DNA of 64,000 nucleotides. Origin: Bdellovibrionales bacterium. GTDB taxonomy: Bacteria > Bdellovibrionota > Bdellovibrionia > Bdellovibrionales > UBA1609. The notes beneath the pieces were generated by a model. It made no database searches and was not told where the DNA came from. It saw only the letters and a list, made by a program, of their open reading frames with translations. The DNA lies in NCBI GenBank assembly GCA_965199825.1, contig OZ241329.1:512001-576000 (forward strand). The letters are read 5' to 3'. A program made the position numbers and the translations under genes. This document shows positions 1 through 64,000 of this stretch, in pieces. Numbering within the stretch: position 1 is the stretch's first letter; the number at the start of each line of letters is the position of its first letter.

Positions 1-191
1 CGCGCAATTTCATAATGTCTTTTTAGCAGTGGAGTCTGGGAGAGCTGATCAATCATTTGATAAAAAGCATAAGGATCAAACACAAGAGTTTCTGCTTGTT
101 CAGAGGACTTAACCTGTAAATCATTCGGACTGGAGTAAGCAAAAGAAGACTGCAGAACCAAAGTAATTAACGAAATAAAAATTGTTTTCAT
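1..191 (-). CDS. Hypothetical secreted protein, partial (runs off the window start)
   Basis: Manual translation from ATG at 191: MKTIFISLITLVLQSSFAYSSP..., signal-peptide-like, open to base 1. Confidence 0.6.
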   Translation of the reverse strand, partial: MKTIFISLITLVLQSSFAYSSPNDLQVKSSEQAETLVFDPYAFYQMIDQLSQTPLLKRHYEIA

Positions 192-498
192 CAACTCGAT
201 ATACCGATCGGAATAAGATAAGGAAACAGAAGATTTTATAAATCACTATGACATTACATATTTCATGTGCGGCCGCCCTCAAAAGTTAAAAGAGTTTTTT
301 AAAGAATCCTTTTTGAAGGTAGTTAGACTAACTTCTTAGGAATATCTGGAGTTTTATTGTGTAATTAAAGGCCCACGCGAAAATGAAAAGTCTCACCACT
401 GCCGCCTTGAGCGGTGCACTCCTATGACTTGCTTTCGCAACGTCGCGCCTTCGCGTGTGGTGCCGCATGTTCATCTGCGGAAGAAGGCCTAGCGAATG

Positions 499-645
499 TC
501 GTGCCCGCTCCCAAGAAGATGATCGCGCTTGTAAACTCTGGCAGGACATTCAAATTCCTTTTAAGGATCGCATCTTATTTGTCGTGCCCGCTAGGTTTAG
601 ATTAAACAAGATTCTCACACCGCCGGAGTTATCATCGTGCCCGCT
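499..645 (+). repeat. Upstream motif array of HNH copy 1: three TCGTGCCCGCT
   Basis: Exact 11-mers starting at 499, 582 and 635, in gene orientation. Confidence 0.9.
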
Positions 646-835
646 TACCTAAATATTAATTAAATCCTTGACGACTTTTTTGATCCTTTTTTTAACGAGG
701 TAAATAGGCTTTACGACTTTCTTGATTTTTAAAGTCAAAAATTCCAATGATCTTTGTTTAGGGGCAAGAAAGTTGTACTTCTGATGATGCTACGAGTGCT
801 GTGGTTGGCAGCTGAAATCTCATTCTAAAATGTCG

Positions 836-860
836 TGGTAAACTCCTCCTTAAAGAGGAG
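836..860 (+). promoter_or_regulatory. Extended -10 (TGgTAAACT) overlapping an SD-sequestering hairpin ctcctc-cttaaa-gaggag
   Basis: Same arrangement upstream of HNH copies 2 and 3, with compensatory base changes. Confidence 0.7.
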
Positions 861-866
861 ATGTTT

Positions 867-1679
867 ATGAATCACGAAATCATTCACTTCAACGCGATGA
901 AAGCTGCCGATCGACACCGCCAAACAGAATTGCAACTGCTTAATTCTTTAGAAGAGGTTTGGAAAAACAGAACCTATTATAAATACGGATGTCGCTCATT
1001 GTTTGACTATTCAGTTTCAAAACTTGGGCTTTCTGAAGAAGTCGCGAGCATTTTTAATAAGCTGGCCAAAAAATTTACCGAAGTGCCTGAGCTTAAAACT
1101 GCGATTGCTTCAGGAAAAGTTTCGGTTTCGAAAATCAATCGAATCTGTAGCGTGGTGGACGAGAACAATGCTGAGTATTGGCTCAAGGTTGCTGAAGGCT
1201 CTAAAAGAAATTTGGAAAAACAAATCGCATTGGCTCATCCCGAAAAAGCTATACCTGAGCGGGCACGATTGAAAGCGGTGGGTGAAACATTGAGGGTAGA
1301 AATTAAATTTTCTGTCACCGAAGAAAAATTTGAATCACTCAAACGTGCGCAAGATCTTTTAAGCCAAAAACTAAGGCGACCAGCGACTCTCGAAGATTTA
1401 GTGAACGAAGCAACCCAGCTCTTTTTGGAAAAGCACGATCCACTAAAAAAATCGTGCCCGCCAACCAAAACCGAAACACTCAGTACTGTTGTAAAAAGAA
1501 AAGTGCATCACCAGTATCAAAGCCAATGCACTCATAGAGACGAAAAAGGCAATCGATGTACAGAACAGCGATTTCTTGACATCCATCACATCATTCCGCA
1601 ATCCGAAGGCGGCACACACACTTTAGAAAACCTCACATTGTTGTGCGCGGGCCACCATCGTGCCCATCACGTTCATTAA
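867..1679 (+). CDS. HNH endonuclease with N-terminal helical (DUF222-like) domain, copy 1
   Basis: C-terminal CTH..C..LDIHHIIP..GG..ENL..LC.GHH HNH/Zn motif. Start moved from 861 to 867 because of SD spacing and alignment with the paralogs. Confidence 0.9.
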   Translation: MNHEIIHFNAMKAADRHRQTELQLLNSLEEVWKNRTYYKYGCRSLFDYSVSKLGLSEEVASIFNKLAKKFTEVPELKTAIASGKVSVSKINRICSVVDENNAEYWLKVAEGSKRNLEKQIALAHPEKAIPERARLKAVGETLRVEIKFSVTEEKFESLKRAQDLLSQKLRRPATLEDLVNEATQLFLEKHDPLKKSCPPTKTETLSTVVKRKVHHQYQSQCTHRDEKGNRCTEQRFLDIHHIIPQSEGGTHTLENLTLLCAGHHRAHHVH

Positions 1680-1728
1680 ATGGAATATGCTAAGTATTTT
1701 AATCTGCTTGCAGACTTAGGTACGAAAG

Positions 1729-2226
1729 CTACGGCTGCGCGCGAAAGCTAGAATAAACCGCAAGCCGCTTTTCGAGATCCTTTAATCGCTCTTCCATTCG
1801 CGCGTTGAACTCGTTGAGTTTGGCTCGGAGTTCGGAGTTGAACTGCAAGCGGTCGGCTTGTTCTTTTTCGAAATATTCTTTTCGGCGTACACCTTGATCG
1901 GCGATCAGTGAGGGAGTGGTGCGACCTTCGCGCTCGACTTTTAGGGCTTTTGAGAAAGCTTCGGCGTTGGCTTTTTCTACCGCGGTGTAATGGGTGCGCC
2001 GGTTGCGGTCTTCGCGGTTGAATTTTTCGCGGGCTTCTTGCTGCATCGAAATAAATTTTTGTTTGATCTCGGCAGGCGGCAGATGTTGTGACATCCATTC
2101 TAAAACTTGTGCCTCATCTTCGTTATGGGCTGGCTCTTGGACGATGGGTTTTGGGGGCTCGATGACGATCTCACGCGACTTGCATCCAGCTAAACAAAGT
2201 AAGACGACTAGACTTTTAGTGAACAT
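1729..2226 (-). CDS. Hypothetical lipoprotein, coiled-coil
   Basis: LAGC lipobox, charged helical body. Confidence 0.6.
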   Translation of the reverse strand: MFTKSLVVLLCLAGCKSREIVIEPPKPIVQEPAHNEDEAQVLEWMSQHLPPAEIKQKFISMQQEAREKFNREDRNRRTHYTAVEKANAEAFSKALKVEREGRTTPSLIADQGVRRKEYFEKEQADRLQFNSELRAKLNEFNARMEERLKDLEKRLAVYSSFRAQP

Positions 2227-2297
2227 GGCAAATTCTTCCTTCTGACAAAAACCAAGATTAGATTGTTCAACACAAATGCCGCTCCGGACAATCTTAT

Positions 2298-2954
2298 TTG
2301 GGAGTTATCCTAAGAGGAATGATGTTTCTTAAAAGATTTCAGCCCACTTCGCTTTATTTGTCTCGACGCTCGCGCTTAGTCGATCGCGGGTTTCAGTACC
2401 GCTACACTTTGATCGTACTGAGTTGCGCCACACTCGGAACCGCTGCGGCCCTTTTACCCATTTATTATTTTACGAATCAAAATTATCAGATCTTTTTGCA
2501 GCTCGCTTCGGATCAAGCCCCTTCGCTTATTAATTCTTTGGAGCGCGAGCAAACGTGGTTGCAAATCATTTTGAGCACCACTCTGTTGGGCACGACCGTG
2601 TTCTTTTTTGTTTTGGGATTTAAAATTACCAATCGAATCATGGGGCCGCTCAAAGTTTTAAAAAACCATTTGAAACAAACCTGCCGTGGTAATTTTAAAC
2701 AAGCTCCCATCAAGGTTCGCGACAATGATGAGTTTCAAGATTTGATCGAGACCTACAATTATTTTTATCACTCGTGCCAACTTGCTTTAAAGCGAGACCT
2801 TGAGCTGTTAAGAAAAATTAAAGTTGATCCAAAAAATCGAGATGCTCATCACGCTTGGGTGATGTTGATTGAGGAAAAAACTCAGCAGATCGAAACTAGT
2901 CCTTCGACTTTCTTAAAGTCCGTTGAATCTCTCGATTCACGTCGCGTGTCTTAA
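2298..2954 (+). CDS. Two-TM membrane protein with HAMP domain
   Basis: Two hydrophobic segments then RIMGPL..L...GNF....VRDNDEFQDL HAMP pattern. Start may be 2319 or 2322. Confidence 0.7.
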   Translation: MGVILRGMMFLKRFQPTSLYLSRRSRLVDRGFQYRYTLIVLSCATLGTAAALLPIYYFTNQNYQIFLQLASDQAPSLINSLEREQTWLQIILSTTLLGTTVFFFVLGFKITNRIMGPLKVLKNHLKQTCRGNFKQAPIKVRDNDEFQDLIETYNYFYHSCQLALKRDLELLRKIKVDPKNRDAHHAWVMLIEEKTQQIETSPSTFLKSVESLDSRRVS

Positions 2955-3345
2955 CGTCTTGGCGCTTGTCGCCTTTTTTCTTGCCGCGAGCCACACCGAG
3001 CTCAAGTTTTGCGATTCCTTTTTTAAAATACATTTTTAAGCAAACACAGGTCAGACCCTTTTCTTGAATATTGACCTGAAGATCTTTGAGTTGGTGGGCA
3101 TGCAATAAAATTTTGCGTAGGCGCTCGGGCTCATGATTGTTGTAGGACGATGCCATATAAACGCCGATATGGGCTTTTTGCAAAAACGCTTCGTGACCTT
3201 GAAAGGCCACATAGGCATCTTTGAGTTGGAGTTTGCCATCGCGAAGGGATTTGACTTCGCTCCCCGTGAGCACCAGGCCCGCCTCGAAAGTTTCGATGAT
3301 TTCAAAATCGAATCGAGCTTTTTTATTTTCGGCAATAATCTTCAC
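2896..3345 (-). CDS. smpB: SsrA-binding protein
   Basis: NKKARFDF, EAGLVLTGSEVKS, NHEPER.RK.LL, GKK..DKR. Confidence 0.97.
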   Translation of the reverse strand: MKIIAENKKARFDFEIIETFEAGLVLTGSEVKSLRDGKLQLKDAYVAFQGHEAFLQKAHIGVYMASSYNNHEPERLRKILLHAHQLKDLQVNIQEKGLTCVCLKMYFKKGIAKLELGVARGKKKGDKRQDVKTRDVNREIQRTLRKSKD

Positions 3346-4106
3346 AGAACCTCATTATAAAGCATCAGAAATTGATTGGGAGTCAGTGCTTCAGCCCGAA
3401 TATCTAATGAGATCTTGAGTTTGGCAAAGACCTCGTCAAGGGCGCCGTAGACATTTAAATTGTTGATTAATTTTTTGCGTCGATGTGAAAACGCGACCTT
3501 TGTGAATTTTAAAAATCCTGGGGGTAAAGTTGCAATTCGTGAAAACTTTAAAACTCGCGATGAGATATTCGGTGCAGGATAAAAACATTTAGGTGAAGCA
3601 TCCACCACCCGCTCAACCTTGAAGGCGAGCTGGGCGATGACCGAGAGCAAGCCATAATCTTCGGTGCGCGGTTTTGCCATAATTCTTTGGGCCACCTCTT
3701 TTTGAAACATCAAAATCATATGTGAGATCTCTGTTTGTAGAGCTTGGTCGATCACCAAACTTGCCGCAATTTGATAAGGAAGATTTGAAACCAAACACGC
3801 ATTTGGTTTTAAAAAATTCCAATCAATTTTAAGCGCATCCCCTTCAATCACCTCAAAGTTTTTTTGGCGCCAAAATTCTGAAAACTGGGCATCCATCTCG
3901 ATCAGCAAAACGGGTTGCGGTAATTTTTCGGTAATTGCGCCAAGGCCTGGACCAATCTCGATCAATTGCGAAAATGAGAGGCTACTGACCGCATCCACAA
4001 TTTTTTGGATCACCGCGGTCTCGATTAAAAAATTTTGTCCAAGACTGCGCTTAGGCGTGTGATTGAGTTCTTCGAGTCGGGCTTTTAGAATTTGAAGTTC
4101 GCTCAT
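3342..4106 (-). CDS. rsmA: 16S rRNA adenine dimethyltransferase
   Basis: KRSLGQNFL, EIGPGLG, SNLPY, MFQKEVA. Start at MSELQ (4106), coupled to the tsaD stop. Confidence 0.95.
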   Translation of the reverse strand: MSELQILKARLEELNHTPKRSLGQNFLIETAVIQKIVDAVSSLSFSQLIEIGPGLGAITEKLPQPVLLIEMDAQFSEFWRQKNFEVIEGDALKIDWNFLKPNACLVSNLPYQIAASLVIDQALQTEISHMILMFQKEVAQRIMAKPRTEDYGLLSVIAQLAFKVERVVDASPKCFYPAPNISSRVLKFSRIATLPPGFLKFTKVAFSHRRKKLINNLNVYGALDEVFAKLKISLDIRAEALTPNQFLMLYNEVL

Positions 4107-5131
4107 TGAAATTCCTGTGGCGAAAGGCGCGCCAGTGGCCCCAATTCTTGGGTCGAAAATTGGCCCATGGCCATACGCTGAGCTCCTACATAGGCCACCA
4201 TCGCCCCATTGTCGGTGCAATAGCGCGGAGGTGGTATAAACATTTTTTTATTACAGCTCGCGGCCCACTCTTGGGCTTTTAGTCTCAAGCGCGAGTTGGC
4301 CGAGACGCCCCCGGTGATCACCACAGACTCCGAGTCGCAAGCCGCCTTTGAGAGTTTTGAAATTAAACTGTCGACAATAGCCTCTTGAAAGCTTGCGCAA
4401 AGGTTTGCTTTTTGCGATTCAATTTCAATTGCGTTCATGCCTCCGAGTTGTCGAGCCGCCGCCGCTTTTAATCCAGAAAAACTAAAATCAAAACTTTTTG
4501 GGATGGCTCGTGGAAAATCAAAACTTTTTGGATTACCTTCTTTAGCCAAGCGATCCACCGCAATTCCACCCGGGAAACCGAGACCAAGCATTTTGGCAAA
4601 CTTATCAAAAGCCTCACCTGCGGCGTCATCAAGAGTGCGGCCGATGATTTTGTAGCGCCCTATACCTTCGCACACATAAAGCTGGGTGTGCCCGCCACTC
4701 ACAGCGAGAGCCACGTAAGGAAAGTGAAGCTCGGACTTTGCAAATTCAGAATCGAATAAAAATGGCGCAAGCAAATGGGCTTCGAGATGATTGATTCCTA
4801 AAAATGGTTTTTTGAAATTGAGTGCCAAAGTTTTTGCTGTTACCACACCCACCAATAACGAGCCCAAAAGGCCTGGTCGGTTAGTGACTGCAAGTGCATC
4901 AATATCCTCAAAATTAAGGTCGATCTTATTTAATGCGTGCTCGATCAAAGGCAATAAGGTCTCTGAGTGATTGCGGCTCGCAATCTCTGGCACCACGCCG
5001 CCAAAAGGTTGATGAGCCAAATCTTGATTGGCCGAAACCAGCACATGCACATAGCCTGTCATGTCGACCACGCTGACCGAAGTATCGTCACAGCTGGTCT
5101 CTATACCTAAAACTTTTTTTATTGTGGTCAC
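4103..5131 (-). CDS. tsaD: tRNA N6-threonylcarbamoyladenosine transferase
   Basis: LGIETSCDDT, GGVVPEIASR, NHLEAH, VSGGHT, DDAAGEAFDK, CTDNGAM. Confidence 0.97.
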   Translation of the reverse strand: MTTIKKVLGIETSCDDTSVSVVDMTGYVHVLVSANQDLAHQPFGGVVPEIASRNHSETLLPLIEHALNKIDLNFEDIDALAVTNRPGLLGSLLVGVVTAKTLALNFKKPFLGINHLEAHLLAPFLFDSEFAKSELHFPYVALAVSGGHTQLYVCEGIGRYKIIGRTLDDAAGEAFDKFAKMLGLGFPGGIAVDRLAKEGNPKSFDFPRAIPKSFDFSFSGLKAAAARQLGGMNAIEIESQKANLCASFQEAIVDSLISKLSKAACDSESVVITGGVSANSRLRLKAQEWAASCNKKMFIPPPRYCTDNGAMVAYVGAQRMAMGQFSTQELGPLARLSPQEFQ

Positions 5132-5153
5132 AAGACTATGACCACTAGCACAT

Positions 5154-5786
5154 TTATTTACGGGCTTTGAGTAAAGATTTGGCCTTTTTCGCCTCTGGTG
5201 AGCTTGGATATTTTTCTACGACCTCTTCAAGAAACGTTTTGGATTCCGAAGTCATCCCCAATTCTTTAAAAGCCATACCGATTTTTAAACTGGCCTCAGC
5301 AAACTTTTTACCTTTGGGATTTTTCTCACGGTAGCGTTGAAAAATAACGATGGCCTCTTTGTACTCTTTGGCGTTGAAGGCGTCTTCGCCATCTTGAAAT
5401 CCATTTTTGTCGACTTTAGGAGCGGCACTTGGTTTTTTAAGCGAATCCAGCTCAGCATTAAGAGCCGCCACTTGGCTTTCCATTTTGACCAAGGCTTCTT
5501 CGTAGGCTTTGAATTTGTCGTTGGATTCGTCTTTGCCATGCAATTCGGTTTGTTTTTGGAGAGCGGTTTGAAGTTGAACCACTTTATTTTCGGCCTGATC
5601 CACCCGACCGTTGAGCACCCGAATTTGTTCGTCATACTCTTGCTCGCGCACAACTTCTTGAGCGTGGGTCTGCTGCATAGTTGAGACTTGGTCTTGCAGA
5701 TTGGTTTTTTGTTCTTGTTGCTCGCGCAGTTCGGCTCTGGTGGTGAGACATCCGGTTAAAAAAAAGCTTAGCAAAATAAATCTCAT
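5154..5786 (-). CDS. cpoB: Tol-Pal protein CpoB/YbgF-like lipoprotein (coiled coil + TPR)
   Basis: LTGC lipobox, coiled coil, TPR ending YPSSPEA, downstream of pal. Confidence 0.75.
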   Translation of the reverse strand: MRFILLSFFLTGCLTTRAELREQQEQKTNLQDQVSTMQQTHAQEVVREQEYDEQIRVLNGRVDQAENKVVQLQTALQKQTELHGKDESNDKFKAYEEALVKMESQVAALNAELDSLKKPSAAPKVDKNGFQDGEDAFNAKEYKEAIVIFQRYREKNPKGKKFAEASLKIGMAFKELGMTSESKTFLEEVVEKYPSSPEAKKAKSLLKARK

Positions 5787-6085
5787 GGAGGTGCTCCTTG
5801 GCCGCTCATAAACTTTTTAACTCGTGCGGCGGTCTCGGCTTTTTCGGCCGTTTTAAGTGCGCTTAAAAAAAGTGGTCGCGCTTTATCAAAATTATTATCG
5901 TGGTAGTTGCGTTCAGCTTGGCGAAAGTATTCATCAGCTTGTGCCCAGATCAGGGGTGATAGGCGCGGGGCATCGGCCTCCCGAGCGCTTTTGACTGCAG
6001 CTCGGGCCAGCACGTAATCCTCATATGGCGGGGGCGATGCACAACCGACCAGCCCTGCCAACGTGAAGAAAACAACGAATCTCAT
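5783..6085 (-). CDS. DUF4398-like lipoprotein
   Basis: LVGC lipobox, Ala-rich helices, next to an OmpA-family gene. Confidence 0.65.
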   Translation of the reverse strand: MRFVVFFTLAGLVGCASPPPYEDYVLARAAVKSAREADAPRLSPLIWAQADEYFRQAERNYHDNNFDKARPLFLSALKTAEKAETAARVKKFMSGQGAPP

Positions 6086-6601
6086 TTATTTAGGTAATGG
6101 AACAAAATTAGCGCGACGGTTTTTAGCCATACCCGCTTCGGTATTGGAAGTATCAAGTGGCTTTTCTTTTCCGTAAGAAATAATTGTCAAGCGATTGGCA
6201 CTGATGCCCAATGACTGAAGATAATTTTTAACCGCTTTTGCACGACGCTCACCCAATGCCAAATTGTATTCGACAGATCCACGCTCATCGGTGTGACCTT
6301 CAACTTGAACCGTGGCTGAAGAATTATTTTTGATCCACTCGGCATTGCTTGCCAAAGTTTTGCGAGCTTCAGAACTGATCGATGCATCATCATAAGAAAA
6401 ATGCACGGTCTGTAGACCTTTGATATTGCCGCTATCTGATCCCTGAGCATCAAATTGCATATCTTTTGCGCCGATGTTGCTATCTGCAGACACATCGCCA
6501 TTGCCGGCTTGATCATTCGCTTGTTTTTTACTACCGCACGCTACGCTGAATGCGAAAGCTAAGCTGAGAATTGAAAGATTGAGGACCCGAGTGAATTTCA
6601 T
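6086..6601 (-). CDS. pal: Peptidoglycan-associated lipoprotein
   Basis: Lipobox VAC, EGHTDERGSVEYNLALGERRA, SYGKEKP, KNRR. Confidence 0.95.
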   Translation of the reverse strand: MKFTRVLNLSILSLAFAFSVACGSKKQANDQAGNGDVSADSNIGAKDMQFDAQGSDSGNIKGLQTVHFSYDDASISSEARKTLASNAEWIKNNSSATVQVEGHTDERGSVEYNLALGERRAKAVKNYLQSLGISANRLTIISYGKEKPLDTSNTEAGMAKNRRANFVPLPK

Positions 6602-6780
6602 AGTTGTCTCCTTAATATGGTTATACGCTGCCTATTCTAGAAGACTCAGCATTTTTGTCAAACTGAAGGGCACTTGCGCGAGATTTTTATTTTGAATTTT
6701 TAGAATCTGGTGACGAGGTCACTTGCTTGACTTTCAAGCTTCAACACGAAATCATGATGCTGCGCGGAGGGAATTTAAAA

Positions 6781-7284
6781 ATGGATAAGCTCGATTGGAT
6801 TAAAGAGCTCGTGTTAGCCGAACAACAGATGGAAGAATCTGGGGTTGTCGACTTCACCGCAGGATTCGATCCACAGCTTTTGCTCGAAACCCAAACTCTC
6901 GAGTTTATGAATAACCTCAAATCCGCACTGGTTGATGCCTCATCGGCGTTCAATCAAATGAAACCCTCGGCACTTGGACATATCAAAACTTACGGAATCT
7001 CAAAAACCAAAGCCGATTTTATGTTGTTTCGTAACGGCTACAAATTGATCTTTTCGGTTCGCCAACCCGGTATGATCGGGATTCGTTTGCACACGCTTTC
7101 GTCCACTTATCTTCCCGGCGCAGCCTCGATGGAAGAATCTCTTGAGCAAGCGAGCGAAGATTATTTAAAAGCCCGTTGGGGCGCTTTTGGTGAGCTCAAG
7201 TGGACCTACAAAGATCATCCTGTGAATATCGAGTATATGGTGCGGTATTACATGACCCGGTTTATTCGCGAGAGTACGCGCTAG
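6781..7284 (+). CDS. Hypothetical protein
   Basis: Clean ORF with SD GGAGG before ATG 6781. Confidence 0.7.
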   Translation: MDKLDWIKELVLAEQQMEESGVVDFTAGFDPQLLLETQTLEFMNNLKSALVDASSAFNQMKPSALGHIKTYGISKTKADFMLFRNGYKLIFSVRQPGMIGIRLHTLSSTYLPGAASMEESLEQASEDYLKARWGAFGELKWTYKDHPVNIEYMVRYYMTRFIRESTR

Positions 7285-7310
7285 CGAGTAAGGGTTGGAG
7301 AACGGATTTA

Positions 7311-8009
7311 TTAAATCGCTTGCCTCTTAATCGCTTTCTCAAGCAGCACATTCAGACGCAGAGCCTGAACAAAATCAAGTTCGACCTCATCAACAAAGGT
7401 TTTGGAACTAAAAAGCTTTATCGGAATTTCTTTAATTACTATAAATCTTTTAAGTTTAATTAATTCTTTGTCTTGGCTTTCGGGATCGAATCCTCTTGGA
7501 ACTTTTTTTTGTTTTTCAGACTCATCAAAGCCATTTTTGAATCTGGATTTGAATGCTTTGTTTTTGAGAAGCATCTTAAAAGGAGTGGCATCGTTCGCCA
7601 TGGCCTCACGGATCGCCCGAAGCTGACGAGAGCTTGGAAAGTAAAGGCCGCCCGCCACAATAATTCCATTAAATTCAGGTCCGTTTGGAAACATCCCGAA
7701 AAAGAGATGAGGATGTTGCTCAAAGCGGAGCACACTTGGTTTTGCAATTGAAAGCGACAAATAGTTTTTATTTACAGGCTCGCCTTTGCCGATCTTATGA
7801 GAGGGGCGCTTGATGCGCCCTATCCCCTTGGTGGGAAAGTGATAACCATGCGCTTTTAACGCCAGCCGATTTTTAAGCTCACAAGCGAGTTCGGTAAAGG
7901 GCTCTTTGACCCATTTTAAATAATCTTTTTGGTGTTTGGTTAACCACTCTTGATCTTTTTGACGGCCGGCTTGTGAGAGAAAATCGAGAGTCTTTTTTGA
8001 AAATGGCAT
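7311..8009 (-). CDS. DUF2461 family protein
   Basis: F...TLDFL...W...H..Y, GG.Y.P....L..IR, KKVPRGF pattern. Confidence 0.75.
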   Translation of the reverse strand: MPFSKKTLDFLSQAGRQKDQEWLTKHQKDYLKWVKEPFTELACELKNRLALKAHGYHFPTKGIGRIKRPSHKIGKGEPVNKNYLSLSIAKPSVLRFEQHPHLFFGMFPNGPEFNGIIVAGGLYFPSSRQLRAIREAMANDATPFKMLLKNKAFKSRFKNGFDESEKQKKVPRGFDPESQDKELIKLKRFIVIKEIPIKLFSSKTFVDEVELDFVQALRLNVLLEKAIKRQAI

Positions 8010-8066
8010 TGGGTTCCTCTGGTGCTCGGATGATACCCAAATTTTTTAGTTTTTGAACAGAGATTA

Positions 8067-8585
8067 TTAAGTCTTCGCCCAAGCCGGCAATTGCTCCACA
8101 TCAAACATCAACTGGGTGCGGTTCACTTTCGCGATAAATTCCAACTGCTCGCGTGGCAAATCCACTTGATTGGCGATGGCCTCGATGTCTTGGCCCCGAT
8201 GGGCGAGTTGGGCGGCTTTGACATACTTGATTGTGTTTTGGCGCTCGATGATCTCTTCGTGGGGAATGCGGTCTTGAAAAATTTCGGCAACTTCGCGGCT
8301 GCGCTCCATGCTGCCCTCAACTTCGCGAATCACCTTTTCGGCTTCAAAAAGTTTGGTTTGGAGTGAGCGAGATTTTTGATCGATCAAGTCGGTCAGCTGA
8401 GTCACTTGTTTTTCGGTGCGATCAGAAAGATCTTCTAATATCGCAATCTTGCTTGTGAGGAGTTGAAGACCTTTTGAGAGACGCGCGTCTTCTTTGGGCG
8501 AGCGCTTGGATCTTTGCCACAAAATGAGCGAAGATCCAATTAACGACAAATTTAATACGAGTTGTAAAAGCAGCCAAACAGTCAT
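8067..8585 (-). CDS. Membrane-anchored coiled-coil protein (DUF2802-like C-terminus)
   Basis: N-terminal TM, coiled coil, Y..AAQLA..G....IA....L...LE tail. Confidence 0.55.
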   Translation of the reverse strand: MTVWLLLQLVLNLSLIGSSLILWQRSKRSPKEDARLSKGLQLLTSKIAILEDLSDRTEKQVTQLTDLIDQKSRSLQTKLFEAEKVIREVEGSMERSREVAEIFQDRIPHEEIIERQNTIKYVKAAQLAHRGQDIEAIANQVDLPREQLEFIAKVNRTQLMFDVEQLPAWAKT

Positions 8586-8639
8586 CTCTCTATCTTAAAG
8601 CACGGTGTAAATGCCGCGCAATAAGACGAAGGTATAACT

Positions 8640-9827
8640 TTAGCCTACAAAAGACTGGATGCGGTCTAATGCTTCGGTCATCTTTTTTGAGTCGAGGGCA
8701 AAGCTCAGGCGCAAGTATCCATCTAGACCAAACTCGATCCCGGGGACGGCTGCGACCAAAGATTTTTCGAGCAGCAGACTGGCAAAAGTTTTTGAATCCT
8801 CAATCACCACACCATGAAGTGTTTTGCCAAAAAAACTACGAACATCAAGCCAAGCATAAAATGCTCCAGCTGGAGGATTCATCTGAAGGCCAGGGATTTG
8901 TGCGACTTTTGCAACAATCAGATCGCGACGCTTTTTTAACTCTTCGAGTGCTAAGCGATTGTCTTCGTCACATTTTTGTAAGCCCTCGACCATCGCATAT
9001 TGGGTAAAGGTTGCGGCACAGCTCACACTTTGACTTTGATAATTGGTCATCGCATCGATTAATTTTTGTGGACCAAGAGCCCAACCAATTCGCCAGCCCG
9101 TCATCGAATATGTTTTTGATCCGCCGTTAATGCAGATCACTCGCTCTTTGAGTTGCGGAGCCACTTGCAGTAAATGCGGCGCCATCTCACTGCCATCAAA
9201 AACCAAACGGTTATAAATATCATCGCTCAACACAAATACTTGAGGATGTTTTTCTAAAACGCGCGCCAGTTCTTTGAGTTCCTCGGCACTGTAGGTTTCG
9301 CCAGTAGGATTGCTCGGTGAACACAAAATCAGAAGCTTAGTGCTGGGAGTAATATATTTTTCTAAGAGCTCAGGTGTGAGTTTGAAGTTGGTTTCTGCAG
9401 GACACTCCGCAATCACAGGCAAACCACCCGCAAGCTCGGCCATCACAGGATAACTCACCCAATAAGGTGAAGGGATAATCACCTCATCACCGGGATCAAG
9501 CAGACATTGCAAAGCCGAAAAGATCACAAACTTTGCACCACTCGAAACGGTCACTGCCGAAGCTTTGTAACCCACACCCAATTCGTGCGACGCGCGTGCG
9601 GCCAAAATTTCTCGCAAAGGTAAAATTCCATTTGAGGGAGCGTATTTTGTTTCGCCCCGTTCGATCGCAGCGATCCCTGCTTTTTTAATCAGCGGATATG
9701 TGTCCCAATCGGGCTCGCCGACCGAGAGTGAAATCACATCTTGTCCTTGGCTTTTAAGCTCTTTGGCTTTGGCGTTGAGGGCAAGTGTGGGCGAAGGTTG
9801 AAGTGAGGCAGCTCTTTTAGAAAGCAT
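8640..9827 (-). CDS. aspC: Class I PLP-dependent aspartate aminotransferase
   Basis: GEPDW, SPSNPTG, SDDIY, SKTYSMTGWRIG. Confidence 0.85.
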   Translation of the reverse strand: MLSKRAASLQPSPTLALNAKAKELKSQGQDVISLSVGEPDWDTYPLIKKAGIAAIERGETKYAPSNGILPLREILAARASHELGVGYKASAVTVSSGAKFVIFSALQCLLDPGDEVIIPSPYWVSYPVMAELAGGLPVIAECPAETNFKLTPELLEKYITPSTKLLILCSPSNPTGETYSAEELKELARVLEKHPQVFVLSDDIYNRLVFDGSEMAPHLLQVAPQLKERVICINGGSKTYSMTGWRIGWALGPQKLIDAMTNYQSQSVSCAATFTQYAMVEGLQKCDEDNRLALEELKKRRDLIVAKVAQIPGLQMNPPAGAFYAWLDVRSFFGKTLHGVVIEDSKTFASLLLEKSLVAAVPGIEFGLDGYLRLSFALDSKKMTEALDRIQSFVG

Positions 9828-9831
9828 TGTC

Positions 9832-10308
9832 TTATCCTTTATTTATTTTTTTATGCAAAGCTTGCGCGACCGGCGGAGGGACTAGAGTTTTAAGATCACC
9901 GCCGAAACTTGCAATTTCTTTGACCATTCGTGAAGAGATATAACCGTATTCGGGTCGAGTAAATGTTATTAAGGTTTCAATCGTAGGTTCGAGTTTTTTA
10001 TTTGCAGCCGCGACCGCCGATTCGTATTCAAAATCTGACATCGCCCTTAATCCTCTTAGGATCACCTGAGCTCCAATGCTTTTTGCAAAATCGATCGTGA
10101 GGCCGTTATGAATTTGGACATCCACTTGGGGCAAGCAGGTTTTAATCAAAGCCATGCGCTCTTCTGATGTAAAAAGTGAATTTTTTGAGCTCGACTGGGC
10201 AACAACCACAGTAAGTTGATCATAAAGTGGCAATAGCCTCTCAATAAGATCGATATGACCAAAAGTGATGGGATCAAAGCTTCCCGGATAAATCGCTGTC
10301 CTGCGCAT
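9832..10308 (-). CDS. coaD: Pantetheine-phosphate adenylyltransferase
   Basis: YPGSFDPITFGH, RGLR..SDFEYE, ISSRMVKE. Start at MRRTAIY. Confidence 0.97.
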   Translation of the reverse strand: MRRTAIYPGSFDPITFGHIDLIERLLPLYDQLTVVVAQSSSKNSLFTSEERMALIKTCLPQVDVQIHNGLTIDFAKSIGAQVILRGLRAMSDFEYESAVAAANKKLEPTIETLITFTRPEYGYISSRMVKEIASFGGDLKTLVPPPVAQALHKKINKG

Positions 10309-10843
10309 AGAGCAAAAGATTTTTATCACCAAACAATCGACGATCCAAGAGTTTAAATGGCGGATAATGGTCAAGGGCTTGCTCTTTGATGGTGGCCTCG
10401 ATGGCGATCAAAGTCGATGCATGAAAAGTCTGGGGATTTTGGGCAATTGTTGAAAGCGCCTTATCGGCCCACTTGCGTGGAAAGGGCGGATCGACAAAGA
10501 TCACATCAAAAGTCTGCTCATTTTGTTTTATAAATTTAAAAGCATCATGGTGAACCACCCGATACTCAGTGGAAGGTATTTTTAAAAGATTTAAATTTTC
10601 TCTTAAGAGTTGAATCGATTTTTTATTGTCATCTACAAATGTGACATGCTCAGCACCGCGAGACAAAGCTTCGATACCTAAATTTCCGGTGCCCGAAAAA
10701 AGATCCAACACTTTTGTGTTTGGAATATCAAACATCAATTTGTTAAACAAAGTTTCTTTAACCTGATCAAGTGTTGGACGAATGTGTGGAAGTTGAAATG
10801 CCTTTAAGCGGCGGCCTTTAAAACGGCCTGAAATGATTCGCAT
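10274..10843 (-). CDS. rsmD: 16S rRNA m2G966 methyltransferase
   Basis: MRIISG..KGR, RPT, LDLFSGTG, EALSRGA, DPPF, upstream of coaD. Confidence 0.93.
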   Translation of the reverse strand: MRIISGRFKGRRLKAFQLPHIRPTLDQVKETLFNKLMFDIPNTKVLDLFSGTGNLGIEALSRGAEHVTFVDDNKKSIQLLRENLNLLKIPSTEYRVVHHDAFKFIKQNEQTFDVIFVDPPFPRKWADKALSTIAQNPQTFHASTLIAIEATIKEQALDHYPPFKLLDRRLFGDKNLLLYAQDSDLSGKL

Positions 10844-10856
10844 GGCGCAAGTCATC

Positions 10857-11210
10857 TCACAAAGCCAAAACTAATTCCTCACCTTTCGTAAACACTGAAA
10901 AAATATTATCAAATGGTTTAGGAATAAAAAGATCAGCCCCATTGAGAGTGTTGGGATCAAACTCGCCGGAGTATGCCGAAATCAAAACAACCTTTGCTGA
11001 AGTTTTTTCTTTTACCTTTTCAAGCACTTCGGGCCCGGTCATTCCTGGCATCAGCACATCCAAAAAAACCAAATCGGGCTGGGTTTCGATCCACATCTCC
11101 AAACCTTTTTGACCATCACAGGCATCAAAGGCTTCATGCCCCCGAATCTCTGCTGCTTTTTTTAGGGCTTTGCGGATTAAGAGTTCGTCGTCGATGATCA
11201 AAACTTTCAT
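10857..11210 (-). CDS. Single-domain response regulator (CheY-like)
   Basis: IIDDE, FLDVLMP, SA, PKPF. Confidence 0.93.
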   Translation of the reverse strand: MKVLIIDDELLIRKALKKAAEIRGHEAFDACDGQKGLEMWIETQPDLVFLDVLMPGMTGPEVLEKVKEKTSAKVVLISAYSGEFDPNTLNGADLFIPKPFDNIFSVFTKGEELVLAL

Positions 11211-13096
11211 TTCATTCCTACTTTTGGCAAACGCACAAAAAAAGTTGTTCCGGTTTGGTCGCTCACAAAATCGATTTTCCCTTGCGAGCTTTCAACCACC
11301 CGCTGGCACATGCTGAGGCCAAGGCCTGTTCCGCCGTTTAAGGGTTTGGTGGTAAAAAAAGGTTCAAACACTTTATGTTGAATATTTAATGGGATGCCTT
11401 TGCCCGTATCACTCACCATTAGTTCGGCATGAGCCCCTTTGTCATAAAGTGCAATCGTGATGGTGCCGCCCTCTTGCATGGCTTGGCAGGCGTTGACCAC
11501 CAAATTAAAAACCACTTGCTGCATCAGTTGTGCAGGTACGAGCACCATCAATGGATGTTCTGAAAATTTGATGTCGCTCAAAAATAAGCCCATCGCGGTT
11601 TTTAGCAATGGCAATGTGCGCTGAACCAAATCGTTAAAATCCACAATCATCACATCGGGATTTTGGCCTTTTGAAAACTCGAGCAGATTTTCGATAATTT
11701 TTTGGCAACGCCTTGCTGCCTTTTCAACTTCTCGAAGATCAGCCGCCAAAGTTCCATCCACACTTGTAAGTAAGATTTCGGTAAAGCTACAAATTCCTGA
11801 CAGAGGGTTATTGAGTTCGTGGGCAATATGACCCGCAAGATGACCGACTGCCACCATCTTTTCATTTTGAACCAGCTGACTTTGGAGCTCGATCGATTTT
11901 GTGACATCCACATAGTGATTTACAAAAGTTAAAGCTTCGTTTTCAAAAAAGATGGGATAGGTGTGCAAATCGTAAGTGCTGCCATTCCTTCGTACACGCC
12001 CCTCAGAAGAGGTTTGTTTTTTGAGTGCAAGCGGAAGCACACAGCCATCACAAGGCTCAGGGTTACCCGCAAAATGGATATGACATTTTTTGAGCGAGAC
12101 ATCCTCAGAAAAATGTCTGTTTGCCCGTAGCAACTGAAATTTATCGCTCACGATGGCAATTGGATCTTTAATGCCGTCAAAGGTTTGCTCCCACAACAGG
12201 CTTGTGCTCTTCAGCTCAGTGTCTGACAAAATGCGATCAAGAGTGAGGCTCAAAGCTTCAAGTCGAAAACTTAAAAATGTCACAAAGCGCTCGCACTGAG
12301 CCGAGTTTTTTGAGTGCTCAAAATACAATACCGCTTTACCGCCACACAAAGGCACAGAGACTAAGGGTCCCACCGGGCGCTGCATTTCGTTTGCTAGATA
12401 ATAACTATCGTCTTGAATCGAAATCCGAATATCGTCGGTATCGGCCCATGGGGATTTGCATTCCCTTTCCAACACCGCAACGCTTCTGAAGTAAAAAAGC
12501 CTGCGGCCTTGTTGAGGCACTTCGCAAGCCAAAATGGGCGAGCCCAAACGATGAAACGGCCTGACCTCTTTGCGCACAAGATTGAGCAGATCTTCGATTT
12601 CACGACAATGGGTCAATTCTTTTACAAACCGAATGAGCTCGTTGAGTTTAGCCAATTTATTTTCGATTTGGATTTTTGAGTCGGACACCACCCGTGTGCC
12701 TTGAAGGATGGCGTCTTGTAATCCGTCGGTCATTTCTTCGAGCTGATTGTTTTTGCCTCTCAGATCTTTGAGCAAAATGCGCCGCTCTTGCTCCTTATAA
12801 AATTCGGTTTCGGCAAGATTGATAATGCGCTCGACAGTTTCAAAATTATCTTTGGGTTCGATCACCTGAAAGAGCTCAACATCTTCAAAAGAAATATCAA
12901 GATTTTTGGGACTTAAATTGTTGGGTTCTGTGAGCCAGAGACGTTTGGCTTTAGGATATTTAATTTTTAAGTTTTTGAGATCTTCGAGCTCACTCGAAAT
13001 GACGGTGTGAGCTTTTGTGATGTCCTCGGTAAAATCGATTTTGGGCCAAAGCTTTGCCCATTCTTTTGTTTTACTATCCACTGCCGCAATCGCCAT
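11207..13096 (-). CDS. Sensor histidine kinase (PAS, HisKA, HATPase)
   Basis: AHELNNPL, NLVVNACQA, DTGKG, FFTTK, GTGLGL. Confidence 0.93.
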   Translation of the reverse strand: MAIAAVDSKTKEWAKLWPKIDFTEDITKAHTVISSELEDLKNLKIKYPKAKRLWLTEPNNLSPKNLDISFEDVELFQVIEPKDNFETVERIINLAETEFYKEQERRILLKDLRGKNNQLEEMTDGLQDAILQGTRVVSDSKIQIENKLAKLNELIRFVKELTHCREIEDLLNLVRKEVRPFHRLGSPILACEVPQQGRRLFYFRSVAVLERECKSPWADTDDIRISIQDDSYYLANEMQRPVGPLVSVPLCGGKAVLYFEHSKNSAQCERFVTFLSFRLEALSLTLDRILSDTELKSTSLLWEQTFDGIKDPIAIVSDKFQLLRANRHFSEDVSLKKCHIHFAGNPEPCDGCVLPLALKKQTSSEGRVRRNGSTYDLHTYPIFFENEALTFVNHYVDVTKSIELQSQLVQNEKMVAVGHLAGHIAHELNNPLSGICSFTEILLTSVDGTLAADLREVEKAARRCQKIIENLLEFSKGQNPDVMIVDFNDLVQRTLPLLKTAMGLFLSDIKFSEHPLMVLVPAQLMQQVVFNLVVNACQAMQEGGTITIALYDKGAHAELMVSDTGKGIPLNIQHKVFEPFFTTKPLNGGTGLGLSMCQRVVESSQGKIDFVSDQTGTTFFVRLPKVGMK

Positions 13097-13716
13097 TACG
13101 AGATGCTAGCACGGCCCTTAAAATTTGAAATCTGTTGAAAAACCAATTCCAGGACGTTCGTCAGTTCGTACTCAAGTAAATCTGCAAGAAGGGCCCGATC
13201 TTTTTTTTCGTAACCAGTAAGAATCGATTTGATGGCGTCGCGGTATTGAGTTTCGACTTCGGTGGTAATGGCATCCGGGTACTGCACCTTTAGAACATGT
13301 GCGACGTCGGTGAGATAGCGACACATCTCGAGCAGCTCAGAAAATGCTTGATGAGTCTGCTCCATCTCTTTTAATCGAAAATCCTCGGCCGCCTCAACAC
13401 ACTTTTCGCTAATCATCGGAATCAGGTGAAGAACATCTTGCAATGTGTTGCGCATCAAAACATGAGGATGCTCGCTGTTCACCGAAAACTCGGTGATATC
13501 AGGGAGAAGCACCTCATTTTTTTCGTCATGAGTCAGACCATTTACAAAAATCTCACACACCACGTGACCTTGCGACCAAAGAATTTTTTCGGCCTGGGCA
13601 ATGACCTCTTTGATCGATTGGCAGTGACCAAAGGTCTCCGAGAATTCAGACTGCCGCCAATGGTGCATTCCCATGCTCTGCTCCCTTATGCAAAAGATCA
13701 ACCGCACCACACTCAC
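13096..13716 (-). CDS. Hypothetical protein in the flagellar glycosylation cluster
   Basis: Helical ORF ending D..LLADLLEYEL. The true start is probably downstream (MGM/MHHW). Confidence 0.6.
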   Translation of the reverse strand: MSVVRLIFCIREQSMGMHHWRQSEFSETFGHCQSIKEVIAQAEKILWSQGHVVCEIFVNGLTHDEKNEVLLPDITEFSVNSEHPHVLMRNTLQDVLHLIPMISEKCVEAAEDFRLKEMEQTHQAFSELLEMCRYLTDVAHVLKVQYPDAITTEVETQYRDAIKSILTGYEKKDRALLADLLEYELTNVLELVFQQISNFKGRASIS

Positions 13717-15037
13717 AGATATTTAAAACTTTTTTGTAAACGTTTTGTGTGGATAACAAAAGATCGGTAAAGCTTTGTGGTTTTATCCGCATCAATTCAA
13801 CCTGATACCAGCGTTTGATCACATCGAGCTGGGGCTCAAGCTGACAGATGGTCAAAAATAATTCGTCGACCTGCTGCAAAATCAAACGGGGCTCTGGAGC
13901 ATGAGGATTTTTTATCAGCGAGGTGCATTGCTCGAGCGCCAGCTCGAGAACCTCGGTCAATCTTAAATAAGCAGTGCTCATTTGTGATGTGTTCGAAATC
14001 GGAAACGGACTATTAAAATAAATCGCTTCGATCACTTGAAGTGCGTATGACTTTTTTTGATCTGCAAAATTCTGTGGCTCATTGTTGATTTCGGCTTTAA
14101 CCGTCTCGATGAGATGTTGCAGATTTAAAAATTCGGGCTCATCCGAAAATACCAACCGGCTGCGCTCGGTCCACGGTCCAGTTTCATAACTGTTTACGGT
14201 CGAAAAACTCAAATTCACAATCGGAGTGTTGGTTAAACTCGCCATGTGAATAAAAACACTGTCTGGCGCAATCAACAAATCCGATTGATTTAAAATATCA
14301 AAATTATCTTGGAGCTCGAGTTGGCCTGCAAAACTGATTGTGTGATCACGCATCAATTGGGCAATCTTGGGCTCGTCTTCTTTGCTACCGAGTAACACCA
14401 CTTGATACTCATCTAGTGCATCAATCACCCGACCCCATTGAGTCACAGATAATGATTTATCTGAGCGACTGGCAAAGGGCTGGATCGCGATGATCTTTTT
14501 GTCGGTTAAAATGCGATGACGGCGCTCTACCAATGGAATCTCAAAATCTTGTGGTTCGAGATCAAGGCCGCAGGTCGCCCCAAAAATTTTGAGTAAATGA
14601 ATTTGGTTTTCTGATCCAACTCCACCTTGCGCCATAAAATAGGCCGAGATGTCGTCCACCGGATGAAGTTGTCCATCACTGTGGCGCGAGTAGCCCACCA
14701 CATCGGTCTCATTATTTGAGAGCATGTGAGTGATGTAACTCGACAGCGGCGAATAGGTCAGATTGATAACCTTATCGCAACCATAGAGTGGCATGAGTTG
14801 TTGATCCATCGCCTTTAAAGCAGCGTTTTGATCGCCCTTTAAAGCGGGAGCTAAGATTTCGCCGGTATCAAAAATATGAACCGCATCGATCTCTAATCCT
14901 TTCGCAGCCTCTGCAAAACGCTTACGCACCACAAGCTCGATTGAAGCTTGGGGATATTTGCGTTTGAGTCCTTTAAGAACTGGCCACGTCAGATAGATGT
15001 CACCGAGTCGGGCGAGCTGCAGAACCAGAATTCGCAT
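13646..15037 (-). CDS. Glycosyltransferase family 9 (heptosyltransferase-like) with C-terminal extension
   Basis: ILVLQLARLGD, QPFAS..K, DS..IH.A. Confidence 0.85.
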   Translation of the reverse strand: MRILVLQLARLGDIYLTWPVLKGLKRKYPQASIELVVRKRFAEAAKGLEIDAVHIFDTGEILAPALKGDQNAALKAMDQQLMPLYGCDKVINLTYSPLSSYITHMLSNNETDVVGYSRHSDGQLHPVDDISAYFMAQGGVGSENQIHLLKIFGATCGLDLEPQDFEIPLVERRHRILTDKKIIAIQPFASRSDKSLSVTQWGRVIDALDEYQVVLLGSKEDEPKIAQLMRDHTISFAGQLELQDNFDILNQSDLLIAPDSVFIHMASLTNTPIVNLSFSTVNSYETGPWTERSRLVFSDEPEFLNLQHLIETVKAEINNEPQNFADQKKSYALQVIEAIYFNSPFPISNTSQMSTAYLRLTEVLELALEQCTSLIKNPHAPEPRLILQQVDELFLTICQLEPQLDVIKRWYQVELMRIKPQSFTDLLLSTQNVYKKVLNICECGAVDLLHKGAEHGNAPLAAV

Positions 15038-15179
15038 AGACCACCTGTTCTTTAATAATTTCTTCGAGAGTTTTTAATCGTTCCGCATCTTTGTTGTAGC
15101 CTTGGGTCGCGATAATTTTATCTGACGACTCCTCAAGCTTTTCTAAAAAAAATGTGAGGTTCTGTTCTTTTTCGCTCAT
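15000..15179 (-). CDS. Small hypothetical protein (59 aa, MSEKEQNLTFFLEKLEE...)
   Basis: Manual ORF below the track threshold. Fills the gap between the GT9 genes, ATG overlaps the upstream stop, preceded by AGGAG. Confidence 0.5.
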   Translation of the reverse strand: MSEKEQNLTFFLEKLEESSDKIIATQGYNKDAERLKTLEEIIKEQVVYANSGSAARPTR

Positions 15180-16765
15180 AACGTTTGCTCCTGTTTTGCG
15201 GGAATATTTCGCACAAGTTTAAGTTGAATATCACTTTTACGTTCCACATCGGCCAAAGCCATTTGTAGCCGCCTTAAAGATAATAGATTGCGATCTTTGA
15301 TGTCTTCGATGCGATGACTCGCAGACAAATCGCATTCTTTTAAAAGCTCCTGCACTTGACCAACAAATTTTCCGATCGATTTTTTTTCGCCCAGTTGCAT
15401 CTGAAATTCCATCTTTAGTCTTTTGACTTTATCGATTTGCAAAACAAGTCGGGTCTCGAGCTGCTCGACCGTTGAGAGTGAAACATCCTGGTCAAGCCCC
15501 TGATGAAAATCAAGACAGGCCGAACCCATTTGCAAATGCTGCTCTTCGTGGTGCACCGAAAAAGAAAGTCGTAAGGCCGACTTCAATAAGGCCTTTTCGA
15601 CATCGAGTACGGGCGAGTCGATATTGAGCGCAGCCCAATAGCCTTGACCGGTGATTACGGTTTTTGAAAGCTGAAATTGATGAGAATATTTATTTGCGAT
15701 TGCCTTTAATTGATCATCATCTTGATCCAAGATCGCAACCGCAATGTCTGATACCACTTCAGGAGTAAAGCTGAGGCTGCAAAAATGACTGACCTTTTCG
15801 CACGCACTCACATGAGAACATGGCGCACATTCGGCAAGACTTTGGAGGATAAATCCTTTATCGCGGTAAAATCCGGTTTTGCTGGGCTCGCTACTGCCTA
15901 AGGCCAATTCCAAAACTTTGGTTTTTGTTGCAGCAGCCAAATGTTTGGTTGCGGTATCCAGAGTCAAAAAGAATTCGGCACCATGAATCGCGCTGAGCGC
16001 ACCTTCAAGACTGAGAGTCACAAAGGATGCGCGTGAGCCTAAGGCTTTTAGTTTTTGTTGCAGATCAAATAGCGCATCGGATTCAAACGGCGCACCCATC
16101 ACCACAAACGAAAGCTCTGGGCGCTTTTTTTCGAGATTCAAAATTGTTTGGAGCAACTGGGGCACGAGCCATTGTTTTTTTGTGTCGCTCGAAAAGGGCT
16201 GAATCAAAAAAACCGATGACAGATTTTTTTGATGTTCATGCCATTCGGCTCGACCCTTTGAAGTTTCCTGCAAAAAAGTACGGCCCAAACTTTTCTTTTC
16301 ACCTAAGCTAAATTGAAAAAGATCGGCATAGTGAAAATGACTTTCCTTATGTTGGGACACGTCGTTGAGATATCTAAACCATGGCGAATTGAAGCGCGAA
16401 TCGCTATTGAATTTAAGACCAATCGTGTGTTGTCCCTGGATCAACGAAGTCAAATGACCCGAAAGCTGATTGTGAGTGACGTTGACAACAAGATCATAAT
16501 TTTGTTTTTTTAAAGTCTGAACAAGTTGATTCAATCGATCATAGGCTTCAAACATCGGTCGATGAGGTTCGACCAAAGCTTTTTCAATCGCTTTTCTATC
16601 GAGAAGATGAACATGATTCACATCGATCAACAGTGGTTTTAAATTTTCAAACTGTTTGTTGATGAGTAAATCAACGCTATACCCTTTTTGTTTGAGGGCT
16701 CTGATGGTGGGTGTCGCCATGACTACATCACCCAATCTTAATAGACTTACCACTAATGCTTTCAT
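15176..16765 (-). CDS. Glycosyltransferase family 9 with C-terminal extension
   Basis: MKALVVSLLRLGD, QPFSS..KQW, DT..KHLAAA, C.PC. Confidence 0.85.
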   Translation of the reverse strand: MKALVVSLLRLGDVVMATPTIRALKQKGYSVDLLINKQFENLKPLLIDVNHVHLLDRKAIEKALVEPHRPMFEAYDRLNQLVQTLKKQNYDLVVNVTHNQLSGHLTSLIQGQHTIGLKFNSDSRFNSPWFRYLNDVSQHKESHFHYADLFQFSLGEKKSLGRTFLQETSKGRAEWHEHQKNLSSVFLIQPFSSDTKKQWLVPQLLQTILNLEKKRPELSFVVMGAPFESDALFDLQQKLKALGSRASFVTLSLEGALSAIHGAEFFLTLDTATKHLAAATKTKVLELALGSSEPSKTGFYRDKGFILQSLAECAPCSHVSACEKVSHFCSLSFTPEVVSDIAVAILDQDDDQLKAIANKYSHQFQLSKTVITGQGYWAALNIDSPVLDVEKALLKSALRLSFSVHHEEQHLQMGSACLDFHQGLDQDVSLSTVEQLETRLVLQIDKVKRLKMEFQMQLGEKKSIGKFVGQVQELLKECDLSASHRIEDIKDRNLLSLRRLQMALADVERKSDIQLKLVRNIPAKQEQTL

Positions 16766-17385
16766 TTTATAAACCCGGTGAGACAATTTAAAATCGAGGC
16801 GGCTTCGGTGTGCTGCTGGCCTTCTTCGATAGAGGAGGCTAAATCTTTGATCGAGAGCAAATAACGATCGCTTAAAAAAACTTTTTTAAGATCCAAGATA
16901 TTCCAAAGGTCAGTTCTTAATCGCAGTTGATATTGAAGGCCCAATCTTTCGCGTGCCACTAAATAGTTTTTAAGCGATTCGTAATTGTCACTGTCAAGAG
17001 CGGTGGCGGATTTAAAATCCACCACACAATAGATTTGTGACAACGCTTTTTGGAGACGTGAGGATTTGTTGATTTCACTTACACTGCCAGTAATGATCTG
17101 AGCACTCGCCAGATCAAGCCGATGAAAGGCCATCACTTGATGAGCCAATTGGTCGTTAAGCTCAAGAACGATTAATTTTTTTTGGGGAAATCTCTTTAAG
17201 ATTTCAACCGCGTGATAGCCCGAACCCAATCCTAAAAGAACGATCGTCTGGGTATTTGCGAAATCTTCGGAGTGAAACTCAACCCATGATTTGGCTTCCT
17301 TCACCGGATCAAAGCGCGAGCATAACAGGCGCTCATCCAATTTAAAAACAGGAACTCCGGTTTGGCTTAACACTTGTGAAATCAA
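16762..17385 (-). CDS. Protein resembling the N-terminal domain of motility accessory factors (Maf)
   Basis: L.SRFDP.KEA..W and LLGLGSGYH motifs, next to the flagellin genes. Confidence 0.55.
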   Translation of the reverse strand: MISQVLSQTGVPVFKLDERLLCSRFDPVKEAKSWVEFHSEDFANTQTIVLLGLGSGYHAVEILKRFPQKKLIVLELNDQLAHQVMAFHRLDLASAQIITGSVSEINKSSRLQKALSQIYCVVDFKSATALDSDNYESLKNYLVARERLGLQYQLRLRTDLWNILDLKKVFLSDRYLLSIKDLASSIEEGQQHTEAASILNCLTGFIK

Positions 17386-18191
17386 GGCTGAGAGCCCTTG
17401 ATTTTTTTGGCGATTTCTTTTTCGAGCTCAGCCACTCCGGTTTTATCAAACGGAAGTTCTTTTAAAATATTTTGGGCATGCTCGAAAGCTCCAAGATCAA
17501 AAAGCATTTGGGCATGAACCAAACGCCATGTTGGAGTCATTGGTTTGATCGAATTTGATGAACTAAAAATATCGCAAGCTAATGGCAATCGACCATCGCG
17601 ATAGGCCCACTCGACCAAAAGTTGGAGTGTGGTGATTTCGGTTGAATCAATACTCAAACTTTCTTTGAGGTTGGCCCAAGCCAAATCACTGTCGCCATGT
17701 TGCTGGTGTACGAGACTTAATCCCAACCAAGCTTTGGCGTTTTGTCTGTTGAGTTTTAAACTTTGGCGAAAGCGATCCTTGGCTTGATCTAAATCCCCGC
17801 GTTTGAGTTCAAGAGTTGCGATATTGACCATCAGCGCATCGCTTAATGGATTGAGCGCAAAGGCCTTTAAGTAATTTTCTTCGGCAGCATCGACGTCATT
17901 AAGATTTAAATAGAGGTTGCCAATATTTTTATAGATCTCAAACAACGCTGACGTCTGGCCACGACACTGCGCCATTTGTCTAAAATAAAGTTGCAGCGCT
18001 TCGGCATTGCGATTTTCAACAATAAAGACTTGAGCCCACTCGACCAACGTTGAAACAAGCGGCTTCATTTCAAACGCAAGTTGATAGTACTGAACACTAT
18101 CAGAATATCTTTTTAATTTTTTTTGAGCTCTTGCCATAGACAAGAGAGCTTCGAGATCACGAACTTGTTCAGAATCAAAATCTACATTCAT
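17382..18191 (-). CDS. TPR protein
   Basis: Multiple TPR repeats. Start reassigned to MNVDF (18191) because a sigma54 promoter overlaps the longer start. Confidence 0.8.
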   Translation of the reverse strand: MNVDFDSEQVRDLEALLSMARAQKKLKRYSDSVQYYQLAFEMKPLVSTLVEWAQVFIVENRNAEALQLYFRQMAQCRGQTSALFEIYKNIGNLYLNLNDVDAAEENYLKAFALNPLSDALMVNIATLELKRGDLDQAKDRFRQSLKLNRQNAKAWLGLSLVHQQHGDSDLAWANLKESLSIDSTEITTLQLLVEWAYRDGRLPLACDIFSSSNSIKPMTPTWRLVHAQMLFDLGAFEHAQNILKELPFDKTGVAELEKEIAKKIKGSQP

Positions 18192-18218
18192 AATTTGCCC
18201 CACCCCATAAGTTCTAGG

Positions 18219-18234
18219 AGCAATCATGATGCCA
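18219..18234 (-). promoter_or_regulatory. Sigma54 promoter TGGCATCATGATTGCT
   Basis: GG-N10-GC, near-consensus, upstream of the TPR/Maf-like/GT9 genes. Confidence 0.75.
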
Positions 18235-18315
18235 TAATCAAAACTGGTTTATTTTGTTCTTAGCAAAAAATTGAGTCGAGATTTTGACTCTCGACTATCA
18301 GCAATCGCCAAAAAA

Positions 18316-18741
18316 TTAAACTTCCTCGTCAAAGGTTGAGTCTGCATTTTTTGATTTGTAAGCCGAAACAACTTTTCGAGTGGAGCGCACTTGACTGAGC
18401 TCACGAATAATATTTGATTTTGCACTTTCGATAAGCGAAAGAATCTGAAGATCCTGTCCCAAAATCTCGGTGACTAAATCATTTTTGCTATTCAAAGCTT
18501 TCAAGATATCTCTTTTGTACTGATCTTGAATACTGACCTTGGTCTCCATACCGACCTGCATGTCGTCAATCGACACATCTACAAACCGAATCATTTCGAG
18601 CAAAGCTTCGCGCGAATTATAAAATCGCTCAAGATTTTCAAAGCTTCCGGTCGAGAAGTTTTTAAGTTCTTCATGGTTCAGATCCTTGAACGCCTGAAGA
18701 TGCTGATTCTTCTCTTCTAATAAATCTACTATTCTTTCCAC
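18316..18741 (-). CDS. Flagellar export chaperone-like protein (FlgN/FliT-like)
   Basis: Helical 141-aa ORF directly after fliS. Confidence 0.55.
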   Translation of the reverse strand: MERIVDLLEEKNQHLQAFKDLNHEELKNFSTGSFENLERFYNSREALLEMIRFVDVSIDDMQVGMETKVSIQDQYKRDILKALNSKNDLVTEILGQDLQILSLIESAKSNIIRELSQVRSTRKVVSAYKSKNADSTFDEEV

Positions 18742-18761
18742 AAAACCCTCCTTGGTTTTTT

Positions 18762-19142
18762 TTAAAGTTCTTTTTTAAGTTTTTGAATGGCCTCAGCCCA
18801 ACCCTGATACAAGGTCTCTAAAATCTTGAGAGCCTCGATCAAAGGTTGCGCATCGTTCTTGATATTTCCTTGAGTCAAGCGATCGGTAATAAACATATAG
18901 AGCTGCTCGAGATTTTTTGAGATATCGCCACCCACCTTGTGATCCAAGGTGTTGTTGAGCTCCATCACGATATCGTAAGCACGGCCCACATTTTCGCCAC
19001 GAGTTGCGATATCTTTTTGCTCAATTGCTATAAGTGCTTTTTTGATAAACTTGATTGCACCTTCATAGAGCATCAACAAAATCTTTTCGCGACTTGCGGT
19101 TTGCACAGCTTGGTTCTGATATTTTTGGTAAACGTTTTTCAA
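18762..19142 (-). CDS. fliS: Flagellin chaperone FliS
   Basis: TAS..K.LLMLYEGAI, L...LD...GG.I..NL..LY.F. Confidence 0.95.
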   Translation of the reverse strand: MKNVYQKYQNQAVQTASREKILLMLYEGAIKFIKKALIAIEQKDIATRGENVGRAYDIVMELNNTLDHKVGGDISKNLEQLYMFITDRLTQGNIKNDAQPLIEALKILETLYQGWAEAIQKLKKEL

Positions 19143-19173
19143 TTCGGCTCCCGTTTGAGATTAAACTTCATAA

Positions 19174-20541
19174 TTATCCGCCTGCACCTTGTCCGCCGCC
19201 TTGAATTCCAGCAAGCGCTCCGCCTTGGCCTTTTAGGCGCGAAACTGTCTCTTCTAATTTGGCAAATTTATTTCTGAGGGCTTCTTCTTTTTTGCCCAGC
19301 TGACGTTCTTTATCCGAAATGCGCTGATCAATTTGTCCAATTCGATCTTGAAGCGCTTTTTTGCGATTGGTCAGCGGCCCAAAGCCTTGAGCCAAGATCG
19401 CATTCATCTCGCGCTTGATAGCGGGTACAAAACCAGTATTAAATCCGTCGCCAGCAAAAAATTGCTGGACTGCCACAGGATCTTTAGCCAAAACGCTATC
19501 AAACTTTTCTTGTTTAAAATCCAAAACACCACTGCGACTAAATTCTAGTCCCATTTGGTTTAATCGTTTGATCGGACCTTGAACACCCACCTGAGGTTCT
19601 TGGACAAGTCGGCGAATCCTATTTTCGATCGAACTTAAAATACTATCGCCGCCCAAAGTCTGTGAGGTGTCGGTTTTTTCGCTCAATCTGTTTTGTGACT
19701 GAATAAAGGTTAAAACCGCATTGACCGAGTCAACAAAGCCTTTGATCTTTCCACCAACCGCTTGAACATCTTCTTTCACATTGATGTTGATCGCATGGCC
19801 CGGCGATGCTTGTTTGAGATCAAGAGTCACTCCGGGAATTAAATCCGAAACGACATTCTCGCCCACTTCAAATTCAAATCCATCCATTTTCAAAACGCCG
19901 TTTTTAGCCGGATTTTGTTTATCAAAAAATATGTCTTGATCCCCATCGAGAAAATAGAGTGTGGGGTACTCAATTTTTTTATCAGTTCCTAAAGCCTCGC
20001 CCGATAAAAGCAAACGATAAGGATTATCTGGATCGCTGCGATCATTGATGATTGAGGCTTTGACTCCAACACGAGCCGAATTGATCGCATTCACCGCACC
20101 TTGGAGCGTGTCGGTTTTTGAATTGATATAGACATCTTTTTCGCCATCGGGAGTTTTAAATCGAAAATATCCCACACCAATTTCGGTTTTGTCTTTATCA
20201 GGAAAACCATTGGTGATGGCTGCGGCTTTTTCGGCGAGTTGTTTGACTTCGAGATTCCAAGATCCGGTGACACCCACCGAAGGATCCACTGTTCCATTAA
20301 TAATCGTGTTATCGCCAGAGGTGAGTTTCATATCCTGAAACCCCTTCATCGACGCAAGGGTACCTAAGCTCGAAGAAATCGAGCTGAGCTTGGTTTCAAG
20401 ATCAGTCACAAGCTTGAGCTTGTTTTCTTGTTTCCCTTTTTGTTGTTGCATCGCTTTAATGGGCATTTTTTCTGCATCCATTAATTGCTCTACAATGTTG
20501 GGTGGAAGGCCTGAGCCCAATCCACCAATTGCGATCCCCAA
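19174..20541 (-). CDS. fliD: Flagellar filament cap
   Basis: GLGSGL...VEQLM.AE N-terminus, V.QLA, C-terminal coiled coil, context. Confidence 0.92.
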   Translation of the reverse strand: MGIAIGGLGSGLPPNIVEQLMDAEKMPIKAMQQQKGKQENKLKLVTDLETKLSSISSSLGTLASMKGFQDMKLTSGDNTIINGTVDPSVGVTGSWNLEVKQLAEKAAAITNGFPDKDKTEIGVGYFRFKTPDGEKDVYINSKTDTLQGAVNAINSARVGVKASIINDRSDPDNPYRLLLSGEALGTDKKIEYPTLYFLDGDQDIFFDKQNPAKNGVLKMDGFEFEVGENVVSDLIPGVTLDLKQASPGHAININVKEDVQAVGGKIKGFVDSVNAVLTFIQSQNRLSEKTDTSQTLGGDSILSSIENRIRRLVQEPQVGVQGPIKRLNQMGLEFSRSGVLDFKQEKFDSVLAKDPVAVQQFFAGDGFNTGFVPAIKREMNAILAQGFGPLTNRKKALQDRIGQIDQRISDKERQLGKKEEALRNKFAKLEETVSRLKGQGGALAGIQGGGQGAGG

Positions 20542-20630
20542 TTGTGTTACCCCTCTTTAAATATTTTGGCTTGAGAAGGTCACAATGTGTGAGTCAATTG
20601 GTTGGCTGAACTTTTGGTTGGCTTTAAATC

Positions 20631-21011
20631 TTAGGCGGCCTTGTCAAAAAGTTGCCCTGTCGTTCGTCCACTAGAAAAGTAAAACGACCAAAGGTCTGAT
20701 TGAGAGAGCCGGCGCACCACTTGGCCCGAAGCATCTTCTATATGAATCCATTTTTCGTTATGGAGTTCGACCACTTTTACGGTGAGGTTGCTGGCTTTAA
20801 TACCAGGAAGTTCTTTTATCTTGGCTAGGATTTCGTTGAATTCATCATCGGTCAAAGGGCGTTTTGGTTTTTGATCGTCACGAGATTGGCGTCCATCTGC
20901 ATCGCGATCCGCAGAACTTTGGGCCGAAGACCTGCGAACATCAGCCGCCGCATCTGCGCGGGTAGTGATGTCCACCGGTGTAATACTTGAAGAAAGACTC
21001 TTAAGATTCAT
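20631..21011 (-). CDS. flaG: FlaG-like protein
   Basis: Between fliC and fliD, I.D.SG.VVRR motif. Confidence 0.6.
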   Translation of the reverse strand: MNLKSLSSSITPVDITTRADAAADVRRSSAQSSADRDADGRQSRDDQKPKRPLTDDEFNEILAKIKELPGIKASNLTVKVVELHNEKWIHIEDASGQVVRRLSQSDLWSFYFSSGRTTGQLFDKAA

Positions 21012-21012
21012 A

Positions 21013-21041
21013 CAGACTCCTTATCGGAAATAAGGAGTCTG
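21013..21041 (-). promoter_or_regulatory. 12-bp perfect inverted repeat after fliC that covers the flaG SD and a sigma28 -10-like TCCGATAA
   Basis: cagactccttat-cggaa-ataaggagtctg. Confidence 0.7.
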
Positions 21042-21051
21042 CGCTTGAGTG

Positions 21052-21885
21052 TTAAGCTAAAAGTTTCATTGCCATTGAGGGCGCTGCATTGGCCTGAGCT
21101 AAAGTCGAAACGCTGGCATTCATAAGAATGTTGTTGCGTGATAACTCAGCTGTGGTTGCTGCAACATCTGTGTCACGAATTCGTGAATTCGCAGCAGAGA
21201 AGTTCTCAATAGATGTACTTAAATGCTCGTTTGTTGATTGCAATCGGTTTTGCAAAGCTCCAAGATTCGCGCGGTAACCGTTCACTTGACCTTGAGATTT
21301 TTCAAGAGTTTCAAGAGCCGAACGTGCGCCTTCTTTAGTTGAGTAATCAAAACCATCGATGTTCAAAGATTCTGTAGTCGCAATCTGATCACCTGATTTA
21401 AAAGCGATACGATCTTTATCGGGATCGTTATTGATATCCACTTGGAATTCAAATTTTCCGCCAGTACCGTCTAGCAAATTTGCATTTCCATAACGAGTGC
21501 TCTTAGCAATACGTTGAACTTCGTCTTTTAATTGACCAACTTCTTTTTGGATAAAACCACGTTCTTGATCACCAACAGTATCAGATGCAGCTTGAACACC
21601 AAGTTCTCGCATACGAGTTAATATGTTGCTGATTTCTCCAAGACCACCTTCAGCAACCTGAACCATGGACACACCATCGTTCGCGTTACGTTGTGCTTGT
21701 TGATATCCACGGATGGTGGATTTTAATCCTTCACTGATCGACAATCCAGCTGCATCATCTGCTGCTTTTGTGATCCGGCTACCTGAAGCCAATTGTGCAA
21801 AGCTGGTTTGCAAATTTCTTTGCGAAACACCTAAAGATTGTTGAGCTGCGATCGAGGCTACGTTCGTTGCTATTCTGAGTCCCAT
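21052..21885 (-). CDS. fliC: Flagellin 1
   Basis: MGLRIATN, SGSRIT.AADDAAGL, RANLGALQNRL, SRIRDTD. Start at 21885 with SD AAGGA. Confidence 0.97.
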   Translation of the reverse strand: MGLRIATNVASIAAQQSLGVSQRNLQTSFAQLASGSRITKAADDAAGLSISEGLKSTIRGYQQAQRNANDGVSMVQVAEGGLGEISNILTRMRELGVQAASDTVGDQERGFIQKEVGQLKDEVQRIAKSTRYGNANLLDGTGGKFEFQVDINNDPDKDRIAFKSGDQIATTESLNIDGFDYSTKEGARSALETLEKSQGQVNGYRANLGALQNRLQSTNEHLSTSIENFSAANSRIRDTDVAATTAELSRNNILMNASVSTLAQANAAPSMAMKLLA

Positions 21886-22082
21886 GTTACGTTCCTTTAA
21901 GTTTGAGGGCGTAATACGCCCCCATAAAAAATTGCGATTCCCTTCGCTGATTAAACACATTGGAGCGGGTATCTGGGACGCATGCGATAAGGTGGTAACG
22001 ATCCAATTTCACGGCAGTCACACCGCGCAAAAGTCTCTCCCCTATCGAACTGTCTTTAAGACCAGCTCAACTTCTGACTAGC

Positions 22083-22109
22083 TTTTCGGCGGGGTCTGTA
22101 AAGGCTAAA
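22083..22109 (-). promoter_or_regulatory. Sigma28 (FliA) promoter TTTA-N15-GCCGAAAA
   Basis: Matches the TAAA-N15-GCCGATAA consensus, about 200 nt upstream of flagellin 1. Confidence 0.65.
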
Positions 22110-22278
22110 GTCTCGTCGAGCAAATCTAGACCATGGTCTGTAAACAACTGGACTTTAGTGTGGATATTTGGACCAAAAGCGAGTCAAGTCGGGCTAGACT
22201 GCTGGAAATTGGTCGGGTGTGGCTGATGATTTGGGGTGGAGGGGTTTGGCACTGCGGTACTGATTTACTTTGATCGCT

Positions 22279-22547
22279 AGGCACAATGGAGTCTTGTCGC
22301 GTCTGGGCACGATCATTTCTATCGGCATGGTGATGGGCAGGATGGTGTCTCACCTTGTTTGGGCACGATTTATCTTGTCGCTGAAGTGATGGGCACGATC
22401 ACTCCATTCTTTCGGCATGGTGATGGGCACAATTCATTCTGTTAGCTAAGTCATGGGCACGATAATGGCCTGCCTCGTCCGGGACGATGATGTCTCGCCT
22501 CTTTTGGGCACGATCACTCCATCCTCTCGGCAAAGTGGTGGGCACGA
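22279..22547 (-). repeat. Downstream degenerate tandem array of HNH copy 2 (about 10 motif units, period 25-34 bp)
   Basis: GGGCACGA or variants at 22279, 22305, 22335, 22361, 22391, 22425, 22455, ~22480, 22506, 22540. Confidence 0.9.
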
Positions 22548-23332
22548 TGATGTCCCGAACAAAAAAGAGTTAAGTTTTCTTCAGCATCCGATCCACCCTT
22601 CGATCTTGGTACTATATGATGAATATCTAAATGCCGCCGCTGGGTGCAGCGTATTCCATTTTCATTTACATAAGTGCATTGGCTGTGATGTTTGTGATGA
22701 ATCTTTCGCTTTACCGCCATTTTAGAAGCCGCTTTCTCTGGGCACGATTTCTGAAGCGGATCATTTTTCAACAACCACAAATCTACAGCCTCAGTCAGCA
22801 CATCTTCAATCGATGCCGCTCGTTTTAATTTCTGACTCATTAAATCTTGAGCACGTTGAAACGCTTTATGTTTTTCTTCGGTAAGCGAAAAAGTAATCTG
22901 CACGCGCTCGGTCGTGCCTACACTGCAGTACCTTGATTTTTCTTTCAGTGCTTTTTCGGAATGTGCCTTAGCAATTTCTTTTTCAAGTTGGCGTTTTGTG
23001 CCTTTTGCGATGTCGATCCATGAGGTCGCATTTTCCTCAGTGATCACCGAAACCAATCGGTTAGCTTTGGAAGCCGAGAGCTCACCAAGTTCCATTTCTT
23101 TTTTGAGTTGTGGCACTTCGGTAAATTTCTTGGCGATCTTATTGTAAATGCTCGCGAGCTCTTCGGACAATTTCAGTTGTGTCGTTGAATATTCAAATAA
23201 TGAACGACAGCCAAATTGATAATAACTTTTGTTGATCCAAACTTGCTCTAAGGCTTTTAGCAATTCGATTTCGGCTTTGCGATGAGAATCTGCGGCGCGG
23301 ACCGCATTCTTGTGAAGAGTGAGATGATCCAT
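22514..23332 (-). CDS. HNH endonuclease, copy 2
   Basis: Full-length paralog of 867..1679, LDIHH.VP...GG...ENL..FC.GHH. Confidence 0.9.
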   Translation of the reverse strand: MDHLTLHKNAVRAADSHRKAEIELLKALEQVWINKSYYQFGCRSLFEYSTTQLKLSEELASIYNKIAKKFTEVPQLKKEMELGELSASKANRLVSVITEENATSWIDIAKGTKRQLEKEIAKAHSEKALKEKSRYCSVGTTERVQITFSLTEEKHKAFQRAQDLMSQKLKRAASIEDVLTEAVDLWLLKNDPLQKSCPEKAASKMAVKRKIHHKHHSQCTYVNENGIRCTQRRHLDIHHIVPRSKGGSDAEENLTLFCSGHHRAHHFAERME

Positions 23333-23338
23333 AAATTA

Positions 23339-23364
23339 CTCCTGTTTAGAGCAGAAGTGTAACA
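23339..23364 (-). promoter_or_regulatory. Extended -10 (TGtTACACT) with SD-sequestering hairpin cttctg-ctctaaa-caggag
   Basis: Positional homolog of 836-860. Confidence 0.7.
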
Positions 23365-23565
23365 TGGGTTTTTGAAACTGCGATATAAGGTGGGCGCGAT
23401 CGGAATTAACATCTTCGATTTTTGGCATGTCTGTCGGCGCTAGCGACCGTTTGACAACTAAAGATAACAAAAAATGATTAATCTGCGGTTCAAAGCCAAA
23501 CACAGCCAAAAATTACCGCGATAAATTTGCGTCAATATTTAATTTGAGAAAACTAATTTAGCTGT

Positions 23566-23715
23566 GGGCAAGATCGTGAATAAAAAATGTCGTACTCCCA
23601 AAGTCATCATTTCTTTTTACTAAAAACTGCTATGGGCACGATCAGAAACTAAGAATATCGCAAACTAGAAATCCACCAGAAGACGTATACCATAGTTCGC
23701 AAAATCCGGGCACGA
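23566..23715 (-). repeat. Upstream motif array of HNH copy 2
   Basis: GGGCAAGA at 23566, GGGCACGA at 23634 and 23708, plus GGGCGCGA at 23392. Confidence 0.8.
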
Positions 23716-23766
23716 TCGCAATCAAGAACAATACCGCCACTACCATCGCTTATAAACAACAAAAAT

Positions 23767-24444
23767 CTAAAGAAACGTCGCTGTAGTTGGGCATGTCACA
23801 ATCGAAACCATTCCACGAATATGACCAATGTCATCGCGGATATAATTCCAATCCCATTTGACGTCGAGAGCGGCATTGTTGGCGGCGCGGATACGCATGT
23901 AATAAGGCATTGCTTGTTGGCCGGAGAGAATCATCGTTCTGATAAACGATTGAAGTTTAATTCCTTCGGCGGGATCAAATAAATAATCCCATAAGAATTT
24001 TGGCGTGCGTAGGTCGTTTGCGGTTAAGCCAATGGTGTCTAAAGTTTTTTTGTTTGCAAAACAAATTTCGCCATTGGTTTTGCTTGCGAGAAATCCGACA
24101 TGGATCAAATCTAGGAAGGCATGGGTGCAGCCTAAATCCAAAGTTTCGAGCGATGTCTTGTCGCGATCGCGAAGCAAGTAACAAGGCGGAGTATTAAAAT
24201 GCCTGGCAAAAGTGCGAATGGTTGAGGCTTTGATATCGATTTGACCGGCCTCAATTTTTTGTAAATGACGATGGCTTAATCCAACTGCATTTGCTAAATC
24301 CACTTGGCGTTCACGTTTTCTTTGACGAAACTGCTTAATCCAGCTCGCTATGATGCCTGGAAGTAGACGTTCGGAATCGAAGAGTTGATCAAAGTCTTTA
24401 GTTTTCAAGCCATTTTTTTTGCCTCTCAATAAACAAAATGACAA
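23767..24444 (-). CDS. XRE-family HTH regulator with C-terminal PAS domain
   Basis: R...Q.DLA..VGLS.RHLQKIEAG HTH, then G.I.FAN...G...DL and D..G.I.G PAS features. Confidence 0.8.
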   Translation of the reverse strand: MSFCLLRGKKNGLKTKDFDQLFDSERLLPGIIASWIKQFRQRKRERQVDLANAVGLSHRHLQKIEAGQIDIKASTIRTFARHFNTPPCYLLRDRDKTSLETLDLGCTHAFLDLIHVGFLASKTNGEICFANKKTLDTIGLTANDLRTPKFLWDYLFDPAEGIKLQSFIRTMILSGQQAMPYYMRIRAANNAALDVKWDWNYIRDDIGHIRGMVSIVTCPTTATFL

Positions 24445-24486
24445 GAGATCTTCTCAATACTCGAGGAAAACGCCATGTATTGCCGC

Positions 24487-24521
24487 AAAAAAAACCCTGG
24501 GCGCAGTAAAGCCACCCAGGG
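24487..24521 (-). terminator. Rho-independent terminator of flagellin 2
   Basis: ccctggg/cccaggg stem followed by T8 on the minus strand. Confidence 0.8.
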
Positions 24522-24564
24522 CGGGCTTTTGAGATCATGTGGGCCACGATCCCAAACTAAATAA

Positions 24565-25392
24565 TTATTGAAGTAAACGAAGTGCTGCGGCTCCGTTGGA
24601 ATTTGCCTGCGCCAATACACCAATGGAAGCTTGGTGCAAAATATTGGCTGAAGCCGCCTCGGCAGATTCGTACGCAATGTCGGTATCGCTAATCCGTGAT
24701 TTTGCAGCAGAGAGATTTTCGTACTGCACATCAAGGTTACTTGTTGTTGATTGCAGTCGACTTTGTACCGCACCAAAATCAGCGCGCATTTTTCCTAATT
24801 TATCCAACGCATCGTCAACCGAGTCGAGTGTGTCGCGAGCACCTGATTTTGAATCGAGCGAAATCGATGAAATTCCTAAAGCCGAATTGGTTGCGTCTGC
24901 TTTCACGCTGCTCTTGATAATGTTCTCATCACCACCGTAAGGGCCCACGTGATATTCTAAAGCCGATCCTGAGCCATCGAGTAATTTTTGATTTCCAAAT
25001 CGGGTGGATTTAGCGATTCGCTGTGACTCATCGATCAACTGTTTTGCTTCTTGATTTAAAAATCCGCGCTCTTTATCTGAGACCGTATCACTTGCGGATT
25101 GAACACCAAGTTCACGCAGTCGAATAAGAATATTATTAATTTCATTCAAGCCCCCTTCAGAGGTTTGAATCAATGATTGAGCATTGTAGGCGTTATTGCG
25201 TGCTTGCTTTACTCCCACAATTTGTCCGCGCAAATTTTCTGATATCGACAAACCGGCAGCATCATCTGATGCCTTTACGATTCGTGATCCCGAAGCAAGA
25301 GCTTCTTGTGAATGCTCTAAGCGCTCCTGACTTTTGCCAAGTTGTCTCTGCGCACTGATCGATGCCAGATTCGTATTAATTCTTAAGCCCAT
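24565..25392 (-). CDS. fliC: Flagellin 2
   Basis: MGLRINTN, SDDAAGL, RADFGAVQSRL, SRISDTD. Confidence 0.97.
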   Translation of the reverse strand: MGLRINTNLASISAQRQLGKSQERLEHSQEALASGSRIVKASDDAAGLSISENLRGQIVGVKQARNNAYNAQSLIQTSEGGLNEINNILIRLRELGVQSASDTVSDKERGFLNQEAKQLIDESQRIAKSTRFGNQKLLDGSGSALEYHVGPYGGDENIIKSSVKADATNSALGISSISLDSKSGARDTLDSVDDALDKLGKMRADFGAVQSRLQSTTSNLDVQYENLSAAKSRISDTDIAYESAEAASANILHQASIGVLAQANSNGAAALRLLQ

Positions 25393-25533
25393 ATACGTCC
25401 CCCAATATGTTTTGAGCGAGCTCCGTGACCCACAGTTCGCAAAAAACAGTGTTAAAATTTATTGGAGTAGTTAAGTGAGGAGGGGTGACTGTCCCTCCAC
25501 ACTCAATAATTTGCTCCAATGTGTTCGCATTAC

Positions 25534-25560
25534 TTCTCGGCTTAAGTCCAGGTCAGCTTA
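25534..25560 (-). promoter_or_regulatory. Sigma28 promoter TAAG-N15-GCCGAGAA
   Basis: Near-consensus, about 140 nt upstream of flagellin 2. Confidence 0.7.
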
Positions 25561-25774
25561 AGACCTTGGTCTAGTTCGACTATGTCAACAGTGCGTCTAG
25601 TATGCGAATTCCTTAACTAATAAATTTTTATTTATCGACGAACTTTATGACACCTGTCTCGTTCTGAAACAGAGACTGAGAGCGGCACTGCTGTCTGACA
25701 ATTCACAACCGTTTTTTACTGAGACCAAATCTAGGCCCCACCCACGTGGGCACATCCCATGAAGTAGATGAGTC

Positions 25775-26488
25775 ATGAGGAGATTTGATATGCGAGCGAT
25801 GGTAGTATTGGGAAGTTTATTTTTTTTAGCGGCGTGTGGTTCATCGGGTTCATCCAATGGCACCTCTGCTGCTGCAAACAATCAATGCGGTGTTGGAACA
25901 GGCTGGTCGTCTCAATACAATACATGTTTAGTTGTATCGCCCACAAACCCAAGTTGTGGAATCATCAACTCAAGCCCAAACACTTGTGTTCCCGTCACAA
26001 ACGCAGGAACAAATCCTTATGTGTATGGCGGCGGCTCATTGATATGGAGTGGTCGCATGCAGATCACCAACTCACAAAATTTTCAGTTGTTTTTGCAAGA
26101 GTATGGTTTGTTTTGTAATCAAAATTCATCGTGGCTCGGCAATTTTAATATTGGTTATCAAAACTGTAGCGCTTGGGGAAATAACGCAACTTTGATTATT
26201 ACTTTGGCCTCTGCGATTTTGCCTGCTGTTGGCTCAGCCACAGTCAATGTTGCCACAAATAATAATGTCGGAGTTTATGGTGCACAAATTCCAATTTCTA
26301 TTAACGGAAATTTTGCGCCCATCAATAACAACACCGGCATGGAACTCAACCAACTCGGCGGCTTTGGAACTTTTAGTTACAATGCTGTGATTGATTTGAC
26401 CACCCAGGGTGGACCAAACTCATCCACACTCACCGCTTTTTTAAGTTACCGTGGTGGACAAATTGCTCAGGCAAGTTTAAATCATTAA
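25775..26488 (+). CDS. Asn/Gly/Ser-rich hypothetical lipoprotein
   Basis: LAAC lipobox, several cysteines. Confidence 0.7.
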   Translation: MRRFDMRAMVVLGSLFFLAACGSSGSSNGTSAAANNQCGVGTGWSSQYNTCLVVSPTNPSCGIINSSPNTCVPVTNAGTNPYVYGGGSLIWSGRMQITNSQNFQLFLQEYGLFCNQNSSWLGNFNIGYQNCSAWGNNATLIITLASAILPAVGSATVNVATNNNVGVYGAQIPISINGNFAPINNNTGMELNQLGGFGTFSYNAVIDLTTQGGPNSSTLTAFLSYRGGQIAQASLNH

Positions 26489-26491
26489 TCG

Positions 26492-26698
26492 ATGGCTAAA
26501 ATGATTCGCTGTCCAAGATGCAAAAAAGAAACTCTGTATGACGAGAGTAATCCTTCTCGTCCATTTTGTTCAGAGCGATGTCAAACACTGGATCTTGGTG
26601 CATGGGCTGACGAGGCTTTTAAAATTCCTGCGCAAGAAGAGCCGCTTTTGTCGGCCGAACTTGAAGAAGAATCTCCGCCGCGACACAAGCTTCAATAA
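26492..26698 (+). CDS. yacG: DNA gyrase inhibitor YacG
   Basis: CPRC....RPFCSERC...DLGAWA. Confidence 0.93.
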   Translation: MAKMIRCPRCKKETLYDESNPSRPFCSERCQTLDLGAWADEAFKIPAQEEPLLSAELEEESPPRHKLQ

Positions 26699-26783
26699 AA
26701 AATGATTGACCCCTATTTCATTCGACTTTTTAATTTTGAAACAGATTATTTTAACAACGCTGATTTCCAATGGGGGAATAAAT

Positions 26784-27056
26784 ATGAACAAAGCCGAACT
26801 TATCGAAAAAGTGGCATCCGAAACCGGTTTGACTAAAGCACAGATCGAGAGAACTCTTGATGCATGCATGGACACAGTTAAGAAGTCGGTAAAAAAAGGT
26901 GATGAAGTCAAACTCGTCGGCTTTGGGACTTTCACAAAATCAAAACGCAAAGCTCGTACTGGACGTAACCCCCAAACCGGAAAAGCAATTAAAATTCCTG
27001 CGGCTTGGTATCCAAAATTTCGTCCAGGCGCCGAATTCAAATCGATGGTTCGCTAA
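26784..27056 (+). CDS. hup: HU-family DNA-binding protein
   Basis: MNKAELI, GFGTF, RTGRNPQTG, PKFRPG. Confidence 0.95.
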   Translation: MNKAELIEKVASETGLTKAQIERTLDACMDTVKKSVKKGDEVKLVGFGTFTKSKRKARTGRNPQTGKAIKIPAAWYPKFRPGAEFKSMVR

Positions 27057-27112
27057 AGTCCACGACGGCTTTGTCCAATCAAAGGACCAGCTTCTACAAG
27101 TTGGTCCAATCT

Positions 27113-27145
27113 AAAGACCGACTCCAGATGTTGGTCTTTTTTTTT
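27113..27145 (+). terminator. Rho-independent terminator after HU
   Basis: agaccgac/gttggtct stem followed by a T-run. Confidence 0.75.
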
Positions 27146-27183
27146 GTTGCCTCTACAGGGCGCAAAGTGATTTAAAATTTTAA

Positions 27184-28152
27184 ATGAAAAAAATCGCGGT
27201 ACTGACCAGTGGCGGAGATGCTCCAGGAATGAATTCTGCCATACGGGCTGTGGTTCGCACCGCATGCGCTTACGGCATCGAAGTCGAAGGCGTAAAGCAC
27301 GGCTTACATGGATTGTTCACCTCAGATTTTGAGGCGATGGATTTGCGCTCGGTAGCAAATATCATCCAGCGGGGCGGAACAATTTTAAAAACAGGCCGAT
27401 CGCTCGAATTTTTACAGATCAATCATCGTGCGGTGGCAATCCAAAATCTTGTATCGCGCGGATTTGAAGGTGTGGTTGTCATTGGCGGCGATGGCTCCTT
27501 TCGAGCCGCTCACCAAATCGCACTCGAATCTTCGATCAAGGTGATGGGCATCCCGGGCACGATCGACAATGATATCTACGGCACCGATTTAACCATCGGT
27601 TTTGATACTGCGGTCAACACCGCACTCGATGCCATCGATCGCATCAGAGACACGGCCGCAAGCCACGATCGCTTATTTATTGTTGAAGTGATGGGCCGAG
27701 ATTCGGGCTACATCGCAGTGGCTGTGGGACTTGCGGGCGGGGCTGAAGAAATTTTTGTGCCTGAATATCCCACACCTGTCGACTCCGCCATCAAGCACAT
27801 TCAACGTGGACTTGATCGGGGCAAAGCTTCAAGTATTTTAATCACCGCTGAGGGACAAAAACCCGGAAGAGCTTACGATCTTGCCGATGCAATTCGCAAA
27901 AAAGCGGGCTTCGACGCTAAGGTGTGCATCTTGGGCCACGTGCAACGAGGAGGAAAACCCTCGGCACAAGATCGCATTCTTGGATCACGACTTGGCGCTG
28001 CCGCAGTCAAAGCCCTGCGTGATGGAGAGTCTGACCAAATGGTTGGAATCCTGAACGGTGAAATCAAACTGACCTCGCTGACCGAAACTACAACCAAAAA
28101 AAGTGTGCTTCCTGAATCGCTAATTGAACTTGCGCGAATGTTATCGAATTAA
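27184..28152 (+). CDS. pfkA: ATP-dependent 6-phosphofructokinase
   Basis: TSGGDAPGMN, GGDGS, PGTIDND, EVMGR, LGHVQRGG. Confidence 0.97.
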   Translation: MKKIAVLTSGGDAPGMNSAIRAVVRTACAYGIEVEGVKHGLHGLFTSDFEAMDLRSVANIIQRGGTILKTGRSLEFLQINHRAVAIQNLVSRGFEGVVVIGGDGSFRAAHQIALESSIKVMGIPGTIDNDIYGTDLTIGFDTAVNTALDAIDRIRDTAASHDRLFIVEVMGRDSGYIAVAVGLAGGAEEIFVPEYPTPVDSAIKHIQRGLDRGKASSILITAEGQKPGRAYDLADAIRKKAGFDAKVCILGHVQRGGKPSAQDRILGSRLGAAAVKALRDGESDQMVGILNGEIKLTSLTETTTKKSVLPESLIELARMLSN

Positions 28153-28187
28153 TTGGCGGAGATTCGTCTTTTTAAGTAAGACAGCCC

Positions 28188-28799
28188 ATGCTTAAATTTT
28201 TATCATTCTTTTTCTTTATTCCGGTTTGTTTTGCTAATGATTTGATTCTCCATAGGGATCAATCTATTTTGTTTATGCAGAAAATTTTGCCGGTGCCGAT
28301 GGCCCTACTTAAAGTGAGTAAGATCGACACACTCGAGATTTACGATCTGGCAAAGTCTTTTGCTATTTTAAATGAAACCACAAACACTCCGGTATTTGTG
28401 GCAATCGTGGCTCAGAATTTGGCAAAGATCCTTCAGCAATACAGCGCTTTTCAATCCCCACGAGATGCAAGCGCTTTTGACCAAATGGCAAGATCGCGAA
28501 AGATGATCAGCAACAATATGGTTTTACAAGTGTTCCTCTGGTTGAGTGCAACGACTTTAACCGATAAACAAATTCACACAGTGAATTTGAAATTACAGGA
28601 TCACGACTTAGAAATTCGATCGATTTTTTCAAATCTTGTTGTCGCTTGTGAATCTCATCTCACAAACCCTCCTTACTTTATCGGTGGCGCAAATTTAGTT
28701 ATCTTTGAAAAAATTCAAGAGGTGTTTCAACAGATCGATGGCTTACCGAGCCCGTTTCGTTTTCAACTTCAAAACTTTTATGAATCTCAATTCAGGTGA
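28188..28799 (+). CDS. Secreted orphan protein, paralog 1 of 7
   Basis: Signal peptide, IDTLEIYDL and ACESHL family motifs. Confidence 0.7.
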   Translation: MLKFLSFFFFIPVCFANDLILHRDQSILFMQKILPVPMALLKVSKIDTLEIYDLAKSFAILNETTNTPVFVAIVAQNLAKILQQYSAFQSPRDASAFDQMARSRKMISNNMVLQVFLWLSATTLTDKQIHTVNLKLQDHDLEIRSIFSNLVVACESHLTNPPYFIGGANLVIFEKIQEVFQQIDGLPSPFRFQLQNFYESQFR

Positions 28800-29656
28800 T
28801 CTTTGTCTTTGGACTGATCACATGGACCTTTTCTCTTTCAGTTGCGGTCATTCAAATTCCGGGACGCGACATGCAAGGTGCAATAAAATATATCGAAAAA
28901 TCCGCGGCTGCCGGCGCAAAAGTTATTTTATTACCAGAGCTTTTTGAAAACGATTATTTCCCGCGCGAGAAAGACAAAAAATTTTTTGCTCTCGCAAAAG
29001 AAACCAAAGATCACCCCTCACTCCAAGTCTTGAGTTCACTTGCCAAAAAACTTCAGGTTGTCATCATTTTCCCCTTTTTCGAAAAATTTAAAAAAGCGTA
29101 TTATGATAGTGCTGCGATTATCGACTCTGATGGAAAAGTTTTGGGTGTTTATCGTAAAACTCATATTCCATCGACACCTGGATACTTCGAAAAATTTTAC
29201 TTTAAGCCCGGCGATACCGGTCTTAAAGTGTGGAGCACTCACCAAGGCAAGATTGGTGTGGCAATTTGTTGGGATCAATGGTTTCCCGAAGTGGCTCGGA
29301 TTTTAACTCTTCAAGGTGCAGAGATCATTTTGTATCCTTCGGCTATTGGTTCAGAACCTCAAGATCCCACCTTCGATACAATGAACCTATGGCAAAATGT
29401 TATGATTGGGCATGCTATCAGCAATGTGATTCCGGTGGCCGCTGCAAATCGAATTGGTCAAGAAGGCGAATTACTTTTTTATGGATCATCATTTGTGGCT
29501 GACCATCTTGGCAGAAAAGTTGCCTCGCTCAATCGCACAGAGACCGGATTTGCTCAATATGATTTTGATATGAATCTTGTTGTTAAAAGTCGCAAAAATT
29601 CGGGCTTAATTTCAGATCGACGTCCCCGAACCTATGGCAGATTGCTCCGAAAATAA
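28796..29656 (+). CDS. aguB: N-carbamoylputrescine amidase-like nitrilase-family hydrolase
   Basis: PELF, YRKTHIP..PGY.EKFYF.PGD, ICWDQWFPE, AIGSEP. Confidence 0.85.
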   Translation: MIFVFGLITWTFSLSVAVIQIPGRDMQGAIKYIEKSAAAGAKVILLPELFENDYFPREKDKKFFALAKETKDHPSLQVLSSLAKKLQVVIIFPFFEKFKKAYYDSAAIIDSDGKVLGVYRKTHIPSTPGYFEKFYFKPGDTGLKVWSTHQGKIGVAICWDQWFPEVARILTLQGAEIILYPSAIGSEPQDPTFDTMNLWQNVMIGHAISNVIPVAAANRIGQEGELLFYGSSFVADHLGRKVASLNRTETGFAQYDFDMNLVVKSRKNSGLISDRRPRTYGRLLRK

Positions 29657-29744
29657 TTTTAAGCGCAGAATGTTTTTTGTGACAGGAAATCTATCTTTAG
29701 AATTTGCTTTGACCCTTTGATTCGAAATAGGAGTTTATCTCGCG

Positions 29745-30356
29745 ATGAAAAAAATGATTTTTATCCTTATTACTCTAGCTGGATCTTGCTTTGGGGTTGA
29801 ACCACTTAATCTCAAGCAAGTTCAAAAAATTTTTAATTTAAAGTATCACGAGCAGGCAAATGCTCTTGCAAGTGCTCGTATCTCAATCGAAGAAGTTTAC
29901 GACCTCGTGCAAAGTTTAGCCGTGTTGACGAATCCTCAGCTGCGTTCCGAATTGCTTTCTGCATCCTTAATTTTTGAAAGAGTTATTACCCGGGTCGAGA
30001 CCTTGTATTTCAAAGCACACGAGGTCGATTTGTTTTTCTTTAAAAATCGAATTGATGAAAGAACAAGTTCATTTATGGCTGGGCAACCCATCAACATTAA
30101 GTCTCAGCTTTCGGTTGCGATTGGTCTGATCGGTGTTATGAAGATGAGCGAAAAACAAATTACCGAGTTAGAAAATTATTTTGATCAACATTCAAAACGA
30201 ATGGATCAGAAAATTGAAGTGATTCATCGTGCTTGTGTGCAGCAATTAAATTACCTTCCAGAATTTTTGCTCAAAGACCATTCTGAAACCTTAGAATATC
30301 TCCAGCAGACCTTTTTGCTTTCTTCAAAACTGCGGGCGACGTTTTTTACCGAGTAA
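29745..30356 (+). CDS. Secreted orphan protein, paralog 2
   Basis: Signal peptide, ISIEEVYDLVQSL..L.NP, ACVQQL. Confidence 0.75.
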   Translation: MKKMIFILITLAGSCFGVEPLNLKQVQKIFNLKYHEQANALASARISIEEVYDLVQSLAVLTNPQLRSELLSASLIFERVITRVETLYFKAHEVDLFFFKNRIDERTSSFMAGQPINIKSQLSVAIGLIGVMKMSEKQITELENYFDQHSKRMDQKIEVIHRACVQQLNYLPEFLLKDHSETLEYLQQTFLLSSKLRATFFTE

Positions 30357-30682
30357 GATCACATACAAATATTTATCTATTTGGTGCATTGAATAGAGTC
30401 GTTGATGAAAGCGAACTTGCTGCCTTTTGCGACAAAAACTTTTGCCTTCAATCAACTGATGAGGACAACACAATAGCAAAAAAACCTGTACCTACAGTTT
30501 GCATATAAAATTGAAAGTGATTCATTTATTCACCTTGAAATTTCTTGTGAGAAAATTCTGACGTCTTGGTTTAATTTTCAGCAATGCAAATTTGTTATTT
30601 TTTGGTATGGTTCACGATGTGCTTTATGACTTGAGCCAATTGCCAAATCAGCACCAATTTTAATTAACAGTTAGAAGAGACA

Positions 30683-31234
30683 ATGTTTCAATTTTTTGCC
30701 GGTTTATTTTTGGTCTCCCAATTTAGTTTTGCATCCGCAACTTTCACCTTGGATGAAGCCAAACAATTTTTAGAAACTTCTGCCTCTAAAAAAGTTGAGC
30801 TCTTAAAAGCCGGGCAAATTTCGATAGAGGAGGTCTTCGATCTTTTTCAAACCCTAAAGATTTTAAATCGCCCAAATCTCCAAAATGACCTCATGGCGGG
30901 GCAGCAAATTTTGGTTCAACTTGCTCGCCAAATTGTTTGGTTGCAAAAGCGATCTTGTCAGCCCGCTGATAGATTTCTGAATTGTCAGAATACAAATTCA
31001 ACCAAGGGCAATTTGCTGACGGTTTTGAATTTATTGTGCGCCAGAAATTTTAGTGAGACCGAGCTTGAGCGTCTTCATGACACGATTGATAGAATCTATC
31101 ATCAGTTTATCGATTCCGTAGGCCGACCTTGCCAAATGGTTCTTCTGGATCCGCAAACTCTATCAACACTTACTGATCTTCAAAACTCCTTTATGACAGT
31201 ATTTGATCACCAAAAGCTGATGCCCATTTTGTAG
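30683..31234 (+). CDS. Secreted orphan protein, paralog 3
   Basis: Signal peptide, ISIEEVFDLFQTL..LN.P, PCQMVL. Confidence 0.75.
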   Translation: MFQFFAGLFLVSQFSFASATFTLDEAKQFLETSASKKVELLKAGQISIEEVFDLFQTLKILNRPNLQNDLMAGQQILVQLARQIVWLQKRSCQPADRFLNCQNTNSTKGNLLTVLNLLCARNFSETELERLHDTIDRIYHQFIDSVGRPCQMVLLDPQTLSTLTDLQNSFMTVFDHQKLMPIL

Positions 31235-31383
31235 AGGCGAAACAATTAGATCCAATTTTATCTAAACGTGAAAACTTTGGAGAGCTGATGCTACCAAAAA
31301 CCAAAACTCTAGATTACCCCACTCTTCTGTGATCTAGATCCAAGGCATTCCGCTCTCACTCAAACTTCAAAGGTATTTATAAA

Positions 31384-31956
31384 ATGAAATCCATTTTAGG
31401 CTTTATCGCTTTCTTTTTATTTTCGGTGGCAAGCTTTGCCGAAACAGATTTTCAAGTGGATGAAACCCAAAAATTCTTAGAAAAGTCTTTTCCCAAAAAA
31501 CTTGAGTTGTTGAATCAAAGTCATATTCAGACTGCCGATTTGACCAAACTTTTGAACACGCTAAAGCTCTATTTTAGTTTGACGGCCAATGAAGATCGGG
31601 TGCCTGCCCAGCTGTCTTTGGGTTTATTAGCAGGTCAAATCCAAGATCTTCTTCAAGCGCAGAGTGGTGAAACCATAGTGACTAGCGATGGATGGCAAAA
31701 CACCACAACCCCCCAGGGCAATTTGTTTTCAGTTTTCACATTGGTGTGTGTTAAAAAATTAAGACCTTTCGAAATGCGGGCTCTAGTGAAAGACCTTCAA
31801 GCTGATTCCCTCGCGATCCTTGAATCCACCCAGTCGTCTTGTGGGCGTCACCTCGCTCCTTCACTGGCAGACCCTCGCCATTTAGAGATTTTAAAAGCCG
31901 TGACCCAATTTTTTAAAACTCATCTCCAACAACAAAAATTATTGCCACTGATCTAA
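31384..31956 (+). CDS. Secreted orphan protein, paralog 4
   Basis: Signal peptide, shares F..DE...FLE and QKL.P.. with paralog 3, SCGRHL. Confidence 0.75.
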   Translation: MKSILGFIAFFLFSVASFAETDFQVDETQKFLEKSFPKKLELLNQSHIQTADLTKLLNTLKLYFSLTANEDRVPAQLSLGLLAGQIQDLLQAQSGETIVTSDGWQNTTTPQGNLFSVFTLVCVKKLRPFEMRALVKDLQADSLAILESTQSSCGRHLAPSLADPRHLEILKAVTQFFKTHLQQQKLLPLI

Positions 31957-32000
31957 AGATTTCTCTTAAATATTTTTAATTGAATTGGTAAGAGCAGCCT

Positions 32001-32618
32001 ATGATAAAAATTTTTCTAGCTGCTTTTATTTCGGGGACTTGTCTTGCCGAAACCGTTTTCACCAAAGATCAAATTAAAACTATTTTTGATAAAGAACATC
32101 CGCAGGCTGTTGATCAGCTCGCTAAAAAAGGAATTTCTACTAATGATTTGTATGATCTTGTAAGAGCCATTCGACTTTTAAATGATCCGGTCGTCACCGC
32201 GTCGGGCACTTTGGCCATTTCCAGCGTTTTGCTCTTAGTTTCGCGTCAACTGAGTCACCTAATGGAAAAATCGGGCGATATCGCCTACGCCCTCGAAGTA
32301 TATGATACTAACGAAGGTGATCTGCTCGGGCCGGTCGAGGCAGATTCTTATTCCCTCCAATCTATTTTATTTAAATCGCTCAATATTCTGATGCTTAAAA
32401 CCTTTGATATTATTGAAATCAAAAAACTTTTAGCCGTCGTGCATTTTGTCACTCCTCAGATGGCGACCGCGCTAGATGCGATCGAAGACGCCTGTACCCG
32501 AAAACTCGAACTGTTCCCGCAGTTTGTCGGGAGCGGGAACCAATTGATGTTGGCCTCGCTCCAGCGTCACTTGCGAGATTTATTGTGGCTTGGGGAAGGC
32601 TTTAGAAACTTAAACTGA
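32001..32618 (+). CDS. Secreted orphan protein, paralog 5
   Basis: Signal peptide, ISTNDLYDLVRAIRLLNDP, ACTRKL. Confidence 0.75.
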   Translation: MIKIFLAAFISGTCLAETVFTKDQIKTIFDKEHPQAVDQLAKKGISTNDLYDLVRAIRLLNDPVVTASGTLAISSVLLLVSRQLSHLMEKSGDIAYALEVYDTNEGDLLGPVEADSYSLQSILFKSLNILMLKTFDIIEIKKLLAVVHFVTPQMATALDAIEDACTRKLELFPQFVGSGNQLMLASLQRHLRDLLWLGEGFRNLN

Positions 32619-32695
32619 CGACCTATTGAGTAAACAATTTTTCATAAGTCACATTAAATATATTTTATCAAACTCAGACTTGCTAAGAGCCAAGT

Positions 32696-33313
32696 ATGAT
32701 TAAATATTTACTTTTTATGATTTTGAGTCTTCCTTGCCTGGCCGATACTGCGTTTACAAAAAGTGAGTCTGATCTTTATTTAAAAAAACACTTTTCCAAA
32801 TATGTTATAGAGCTCGAACGCGGAAAAATTAGCACTGGCGATATTTTTGAATTGCTGCAGGCGATTCGACTTTTGAACGATCCCATTATTTTGCGCGTGA
32901 GTCCTCTTGGTGTAGACACCACCTTAGTTTTAATTTCTCAACGGATTGCCTATTTGTTGGAGCGTTCAAAGGATCTTGCATATCTTGTCACTCTCGCGGA
33001 TATCTTCGAAGGTGAAGATCCTTTGCCTGGCAAATCACCCAAAGTTTCATTTGAAGGTCATTTATTTTTGGTCTTGAGCGCCTTGCTTTTAAAAACTTTT
33101 AACGACGGAGAAATTCAGCAGCTTTTAAATACGATACACAATCATTCAGGGCCTATCTCCTCGGCTTTTCAATCCATTGGACTCGCGTGCACACTTCAGT
33201 TGGCTGCCGTTCCTAATAATCTGGGCGATGCTAATTTTTTGGCGTTAACAGCTTTTGAAACATACATGGAAGCGCTCCCTGAGTTGCGCAGTTTGTTTCA
33301 GAATTTTAAATAA
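32696..33313 (+). CDS. Secreted orphan protein, paralog 6
   Basis: Signal peptide, ISTGDIFELLQAIRLLNDP, ACTLQL. Confidence 0.75.
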   Translation: MIKYLLFMILSLPCLADTAFTKSESDLYLKKHFSKYVIELERGKISTGDIFELLQAIRLLNDPIILRVSPLGVDTTLVLISQRIAYLLERSKDLAYLVTLADIFEGEDPLPGKSPKVSFEGHLFLVLSALLLKTFNDGEIQQLLNTIHNHSGPISSAFQSIGLACTLQLAAVPNNLGDANFLALTAFETYMEALPELRSLFQNFK

Positions 33314-33437
33314 GTACTTCATAAATAAAAAACTGTTTATAACAATTTCTGTAGCACAAAATTGGAACTGACTTAAAATTTTCATTGTATTTCAATTCGC
33401 TATTTTTGAGCTCAAAGAATGAAGTAAGACAGCACAC

Positions 33438-34067
33438 ATGGCGAAGGTTGTTTTAGCGATTTTTCTTTTAATGAATTCTGCCTCTTCGAGAGTTCTTTTC
33501 CAACTGCCTAAAGGCGAGGCCTTTCTCAGACAAAACCATCTCCCTTATGTTAAAAAAATTGAATCGGCCAATATCACCCTCAATGAAATTTTTGATGTCA
33601 TGCAGACGCTAGTGGTGCTTCACGATAAGGATCAAGCATTAGAAAGTGACCCTTTAGCAAGCAAAGCGGCTCTTGTCGCAGCTTCACGTCAGATTGCAAC
33701 TTTGCTCGACCGGTCTGGTGATAAAGAGTATCAGATCGCTCTGGCAAATTTTAACCAAGGGGTTGAGCCGCCACCCACCCTCCAAACGACTCTAGATTCG
33801 GCAGTTTTTTTTGTGATCATTTTTCTCTATACTGAATATCTTAAAAGACATGAAGTTAAAGGTTTCATTCAAACTTTTAACCAACATTACGAGGCGGCAA
33901 AATCGGAATTGGATATTCAGGATAATGCCTGCGTGAACCGCTTGCAAAAAAAACCAGAAATCGGGTACGGCGCAAATGCCTTTGCTATGTTTGGCCTAAA
34001 AAAATATCTGCACGAGATCCCTGTGATGAAAAGTCAGTTAACAAGGATGCGCTGTTTCACTAAATAA
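33438..34067 (+). CDS. Secreted orphan protein, paralog 7
   Basis: Signal-like N-terminus, ITLNEIFDVMQTL, SRQIA.LL.RSGD..Y, ACVNRL. Confidence 0.75.
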   Translation: MAKVVLAIFLLMNSASSRVLFQLPKGEAFLRQNHLPYVKKIESANITLNEIFDVMQTLVVLHDKDQALESDPLASKAALVAASRQIATLLDRSGDKEYQIALANFNQGVEPPPTLQTTLDSAVFFVIIFLYTEYLKRHEVKGFIQTFNQHYEAAKSELDIQDNACVNRLQKKPEIGYGANAFAMFGLKKYLHEIPVMKSQLTRMRCFTK

Positions 34068-34107
34068 AGTTGGGTAAAGGTGCACGACCCAATCGCTGGC
34101 ACCTCTT

Positions 34108-34138
34108 AAAAAAAACCCTCAGGCCGCAAGGCCCGAGG
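34108..34138 (-). terminator. Rho-independent terminator after flgE
   Basis: cctcgggcc-ttgc-ggcctgagg followed by T8 on the minus strand. Confidence 0.85.
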
Positions 34139-34151
34139 AATCAAATTCTAA

Positions 34152-35438
34152 TTATCTCTTGAGATTAATAACTTCTTGAAGCAATTCATCGGTCGTCGTG
34201 ATGGTCTTTGCGTTCGCCTGAAAGGATCTTTGGTTCTGAATCAGGTTAACGAATTCCATTGCTAAATCCACTGTTGATCGCTCTAAGGATTTGGCGAATA
34301 ATTTTCCGCGACCGGCGGCTCCGGGTTTTCCTGCAGCAGGAGTTCCTGAATCGCGGGCTTCTTTAAAGCGGTTGTTACCCACTTTAAACAAACCTTCGGC
34401 ATTTTCGAATTTCGCCAAAGCGATTTGACCCAAATCTTGAGTGGATCCATTGCTGTAAAGACCGGTCAACATCCCCTCGTCATTGAATGACAAATTGGTG
34501 ATCGTGCCCGCGGCTGTTCCGTCTTGATTCCAAGTGATCAAATCTGAATCTTTACCGTACTGTTTGGTTCCATCAACCCCTTTGCCTTTATCGGTTGTGA
34601 TCGAATCACCGAAATCGATTTTGACTTGTTGATTCTGGGTCGCTCCACCTTTGAAGTTGAAGCTTTGGCTTGTGACAGTTTCGGTATCTAGTTTTCCATC
34701 GGGTGTGAACGTCAATTGACCTTCGCATACTTGGCTGAGTTTTCCGTCTTCGCCGTTTGTGACTTCGCGGCCATCAACCATTCCATGGTAATCCCATGTG
34801 CGCTCGGCCGAACGATTAAAGAACATCGAAACCAAATGCTTCACACCTTGTGAATCGTAAACTTCAACACCGGTTGAGTAGTGTGAAGAATCATAAGGAT
34901 TTGCGGGATCGAATTTTTTAACTGAATCAATACGCGAATCCAAATTCATATCCATGTGGACTTCGCTTGTGGCTTTTGCAGGAATCAAAGCGCGTGGGAA
35001 TCTGAGATCACCCATCTTGTTGATCACTTTTCCTTTTTCATCGACTTGATAACCTTGAACGCGTTGCTTATCGTTCGTAACCAAAAATCCTTCGCGATCA
35101 AAGTGAAGCGATCCATCACGTGTAAACGAATCACCATCAGATCCATGAAGAACAAAGTAACCATCACCAGAGATGGCAAGATCGGTCGCTTTTTCTGTGG
35201 AATCAACGTTACCTTGAGACAAGATCGGATTGACCGCACCGATTTTTACTCCGCGCCCAATTTGGTTTCCGCCCAAGATTCCTTTTAAACTTTTTGAAAC
35301 GATATCTTGGAATTCCGCGCGGCTCGCTTTAAATCCCACGGTGTTTGCGTTTGCGATGTTATCGCCGATAACGCCTAATGCTTCACCTTGTGCTTGTAAG
35401 CCGGATACACCGGTATATAAAGAAGAAAGAACGCCCAT
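34152..35438 (-). CDS. flgE: Flagellar hook protein
   Basis: SLYTGVSGL, GDNIANANTVGFK, DLAISGDGYF, LERSTVDLA.EF, QRSFQAN. Start at 35438 (SD GGAGG). Confidence 0.95.
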   Translation of the reverse strand: MGVLSSLYTGVSGLQAQGEALGVIGDNIANANTVGFKASRAEFQDIVSKSLKGILGGNQIGRGVKIGAVNPILSQGNVDSTEKATDLAISGDGYFVLHGSDGDSFTRDGSLHFDREGFLVTNDKQRVQGYQVDEKGKVINKMGDLRFPRALIPAKATSEVHMDMNLDSRIDSVKKFDPANPYDSSHYSTGVEVYDSQGVKHLVSMFFNRSAERTWDYHGMVDGREVTNGEDGKLSQVCEGQLTFTPDGKLDTETVTSQSFNFKGGATQNQQVKIDFGDSITTDKGKGVDGTKQYGKDSDLITWNQDGTAAGTITNLSFNDEGMLTGLYSNGSTQDLGQIALAKFENAEGLFKVGNNRFKEARDSGTPAAGKPGAAGRGKLFAKSLERSTVDLAMEFVNLIQNQRSFQANAKTITTTDELLQEVINLKR

Positions 35439-35523
35439 TGTGACCTCCATGTCGTCCACTTCGCATTCGGCGAAGAGGATTTGGAGGGACTTCCTCAAAG
35501 AGGACCAGTCCCTAAATTGTTTA

Positions 35524-35928
35524 TTAAATAACTACAGTACTATCTATATTCGTAAAAACATTTTCCTTTAGTTGTGATTTGTCCATTACCGTTACAATCG
35601 TATTATTCTTAACTGCTACAATCAGTGCCGACTTATCTGTAAGCACCAAAGTATTCTGTGCTCCCTTTTGTGCCGCCTTATCAACAGCGCCTTGGATTTG
35701 TCCAAGCTCTTGCTGATTAAAAGACATGCCTCTTACACGCATACGGTCCACCGCATGGTTGCTGAATTTTAAACCTGAAGTCTGAGTGGGAGTTTGTAAT
35801 CCCATCTGCTCAGGCATAATTCCTTTTAGAATTTCGCTAAACTGTGGCCCCTGTCCTTGCGGCTTTGATATCTCTCGTGAGAGAGGCGAATCAACCCGCG
35901 GGGTTTGTTTTATCGAAAGATCTTTCAA
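35524..35928 (-). CDS. Flagellar operon protein (TIGR02530-like)
   Basis: LKFSNHA..RM..R, N.T.VT.MD, NVFTNIDS, between flgD and flgE. Confidence 0.85.
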   Translation of the reverse strand: MKDLSIKQTPRVDSPLSREISKPQGQGPQFSEILKGIMPEQMGLQTPTQTSGLKFSNHAVDRMRVRGMSFNQQELGQIQGAVDKAAQKGAQNTLVLTDKSALIVAVKNNTIVTVMDKSQLKENVFTNIDSTVVI

Positions 35929-36897
35929 TTAAAGCGCTCCCTGCTTTTTCAAAGTATTCATAATTCCACTACTCATACCTAATTGATTTAATCCTGATTT
36001 TACATTTCCGGGAAGTCCAGAAGTGCTTGGAGCTCCAGGATTTAATAATGCGCCCATGTTTGGAAGCATTCCGGTATTTACTGGTGCTTCTTGTTTTTGT
36101 GGCGAAACAATTTTATCAACATCACTCATACGAATTTGTTGTTTACCGACATTGAGCAAAGGCCCTGTGGGAGTGAATGTCAGGCCGTCGATGGTGCCAT
36201 CGAATTTTGTTTCGGCCCAAATCTTTTGACCCGAAGAATTTTTGGCTTCGATATCAAAATGGTACTCGCCCGCACGCGCATTTGTTCCGTTATCGAGTGC
36301 ACCATTCCAAGTAAGATCATTACGACCCGCTTTAAGATTACTAAATTCGAGAGTGCGAACCGTTTTGCCTTCTTCGTCTTTGACATGAACTTCGGCTTTG
36401 ACCGCATCGGCTTTTAATTGAAAGCGGATGGGATGAGCGCCTGTGGCTTCCATTCTTAAAATCTTTGATGAATCTCCACTGACCGCTTTGCCAATCAAAT
36501 TCAATGCTTCGTAATTTTGTGCCGGCTGCTGCTCTTTACGAAGTCCTTTGATGCTGTCATCAATGTTGGTCAACTTTTCAAGCGAAGTGAACTGCGCCAA
36601 TTGAGCCGACATTTCATGAGACTTGAGTGGATTTGTTGGATCTTGGTTTTTCATTTGAGTGAGCAGCAAACGCATAAATGCATCTTTATCAAGATTGGGA
36701 TTACCAACCGTTCGCGGCTTTTTATCGGGATTAATATAATTAGGATCAGCCGCTTTATTTAAAAGCTCGCCAACATCTTCGCCGCCCTGAAACTTATCTT
36801 TGTCGATTGCCGAAACGGTTTGACTCTTATCCCCACCAAGATCTGATTGCTGCTCGGACTTTGAATAATTTTGGGTTTGCCGACTGATACTCATCAT
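35929..36897 (-). CDS. flgD: Hook capping protein
   Basis: DKDAFMRLLLTQMKNQDPTNP, QLAQFTSLE. Confidence 0.93.
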   Translation of the reverse strand: MMSISRQTQNYSKSEQQSDLGGDKSQTVSAIDKDKFQGGEDVGELLNKAADPNYINPDKKPRTVGNPNLDKDAFMRLLLTQMKNQDPTNPLKSHEMSAQLAQFTSLEKLTNIDDSIKGLRKEQQPAQNYEALNLIGKAVSGDSSKILRMEATGAHPIRFQLKADAVKAEVHVKDEEGKTVRTLEFSNLKAGRNDLTWNGALDNGTNARAGEYHFDIEAKNSSGQKIWAETKFDGTIDGLTFTPTGPLLNVGKQQIRMSDVDKIVSPQKQEAPVNTGMLPNMGALLNPGAPSTSGLPGNVKSGLNQLGMSSGIMNTLKKQGAL

Positions 36898-36900
36898 AAA

Positions 36901-38316
36901 TTAAGCCACCAAATTCAATCGCCGTGAAGCAATTGTGCTGTTGTTGTTTTGTGAAGACAGACCGGCCGCGACTTTTGGTGAATATCCACGTTGTTGAGAT
37001 TCACCAAATTCTTGTCTCTGATTTTGATTCAAATTTTGATTAAAATTCTCAGCCATTTGTCGCTGAGGGGGCGGCTGTTGTTGTTGTTGATCAAAATTAA
37101 ACGAAGAATCGCGTGTGACATCCACACGAATACTTGCGACTTCGAGTTGATGACTGCTCAATCCAACTTTTAAATCCTGAAGGCTATGCTCGATTGCTTT
37201 TTTTGCATCGTTAGAATCGGTAAGCATCTCAACTTGCACTTGGCCATCTTGCACCGAAATCTTGAGCTGAACTTGGCCAAGACCTTCAGGCTGCAGTTGC
37301 ACCTTCATCTCGCCCCCACCCTTTTTGATCAGGATTTGGGATTGCTGAATGATCTCATCAATATTTTTTTCGGCTTGGGGAGCGCCCGTTTTTAAAACTT
37401 CTGAAAAGCTTTTTGTGGTTTGAGTTTTGGTCCCTTCGCTCACTAAAAATTTATCAGAAGTTAAAATCTCGTCGTCTTGCGAAAGGTCCTCTTCGCCGTC
37501 AAACTCCTGTTTGGCTTCGGCTTGGACCACGGGTGCTTCAACTAACGTGAGCGGCGCAATTTCGGTGGGCTCAGAAGCATTTGATTCTTTCGCCATGTCT
37601 TTTTGAACTGGTGCTGGCATTTGATAAGCCGCAATCACTTGGGGTTCGACCAGCTTCAATTCTTTTGGAATTTCAAATTGGGCTGGAGCTGCATCTTGTT
37701 CAGGCTGCTCGGTGACTTCGTTTTGAGCAAGAGGCTCTGAAAACTCTTTGAGTTCTAAAGATTCTGGTACAGCGACAGGCTCATTCGCAGCCAAGGGTTC
37801 ACTCGCCACTGCCGCTTGATCGATTGCTTGTGGCAAGACAGCCGGAGTCGACAAATAAGGCATCGCTTGAAGCGCTGTTAATGTGTCGCTGATTTTTTCG
37901 GGCGCTTCATTTTCGGTGGGTTCAATTTTTTGTAAGAGATCTTTAAATAATGAGCGAGCAGTTTCGATTTGTGCGGGTGGAAGTTTTAATCCTTCAACCA
38001 ATTTTGAAATATTTTGTTCAGGTGGTTTTGCAAGATCCTCTGCCGATAATTGGGCAAATGCTTCCACCACTTTTTCGGGCTTCACATTGAGTTTTGAACT
38101 CATTTGCTGCAAAAAATCGAGCATCGGTTGTTCATCTGTTTCGATTGATTCTTCGGGCTCAGTTGCTGCGGTTTCAACCGCATCCGCTTCAATCGTGTCG
38201 TCGGAATCGAAAGCCTCGAGATGTTCGCTAAAATCAAGACCACCATCTGCTACAGATGGGATCTCCTGATTTTCTTGAGTGGGGCTTAAAATGTCAGAGA
38301 CAGATTGAATTTGCAT
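36901..38316 (-). CDS. fliK: Hook-length control protein
   Basis: Acidic Pro/Ala-rich body, L.PEGLG.V C-terminal domain. Confidence 0.85.
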   Translation of the reverse strand: MQIQSVSDILSPTQENQEIPSVADGGLDFSEHLEAFDSDDTIEADAVETAATEPEESIETDEQPMLDFLQQMSSKLNVKPEKVVEAFAQLSAEDLAKPPEQNISKLVEGLKLPPAQIETARSLFKDLLQKIEPTENEAPEKISDTLTALQAMPYLSTPAVLPQAIDQAAVASEPLAANEPVAVPESLELKEFSEPLAQNEVTEQPEQDAAPAQFEIPKELKLVEPQVIAAYQMPAPVQKDMAKESNASEPTEIAPLTLVEAPVVQAEAKQEFDGEEDLSQDDEILTSDKFLVSEGTKTQTTKSFSEVLKTGAPQAEKNIDEIIQQSQILIKKGGGEMKVQLQPEGLGQVQLKISVQDGQVQVEMLTDSNDAKKAIEHSLQDLKVGLSSHQLEVASIRVDVTRDSSFNFDQQQQQPPPQRQMAENFNQNLNQNQRQEFGESQQRGYSPKVAAGLSSQNNNSTIASRRLNLVA

Positions 38317-39020
38317 TAGCGCCTTTTGTATCCAGCAAATTTTTCGGAAATCACTTGGGCTTTCGCCGAGGTCAAAAGATTCATGATGTCAGCAGCATTT
38401 TTTTTCTTCATGCGGCCCAAGATCTCAACAGCAAGGTCTTCATTCAGCGCGCTTAAGATTTCGGCGGCTTGTTTTGCTTTCATGTTGGAGTAAAATTCCA
38501 CCAGCTTATCTACCTTTGCTTGATCTGTTTCGATCTTCTCTTTGAGGACCACACCAATTTGTGCGCGAATCTCTTCTAACTTTTTAATTCGCGCTTCGAC
38601 TTCTCCTCTTTGTCTATGCAATTCATCTTCCATCTCGCCGAGCTCTTTTTCTCTCAAGTCGAGTTCTTTTTTTCGCTCGGTTAACTTACTTAAATAACTT
38701 AAGTCTTCGTCTTTTTTATTTTCACTGGTGGCAGTTTTTGATTTCTTTTCTTTTGCTTCACCGGCAGCAGAATCTGCCGGCAATTCAACCTTGGTCGCGG
38801 AAGATTTTGCCGGCGCATCGTCGGTTGCGGAGGCTGCGCCCATGAATTGAATTTCTACAGATTGAAATAAATGATCAAATTCTTTTGGAAATAAAAAGCA
38901 CCAGCTCACCGCTGCACACACCACAAGCGAAATCAAAAAAGGACCTAGCGGAAATACAGGCTTTTTTTTCTTTTTTGCTTTGGCTGCTTCTTTAAAAAAC
39001 TTGTCATAACCTGATTTCAT
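38316..39020 (-). CDS. MotE/MgtE_N-like flagellar protein
   Basis: TM, coiled coil, Y..MK.K.AA.IL repeats, between fliJ and fliK. Confidence 0.7.
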   Translation of the reverse strand: MKSGYDKFFKEAAKAKKKKKPVFPLGPFLISLVVCAAVSWCFLFPKEFDHLFQSVEIQFMGAASATDDAPAKSSATKVELPADSAAGEAKEKKSKTATSENKKDEDLSYLSKLTERKKELDLREKELGEMEDELHRQRGEVEARIKKLEEIRAQIGVVLKEKIETDQAKVDKLVEFYSNMKAKQAAEILSALNEDLAVEILGRMKKKNAADIMNLLTSAKAQVISEKFAGYKRR

Positions 39021-39475
39021 TTATTGCCTCCAATGCGGCTGCCGACTTCATCCATGATCTTCATGTCGAGTTTCTTTTGGGTGATCTTAAAGTCAGCATG
39101 TTTACGATCTTTTAATAACTCTAATACTTTACGCTCACGTTGGGCTTGCGTCAGTTCTTCTTGCTTTTCGTCTGCGGTGGAAAGAAGTTCCCGGGCTTTC
39201 ATCCGGGCCGCATCGATCCTAATTTTTTGACCTTGGATAAAATCCTCTTGTAGCCCAAGATGATTGGCGCTCGATCCCTGAAGAGCTGCGTTTTTGATTG
39301 AGAGTCTGGCGTCATCAATCGCTTGATACATCTGCTCGATTTCTAATAGGGCTTGATCGGCCTTGGCCCGGGCCTGAAGATAATTGGCCCGCGCTTGCTC
39401 TTCGAGAGTGCGGCGATAACGCAAAATACTCTCGAGTTTAAAACGAAACTTCAAAAAGTCCCCAAGAGACCACAC
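39017..39475 (-). CDS. fliJ: Flagellar export protein FliJ
   Basis: F.F.LE..L.YR, ERK.LE.LK, after fliI. Confidence 0.85.
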   Translation of the reverse strand: MWSLGDFLKFRFKLESILRYRRTLEEQARANYLQARAKADQALLEIEQMYQAIDDARLSIKNAALQGSSANHLGLQEDFIQGQKIRIDAARMKARELLSTADEKQEELTQAQRERKVLELLKDRKHADFKITQKKLDMKIMDEVGSRIGGNK

Positions 39476-40782
39476 AATTGATTTTCGGCATCGTCAAAAT
39501 TAGAAATGTCTGTGACATCTTGGCGCAAATAAATTTCCATCGGCTCATAAAGATGGATCGCTCGATCGATCTGCGAGTTTGCACCTTGTTTGTAAGCTCC
39601 GATGTTGATCAAATCTTCGGCCTGAGAATAAGTCGCCATCAATTCGCGAAATGATCTGGCGGCTTGCTTATGTCTTTGATCGACCACCTGATTCATCACC
39701 CGACTTGTGCTGCGCAAAACATCAATCGCCGGAAAATGCCCTTTTTGAGCAAGTCTGCGATCGAGCACAACGTGACCATCGGTGATGGATCTTACCGCAT
39801 CGGCAATGGGATCATCGAAATCATCGCCCTCAACAAGCACAGTATAAAGTCCAGTGATCGTGCCGCTGTTTTCAAAAGTTCCGGCACGCTCTAACAATTT
39901 TGGTAACAGTGCAAAAACACTTGGGGTGTAGCCCTTAGTCGTTGGTGGCTCACCAGAATTCAATCCAATTTCACGTTGAGCCATTGCAAATCGAGTGACT
40001 GAATCCATCATCAACAAAACATGTTTTGTTTGAGCACAAAAATAAGATGCGATGGTTGATGCCACAAATGCTGCGCGCATTCTTAACAGTGCACTCTGAT
40101 CGGAAGTTGCAACCACAACAACCGAGCGCTTGAGTCCCTCTTCGCCCAAAATATTTTCGATAAATTCTCGAACCTCACGACCCCGCTCGCCGACTAAGGC
40201 AATCACGTTGACATCGGCATTCGAATTTTTGGCCATCATACCCAGCAAAACCGATTTGCCCACGCCCGAGCCCGCCATAAAGGCAACCCGTTGGCCGCGA
40301 CCAAGAGTCAACAAACCATCAAGAGCTCGCACTCCCAAACTGATCGGCTCATGAATCGGTGGCCGCGAAAGCGGATTGACGTTTGAGCTATAGATATTGC
40401 TCTCTTCACTCACATGGATTGGGCCCTTGCCGTCGATCGGATTACCTAGAGCATCGATCACTCGGCCTAACAGACCAGGCCCTAAGCCAATGCTTGAGCC
40501 TGTGCCAACCAACACGATGCGCGAGCCAAGACCAATCCCCCGCAGTTCGCCAAGAGGCATAAACAAAACTTGATTATCTTGAAATCCAATCACTTCGCTT
40601 AAAAAAAATTCTTTTGTGGTGAGCGAGTGAATTTCGCACACTGCTCCGAGCGAGGCTTGCGGCAAAAATCCTTTGATTAAAAATCCGGTAACTTGGGTGA
40701 CTTTGCCAAGCTCTTTTGAGAGATCGCAGGAACTGACAACTTTTTGATACTTATTGAAATCAACATTTAAGTTGAAACTCAC
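39451..40782 (-). CDS. fliI: Flagellar export ATPase
   Basis: AGSGVGKS, GERGREV, DSVTRFA, GEPP.TKGY. Confidence 0.95.
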   Translation of the reverse strand: MSFNLNVDFNKYQKVVSSCDLSKELGKVTQVTGFLIKGFLPQASLGAVCEIHSLTTKEFFLSEVIGFQDNQVLFMPLGELRGIGLGSRIVLVGTGSSIGLGPGLLGRVIDALGNPIDGKGPIHVSEESNIYSSNVNPLSRPPIHEPISLGVRALDGLLTLGRGQRVAFMAGSGVGKSVLLGMMAKNSNADVNVIALVGERGREVREFIENILGEEGLKRSVVVVATSDQSALLRMRAAFVASTIASYFCAQTKHVLLMMDSVTRFAMAQREIGLNSGEPPTTKGYTPSVFALLPKLLERAGTFENSGTITGLYTVLVEGDDFDDPIADAVRSITDGHVVLDRRLAQKGHFPAIDVLRSTSRVMNQVVDQRHKQAARSFRELMATYSQAEDLINIGAYKQGANSQIDRAIHLYEPMEIYLRQDVTDISNFDDAENQLCGLLGTF

Positions 40783-41567
40783 AGAGGTTGACCCTCAGGT
40801 GGTGGAAGTTTGGCTAAAGTGGATTGCCATAATTTGGCCACACGCTCTTCTACCGTGGCATCGGTCATGCCGTGAAAGGTTTCAATGGTGCAACCACCCA
40901 CGTGGATGCGCTCGTCTGCCTCAAACTTGGCTTTTTTAAAAAACTCTTTGGCGAAAGTTTCGCGAACCGAAATTAAAAATTCGCAGTCTTTGGGATTTAC
41001 ACGCACCGTGATCTGCTCTTCGTTTTCGATTTGACCCAGAGTCTCTTTTAAAACACCCAAGATCATGTCAGGGCTTTGCGAAATTTCACGGTAAGCAATG
41101 CGCGAGGCCATTGTGAGCATCAACTTTAAAATCGTCTCTTCGTTTTGGCGCAAAATCTCTGAACTTAAATTTTCGATTGATCCTAAGAATTCATCAAGGT
41201 GATCAATTTTTTGTTTAAAATTAATTTCGGCTTCGTTAAATGCTTTTGTTTGACCTTGTTCGAGTCCGAGTTGGTAAGCCTCATGATAAGCTTTTTCTTG
41301 AACCTCTTTCAGACGTTCCAAAACCAGCACATCCACTTTTTGATCAAGGCTCTGGCGCTCGATGGTATCAAGCCCCGCCTTTAACGATGTCGCATCGCTC
41401 ACCTGAAAGTCTGAGCCGCGCACCTGAATATCAAACATCTGTTGAGCAACAGGACTTGTCACACGCGCAAACTCTTGGGGTTGAAAACCCATAACCACTT
41501 GGCTCACATCGCCGCGGCTTAAAACCGCTTTTTTAAACGAGGGCATCTTCAGATCCTCCGCGGGCAA
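40779..41567 (-). CDS. fliH: Flagellar assembly protein FliH
   Basis: AxxxG repeats, VNP.D, GGC.IET. Confidence 0.85.
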   Translation of the reverse strand: MPAEDLKMPSFKKAVLSRGDVSQVVMGFQPQEFARVTSPVAQQMFDIQVRGSDFQVSDATSLKAGLDTIERQSLDQKVDVLVLERLKEVQEKAYHEAYQLGLEQGQTKAFNEAEINFKQKIDHLDEFLGSIENLSSEILRQNEETILKLMLTMASRIAYREISQSPDMILGVLKETLGQIENEEQITVRVNPKDCEFLISVRETFAKEFFKKAKFEADERIHVGGCTIETFHGMTDATVEERVAKLWQSTLAKLPPPEGQPL

Positions 41568-42570
41568 TCAAGATTTTACCTTCGGCTTCGAGGCGTCGTG
41601 CGACGTTTACGATTTCCACCTGAGCCGATTCAACATCAGACAATCGTGATGGGCCCATGTTGGCCAAATCATCTTGAAGTAATTTTGCCGCCCGCTGAGA
41701 AATATTGCGGAATATTTTTGAGCGGATCTCTTCGCTTGAAGTTTTAAGAGCCAAAAGCAATTTATCGTTGGGCACTTCTTTAAGAAGAGTTTGAATTCCT
41801 TTGTCATCAATTTTGATGATGTCATCAAACACGAACATCAGTTTTCTGATCTCTTCGGCAAGCAATGGATCTTTTTCTTCGATGCGCGACATGATCGAGC
41901 CTTCGGTATTTTTATCCATCACGTTGAGCATCTCGGCCACTGGCTGCACTCCACCAAGAGAGGACTGCTCGACGGTTCCGATAGTTGAAAGCTCGGCCTT
42001 TAAAACCCGGTCGACTTCGGCAATGAGTTCTGGTGCGACGTGATCGAGATTTGCCAAACGCAATACCACTTCGGCTTGCAAGCTTTCGGGCAAACGTTTT
42101 AAAACTTCGCCCTTTTTTTCGGGCTCAAGATGCGCCAAGATCACCGCGATTGTTTGAGGATGTTCATTGATCAAAAAGTTTGAAAGAGATTTGGCATCTA
42201 CCAATTCTAAACTCTCAAGAGTTCGCTGCGAGGGTCCGGCGGCATTATTTAAATGGCCAAGAATTCCGCGGGCGCGCTCTTCGCCCACCGCTTCGATCAC
42301 GTTTTCTTTATTGGCACTTTCAGAAAAGATGTACTCTTGCGATTCGGAAAGCATTTCGTAGTATTCTTCTAAAACTTTTTTTGTCACATGGACCGGTACG
42401 ATTCTAAATTTTTGCATCATGCCGATCAATTTTCGAATATCGGCGTCCTCGACTTTTGCGAATAAATTTTTGAGGGCGGTTGGTCCTAAATAATTAATCA
42501 AGATCGCAGCTTTTTCAAAACCGCGAAGATCTTCAAACCGAATATTTTCTATCTTGATGAGCTTCGTCAC
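41533..42570 (-). CDS. fliG: Flagellar motor switch protein FliG
   Basis: KAAIL, EHPQTIA, GG, MFVF.D. Confidence 0.96.
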   Translation of the reverse strand: MTKLIKIENIRFEDLRGFEKAAILINYLGPTALKNLFAKVEDADIRKLIGMMQKFRIVPVHVTKKVLEEYYEMLSESQEYIFSESANKENVIEAVGEERARGILGHLNNAAGPSQRTLESLELVDAKSLSNFLINEHPQTIAVILAHLEPEKKGEVLKRLPESLQAEVVLRLANLDHVAPELIAEVDRVLKAELSTIGTVEQSSLGGVQPVAEMLNVMDKNTEGSIMSRIEEKDPLLAEEIRKLMFVFDDIIKIDDKGIQTLLKEVPNDKLLLALKTSSEEIRSKIFRNISQRAAKLLQDDLANMGPSRLSDVESAQVEIVNVARRLEAEGKILIARGGSEDALV

Positions 42571-42574
42571 TAAA

Positions 42575-44224
42575 CTATTCCTTTTTCACGAGCCACAAGT
42601 TAAACGCACCAGCCGCCTTGTCATTATCGCGCTCTAGCAGCGCCATAATTCTTTCTTTGAGCAACTCACTTTCGGCTTTGTCGGGATCAAGAGTTTCATG
42701 AAAAGCCGGGAGCGCGCCGTTCATCCCAGGAAGAGTGTTGTCGGAAGCCTGCAGTTGCTCAAGCTCCTCGATCGTTCGTGGCAACATCTCTTCAACAGAA
42801 TCTTGAAACGATTCGGTAATCCATCGCATAAATGGTCTGATCACCGTAAAAAAGAAAAAGGTCAGTGCAAGCCCAAGAAGTGACCATTTGAAAAGAGAAT
42901 GAAGAAGTTTTTTTCGCTCAAAACTTGTCAGGATTTTTTCGGACTCACTAAAATCTTCTTTTTGAAAAGCCATGCTCTCGATTTTGACCGAGTCGCCGCG
43001 AGCAGTACTAAAACCAATGGCACTCTTCACCAAATTTTCGTACTTCGCTAAATCCTCAACCGTGTGTGGCTTCCATGTCTCGGTCATTTTGCCATCGGCA
43101 CCCTTTTCCATTGTGGTGACGCCGTCGACCAATACCGCAACCGAAATTCTTTCGATCCCGCCCGCAGATTCTCTAATATTTCTTACCGTTTTTGGAACTG
43201 CATAATTTGTGGTGGTCAGTTCTTTACGTACATTTTGTTTAAAGCCCACTTCGGATTTTTCATCGGCACTGCCCGGAAGATTCGCTCGTGCACCGGGAAC
43301 TCCCGCAGGATTTGTGCGTGCGCCGTCGAGCATCTCTTCTTCTTTTTGATTGCTTCGAATGGCTGTGGCATCGGGATCGACTTTTTCTTCCACTGTGGTG
43401 GTGTGTCGAGGATTAAGTGCCACACTCACGCGCGCAATCACCTTTCCGGTTCCGGCAACGCGAGCAAGAATCGATTCGATGCGCTCTTCGAATCCTTCTT
43501 CCATTTGTGTTTTCATGCCTGCAAGTTCTGAAGAGCCTGCCGATTCTGCCGAAGAATTTCGCGATAAAGTTTTTCCGCGTGAATCAACAACCGTTACTTT
43601 TGAGGGATCAAGACCTTCGACCGCACTGGCCACAAGGTTTATAATTCCTCTCACCTGATCATTTGATAAATTTTTGCCATCATGAAATTCAAGAATCACA
43701 CTGGCCGAAGGAGATCCACCCTCTTCGAGAAAGGTTTTTTTAGGCGGCAATGCCAAAATCACTTTAGATTGTTTTACCGCATCGAGAGTGTTGATTGCGC
43801 GCATCAACTCACCCTGGAGGGCGCGCTGATAATTAATTTTTTGGGCGTAGCTTGTGACACCAAAGTCTTGTTTATCAAACAACTCAAGGCCCACTTGGCC
43901 CACTTTGTTTGAACCAATCTCAGTCATCACGGCCATTTGTGTGGAGTGCAAAAGATCTTTTGGTACTAAAACCGTTGTGCCGTTATCCGCGAGTTGAAAT
44001 GGAATATTCTTTTTTTGTAAATTGTCGATCACTGTGGCCACTTGATCGGTGGGCACATTAGTAAATAAGGGCGCATAGTTTGAGCCCGAAACCATAAAGA
44101 TCACCGCACCCACAGCTAGCACAACAATAAGGGCTGCACCAATCATCGATAAGCGCTTGATTGGGGTCAGACCTTTTTGAAATTCGCTAAACTGCTGGAC
44201 GAGCTTTTCTAAAAGCTTATTCAC
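42575..44224 (-). CDS. fliF: MS-ring protein
   Basis: G.ELFD, YQRALQGEL.R.I, ASAVEGL, GVPG. Confidence 0.95.
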   Translation of the reverse strand: MNKLLEKLVQQFSEFQKGLTPIKRLSMIGAALIVVLAVGAVIFMVSGSNYAPLFTNVPTDQVATVIDNLQKKNIPFQLADNGTTVLVPKDLLHSTQMAVMTEIGSNKVGQVGLELFDKQDFGVTSYAQKINYQRALQGELMRAINTLDAVKQSKVILALPPKKTFLEEGGSPSASVILEFHDGKNLSNDQVRGIINLVASAVEGLDPSKVTVVDSRGKTLSRNSSAESAGSSELAGMKTQMEEGFEERIESILARVAGTGKVIARVSVALNPRHTTTVEEKVDPDATAIRSNQKEEEMLDGARTNPAGVPGARANLPGSADEKSEVGFKQNVRKELTTTNYAVPKTVRNIRESAGGIERISVAVLVDGVTTMEKGADGKMTETWKPHTVEDLAKYENLVKSAIGFSTARGDSVKIESMAFQKEDFSESEKILTSFERKKLLHSLFKWSLLGLALTFFFFTVIRPFMRWITESFQDSVEEMLPRTIEELEQLQASDNTLPGMNGALPAFHETLDPDKAESELLKERIMALLERDNDKAAGAFNLWLVKKE

Positions 44225-44225
44225 A

Positions 44226-44552
44226 TCACACCTGCATTTTCATAATTTCTTGATACGCATCGATAATTTTATTGCGAACTTGCAACATTAATTTAAGTGA
44301 GATGTCGGCTTTTTCTGCTGCGATCATCACATCAGGAATACTCTGAGCCTTGCCCGTAGCGAGTTTTTCCATCTGCACGTCGGAATCTTTTTGAAGTGTG
44401 TTTACACTTTCAACAGCGTCTTTCAGTGTATCCGCAAATGATTTACCTTCGCTCGCACCGTCGATGGATTGAGCTTTTTCATTGCGTGACTGACCGAGTT
44501 CCCGTGTAGAACCTATCAAATTTTCTGCGTTCGAAATTGTTAAACCGTCCAT
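44226..44552 (-). CDS. fliE: Hook-basal body protein FliE
   Basis: VMIA.EKA, QVRNK...AYQEIM.MQV. Confidence 0.95.
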   Translation of the reverse strand: MDGLTISNAENLIGSTRELGQSRNEKAQSIDGASEGKSFADTLKDAVESVNTLQKDSDVQMEKLATGKAQSIPDVMIAAEKADISLKLMLQVRNKIIDAYQEIMKMQV

Positions 44553-44591
44553 GGCTCAACCCCCAATAAATAAAGTTTAACAGCTTAAGTT

Positions 44592-45029
44592 CTATCGTCC
44601 AATCTCTAAGGCGCTCATGGCCATATCTTTTGTTGCCTGCATGGCCGAGACGTTAGCCTCGTAAGACCGAGTTGCAGATAACATATTGGCCATTTCTTCC
44701 ATCATGTTGATGTTGGGATAGGCCACATAGCCATCGGGATTGGCATCGGGATTGTCGGGTTCGTATTTCAGAAGAGGTGCTTTTTGATCTGAAATCACAT
44801 CAGTCACTTGAACGCGCTGAAGGGATTGCTCACCTTGATCGGTCATCACGTCACCAAAACTTTTTGAGTCGGGCATCGCTTCAAAGACAACGTCTTTGCG
44901 GCGATAAGGACCACCTTCATTGGTGCGAGTGGTATTGATGTTTGCGATGTTACTCGAAACAGTGTTCATGCGCTGACGTTGAGCCGCAAGTCCACTCGCC
45001 GAAATTCTCATCCCCGTAGAAAAATCCAT
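44592..45029 (-). CDS. flgC: Basal-body rod protein FlgC
   Basis: SASGL.AQR.R, GGPYRRK, GYV.YPN, RSYEAN. Confidence 0.96.
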   Translation of the reverse strand: MDFSTGMRISASGLAAQRQRMNTVSSNIANINTTRTNEGGPYRRKDVVFEAMPDSKSFGDVMTDQGEQSLQRVQVTDVISDQKAPLLKYEPDNPDANPDGYVAYPNINMMEEMANMLSATRSYEANVSAMQATKDMAMSALEIGR

Positions 45030-45442
45030 TATTTACCTCCCTCGGTCACAGCGTAACGAAGGCTTGCCAATTTTTTATTGATCAATTGGATAGCTGCTTT
45101 GTAGAGAATGGTATTCTCTGCAAGATTGGCCATTTCTTTTTCTAAATCCACCGTGTTTTTATCATTGGTGGTGTTGATATCAGGATTGTCATACACGTCG
45201 GCTTTAAGATGACCCACCGAACCTTGGCCCACAATAAAATGATCTTCGTGATCGGTGTTCATCGCGCCCACACCTTCGCGATCAATCGCAGCAGAGAGTG
45301 CACCTTCAAAATCTAATTTTTTTGCTTTGTATCCAGGTGTCTCGGCATTGGCGATATTTGCTGAAGTAACGCTATTGCGCATGAGCCGCATGTCGGCAGC
45401 GGTATTGAGGGCCGATGTTGTTTTGTCAAACAACCCACTCAT
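45029..45442 (-). CDS. flgB: Basal-body rod protein FlgB
   Basis: [20 protein letters not shown]. Confidence 0.95.
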
Positions 45443-46377
45443 GCAGCAACCCCACTGTACTCATGAAGTTTGTTGCGAAGAGTGCGAACACTAATCCCTA
45501 AAAGTTTAGCCGCCTGAGTGCGATTTTGACCGGTGTGTTCAAGAGTTTTAAAAATAAGATGGCGCTCCACTTGGCTCACTGTCATTCCAACTGCTAAACC
45601 ACTCTCATTGTTTGAGGCCTGATAATTTTCGATCAATACTTCGTGCTCGCGCAATTCTTGCGAACCAGTGAGCAACACCGAACGCTCAATCACGTTTTTT
45701 AATTCGCGAACATTTCCTGGCCAATTCCAGCTCATCAATTTTTGTAAAGCTTGGGGATGTAAAACACGTTTTGCCAAACCATTTTCGTTACACGAAAGAT
45801 CCAAAAAATGGCGGGCTAAAAGTTCGATATCTTTTTTGCGCTCGCGCAGTGGCGGGATTCTTAATGGGATTACATTCAAACGATAGTAAAGATCTTCGCG
45901 AAAGCGGCCTTCTTTCACTTCTTTTTGCAGTTCGCGATTGCTCGTTGCAATCACTCGCACGTTGACCTTTGTGGAAGTGTTTGAGCCTAAGCGCTCCACT
46001 TCGCCTTCTTGCAATACGCGCAATAATTTAGCCTGCAGGTTCAAAGGGATTTCGGTAATTTCATCCAGCAAAAATGAGCTGTTGTGAGCCATCTCAAATT
46101 TGCCGATTTTTCTTTGATCGGCACCGGTAAAAGCACCGCGCTCGTAACCAAACAGTTCACTTTCCAAAAGATTTTCGGGAACAGCTGCACAGTTGACCGC
46201 AGTAAAAGGTCGGCCTGAGCGATTGCTTTTGGCGTGAAGGTAGCGCGCGATCAATTCTTTCCCCGTTCCGCTTTCACCACAAATCAAAACGCTTGCACGA
46301 CTTTGCGCCACATTTTCGGCGATAGTTAAAACTCTGCGTAAATTTAGATCGGCTGTGTGGATCTCATGAGTGGACAT
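45439..46377 (-). CDS. Sigma54 enhancer-binding protein with no N-terminal regulatory domain
   Basis: [31 protein letters not shown], Fis-type HTH, only about 25 aa before the AAA+ domain. Confidence 0.92.
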
Positions 46378-49202
46378 TATTCGACCTCCGTCATTGCAGG
46401 AATGCGTTTGATGTAGTGTTTGTATTCATCCTGCCATTCAGCGTTCTTTAATTTTTCTTGGGCCAGCTTTTGATACATTTGGTTTTTATCACCTTCTAAT
46501 CGACTCCAAATTTGAGCCGCATTTTTGATGTCGCCTTTTTTAAAATAAATCTGTCCCATTTGATATCTTACCGAGCCCAAAGGCTTAGTGACTTCAAATT
46601 CATCCAGCAATTGCTGATATGTCTCTGCTGCTGCAAGTTGCTCGCCTTTCTCCATTAGCGCATCACCGCGAGCTCGCAGAGTTTTGGCCCAAACATCTGG
46701 CGAGATTTTGACGCTTTTCTTTTTTTGTTCGGCAATTTGATCGAAAGCTTTCAATGCGCCTTCAGGATTTTTTTGGGCTAAACGAATTTCGCCTAATTTT
46801 AAAATTGCGGGAAGCAGAAATTGGGTTTGTCCCTTGTAAGTCTCAGTCAAAGCTTTCAAAGCTTGCTCGGCTCGACCTAAATCCCCACGAGCCTCGGCCA
46901 CTTCGGCATTGAGTTCAACACGCTCCACTTTTTCTGCGTCGCTCAAAACTTTTTCGTCTTTGATCTGATTTAAATAAGTTTGCGATTCGCTGTACTCACG
47001 CCCTTCGGCCTTTACCGCAGCTAGACGAAGAGCCACACTTTCACGGTGCGGAAGATTCTCTAAAACTTTGCGCTCTTTTTCTTCGGTGGTGTTGTGAATG
47101 CGATCGAGAGTTTTTAAGATATCGCTATAATTTTTTTCTGACTCTTTAAGAACTCCCGCTTTTTCATAGGCACGAGCCAATGAAAATGGAATGTCCAAAC
47201 GATTGTGATTTTTGAGCCACGTGTTGCTGTAATGACTTGCGGTTTGGAGTGGCTTTAAAAATTGCTCAGACTCCACATCATTCGAAATCACTTGAGCAAG
47301 GTTCGACACAATCCGGCCCTTAAAAACTTCGAGGTTCGAAGTGATGGGGTTAGCTTGATAATAATGGATTAAGTCTTCAGCCGCCTGAGTGTATTCCCCG
47401 CGCCGCTTGTATCCGTCGGCTTTGATCAAAGTCACAAATTGCGACATATCTGGAAGTGCCGCATTTTTTGCGATGTGATCCATCTCTTCAATCGAACGGT
47501 TAAGTTCTTTGGGCTTCATCCCCTTCATTCTTTGGGCAAGCATTCGGATCAAAGCGACATCTGCACCGGGATTGCCGTGATAGCGAAAATTACTTTCTAA
47601 AAATGCGCCCATCACTTGTTTTTGATCTGCACCCAAAATTTCTAAAACCTCGCCCACACGAGTCATCGCATATCCGCCGTGGGCTCCGGTTGGAAAATTT
47701 TTGAGATACTGCACATAGTTGGTGAGCGAAGGTTGATATTTACCAAGCCAAAATTGAGCTTCGGCCATATTAAAAAAAGCATTTGGAAATTTACTTTGAT
47801 ACGCAGGGTAACGCTTTAAAACATCGGCATACAGCTCTGCGGCTTTGGCGTAATTTTTTTGGCTAAAATAAACATCACCCATGCGGTACTGAGCCTCAAC
47901 CGATTCTGCAGGGGTCTTGCTGTGGTCACGAATATCACTATAAACGTTGAGAGCATCGTCAAATTTATTTAAGATCAAATACGCATCGGCTAACGCTTTT
48001 TTGGCGCCGTCAATTGCGGTTGACTGAGGATATTTTTGGATAAAATTTGAAAAAGACTGAATGGTATCAAGACCGCTTTTTTGATCAAGATCCATATAAG
48101 CAAGCATCAGATCTGTTCGCTCGGTCAAAACCGAATTGGGAAAATTCTTAACCAAATATTGATACTGCACTCTTACCGCTTCAAGCTCTTCTTTTTTGCC
48201 CGACTCTAAAAAGAAATTGTAATGAATCTCGGCAATCACATTGCGAACGATTTCTTCATAAGTTGATTTTGGATAATTTTTTAAAAAGTATCCCGCCGCT
48301 TTTAAACACAAAGCGGGACGATCATTTTTAAACAAAGTCAAAATCAGTTTGGCTTCTTTGCTCTCTTGAGTCTCTTTAACGTTGATTTCATATTCAGGAG
48401 GATTTGCGACCATCTCTGACAGACGGCTTGTCTCCATCTTGAGCATTGGAAAATGAACATAAATATTTTGGCGGCTCGCAATGAGCGACTCTTCTTTGAT
48501 TTGATAGTCTTTAATCAAAAATCTTTTAAAGTGAGGGTCTGATCCGTCATAAGCGCCACTTTGAAATGACGAATAGGTGTCTTGATCATTGTTTTCGACC
48601 TTTGAAACCTCGATAAATTCGGTTCCAGCTGGAACGCGCGAAATCTTTTTGTAATCTCCCGACATCTCAACCTGAGGTTGAATCTTCTTTTTTAAAACTT
48701 TCGGAGCTTGAACTAAAACCGCAGCTGGTGATTTCTTTTGCTGATAAAAATCAATAATTAGGCGCGAGGGTTGATCGGTCAAATAATCAAAGCTTTCGAC
48801 ATCTGAGTTTTTTAATTTAAAAACAACTTCGGTCTTATTGTCTTTAGCCGAAGGATTGATCTCAACACTCTCAACAAGATCGTTCTTCAAACTCTTAAGC
48901 TGGACTTCTGTTGAGGGATCGATCATCGGTATAAACAAATGTAGTTTTTTATCAGCCGATCTTTTAACTTCGTAATCCCATTGATTGCGCCCTTGAAATT
49001 CAACATGAGTGGTATCTTGAGTTTTTTCGATCAGACCTTTAACAAAGACATTGGGATCTTGGGCAAAAGCATTTGTCACCATCACCAAAATAAAAAATGC
49101 AGCCTTTTGGCCGTATCGAGATTCCGACGTTTTATTTCCAACGCCGTCAATGTTCCGATGATTTTTAGCTTTTTTGTTCAATCGACTTCCCCCACTTAGC
49201 AT
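46377..49202 (-). CDS. Large exported TPR protein heading the flagellar operon
   Basis: Hydrophobic signal segment then many TPRs. True start is probably TTG 49181 or later. Confidence 0.8.
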
Positions 49203-49205
49203 CAG

Positions 49206-49222
49206 AGCAGAATCGATGCCAA
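49206..49222 (-). promoter_or_regulatory. Sigma54 promoter TTGGCATCGATTCTGCT
   Basis: GG-N10-GC at the head of the basal-body operon. Confidence 0.75.
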
Positions 49223-49277
49223 CTGGACGTTGACCTTTGACTTAGGCCTTTAGATGAGGCTTGATAATGGGTGAATT

Positions 49278-49775
49278 ATGAATACATCTTTGAGAATTCT
49301 TCTTCGTACTTTTTTATTTTTTTCGATGGTCGGTTGTGTCTCTGTAGGTATCAGCGACACAAAAATTGAGCGCGCGCGTGCGGTTCACTTTCGAGCACCG
49401 ACCTCCCCTTACGCTGAAGTTGCTCATGGCAACCTCGACCGACTTTGGAAAAATTCGAGCAACGGCAATACCATTTCTTATTTATCCGAGTGCTCCGAAA
49501 CCAATGATCCAGATTTAGTGGCGGTACAAACCGGAATTTTGCGTGGTGTGAGCCAGCTCAATATTTTAAAGAGCGACACTATTACATATAATGATCGCGA
49601 AGCTCTTCACACCGTCGCAACCGGAAAAGTCGATGGCGTTGCCACAACGATGGAACTTATGATTTTTAAAAAAAATGGCTGCCTCTACACTTTGAATTAT
49701 GTGGGTCTGGCGTCGCACTTTAATAAAGACCAAAAAATCTTTAATGACTTTATCGGTCAATATCGAGCTCCATGA
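49278..49775 (+). CDS. Hypothetical lipoprotein co-transcribed with the mla genes
   Basis: MVGC lipobox, stop overlaps the mlaE start. Confidence 0.65.
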   Translation: MNTSLRILLRTFLFFSMVGCVSVGISDTKIERARAVHFRAPTSPYAEVAHGNLDRLWKNSSNGNTISYLSECSETNDPDLVAVQTGILRGVSQLNILKSDTITYNDREALHTVATGKVDGVATTMELMIFKKNGCLYTLNYVGLASHFNKDQKIFNDFIGQYRAP

Positions 49776-50533
49776 AGGACACCCATTTTTTAAAATTTGT
49801 TGGTGGCAATTCTCTTTTAACTCGCCAAGTGTTTGTCGAAGTTTTTCGTCGCCCTATCTATCCCCGACTGATCGTCGAACAGATTTATCGAGTGGGAGTC
49901 AAATCCATTCCGCTTGTTCTCATCACCGCTGGGAGTACGGGCATGGTGATGGCTTTGCAATTTGGCACAGGCCTCGAAAAATTTGGCGGCAAATTATATG
50001 TTCCAAAAATTGTGAGCCTCTCGATCATTCGTGAGCTTGGCCCTGTGTTTACATGTTTGATGCTTGCAGCCCGTATTAGTGCGGGCCTCACTTCAGAGAT
50101 CGGCTCGATGAATGTGACCCAACAGATCGATGCGATCCGCGCTCTAGGAACTTCGCCAATAAAACGAATTGTGATTCCACGAGTGATTGCGTGCTTAATT
50201 TCGGTGCCTCTTCTTGCAGCTATGGCCAATGTGATAGGCGTTGCAGGAGGATTATTTGTTGGGGTCAATGATTTGGGGCTTGATCCATTTTTTTATATGC
50301 AAAAAATTAGCGAGACCATTTATATCGGCGATTTTTTATCGGGCATTTTAAAGACCCCATTTTTTGCGATGTTTATCTCGATCCCTGCTTGTTATTATGG
50401 ATTGACGGTTCAGGGCGGCACCCAAGGTGTGGGCAACAACACAACAAAATCGGTTGTGACCTCATGCACATTGATTTTGATTGGTGATTTCTTTTTGACC
50501 AAACTCTTTTTGATTTTTGAGCACATGCGGTGA
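49772..50533 (+). CDS. mlaE: MlaE-family ABC permease
   Basis: RELGPV, EIGSM.VT.QIDA..ALG..P, GVG..TT.SVV. Confidence 0.92.
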   Translation: MKDTHFLKFVGGNSLLTRQVFVEVFRRPIYPRLIVEQIYRVGVKSIPLVLITAGSTGMVMALQFGTGLEKFGGKLYVPKIVSLSIIRELGPVFTCLMLAARISAGLTSEIGSMNVTQQIDAIRALGTSPIKRIVIPRVIACLISVPLLAAMANVIGVAGGLFVGVNDLGLDPFFYMQKISETIYIGDFLSGILKTPFFAMFISIPACYYGLTVQGGTQGVGNNTTKSVVTSCTLILIGDFFLTKLFLIFEHMR

Positions 50534-51258
50534 TTGAGCTTGCCCACTTTCAAAAATCTTTCGAAGGCAAAGTGATTCATCGTGATATCAGCTTTAAGGT
50601 GAACGATGGAGAATGCCTTGGATTGATTGGCGGATCGGGTGTTGGAAAATCGGTGATCTGCCGAAGTCTGATCGGCTTAGAAAAACCAGACAAGGGCGAA
50701 ATCTTTATTGATGGTATTCCCATTTCAAAAATGGATGAGGATCAACTGATCGCCATCCGCCGCAAGGTGGCTTATGTATTTCAAAACGGGGCCTTATTTG
50801 ATTCTATGACGGTGTTTGATAATTTGGCTTACCCCTTACGAGAGCACACCGACATGACCGAGTCAGAAATTGAGTCGCGCATCACCGAGCAGCTCTCTGA
50901 ATTTGGAATGGAAAAATCGGTCAACCTTTACCCTTCAGAACTGTCGGGCGGAATGCAAAAGCGGGTGGGTCTTGCCCGCGCCATTATTTTAAGACCAAAA
51001 ATAGTTTTGTACGACGAGCCCACCGCCGGACTTGATCCCTTTAATACAATTCGAATTCAAGAGATGATCTTGCGTCTAAAAGCCCGCGGGGTCACAAGCG
51101 TTTTTGTTTCGCATGATGTGCCAAGTATCTATGCGGTGTGTGACCGAGTGGCGCTCTTGATGGGCGGAGTTGTAAAGGCCTTTGGAACTCTCAAAGATCT
51201 CGAGCAACAAGAAGGCAGTTTGCTTAAAAAGTTTATGAACGGTGAGGAAACAACATGA
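50530..51258 (+). CDS. mlaF: MlaF-family ABC ATPase
   Basis: GGSGVGKS, FQNGALFDS, LSGGMQKRV, DEPTAGLDP. Confidence 0.92.
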   Translation: MIELAHFQKSFEGKVIHRDISFKVNDGECLGLIGGSGVGKSVICRSLIGLEKPDKGEIFIDGIPISKMDEDQLIAIRRKVAYVFQNGALFDSMTVFDNLAYPLREHTDMTESEIESRITEQLSEFGMEKSVNLYPSELSGGMQKRVGLARAIILRPKIVLYDEPTAGLDPFNTIRIQEMILRLKARGVTSVFVSHDVPSIYAVCDRVALLMGGVVKAFGTLKDLEQQEGSLLKKFMNGEETT

Positions 51259-52073
51259 AGCAAAATAACACAACAAACGACGCTAAAGTGGGTTTGTTTG
51301 TTTCGCTAGGTATCACAGCGGTCTTGATTTCGATTTTAGTATTCGGTGGAGACCGAATGTTTTTTTCATCTACCTACAGATTGCGTTTACAACTCAAAGA
51401 TGTGCAAGGCCTCGCGCCAGGAAGTGTGGTCAGTCTCGCAGGACTTCGAGTGGGCAATGTTAAAGATATTGAATTCAACACCGAAGCCAACAAGCTCGAA
51501 GTCATTTTAAGTGTCGAAAGAAAATTTCAAAACAAAATCACCACCGATGCCTCAGCCACAATCAAAACCCAAGGTGCCCTCGGCGATCGATTTATTTATA
51601 TTGATCCCCACGCCGCCCACGGCGAAATCCTAAAAGAGAACTCACTGTTATTTTCGGCAGACAGTCCCGATATTTTCGAAATGATCACCGCAAAAGGTGC
51701 CGAGTTCGGCAATATTTTAGAGGTCATCAAAGAAGTGCGAGTGTTACTCCACAGCCTGAATGAAAACGGCCGCAGCTCACAGTTTATGGAGAATATGGTT
51801 TTGATGAGTCAAAACATGAACAGTTTAGCTATGGAAGCTAAGCTTGCACTTCGCGAAGTGCGCGGCACCGACAAAGATCCACAGCTGAAGCAAACAATGA
51901 CATCACTTCATAATGTCCTCAAAAAAATTGACCAAGGCGATGGCACTTTAGGTGCGCTGATCAACGATCCATCATTACATGATCGATTGATGTCTTTTTT
52001 GGGTGAAACCCCACGCAACAAATTTATGAAGTCTTTGATTCGGCAGAGTATTCAGGATGGGGATCGGAAGTAA
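51255..52073 (+). CDS. mlaD: MlaD/MCE-family protein
   Basis: N-terminal TM, GL..GS.V..AG..VG.V, G.LGD.FI. Confidence 0.9.
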   Translation: MKQNNTTNDAKVGLFVSLGITAVLISILVFGGDRMFFSSTYRLRLQLKDVQGLAPGSVVSLAGLRVGNVKDIEFNTEANKLEVILSVERKFQNKITTDASATIKTQGALGDRFIYIDPHAAHGEILKENSLLFSADSPDIFEMITAKGAEFGNILEVIKEVRVLLHSLNENGRSSQFMENMVLMSQNMNSLAMEAKLALREVRGTDKDPQLKQTMTSLHNVLKKIDQGDGTLGALINDPSLHDRLMSFLGETPRNKFMKSLIRQSIQDGDRK

Positions 52074-52141
52074 GCGCGGGTTTGCGCATTGCCTGCTTTT
52101 CAGTTCTGAGCTCAATTTGTTAAGATGTAGCATACCTTCGT

Positions 52142-52951
52142 TCACTGCCTCTGGTGATGGGCACGATGGTGCCCCGAACACAGCAAAGTGAGATTCTCCA
52201 AAGTGTCAGGTCCACCCAATGACTTCGGAATTATGTGATGAATATCTAAATGCCGTCGCGCCGAACACCGTTCGCCATTTTCATCAATATGGGTGCACTG
52301 TCCTCCGTGCTGCTGATGAAGCTGACGTTTGATTGTAAGCTTGGATACACTCTGAGGCGGGCACGATTTTTTAATCGGATCTAATTTTTCCAACAATAAT
52401 TGTGTTGCCTGATCATGAACATCTTGAATAGTTGCAGCCCGTTTAAGTTTTTGGCTCAGCAAATCTTGTGCGCGTTGAATGTCGCTATATTTTTCTTCGC
52501 TCACCGCATAAGAAATTTTAATCAAAGTTGTTTCACCAACTTGTTTGTATTGCGCAAGCTCAGGAATCGCCGTCTCAGGTTTGACCTTTGCAATTTCTTT
52601 TTCAAGATTCCGTTTTGTGGTTTTGGCTTTAGCAAACCAGTCGAGAGCATTTTCTTGAGTGATCACACTCACAAGCCGATTTGCTTTTGACACCGAGAGC
52701 TCGCCCGACGCAATTTGGGTTTTAAGAGCTGGAACTTCGGTAAATTTTTTTGCGAGCTTATTAAAGATGCTCGCAAGTTCTTCTGACATTTTTAATTTTT
52801 TTGTTGAGTATTCAAAAAGCGAATTGCAATCAAACTTATAATAACTTTTGTTGCGCCACACTTGCTCAAGCGCATTGAGCAAAGCCATTTCGGTAGCTCG
52901 GTGGTTGGCGGCAGCAATCACTGCCTCGTTATGAATTTTTTGATGGCTCAT
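52142..52951 (-). CDS. HNH endonuclease, copy 3
   Basis: Full-length paralog, LDIHHIIP..GG.D..ENL..LCSGHH. Confidence 0.9.
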   Translation of the reverse strand: MSHQKIHNEAVIAAANHRATEMALLNALEQVWRNKSYYKFDCNSLFEYSTKKLKMSEELASIFNKLAKKFTEVPALKTQIASGELSVSKANRLVSVITQENALDWFAKAKTTKRNLEKEIAKVKPETAIPELAQYKQVGETTLIKISYAVSEEKYSDIQRAQDLLSQKLKRAATIQDVHDQATQLLLEKLDPIKKSCPPQSVSKLTIKRQLHQQHGGQCTHIDENGERCSARRHLDIHHIIPKSLGGPDTLENLTLLCSGHHRAHHQRQ

Positions 52952-52957
52952 AAATAT

Positions 52958-52981
52958 CTCCTATTTATAGGGAGTTTAACA
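52958..52981 (-). promoter_or_regulatory. Extended -10 (TGtTAAACT) with SD-sequestering hairpin ctcc(c)ta-taaa-taggag
   Basis: Positional homolog of 836-860 and 23339-23364. Confidence 0.7.
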
Positions 52982-53178
52982 TGACTTTTTTAGAGGGGCC
53001 TTTTGATGGACTCATTGATGATTTTTAATAACCTGTTTTTGATTTAATATTTGCATAGAGAAGCGCGCCTTGAGGATGAGTGTTCAAAACACAATCGACT
53101 GATTCAGTTTTTGCAACTGAAGGCATTTTTTCGCATTGAAAAATGCGTCAATCTTTTTTTCGGGAGATTATGAATTTT

Positions 53179-53407
53179 GTGGGCACGATCATTTTAGATC
53201 AGAAACTACGGTGGGCACGATCATTTTTAAATCAGAGATCTAACGAAAACTCCGAAGGTGTTTGGTTTTTGTCTAGGGTTAAGCGGTGGGTAAACCTAAA
53301 ACAAAACTGGGCACGACAATTTCTAGATTAAAATTCTAACCAAATTTCCGACGGTGTTTGGTTTTTATTTAGGTTAAAACTTGATCGAGGCTAAAGAGCG
53401 GGCACGA
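53179..53407 (-). repeat. Upstream motif array of HNH copy 3, with 32-bp and ~91-96-bp duplications
   Basis: GGGCACGA at 53181, 53213, 53309 and 53400, with duplicated flanks (tccga.ggtgtttggttttt). Confidence 0.9.
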
Positions 53408-53462
53408 AAATTCAGACTCTAGACTAAGCACCATTCGCACTCAGGTTTAAACAACCAAACTC

Positions 53463-53813
53463 CTACAAATTAATCTTATCTAACTGCTCTGAAAAATCTT
53501 CGACCTTGAGTCCTTGCAGCGAGCGCTGATCTTGGGTCAATCGAATATGATGAACAAAAGTTCTTGCGAGATAAATATTAATTCGGGCTTTCATTGGCTG
53601 GAGCAAATAGGTCATTTCATTCATGTGGGCACTTGAGGCGACCCACACAATCAATCGACCTTTTTTGAATTCGACGGGCTTTGAAACCTCTGCCCACTCA
53701 GGACCGATCACCTCGCCCCAATAGCGCCATAGGCGCCAACGAACAAATTGCTCCGCGAGCGGTGACTTGCTATTTTGTAAAAGGCTTTGTAGGACGTCGG
53801 ATGCAGATTTCAT
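53463..53813 (-). CDS. DUF721/DciA-like protein
   Basis: W.EVIG......P.....G.L.V.V.SSA...E. Start at MKSASD. Confidence 0.75.
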   Translation of the reverse strand: MKSASDVLQSLLQNSKSPLAEQFVRWRLWRYWGEVIGPEWAEVSKPVEFKKGRLIVWVASSAHMNEMTYLLQPMKARINIYLARTFVHHIRLTQDQRSLQGLKVEDFSEQLDKINL

Positions 53814-53831
53814 GATACAAAAAGGAATAGC

Positions 53832-55205
53832 ATGATCAGAAATACTCGGCCAATTTATATCGTCGGCGCTGGACTGAGCGGCTCCGAATGCGCCTTTCAG
53901 CTCGCTGAAATGGGATTTCAGGTTCATCTGTTTGAGATGCGCGGGGTGCACAAAACGCCGGCGCATAAAACCTCAGATTTTGCAGAGCTTGTGTGCTCCA
54001 ATTCTTTTGGGAGCGAGACCGATTACTCAGCTCCTGGTCAGCTCAAATGGGAGGCTCAAGCGCTCAAGTCGCTGATCCTTCGTGTTGGCCAAGAGATGCG
54101 TGTGCCTGCAGGTATGGCGCTTAGTGTGGACCGCGAGGCCTTTGCTCAACGTGTGACTGAAATCATTCGCTCGCATCCCAACATCACCGTGCACCAAACC
54201 CAAATCGATCGCTTGAGTGATTTACCTCGACCACTGGTTGTTGCGACAGGGCCGCTCACCTCTGAGTCATTGGCGCAAGACCTACGCAGCCACTTTGATC
54301 ATGAATTTCTTTATTTTTTTGATGCGATTGCACCGATCGTTGCGGCTGATTCGATTGATACCTCGATTGCGTGGAAGGCTGATCGCTTCGATAAGGGGAC
54401 AAAAGATTATTACAACTGCCCCATGAATCAAGATCAATATTTTCAGTTTATAGAAGAAATTAAGAAAGCTCGCAAAATCGAATCTAAAGATTTCGAAAAA
54501 GACACGCCTTATTTTCAGGGATGTATGCCGATCGAAGCAATTGTTGAAACGGGCGATCAGACTTTAAGATTTGGTCCGCTCTCGCCCAAAGGACTTCGCG
54601 ATCCGCGCACGGGACTCAACGCCTATGCGGTGGTGCAACTTCGTCAAGACAACAAGGCCGCCACCGCATTCAATATGGTGGGCTTTCAAACCAAGATGGC
54701 TTACGGCGAGCAACAAAGAATTTTTAAAATGATTCCGGGTTTACAAGACGCCGAGTTTTTAAAATTAGGCAGCATTCATCGCAATCTTTATATTCAGAGT
54801 CCAAAAAAACTTACCCAGATTTTAAGCTCGCATAAAGATCCTGAACTTTTTTTTGCGGGCCAAATCACCGGTGTTGAAGGATACTTCGAGTCCACTTGCA
54901 TCGGACTTCTCATTGCCCATTTTATTCGGGACCTCGAACTCAACCGACCGGTTTCGCTTCCTCCGCGCGCCACCGCATTTGGTTCGCTGTTGAATGCGAT
55001 TACCGAAGACAATGACGACTTTCAGCCCACCAACATCAATTTTGGTTTATTTCCGCCAGCGGTATTAAAGACTCGCGACAAGCGCGCCAAAAAAGAGTCA
55101 CAATTGAATTTGGCCAAATCTGAATTTGAAAAATGGCTCTCTAAAGAATGGAATTTTTTGTCAGAGCGAAAATCAGATTCACTCGCAATCGCAACCGGGT
55201 CCTGA
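53832..55205 (+). CDS. trmFO: Folate-dependent tRNA m5U54 methyltransferase
   Basis: GAGLSGSE.A, AELVCSNS, FFDAIAP, GCMPIE, AGQITGVEGY. Confidence 0.96.
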   Translation: MIRNTRPIYIVGAGLSGSECAFQLAEMGFQVHLFEMRGVHKTPAHKTSDFAELVCSNSFGSETDYSAPGQLKWEAQALKSLILRVGQEMRVPAGMALSVDREAFAQRVTEIIRSHPNITVHQTQIDRLSDLPRPLVVATGPLTSESLAQDLRSHFDHEFLYFFDAIAPIVAADSIDTSIAWKADRFDKGTKDYYNCPMNQDQYFQFIEEIKKARKIESKDFEKDTPYFQGCMPIEAIVETGDQTLRFGPLSPKGLRDPRTGLNAYAVVQLRQDNKAATAFNMVGFQTKMAYGEQQRIFKMIPGLQDAEFLKLGSIHRNLYIQSPKKLTQILSSHKDPELFFAGQITGVEGYFESTCIGLLIAHFIRDLELNRPVSLPPRATAFGSLLNAITEDNDDFQPTNINFGLFPPAVLKTRDKRAKKESQLNLAKSEFEKWLSKEWNFLSERKSDSLAIATGS

Positions 55206-55682
55206 GCAATCATTGCAGTCGAGAGTTTTGTAAATTCGAAGCTCTCCCGGATAAATCCCTAAGCTTGAGGGGCACGAGCAAGTTTTGAGTCTGCTCCCTT
55301 GGCCCTCAAATCTATGTTTGTCATAAAATGCTTTCTCGATACGAGGCTGGTCAAAAAGTTGTTTTAAGATTTCAGCACCTTTTTGGCAGGTTTCGTTTTC
55401 TGAGGCGACTGAACGCTCGCTCACATTTTTGGATTGCTCCGCACATGGAACAGCCAACAATTTTTGGCGCTGCTCGTTGATTTTTTTGAAGGAATAAATT
55501 CTTAAAGGGGGTGGGCAATCTGTTTTGCAATGACAACTGAGGTCGGCAACACGGTCAGGCCCCACTAACTGTAATCCCACAGAGCGAAATCGCCTGATCA
55601 ATTCGCCCTCAATTTGTGAGCACTGGTCGGGTGAAATCGAAGCTGCATTTAATAAACCAACTATAAATAAAAATATCATCAC
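55179..55682 (-). CDS. Cys-rich hypothetical secreted protein
   Basis: Short hydrophobic N-terminus, about 11 Cys, internal C.C.....LRIY duplication. Confidence 0.6.
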   Translation of the reverse strand: MMIFLFIVGLLNAASISPDQCSQIEGELIRRFRSVGLQLVGPDRVADLSCHCKTDCPPPLRIYSFKKINEQRQKLLAVPCAEQSKNVSERSVASENETCQKGAEILKQLFDQPRIEKAFYDKHRFEGQGSRLKTCSCPSSLGIYPGELRIYKTLDCNDCSGPGCDCE

Positions 55683-55687
55683 TCAAG

Positions 55688-56092
55688 ATGACACAAAAAA
55701 TATTAATTTGGCAGAAATTTAAGCAATTGGTAATGTCGCTTATGACCTATTTTATCTTAAGTCTCTTGTCGGCGCATGCCTTTGGATTTTTAGATTATGT
55801 GGTGACCGATGTGGTCTGTGCGTCTGGGCATCCGGTAAGCAATTTTAATGAGACCGTCAGTATCGGCACAGTCATTTCGGAACGCTTGACACCGAACGTA
55901 AATGAACTCACTCGGTTTTATTCTGAACTGAATCAAGACCTTCACCAGATCTTAAGCGACAAAGAAAAAATTGTTCTCTTTACGAATACCACACGAGACA
56001 AGTCTCACTACACCGACGGTCGACTTCCCTGTGAAGAGGGCGAGCAGTATCTTGCCATTGGCAAGCCCGACAAACCAATTATTCAACAGTAA
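55688..56092 (+). CDS. Hypothetical secreted protein
   Basis: Signal-like MTYFILSLLSAHA. The start is probably the later Met. Confidence 0.5.
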   Translation: MTQKILIWQKFKQLVMSLMTYFILSLLSAHAFGFLDYVVTDVVCASGHPVSNFNETVSIGTVISERLTPNVNELTRFYSELNQDLHQILSDKEKIVLFTNTTRDKSHYTDGRLPCEEGEQYLAIGKPDKPIIQQ

Positions 56093-57956
56093 CTGATTTG
56101 GCCAAATTTCTGGGTTGATCCACATCATTCCCCATACTCACCGCCAGATGATACGCCAGCAACTGAACCACCACCACTTCTAACAGCGGCATTGTGAACC
56201 ATGGTACATTTGGCAAAGACAGATAATGAAGTGAGAGTTCTCGCAATCTCTCGTTTGAACCCGTCCCGATAGAAATCAACTGCCCCCCGCGCGCCTTTGC
56301 TTCTTCGAGATTACTAATTGTTTTTTCATAAAGTTGATCCGATGGTGCAAGGGTTACGATTGCAATATTTGGATCGATAAGAGCGAGTGGTCCGTGTTTC
56401 ATTTCGCCTGCGGCATAACCTTCGGCGTGGATATAGGCGAGTTCTTTTAATTTTAAGGCACCCTCAAGGGCAATAGGATAGTGAATGCCACGACCCATAT
56501 ACAAAAAACCTTTATACTTTTTAAATTCGTTTGCGACCTCACCAAAAAATTTATCGTAAGACAAAACAGTATCCATATGAATAGGAACACTCAGGAGTTC
56601 CATCACATTTTTGGCTTCGTCTTGCCCGTGACCATGAACTTGGGCAAGTGCTAATGCCAAAACATTTAATACCGCAAGTGTGCTTGAAAATGCTTTGGTA
56701 CTGGCAACTCCCACCTCAGCGCCCGAATTCATATACAGATGACCTTCGGCCTCGCGATCGATGGTGCTGCGACGAACATTGCAAATGCTTAAGGTCTTTA
56801 ATCCCTTTTCTTTTGCAAGTCTTAGGGCTGCAAGTGTGTCGGCAGTTTCACCACTTTGTGAAATCACAACAACCAAAGTTTTTTTATCCACCACCGGCGA
56901 GCGATAGCGAAATTCACTCGCCACATCACATTCCACCGGAAGATGTGCGAGCTGCTCAATTAAATATTTACCGGCAAGGGCTGCATAGTAACTTGTGCCA
57001 CAGGCCACAAAAAAAAGCCGATCGGTTTGTTGCAAAACCTGTTTTGTTTTTTGCCAGTCTTTTTCAAAATCCAATTTTTCAAGATCATTAAAGGCTTCAC
57101 CAAAACCAACTCTGTTGAGTTTTACAGTTTTGTTTTCAACATCGATATGCGGAGCCAAAGCTTTGGCGACCGAGCGCGGCTGCTCAAAGATTTCTTTAAG
57201 CATAAAATGATCAAAGCCGCCTTTTTCAACTTTTTCGGCATCCCAATTCACTTTGGATAAAGGGCGTTTGAGAGTCTCACCTTTAATATTAAATACGGTC
57301 ATCTGATGACCCTGAACTTGCAAGATTTCGCCATCCTCAAGGTACAAAACATTTTTTGTATAAGGAACCACTGCTTGAAGATCACTGGCGATGATCACAG
57401 CGCTGTCGGTTTGTCCTGCAATTAACGGCGGCCCATTTTTAAAAGCGATAATCTCGTTGGGACTTTGTTGCGACACAACTAAGATGGCGTAAGCCCCATG
57501 AAGTTTTGGAATGGTATTTAAAACCGCTTGGAGCAGATTTTTGGTAGTTTTATTTTCGCGAGAGATCAGGTGGGCAACAAGCTCTGAGTCGGTGTCGGAC
57601 TCAAAAACTGCCCCCTCTTTTTTGAGTTGGTCTTTAAGATCTAAATAATTTTCGATGATTCCATTGTGAACAAGACTAATCCCTTCGACCACATGGGGAT
57701 GAGCATTGCGCTCATTGGGAGGACCATGAGTCGCCCAGCGAGTGTGGCCAATACCAACATGACCATCAAAGGTTTGATCTTTTAATTTTTTTGAAAGAAC
57801 ATTGAGCTTACCCGCAGCCCGGACTCGCTTGAATTGGCCATGATCCAAAATTGCAATCCCGGCGCTGTCGTATCCGCGATACTCGAGTGTGCGCAAGCCC
57901 TCTAAGATCACCTCTTTTGGATCTTGATTTCCTGAATAGCCAACGATTCCACACAT
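56079..57956 (-). CDS. glmS: Glutamine-fructose-6-phosphate aminotransferase
   Basis: MCGIVG, GHTRWATHG, SQSGET, PRNLAKSVTVE. Confidence 0.98.
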   Translation of the reverse strand: MCGIVGYSGNQDPKEVILEGLRTLEYRGYDSAGIAILDHGQFKRVRAAGKLNVLSKKLKDQTFDGHVGIGHTRWATHGPPNERNAHPHVVEGISLVHNGIIENYLDLKDQLKKEGAVFESDTDSELVAHLISRENKTTKNLLQAVLNTIPKLHGAYAILVVSQQSPNEIIAFKNGPPLIAGQTDSAVIIASDLQAVVPYTKNVLYLEDGEILQVQGHQMTVFNIKGETLKRPLSKVNWDAEKVEKGGFDHFMLKEIFEQPRSVAKALAPHIDVENKTVKLNRVGFGEAFNDLEKLDFEKDWQKTKQVLQQTDRLFFVACGTSYYAALAGKYLIEQLAHLPVECDVASEFRYRSPVVDKKTLVVVISQSGETADTLAALRLAKEKGLKTLSICNVRRSTIDREAEGHLYMNSGAEVGVASTKAFSSTLAVLNVLALALAQVHGHGQDEAKNVMELLSVPIHMDTVLSYDKFFGEVANEFKKYKGFLYMGRGIHYPIALEGALKLKELAYIHAEGYAAGEMKHGPLALIDPNIAIVTLAPSDQLYEKTISNLEEAKARGGQLISIGTGSNERLRELSLHYLSLPNVPWFTMPLLEVVVVQLLAYHLAVSMGNDVDQPRNLAKSVTVE

Positions 57957-57961
57957 TTTAT

Positions 57962-59344
57962 TTAAACCTTTTTTCGATAATTTTCTTTTGCTACTTGGCG
58001 CGCTCGGGCAACTGCCAAAGAATTTTCTGATACATCTTTTGTGATCGTCGATCCAGCCCCAATAATCGCGCCGTCGCCAATCACCACGGGTGCGACAAAT
58101 TGGACATCACTGCCAACAAAAACATTATTGCCAATTGTGGTCTGATATTTTTTTAGATCTGCTGCATAATTGCAGGTGATCGTGCCGCAACCGATGTTGG
58201 TGTCTTCACCAACCACCGCATCTCCTAGGTAAGTCAGATGTGAGGCTTTTGAGCGCGCACCAAATTTTACTTTTTTAAGTTCAACAAAATTACCGATCTT
58301 TGATTCTTCACCGATTTCGGTTTCGGGTCTGAGGCGAGCGTAGGGTCCTACTACACTACGAGCTTTGACCACCGCTTTTTCGAGATAAGAACCTTGTCGA
58401 ATTTGAACGCTGTCTTCGATGGTCGACTCATTCAAAAAACAATGGGGCTCGATCACACAAAACCGACCAATTTTGGTTTTGGATTTAATAAAGCTACCAG
58501 GATAAATCACCGAGCCCTCACCAATTTCGACCCCAGGCTCAATGTAAGTGTTACGATCATCAAGAATCACCACACCATTTTCCATATGCTTGTGGGCACT
58601 CGCACGAAATACAAATTGCGAAGCCTTCATCAACTCAGCTTGTGAGTTCACCCCAAACGACACCCGTTGTGGAAAAGATTTGGCCTCTACCGATTTATGA
58701 TCTTCGCGTAAAAGCGAGACAATATCGGTCAAATAAAATTCTTTTTGTGAGTTTTGATTTTTAATTTTTGGTAAATATTCGGCCAAAATTTCGGCTCGAG
58801 TAATATAAATTCCAGAATTCACTTCGCGAATTTTTTTTGTTTCAGGCCCCGCGTCTTTGACCTCGACAATACTATGAAGCAAATTATTTTCGCGAACAAT
58901 CCGACCAAGACTTCCAGGATTTTTTAAGATCGATGTGACCACAATCAAGTCGCACGAGGATTGATAAAATTCTTCGACCATCGCTTGGATATCTTTGGCC
59001 TCGACAAGAGGCGCATCCCCACTCAGAATAATCACAATATCTTTGAGAGTTTCGGGTTGTGACGCTTGCACCGCGTTAGCTGTGCCTTTTTGCTCTTCCT
59101 GTTTGAAACACTGAGCACCGATTGGCTCAACCACTCGGCGCACCAGCTCCTCGCCACTCCCAACCACCACGCGGATTTCATAACTTCCGGCTAATTTTGC
59201 GGCGAGCACAACTTTTCGAATCATCGGATCGCCGGCGACTGGATGTAAGACCTTGGGCAAAGGAGATTTCATCCGCGTTCCTTTGCCAGCGGCTAGAATA
59301 ATCGTGGAGAATAATCGTTGAGGCATTTTTAATGGTTGTAACAC
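57962..59344 (-). CDS. glmU: Bifunctional UDP-GlcNAc pyrophosphorylase/acetyltransferase
   Basis: LAAGKGTRMKS, hexapeptide repeats, HLTYLGDA, ITCNY. Confidence 0.97.
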   Translation of the reverse strand: MLQPLKMPQRLFSTIILAAGKGTRMKSPLPKVLHPVAGDPMIRKVVLAAKLAGSYEIRVVVGSGEELVRRVVEPIGAQCFKQEEQKGTANAVQASQPETLKDIVIILSGDAPLVEAKDIQAMVEEFYQSSCDLIVVTSILKNPGSLGRIVRENNLLHSIVEVKDAGPETKKIREVNSGIYITRAEILAEYLPKIKNQNSQKEFYLTDIVSLLREDHKSVEAKSFPQRVSFGVNSQAELMKASQFVFRASAHKHMENGVVILDDRNTYIEPGVEIGEGSVIYPGSFIKSKTKIGRFCVIEPHCFLNESTIEDSVQIRQGSYLEKAVVKARSVVGPYARLRPETEIGEESKIGNFVELKKVKFGARSKASHLTYLGDAVVGEDTNIGCGTITCNYAADLKKYQTTIGNNVFVGSDVQFVAPVVIGDGAIIGAGSTITKDVSENSLAVARARQVAKENYRKKV

Positions 59345-59384
59345 ATCTCTCTCAAGGTCAAGGAAGGAGCGGCCAATTTCTCAA

Positions 59385-60044
59385 GTGATTGATTGTCCAA
59401 CATGGGCATTTTCTCGAGGACAAAAATCGATTCGGCTTGTTGCAAGCGATGAGCTCGAAAATATTCACAAACCCATTTTACTGATTGGCGGCGTTCACGG
59501 CGACGAGCCCGAGGGAACCACACTAGCCTTGTCTGTTTTGGATTGGCTGATCGATGATGCAGGAAAGCAACATTCTTGGATTGTGATTCCGGTTTTAAAT
59601 CCTGATGGTGTTGAAAAAAAAGAGCGAGTCAACGGAGCAGGCGTCGATCTCAATCGCAATTATCCATCAAAAAGTTGGTCTAAAGATTTTACTCAGCCGC
59701 GCTATAATCCAGGCCCTTTTCCGGCGAGCGAACCCGAGATCGCAGCACTTGTTCAATTGATTGAAAAAACAAAACCGCGACTCATCATCCATTGTCATTC
59801 ATGGCATCCGTGCATTGTTGCGGTTGGAAATCCTTTAGAGGCCCAAACGCTCTCAGCAGTGAGTGGCTACAAATTAATGGAAGATATCGGTTACCCCACA
59901 CCAGGAAGTTTATCTGAATACGGTTGGTTTGATCATCAGATCCCGGTGATCTGTATTGAAGAACAAGAAAACATTGATCTCCAAACCATTTGGCCGCGGT
60001 TTCAAACCGCGTTCGAAACTATTTTTAGAGGTGATCAAAATTGA
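59385..60044 (+). CDS. M14 zinc carboxypeptidase, murein peptide amidase MpaA-like
   Basis: GVHGDE, NPDG, RVN..GVDLNRN, SEPE, YPTPGS. Confidence 0.85.
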   Translation: MIDCPTWAFSRGQKSIRLVASDELENIHKPILLIGGVHGDEPEGTTLALSVLDWLIDDAGKQHSWIVIPVLNPDGVEKKERVNGAGVDLNRNYPSKSWSKDFTQPRYNPGPFPASEPEIAALVQLIEKTKPRLIIHCHSWHPCIVAVGNPLEAQTLSAVSGYKLMEDIGYPTPGSLSEYGWFDHQIPVICIEEQENIDLQTIWPRFQTAFETIFRGDQN

Positions 60045-61927
60045 CACCCTCAATTTCGAGTGTCTTAGTCGTTGGCCACCCTCGATCTCATCAACTTCAA
60101 TTGGGATCAGACGTTGCGCCTCACATTCAGGAGGCTCAAAGTATTATTCATCACTCCTCTTATCGGGTGATTGTTTTACCGTTTACAGAGACCTGTGCCA
60201 AAGACGCATTCAATTTTATTCTCGAGCGCACAAGAATTTTTGCTAATACAAAATTTATTTTGTGCCGCGATCAAAATACCGAATCCCTATTAATAAAAGC
60301 TCTACAAACAGGATCTATTTATAGGGTTCTGGAAGGGTTTGATGACCCCCGGTTTGATCACGTGGTCCGCGAGTCTTTAGAAAAACTCTCTCGCGACAAA
60401 CAAGACGACGATTTGCTCGATCTGATTCACGACCGCACCGCAAGACTCGATGCACTTAAATTTAATCTTGCTGAGCGTGTGGCCAGACGCACGCGCTCGC
60501 TTCAGGCCTCGCGCAATAAACTGATCGAAACCAATCTACGATTTGAAGCTTTGCATTCGACATTTTTAAGTCTTTACCGATCCCAAAGTGTGAGCGAAAT
60601 GGAAAGTGAGCTTCTTAAAAATTTGAGTGAACCCCTAGAGCTTGATGGAGTCCGAATTGTTTTTGAATCACAAAGTGGAATTTTACCAAATGAAAATGAA
60701 AGTGTCCGAATCATTCCTTTGACTCTGTTGCCCGATCAACATGCACGCATCGTATTTTCACGCCAAATGAACACCAGCTTTTCAAAAGATGAAAACATTT
60801 TTTTAGAGCAGGTCGCCGAAGCGACGGGCCTAGCTTTGAATCGACTCTTAATTTTGCAAAAATCAGAGCGCCTCAAAAAACAATGGGAAGCCACCTTTGA
60901 TGCGATTCTTGATCCTTTATGCTTGACCACACTTGATCACAAAATCCTTCGCAACAACAAAGCGTTTTGTACAGCGGTAGGCAAAGATTTTTCCGAAATC
61001 TTAAGAGCCAATCCTTTTGAGATTTTATTTAACGAAGTCAATTTGCCCGAACTTAAACATAGCAGTTTTAAATTTTTAAAAACGGTGAACTCCAAAACTT
61101 TTGAAATTTCGGGCTCAACACTTTCCCATCGTTCATTGGTTGAGCCGATACGTTGGATTTTATTTCGAGATATCACTCATGCAAAAAAACTCGAAGACCA
61201 ATTGATTCAATCTGCCAAGATGGCCGAGCTTGGAACAATCGGAAGCTCCATTGCGCACGAACTCAATAATCCGATTGGAGGAATGCTCAGCTTTCTTCAA
61301 CTGATCAAAATGGATCTTAAAGAAGACGATCCCCACTACATCGATATCGATGAGATGGAAAAAGCAACTTTGAGGTGCAAAGAAATTATCGAAAATCTTT
61401 TGGGATTTGCACGTAAAGGCGACTCTTACATCCCAAATTTATTTGATCTCAAACCCATCATCGTCAAAGTTGCAAAGTTGATCGAGCTCTCGCAGCGCTC
61501 GATGGGTGTTCGAGTTGAAATGACGATTCCGGATCAGCCCATTATGATGTTTGGCCAAGCCGATGACTTACTCTCGGCCTTTCATTATCTTTTACAAAAT
61601 GCCTGTGAGGCGGTACTCGAGCGCAATCAAAATCCTTTGATTCAAATTGGTGTTGAGATCAGCTCAACAAAATGTATTTTGACAATCACAGACAATGGGC
61701 CAGGCATCGACGACAAGAATTTAAAGGTCATTTTCAATCCGCTGTTTAGTACAAAAAATCCTGCTCTCCACGCGGGGCTTGGATTAACAAATGCCTTCCG
61801 CATTATTACGGGCCACGAAGGTGAACTCGAAATTTTATCTTCAGCAGGCATAGGAACCTCGGCGAAAATCACTCTCAAACGTCCAGATTTGCCGGACTCG
61901 CGACAGGAAATTGACGGGAAAATTTGA
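60041..61927 (+). CDS. Sensor histidine kinase
   Basis: AHELNNP, DNGPG, FSTK, GLGL. Confidence 0.9.
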   Translation: MTPSISSVLVVGHPRSHQLQLGSDVAPHIQEAQSIIHHSSYRVIVLPFTETCAKDAFNFILERTRIFANTKFILCRDQNTESLLIKALQTGSIYRVLEGFDDPRFDHVVRESLEKLSRDKQDDDLLDLIHDRTARLDALKFNLAERVARRTRSLQASRNKLIETNLRFEALHSTFLSLYRSQSVSEMESELLKNLSEPLELDGVRIVFESQSGILPNENESVRIIPLTLLPDQHARIVFSRQMNTSFSKDENIFLEQVAEATGLALNRLLILQKSERLKKQWEATFDAILDPLCLTTLDHKILRNNKAFCTAVGKDFSEILRANPFEILFNEVNLPELKHSSFKFLKTVNSKTFEISGSTLSHRSLVEPIRWILFRDITHAKKLEDQLIQSAKMAELGTIGSSIAHELNNPIGGMLSFLQLIKMDLKEDDPHYIDIDEMEKATLRCKEIIENLLGFARKGDSYIPNLFDLKPIIVKVAKLIELSQRSMGVRVEMTIPDQPIMMFGQADDLLSAFHYLLQNACEAVLERNQNPLIQIGVEISSTKCILTITDNGPGIDDKNLKVIFNPLFSTKNPALHAGLGLTNAFRIITGHEGELEILSSAGIGTSAKITLKRPDLPDSRQEIDGKI

Positions 61928-62002
61928 CACCGTAAAACCCGCGCTCCTACCATAAACAAAGGCGCTCATGGATTGAGTGCCGTGTTCTACGGAAGGATCC
62001 GA

Positions 62003-63397
62003 ATGCAAGGCCACAGAATTCTGATTGTCGACGATGAAGCAAGTCTAAGGACTGCTTTGTTTCGAATCTTTGATCGCAAAGGCTATCAAGTGATCACCGC
62101 TTCGACTCGTCGTGAAGCCGAAATGATTTCGCAATCCGAAAAGCCAATTGATCTTGCTCTTGTTGATTTGCGTTTGCCCGATGGCGACGGCCTTGATTTT
62201 ATGACTCAACTTAAAACTTTGCATCCCAAGGCTCAGGTCATTATTTTGACAGGCTTTGGCACAATCGAAAATGCGGTGAATGCCACTCAGCGCGGCGCAT
62301 TTCATTTTGTGGCAAAGCCTTTTAATTTAGACGAAGTGGTCTCGCTGGTCGACCGCGCCTTATCCCAAGTGCGTTTAGAAAAAGAAAATCATCAACTGCG
62401 CACCGCACTTCACAAAAAATATCAGTTCGACAATATCATCGGCCAAAGTGAAGCAATCACCCGCGTGTTAGAAATGATCGAACTCGTCTCCGACAGTGAC
62501 TCTACGGTTTTGGTCATGGGCGAAAGTGGAACGGGCAAAGAACTTGTGGCAAAGGCCATCCACTACAATTCGAATCGCACCGAAAAACCATTTATCCCCA
62601 TCAACTGCGGAGCGATCCCCGCAGAGCTACTAGAATCAGAATTGTTTGGTCACGTTAAAGGTGCATTTACCGGAGCCGTCGCCAACCGCATCGGTCGATT
62701 CGAAATGGCCGACAGTGGATCCTTATTTCTTGATGAGATTGGCGACATGCACCCAAGCCTCCAAGTCAAATTGCTCCGGGTTTTACAAGAAAGAAAATTT
62801 GAGCCCGTGGGTTCAACCAAAACTTATTCTGCCAACGTGCGAATCATTGCAGCAACCAATGTCGAACTTGAACAAGCCGTCGAAGCGGGCCGCTTTCGCG
62901 AAGATCTTTACTATCGCCTTAATGTGATTCCGATTCGCATCCCTGCATTGCGAGAAAGAAAAACCGATATCCCTCTGCTGTTTCATTATTTTATGGAAGA
63001 GTTTAACCGCTCACGCAGCCGAAATCTTCAAGGTGTGACAAGCGAAGCAATGAACTTGCTGACCAATTACGGCTGGCCCGGAAATATTCGCGAACTCGAA
63101 AATTTGGTGGAGCGATTAAGTATTCTCAAAGGCCACGGCATTGTTGATGTGGGCGATTTGCCTGAGCGCTACCGCAAAGAAGTGATTGTACCACTCGACG
63201 CCTCACATCTCGAAATCCCCGAAGCCGGAATGGATTTTAATTCGGCAGTGGACGCTTACGAGAATGCTCTCATCATGCGCGCCCTAGAAAAAACCGGTTG
63301 GAACCGCAACCAAGCCGCACTGTTGTTGAGACTCAACCGCACAACCCTTGTCGAAAAGATTAAGAAGAAAGGGTTGCGGCCTCCAGAGTTGAGTTAA
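62003..63397 (+). CDS. NtrC-family sigma54 response regulator (REC-AAA+-HTH)
   Basis: [38 protein letters not shown]. Start at MQGHR. Confidence 0.95.
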
Positions 63398-63424
63398 TGG
63401 CTTTCTAGGGATGAGCTGTTTTTT

Positions 63425-63651
63425 GGGCACGATTTCTTCTCGAGCAAAAAAGAGTGTAAACTGATTGTTTCTGCAATCACGACACAACGTTAACCTTGTC
63501 TGGGCACGATCACTCCATTTTGTCGATGACGTGATGGGCTTGATGGTGTCTCAGCTCGTCCCTTCACGATCACTCCATTCTGTCGGCACGAAGATGTCTC
63601 GCCTTGTCTGGTTACGATCACTGAATTCTATCGCTGAAGTGATGGGCACGA
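63425..63651 (-). repeat. Downstream degenerate array of HNH copy 4
   Basis: GGGCACGA or variants at 63425, 63502, 63536, 63562, 63584, 63610, 63644, same unit types as 22279-22547. Confidence 0.9.
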
Positions 63652-64000
63652 TGATGACCCGAACAAAAAAGAGTCAGATTGTCTTCAGTATCTGTTCCGC
63701 CCTTTGATTTTGGAATTATATGATGAATATCTAAATGCCGCCGCTGGGTGCAGCGTATTCCATTTTCATCTACATAAGTGCATTGGCTGTGATGTTTGTG
63801 ATGAATCTTTCGCTTTACCGCCATTTTAGAAGCCGCTTTTTCTGGGCACGATTTTTTGAGTGGATCATGTTTGGACAACCACAAATCTACAGCCTCAGTC
63901 AGCACATCTTCAATCGATGCCGCTCGTTTTAATTTCTGACTCATTAAATCTTGAGCACGTTGAAACGCTTTATGCTTTTCTTCGGTGAGCGAAAAAGTGA
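63618..64000 (-). CDS. HNH endonuclease, copy 4 (5' part beyond the window)
   Basis: Near-identical to the 3' half of copy 2 (about 25 mismatches in ~350 nt by eye), open to the window end. Confidence 0.9.
   Translation of the reverse strand, partial: TFSLTEEKHKAFQRAQDLMSQKLKRAASIEDVLTEAVDLWLSKHDPLKKSCPEKAASKMAVKRKIHHKHHSQCTYVDENGIRCTQRRHLDIHHIIPKSKGGTDTEDNLTLFCSGHHRAHHFSDRIQ

Follow-up and report, generated by a model that had tools for sequence, protein, structure and literature searches.

The HNH genes found in this Bdellovibrionales genome belong to a small element, about 1.1–1.7 kb in length and with a single gene, which is very probably a mobile unit. On the sequences compared, we lean towards an IS-like family, not described so far, in which the nuclease encoded by the element would mobilise it by acting on the repeated site that the element itself carries. 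The sequences show multicopy dispersal of the genes, purifying selection on them, conservation of the motif as DNA, lineage-specific sites, filled and empty sites in relatives and, in one relative, inverted ends with 5-bp target duplications. The original prediction, which concerned a 64,000-nt stretch of DNA (hereafter the window), had proposed a mobile and selfish element linked to a motif of its own. This part of it agrees with the enrichment of the motif at the loci and with the empty sites of relatives, so that neither an equal motif frequency throughout the genome nor a lack of empty sites, which would have spoken against it, was observed. No published description of the element was found in the literature searched.

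The four paralogous HNH ORFs predicted in the window were present at 861/867–1679, 22514–23332, 52142–52951 and from 63618 to beyond 64000 (copies A to D), with Pfam HNH above the cut-off in the three complete ones. The 8-mer TCGTGCCC occurred as 30 exact copies, against 1.25 expected and a maximum of 4 over 100 shuffles. As had been estimated, 25 of them lay at the HNH loci (A 6, B 9, C 6, and D 4) and five elsewhere (2588, 16160, 27555, 34502, and 55270); 24 of the 25 were in gene orientation, the exception being the copy at 1261 already pointed out. Copy A, on the plus strand, comprised an upstream motif array (499..642, with TCGTGCCC at 499, 582, and 635), a TTGAC and T-tract box (668..681) located 165 bp ahead of the extended −10, an A-tract with the extended −10 and a Shine-Dalgarno sequence (826..860, hexamer at 839), and a gene of 270 aa (867..1679) assigned by its ORF, Pfam HNH and predicted structure. 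This gene contained a reversed motif on the minus strand (1261..1268, E-R-A-R codons), a linker motif (1452..1459, K-S-C-P codons) and a terminal motif (1658..1665, H-R-A-H codons), both on the plus strand.

The other three copies were on the minus strand. Copy B consisted of a downstream mosaic array with five exact motifs (22305..22513), a gene of 272 aa (22514..23332, motifs at 22740 and 22540) and a leader (23345..23715) with the extended −10 at 23361, the TTGAC box at 23535 and upstream motifs at 23634 and 23708. Two flagellin genes, with fliD alongside, enclose it together with an HTH gene (region 21052–25392). Copy C lies at the convergent mlaD/dciA junction, its gene of 269 aa (52142..52951, motifs at 52359 and 52159) being preceded by a leader (52965..53407) with the extended −10 at 52978, the TTGAC box at 53151 and motifs at 53181, 53213, 53309, and 53400. 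Copy D is represented by its 3′ half and downstream array (63425..64000); its gene reaches outside the window, to position 64430 or so in the same numbering, has ATA instead of ATG as the start codon and is preceded by motifs at 64670 and 64800. The extended −10 boxes of copies A to C and the downstream arrays of B and D were found as had been described, while the claim of two internal motifs per complete ORF was right for B and C and had to be amended for A, which has three.

In the whole genome (2.84 Mb), TCGTGCCC was present 522 times, against 55–67 expected from order-3 and order-4 Markov models, and together with its overlapping 8-mer it was the most over-represented 8-mer. A tblastn search revealed 28 paralogous HNH loci, and no other set of paralogs in the genome is as large as this family, which counts 27 ORFs. 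The enrichment anticipated at all paralogs was borne out, with 222 copies (3.3/kb) at no more than 800 bp from the 28 loci and 300 (0.11/kb) outside. Among the latter, 225 were clustered, mostly in tandem arrays of 16–20-bp units; such stand-alone arrays were located at nine places, and distant ones had unit sequences in common. Around the 8-mer core a longer site was recognised, with the consensus TRTCGTGCCCRC.

The order of parts was the same in each copy: 1 to 26 motifs, the TTGAC and T-tract box, a spacer in which T-tracts come first and A-tracts after, the A-tract with the extended −10, the Shine-Dalgarno sequence and the gene. The distance between TTGAC and the −10, taken as the value nearest 165 among those of 100–260 bp, was 165–168 bp in all 24 copies (of 28) that have both boxes, so that the length of the spacer is fixed though its sequence has diverged. 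Genome-wide, 22 of 34 extended −10 plus Shine-Dalgarno sites, counted without assigning them one by one to elements, had a TTGAC 155–172 bp away (background chance 0.017 each). In related bacteria the distance was 166 bp in the four copies of genome G017, 168 bp in all seven loci of a record titled Cloacimonadota and 181–183 bp in one subfamily of genome G015; many further homologous loci gave no value with the pattern used.

With respect to the limits of the unit, the sequence common to close paralogs (88–96% identical) starts immediately before the last upstream motif and stops 4–15 bp beyond the terminal motif. G and T were abundant in the 60 bp adjoining the outermost motif on its left side (23 of 25 copies), with a skew of +0.35 vs. 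−0.01 in 833 control windows. Element ends are ragged in this genome; no terminal inverted repeats or target duplications were detected in its 25 copies and no empty form of a site was found in the reads. In addition, C-termini and stop codons come from flanking DNA, and some copies are truncated or lack a start codon.

The motif inside the gene is selected as DNA, since it is held at synonymous codon positions. In a codon alignment of 24 genes (four of the 28 being truncated or out of frame), the codons of the terminal motif were fixed in 24/24, 24/24, and 23/24 genes, while other four- and six-fold columns averaged 0.51–0.53. This bears on the reading in which the motif plays no part in the element and is a by-product of conserved codons and of ordinary slippage. 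Internal copies do coincide with conserved residues (HRAH), and slippage alone can grow tandem arrays; however, synonymous positions are fixed in the motif and vary elsewhere, from clade to clade the site changes its strand and the peptide that it encodes (the linker copy being forward in one and reversed in another), and the copies in the linker and those upstream vary together from lineage to lineage. We therefore consider a by-product highly improbable. The HNH genes themselves are under strong purifying selection, with dN/dS of 0.056–0.115 in eight of nine pairs.

For the protein, a ParB/KorB-like helix-turn-helix (HTH) domain fused to an HNH nuclease is predicted. In the model of copy A, the HTH spans residues 16–125 approximately, followed by a beta-hairpin and two helices (132–190), a linker and the HNH domain (about 204–270). 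It may resemble ParB, KorB, and Spo0J in the HTH fold predicted for it and in palindromic 14–16-bp sites with a 4-bp core, but it differs in that a CTPase domain is missing, just one helix preceding the HTH in the model, and in having an HNH domain behind it, no ParA neighbour and many copies; Pfam ParB matched none of the proteins searched. The DUF222-like membership formerly suggested was not sustained, given that the three window proteins had no match to DUF222 (PF02720) in Pfam at E 0.1. Among 46 aligned homologs only one matched (P0048, E 4.6e−7), the G017 member reached only E 0.16, and one Atlas cluster of distant members was 21% DUF222. The REP13E12/DUF222-HNH genes of Mycobacterium tuberculosis are likewise multicopy and dispersed, with a helical N-terminus and a C-terminal HNH, whereas the window proteins have about 270 aa and no DUF222 match; the element is a distant relative and not a Pfam member of that group. 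Those repeats have been called insertion elements in the portions consulted of two papers (PMC3381160; PMC13157036), and in the passages found there is no mention of a motif of their own, of arrays at the ends, of a spacer of fixed length or of how they spread.

The family is patchy within the order, being present in 61 of 117 good genomes, and comprises 6,121 clusters at 50% identity (E below 1e−30). Its sites, of 14–16 bp and lineage-specific, are found both in the linker and upstream, and many read TGTC-N4-GACA. A linker sequence of at least 14 bases was repeated, with one mismatch allowed, upstream of the same gene in 30 of 89 loci vs. 6 of 360 controls. These figures pool a first set (16/52 vs. 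3/212), which leaves out 10 loci that lacked anchors as well as an indexing artefact, and a second one (14/37 vs. 3/148), in which eight loci were skipped and one duplicate of an earlier locus was counted. The type of site appears to follow the predicted recognition helix, in a direct comparison of sequences that are kin. In genome G073 the site is CCTGTCGTGCGACAGG, whose part in common with the motif of the present genome is TGTCGTGC; it gave 90 matches, palindromic ones counted twice, vs. 0 for the reversed control, and these cluster at elements whose flanks are long, inverted and mosaic and whose ends are ragged. The motif of the present genome looks like an asymmetric form of the palindromic TGTC-N4-GACA site of the family, so an operator or end site of a ParB-like domain fits it better than an iteron. 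In this regard, the iteron-like 8-mer of the original prediction is indeed the element's own motif, but as the core of the longer site. Genome G015 contains a distant subfamily (L073, L068–L076) with long inverted mosaic repeats on both flanks, and in L068 and L074 the linker site is copied right after the stop codon.

Both states of an insertion site, whose comparison had been proposed, exist in relatives. In genus g59, of the loci fetched for site L236, those of G126 and G190 were filled and the 12 others empty; G169 differs by 1,621 bp, its neighbours being the same, and the last codons of the gene align with the host flank. At the mlaD/dciA site of copy C, there was no HNH match within 1.5 kb in any of the 19 relatives fetched, the two genes being adjacent in four and separated by 0.9–1.2 kb of other sequence in eight. 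It is improbable, against this background, that we are dealing with a domesticated host gene family which acts in defence or in the degradation of prey DNA and has multiplied by duplication, the motif serving as a regulon operator. Such a family would be in keeping with the strong purifying selection, with the exclusively chromosomal location (no tblastn match in phage and plasmid collections) and with the richness of predators in nucleases, as stated in the part seen of PMC13147790. It is largely refuted by the empty sites, and it also sits badly with the lineage specificity of the insertions, the patchy distribution, the C-termini and stop codons taken from flanking DNA, the truncated or start-less copies and the target duplications. 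According to the same portion of that paper, two Peredibacter strains have 10 and 13 HNH genes with six sites in common (PMC13147790), although we do not assume that they belong to this family.

Genome G017 contains four elements of 1,737–1,757 bp with 26-bp inverted ends that read TG...CA. The protein that they encode is homologous over its full length (probability 100%), with 26% identity. Two of them, 99.2% identical and located at different sites, are flanked by 5-bp target duplications, which the other two lack. Terminal inverted repeats, which had originally not been seen in the window, are thus present in relatives. Four further genomes of the same genus gave no match. From these sequences, units related to the element have moved to new sites in other bacteria without a known transposase gene; spread is thus likely to proceed by a mechanism not yet described. 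Loci L211–L213 of G017 lie in or beside GTCATTCC...GGAATCCAG palindromic repeats, and similar palindromes occur inside the element; CGTC repeats, a type like these, were reported without a dedicated transposase in the passages available of PMC3733652.

The main rival explanation, which we regard as rather unlikely, is that the units are non-autonomous and moved in trans by a Y1 (HUH) or DDE transposase, the HNH protein being a retention or homing factor like TnpB/IscB, the motif an autorepression operator and the arrays a result of slippage. The best candidate helper is a family of Y1 genes, 17 in this genome, all at loci separate from the HNH units. Fourteen of them have the same upstream-array layout, with 1–6 direct copies of their own motif (ATGACATTGCCCC, TGACAYTGCCC type); examples on contig C1 are 247000–247536, 423043–423576, and 853148–853684. 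These 14 loci are TIRYT-like, but their upstream arrays are direct. One TCGTGCCC array lies directly upstream of a Y1 gene, and an operator upstream combined with one in the gene is a classic layout of repression loops. A six-copy family of 308 aa (2255216–2256142 and five paralogs, contig C1) reads, in our own reading, as a DDE/IS1-like transposase, and the TG...CA ends and 5-bp duplications of G017 also fit help in trans. On the other hand, the motifs of Y1 and HNH loci are distinct: the Y1 family shows a one-enzyme-one-motif pairing, with 38 of 46 copies of the TGACAYTGCCC-type motif near Y1 genes and none near HNH loci. The leader has no conserved hairpin or RNA fold (mean z −0.17, 25 copies), and Y1 enzymes of the IS200/IS605 type are not known to make target duplications. 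In G017 no rve domain was found, and its end sequence marks only five HNH elements, four of them complete and one partial, and four other single sites, three of which were viewed by eye for a transposase element. Three more distant Y1 genes have a ACCTTCGCTC motif upstream.

Other known systems share some of these traits. REPtrons and TIRtrons (RAYT/TnpA-REP, TIRYT), in the parts consulted of PMC3333891 and PMC3733652, have variable mosaic arrays of their own repeat flanking a nuclease gene, and this repeat is amplified elsewhere too. The HNH elements work alike, with cognate-repeat arrays at the gene and the repeat elsewhere, and G073 and G015 are also alike in their long inverted mosaic flanks; the central gene, however, encodes HNH in place of a Y1 HUH transposase, the Y1 domain having no match in HNH-locus proteins or aligned homologs. 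IscB/OMEGA and IS200/IS605 are comparable as selfish nucleases in a small element with HNH similarity only. The present element has no TnpA, no conserved leader RNA fold, no Rfam match in four loci and no RuvC match, its IscB-type profile score being 30–42 bits (34.8 bits cited), from the HNH part only, vs. a cut-off of 175. Free-standing HNH homing endonucleases and nickases also join a DNA-binding domain to HNH, and the portion seen of PMC3592412 describes related minimal HNH domains as nickases specific for site and strand. A homing gene disrupts its target, whereas this element has spread to numerous intergenic positions that are not allelic and contains its own site in many copies; with 28 unrelated insertion sites, allelic homing is hard to reconcile.

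Under the reading that we favour, mobilisation by the element's own nuclease, the protein, probably as a dimer, would bind the 14–16-bp site through its HTH, and binding at the left-end, linker and right-end sites would join the ends. The fixed bent spacer of 165–168 bp from TTGAC to the extended −10 may be part of this end structure and of a repression switch for a toxic gene. The HNH domain would nick or cut the DNA at the target and close to bound sites, and a copy-in insertion would be finished by the polymerase and ligase of the host. Nick-and-resynthesis at motif copies could also give rise to the ragged ends, the G/T-biased filler, the mosaic end arrays and the stand-alone tandem arrays of 16–20 bp. 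HNH is not among the known transposition chemistries, which make a short list, and the single ORF has no DDE transposase match in Pfam or NCBIfam. We see an even chance that this is a large unrecognised class of transposons, whose sole protein would be a ParB-like HTH-HNH nuclease with a lineage-specific site co-evolving with its recognition helix, and which would move without DDE, HUH, recombinase or reverse-transcriptase chemistry, seed tandem arrays of its site and perhaps supply the missing mechanism for REP13E12/DUF222 repeats. Its novelty as a transposition class is conditional on the mechanism. Since the element carries its predicted target in its own gene, each member is a ready protein-site pair; the family thus offers a natural set of compact site-specific nucleases, a direct test of how HNH repeats spread and a way in which short tandem arrays of unexplained origin may have arisen in the genomes of bacteria.

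Regarding the assembly, an artefact at copy C and its array was rejected, as a 9.7-kb contig piece of run X1, perhaps the source sample itself, had 0 differences. Immediately after copy C (52120–52135) there is a dispersed repeat, GTGAACGAAGGTA, with 106 sites on contig C1; it adjoins 4 of 23 TCGTGCCC arrays, where 0.01 would be expected for each, and most of its copies (74 of 106) are within ORFs. Another repeat, ACACCGCCGGAG / CTCCGAAGGTGT, is found at 617–630 of the window and at about 35 genome sites, often as an inverted pair inside arrays, and 10 of the 35 are near HNH loci. The small contigs C2–C5 do not contain the motif and may be foreign, and C2 encodes a reverse transcriptase domain (1384–1863) in a frame of 1,291 aa.

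Follow-up and report, generated by a model that had tools for sequence, protein, structure and literature searches.

Why should one 8-mer be kept letter for letter, in two reading frames, inside the coding sequence of each of four genes? The stretch of DNA analysed here (the window, 64,000 nt) belongs to a 2.84-Mb genome of Bdellovibrionota (G000), and the initial annotation had noticed that in four of its genes the word falls once on codons for K-S-C-P and once on codons for H-R-A-H. From this it had proposed that selection acts on the nucleotide sequence, and that the HNH nuclease domain lying between the two sites is a cassette that can be bound, swapped or excised. All eight positions were exact (1452/1658 on the plus strand; 22740/22540, 52359/52159 and 63844/63644 on the minus strand), and the spacings of 206, 200, 200 and 200 bp, the codon contexts and the intervening HNH domain were confirmed. 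The four open reading frames are paralogous, each encoding about 270 aa with the HNH domain at the C-terminus: copy 1 (861..1679, plus strand, 272 aa), copy 2 (22514..23332, minus strand), copy 3 (52142..52951, minus strand) and copy 4, a close relative of copy 2 whose 3′ part (63618..64000, minus strand) lies in the window and which continues past its end. The window holds 30 copies of the 8-mer against 1.25 expected, a number reached in 0 of 100 shuffles. Beyond the eight already noted there are thus 22 more, among them copies upstream of the genes and a third in-gene slot, at codons for E-R-A-R (1261..1268 in copy 1, minus strand). The genome as a whole contains 28 family loci, one of which is a relic.

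We codon-aligned the 27 paralogs of G000 other than the relic (median 4-fold divergence 0.60), and the absence of synonymous change at the motif, first seen in four genes, held across the family. Over 113 columns of 4- or 6-fold degenerate codons, mean codon heterozygosity was about 0.62; the only two columns with zero heterozygosity were the motif Ser (TCG in 15 of 15) and the motif Arg (CGT in 26 of 26), and the seven lowest columns were all motif codons. The Cys and His codons of the motif are less telling, because 11 of 107 2-fold columns are also invariant. This freezing of the motif codons, which spans four in-gene slots with differing peptide contexts, supports selection on the nucleotide sequence. 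Constancy of the sites themselves was uneven. The H-R-A-H site (1658..1665 in copy 1, plus strand), which overlaps codons for HNH metal-ligand His residues and forms the right end of the unit described below, is exact in 25 of 26 HNH-bearing paralogs, and E-R-A-R, on the strand opposite to the gene, in 19 of 27; the K-S-C-P site in the linker (1452..1459, plus strand) is exact in only 14 of 27. In 11 others the word is found reversed, on the opposite strand and 20 bp further on, so that a direct-repeat bracket around the HNH domain is present in only about half of the family. The two linker slots are mutually exclusive, except in one recombinant-looking copy and the relic, where both are present with one mismatch, and the ancestral linker therefore probably carried the two halves of an interrupted palindrome. 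A reverse-then-forward pair of sites lies 191 bp apart (E-R-A-R to linker) in all paralogs of the K-S-C-P group and 192 bp apart (linker to H-R-A-H), with different slots, in the other group; this spacing could be chance or a looping distance. At 841269 and 1248726 of G000 contig C1, one copy has an in-frame 162-bp deletion, in the DNA-binding domain and between short repeats, and the other an internal stop; the sites are kept in both.

Outside the genes, the distribution of the word follows the family closely. No other 8-mer in G000 is over-represented to the same degree (522 copies against 55 expected); the extended consensus of the word is TT[GA]TCGTGCCC[GA]C, and its single-base variants occur at background frequency. 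The 522 copies divide into 72 within family genes, 160 flanking them, 216 in other clusters and 74 singles, the last close to the 55 expected by chance. All 27 alignable paralogs have at least one copy upstream, and 151 of 152 upstream copies share the strand of the gene. In the window, copy 1 has three (499, 582 and 635; 499..642, plus strand), copy 2 two (23634..23715, minus strand) and copy 3 four (53181..53407, minus strand). Upstream sites lie 140–350 bp 5′ of the genes, adjoining a conserved TTGAC and an extended −10-like word. Such a placement favours the main rival to the explanation developed below, namely that the sites are autoregulatory operators only, comparable to KorB or lac O1/O2 loops, that the genes spread by ordinary duplication and conversion, and that arrays of sites are slippage products titrating a toxic nuclease.

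Arrays are found both next to genes and far from them. Directly 3′ of copy 2 (22280..22513, minus strand) there are about nine units of 25–34 bp, each beginning with the site (five exactly), and several units resemble the gene's own 3′ end; a degenerate array follows copy 4 (63425..63617, minus strand), with exact sites at 63502 and 63425. Elsewhere the clusters consist chiefly of ten groups between genes; nine of the ten are tandem arrays with 11–39 copies. A few clusters fall in repetitive host genes. In the orphan arrays, which have no family gene nearby, the word recurs with a period of 16–20 bp. A profile search of G000 with nhmmer returned no additional element remnants, so these arrays are not obviously decayed copies. 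The elements of G000 show no clear orientation bias relative to neighbouring genes; copy 2 lies between two flagellin genes and adjoins a helix-turn-helix gene (window 21052-25392).

Several general readings of the distribution were tried and rejected. Helical phasing does not account for the arrays, since 221 of 260 short spacings are 16–20 bp and not 21–22. Against an uptake sequence, Chi or KOPS, single copies are close to background and leading-strand bias is absent (43 versus 42). As to a CRISPR-like capture of DNA, 19 of 71 inter-site segments have non-local matches, and those listed lie beside other sites or in repetitive host genes. Two further words were encountered in the course of this work. 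G[TC]G[AN]ACGAAGGTA is over-represented on G000 C1 as 107 dispersed single copies on both strands, with no replichore bias and with 12 copies within 300 bp of the 8-mer; one example directly follows copy 3 (window ~52125-52140, minus strand). The other, ACACC-N-CCGGA, is found in the longer array spacers of C1 (e.g. at 246215, 808687, 1575773 and 2565745), and 10 of its 16 copies are within 300 bp of the 8-mer.

Homologs in other genomes suggest what the word may be. They were found in 21 of 41 sampled genomes, often in multiple copies (from 0 to over 20 per genome), and those named here come from Pseudobdellovibrionaceae and Bdellovibrionota; at thresholds of E≤0.001 and 1e-30 the family comprises 13,460 and 539 clusters, respectively, and the phage and plasmid collections searched yielded no homolog. 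The homologs mostly lack the G000 8-mer, which around the listed loci is absent save for scattered single matches and the linkers of one genome (G152), and many have a palindrome of their own. Among 78 usable loci (duplicates, loci with short flanks and loci with no recognisable HNH motif having been dropped), 14 carry a perfect 16-bp palindrome in the linker; two control windows placed in these genes gave 0 and 0. The linker palindrome was matched upstream, with at most two mismatches, at 14 of the 78 loci, in 11 of 38 genomes or records, with controls of 0, 0 and 1 of 468 cross-genome pairs; the other 64 loci failed this upstream-plus-linker test. An independent version of the test scored 27 of 84, compared with 0 of 420 in shuffles. 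In the complete genome G297, 13 of 15 sites fall within 1.6 kb of its three homologs (control, 0), and G254 has 63 sites against 0 for a control pattern. G152 keeps a 9-mer in five linkers, with no exact upstream copy at the three loci checked and no genome-wide excess (21 versus 21). A non-coding module of ~700 bp lying 3′ of one homolog (locus L114, G316 C1:1079300-1084500, at 3300-4300) recurs often in its genome, and a 56-bp perfect palindrome at this locus contains the linker site.

Several of the relatives' sites have an 8+8 shape with CCC-GGG or CAC-GTG at the centre, the centres reported for NBS and parS, respectively, in the available text of PMC7383237. We infer that the G000 8-mer is one half of a family-type 16-bp palindrome, recognised on double-stranded DNA. 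The two relatives closest to G000 in the recognition helix have half-sites ending in GTGCCC, as the G000 word itself does, and in GTCCC, and site similarity correlated with the recognition helix at rho 0.56 and with the whole protein at 0.40, in a set of 17 hand-picked, related loci that includes one mis-called site and is uncorrected for kinship. These data also bear on the idea that the word is a host-factor site, or a REP-like signal in RNA or in a single-strand hairpin, that the element merely exploits. Palindromic sites in relatives and arrays that exist without a gene would fit such a signal, but the G000 word is asymmetric and stands on both strands within one gene, many of the relatives' palindromes have no loop, and the word differs among genomes within one order, following the element's own recognition helix. 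Nor did RNA analysis help: Rfam had no match in the window, and folding upstream of the 27 copies gave no signal (mean z −0.2). We consider a borrowed host signal very improbable, and a guide RNA was rejected on the same RNA results.

The protein is predicted to consist of three parts: a ParB/KorB-like DNA-binding domain, a ribbon-helix-helix and an HNH domain. In a structure model of the copy 1 protein, built from a 128-row alignment (pLDDT 95.9), aa ~18-127 (912..1241, plus strand) best match the DNA-binding domains of KorB, ParB and Spo0J, with Z of 5.9–6.9 and an rmsd of ~3.3 over 94–98 aa, all below the Z 8 mark; by VIA-align the values are Z 6.9 and rmsd 3.3 over 96 residues for KorB 8qa8, Z 6.9 for ParB 6s6h and Z 5.9 for Spo0J 1vz0. 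Foldseek gave no match at E≤0.001, a PDB sequence search found only HNH domains and designed helical repeats, and the HTH_ParB profile matches 2 of 128 family members. With middling Z-scores and no significant Foldseek match, assignment of this domain to the ParB/KorB-type helix-turn-helix is likely, not proven. That KorB, a repressor, is among the top matches again suits the operator-only explanation. The N-terminal CTPase domain of ParB is absent: the match starts at aa 16–19, all 272 residues are accounted for, and the Pfam family of the ParB N-domain has no match in the 128 members.

Residues ~143–192 (1287..1436, plus strand) are predicted to form a ribbon-helix-helix dimerisation domain. 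In a first, weaker model aa 146–200 matched ribbon-helix-helix proteins (7wj0, Z 5.5), and copy 2 has a ParG match below cut-off. A strand-swapped homodimer was predicted with a score of 0.72 against 0.00 for the best control, passing a mark that 20 of 30 solved pairs and 1 of 23 single chains reach; contacts agreed between runs at 91% or more with pLDDT of at least 79, and the interface consists of the ribbon strand and the N-terminal helix. The pass may reflect memory of, or likeness to, solved ribbon-helix-helix dimers. The HNH nuclease domain (1467..1676, plus strand) matches PF01844 above cut-off, as do 26 family loci of G000, and aa 203–272 match HNH nucleases by structure. Its H-x-H-H, N and C-x-x-H-H-x-x-H residues are kept, and the beta-beta-alpha-metal motif is intact, with His, Asn and His invariant in 128 of 128 members. 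Profile searches detected no transposase, recombinase or HUH domain, HNH families being the sole matches. The initial suggestion that the 8-mer can be bound survives as a prediction, drawn from the frozen codons, the relatives' palindromes and the ParB/KorB-like fold: probably, the word is bound by the element's own protein.

Where, then, does the unit begin and end? In the nine closest pairs of G000 copies (86.7–96.0% identity, four clades), homology begins 0–19 bp from an upstream site, and in seven of the nine it stops 11–26 bp past the start of the H-R-A-H site; of the remaining pairs, one shares a downstream array, and in the other one copy stops at the linker site. The ends are direct copies of the site, and in several copies the tail after H-R-A-H-H is built of flanking DNA. 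By analogy with these pairs, the last upstream 8-mer of copy 1 (635) would be the left end of its copied unit. In three genomes, similarity between copies that are 92–96% identical vanishes completely a few bases beyond the terminal sites, and many copy-copy alignments in G254 and G297 stop at palindromes; in G254, segments between palindromes are shared in either orientation. In older pairs of G000 the promoter region alone is conserved. What the sites bound is accordingly a whole element of ~1 kb, and not the HNH domain that the annotation had placed between them. Six pair alignments showed no target-site duplication. Relatives are only 66–71% alike in DNA, too diverged for an empty-site comparison at the base level, and no congener of G000 is among the genomes searched.

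Two reservations apply to these ends. The right end also roughly coincides with the end of the open reading frame, and gene conversion between resident copies could give equally sharp ends. One conversion tract is seen between copies 876421 and 904293, which are identical over ~520 bp and differ upstream, as expected if sites are operators only and copies spread by duplication and conversion. That explanation, however, leaves unexplained the abrupt loss of similarity on both sides of the terminal sites in three genomes, and the site-seeded arrays 3′ of genes and far from any copy; we regard it as unlikely, if by some way the most serious of the rivals. We lean, by a little, towards a selfish nuclease element that is bounded by its own sites and copies itself. 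The unit, with a copy of the 8-mer at either end, would encode a protein that dimerises and binds the word through its ParB/KorB-like domain, the flexibly linked dimer taking half-sites singly or in pairs. The HNH domain would nick DNA near a bound site and in this way initiate copying of the unit into new places between genes, host recombination or re-synthesis would repair the nicks and thereby define the ends, and the same repair may seed the tandem arrays of 16–25 bp units and occasional exchanges at the linker. Probably the protein also acts through the sites upstream of and within its own gene to repress that gene, which is potentially toxic.

Exchange at the linker is the part of the cassette proposal that retains something. 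Across pairs of G000 paralogs, identities in the HNH segment correlate with those of the other segments at Spearman 0.49 and 0.33, compared with 0.64 between the other segments and 0.69 between the two halves of the N-domain; rate differences could contribute to this lower congruence. One copy switches parent at aa 199–200 (chi2 35.9; 6844 triplets scanned), and in one HNH-less copy similarity to its sister stops just after the linker site. Swapping of the HNH domain thus has some slight backing, and exchange may plausibly occur near the linker from time to time. For programmed excision there is no support. The flank of the HNH-less copy differs from the H-R-A-H flank, so that it has no site-to-site junction, and none of the 28 loci has a deletion from site to site. 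Deletions of ~200 bp and circles, which the annotation's cassette would leave, were sought over copies 3 and 4 in the contigs of three runs, which drop rare variants, and in the reads of one; of 34 joints 15 were listed, and none of these linked site to site or pointed to a circle or an excision, while copy 3 is intact in the source-like run. One RNA run gave 9 reads, under 90% alike. Moreover, 11 of 27 copies carry the linker site on the opposite strand, recent copies have all three segments in common, and most relatives that possess a site have its second copy beyond the stop codon. An HNH cassette excised or swapped between direct repeats therefore has very little probability. A protein from another sample, P0013, is an apparent chimera, its N-part corresponding to G000 copy 475587 and its C-part to 2566089 with the crossover near the E-R-A-R region; it looks like a natural recombinant or an assembly chimera.

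The element was compared with several known systems. As far as the available descriptions go, ParB-parS, Noc-NBS and KorB with its operator resemble it in the predicted helix-turn-helix fold, the predicted dimer and the 16-bp 8+8 palindromes of its relatives with CCC-GGG or CAC-GTG; the element differs in having no N-terminal CTPase, an HNH fusion, multiple copies and sites inside its own reading frame, and in G000 the site is just an asymmetric half, arranged in direct arrays. RAYT-REP/REPIN systems, in the descriptions at hand, likewise combine a nuclease gene with cognate short repeats adjoining it and gene-free repeat clusters elsewhere. Their nuclease is a HUH tyrosine transposase, typically encoded by a single-copy gene, and their repeats are extragenic stem-loops, whereas the element has an HNH domain, ~27 copies (28 loci) and 72 sites within reading frames that are asymmetric and need no stem-loop. 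Free-standing HNH homing endonucleases join a sequence-specific DNA-binding domain to an HNH domain and spread selfishly, cutting alleles that lack the element and sparing their own locus. In contrast, if the 8-mer is the target, each alignable copy of the element holds 3–6 or more intact sites. IscB/OMEGA and HEARO share a related HNH domain (IscB, Z 7.0), but the NCBIfam profile of IscB scores 35 bits against a cut-off of 175, over the HNH part only, and the element has no RuvC domain and no RNA partner in Rfam or upstream folding. Unlike insertion sequences (DDE, HUH or serine), it has no transposase or recombinase domain. Features that define RAYT, insertion sequences, homing endonucleases, IscB and ParB proper are thus missing from the element; by analogy, it would work most like a RAYT-REP system built of ParB and HNH parts.

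By sequence, the element is a distant relative of the DUF222/REP13E12 proteins (13E12 repeat), which are also multi-copy genes with an N-domain and an HNH domain. DUF222 (PF02720) has no match in the proteins of the window; it matches 3 of 128 family members at E≤0.01, is carried by a distant homolog (P0048) and makes up 21% of a neighbour cluster in the Atlas. The parts available of a 2026 preprint (PMC13061034) describe REP13E12 loci as gene-conversion hotspots without defined function and mention no cognate site. In the largely open-access literature covered, including parts of PMC10589994 and PMC3592412, there was no description of this system or of the family's cognate sites, and the wider system is apparently undescribed. 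Three features are particular to G000: the change to a half-site that is asymmetric, the capture of this half-site in codons of the catalytic site, and the tandem arrays. Since a probable target site is visible in each gene's own linker, the function of a family that reaches DUF222/REP13E12 becomes testable. If binding and nicking prove true, nature has supplied in this family a collection of protein-guided nucleases of 270 aa, whose specificities can be read and which share a ParB-like recognition code. Should mobility prove true, the family represents a way of transposing, and of forming bacterial minisatellites, that lies outside the systems compared here. If only autoregulation is true, it is an unusual case of protein and operator sharing the same codons, those of the catalytic site included. 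Tentatively, and with rather less confidence than we give to mobility itself, we propose a new class of bacterial mobile element: ~1 kb, without a transposase, combining a ParB-type domain with an HNH nickase, its site written into its ends and its own codons, site and helix co-diversifying, and the same enzyme making minisatellite-like arrays. The large HNH families related to DUF222 would thereby gain a function.

The copies are unevenly placed on the chromosome. Twenty of the 28 lie within 500 kb of dnaA (p 1.5e-4), and none between 1.88 and 2.54 Mb, around the terminus. Together with the ParB-like domain, this clustering might be taken to indicate a domesticated parS-like system organising the origin region, but the ParB CTPase domain is absent, the nuclease is intact, the distribution across genomes is patchy, and gene dosage near the origin could itself produce the bias; such a role seems to us the least probable of all those considered. 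For the proposed self-copying element, other genomes give some indication of turnover. At one orthologous junction between convergent genes in genus g46, both flanks are present in 13 genomes; 6 of these carry a family member and 7 are empty, and the occupants belong to three lineages that are 21–30% alike. Four occupants are 43–56% alike, so some copies are long-term residents. In two strains of Peredibacter, according to the portion of PMC13147790 available, there are 10 and 13 HNH genes, counted as HNH genes only, of which 6 are at shared sites.
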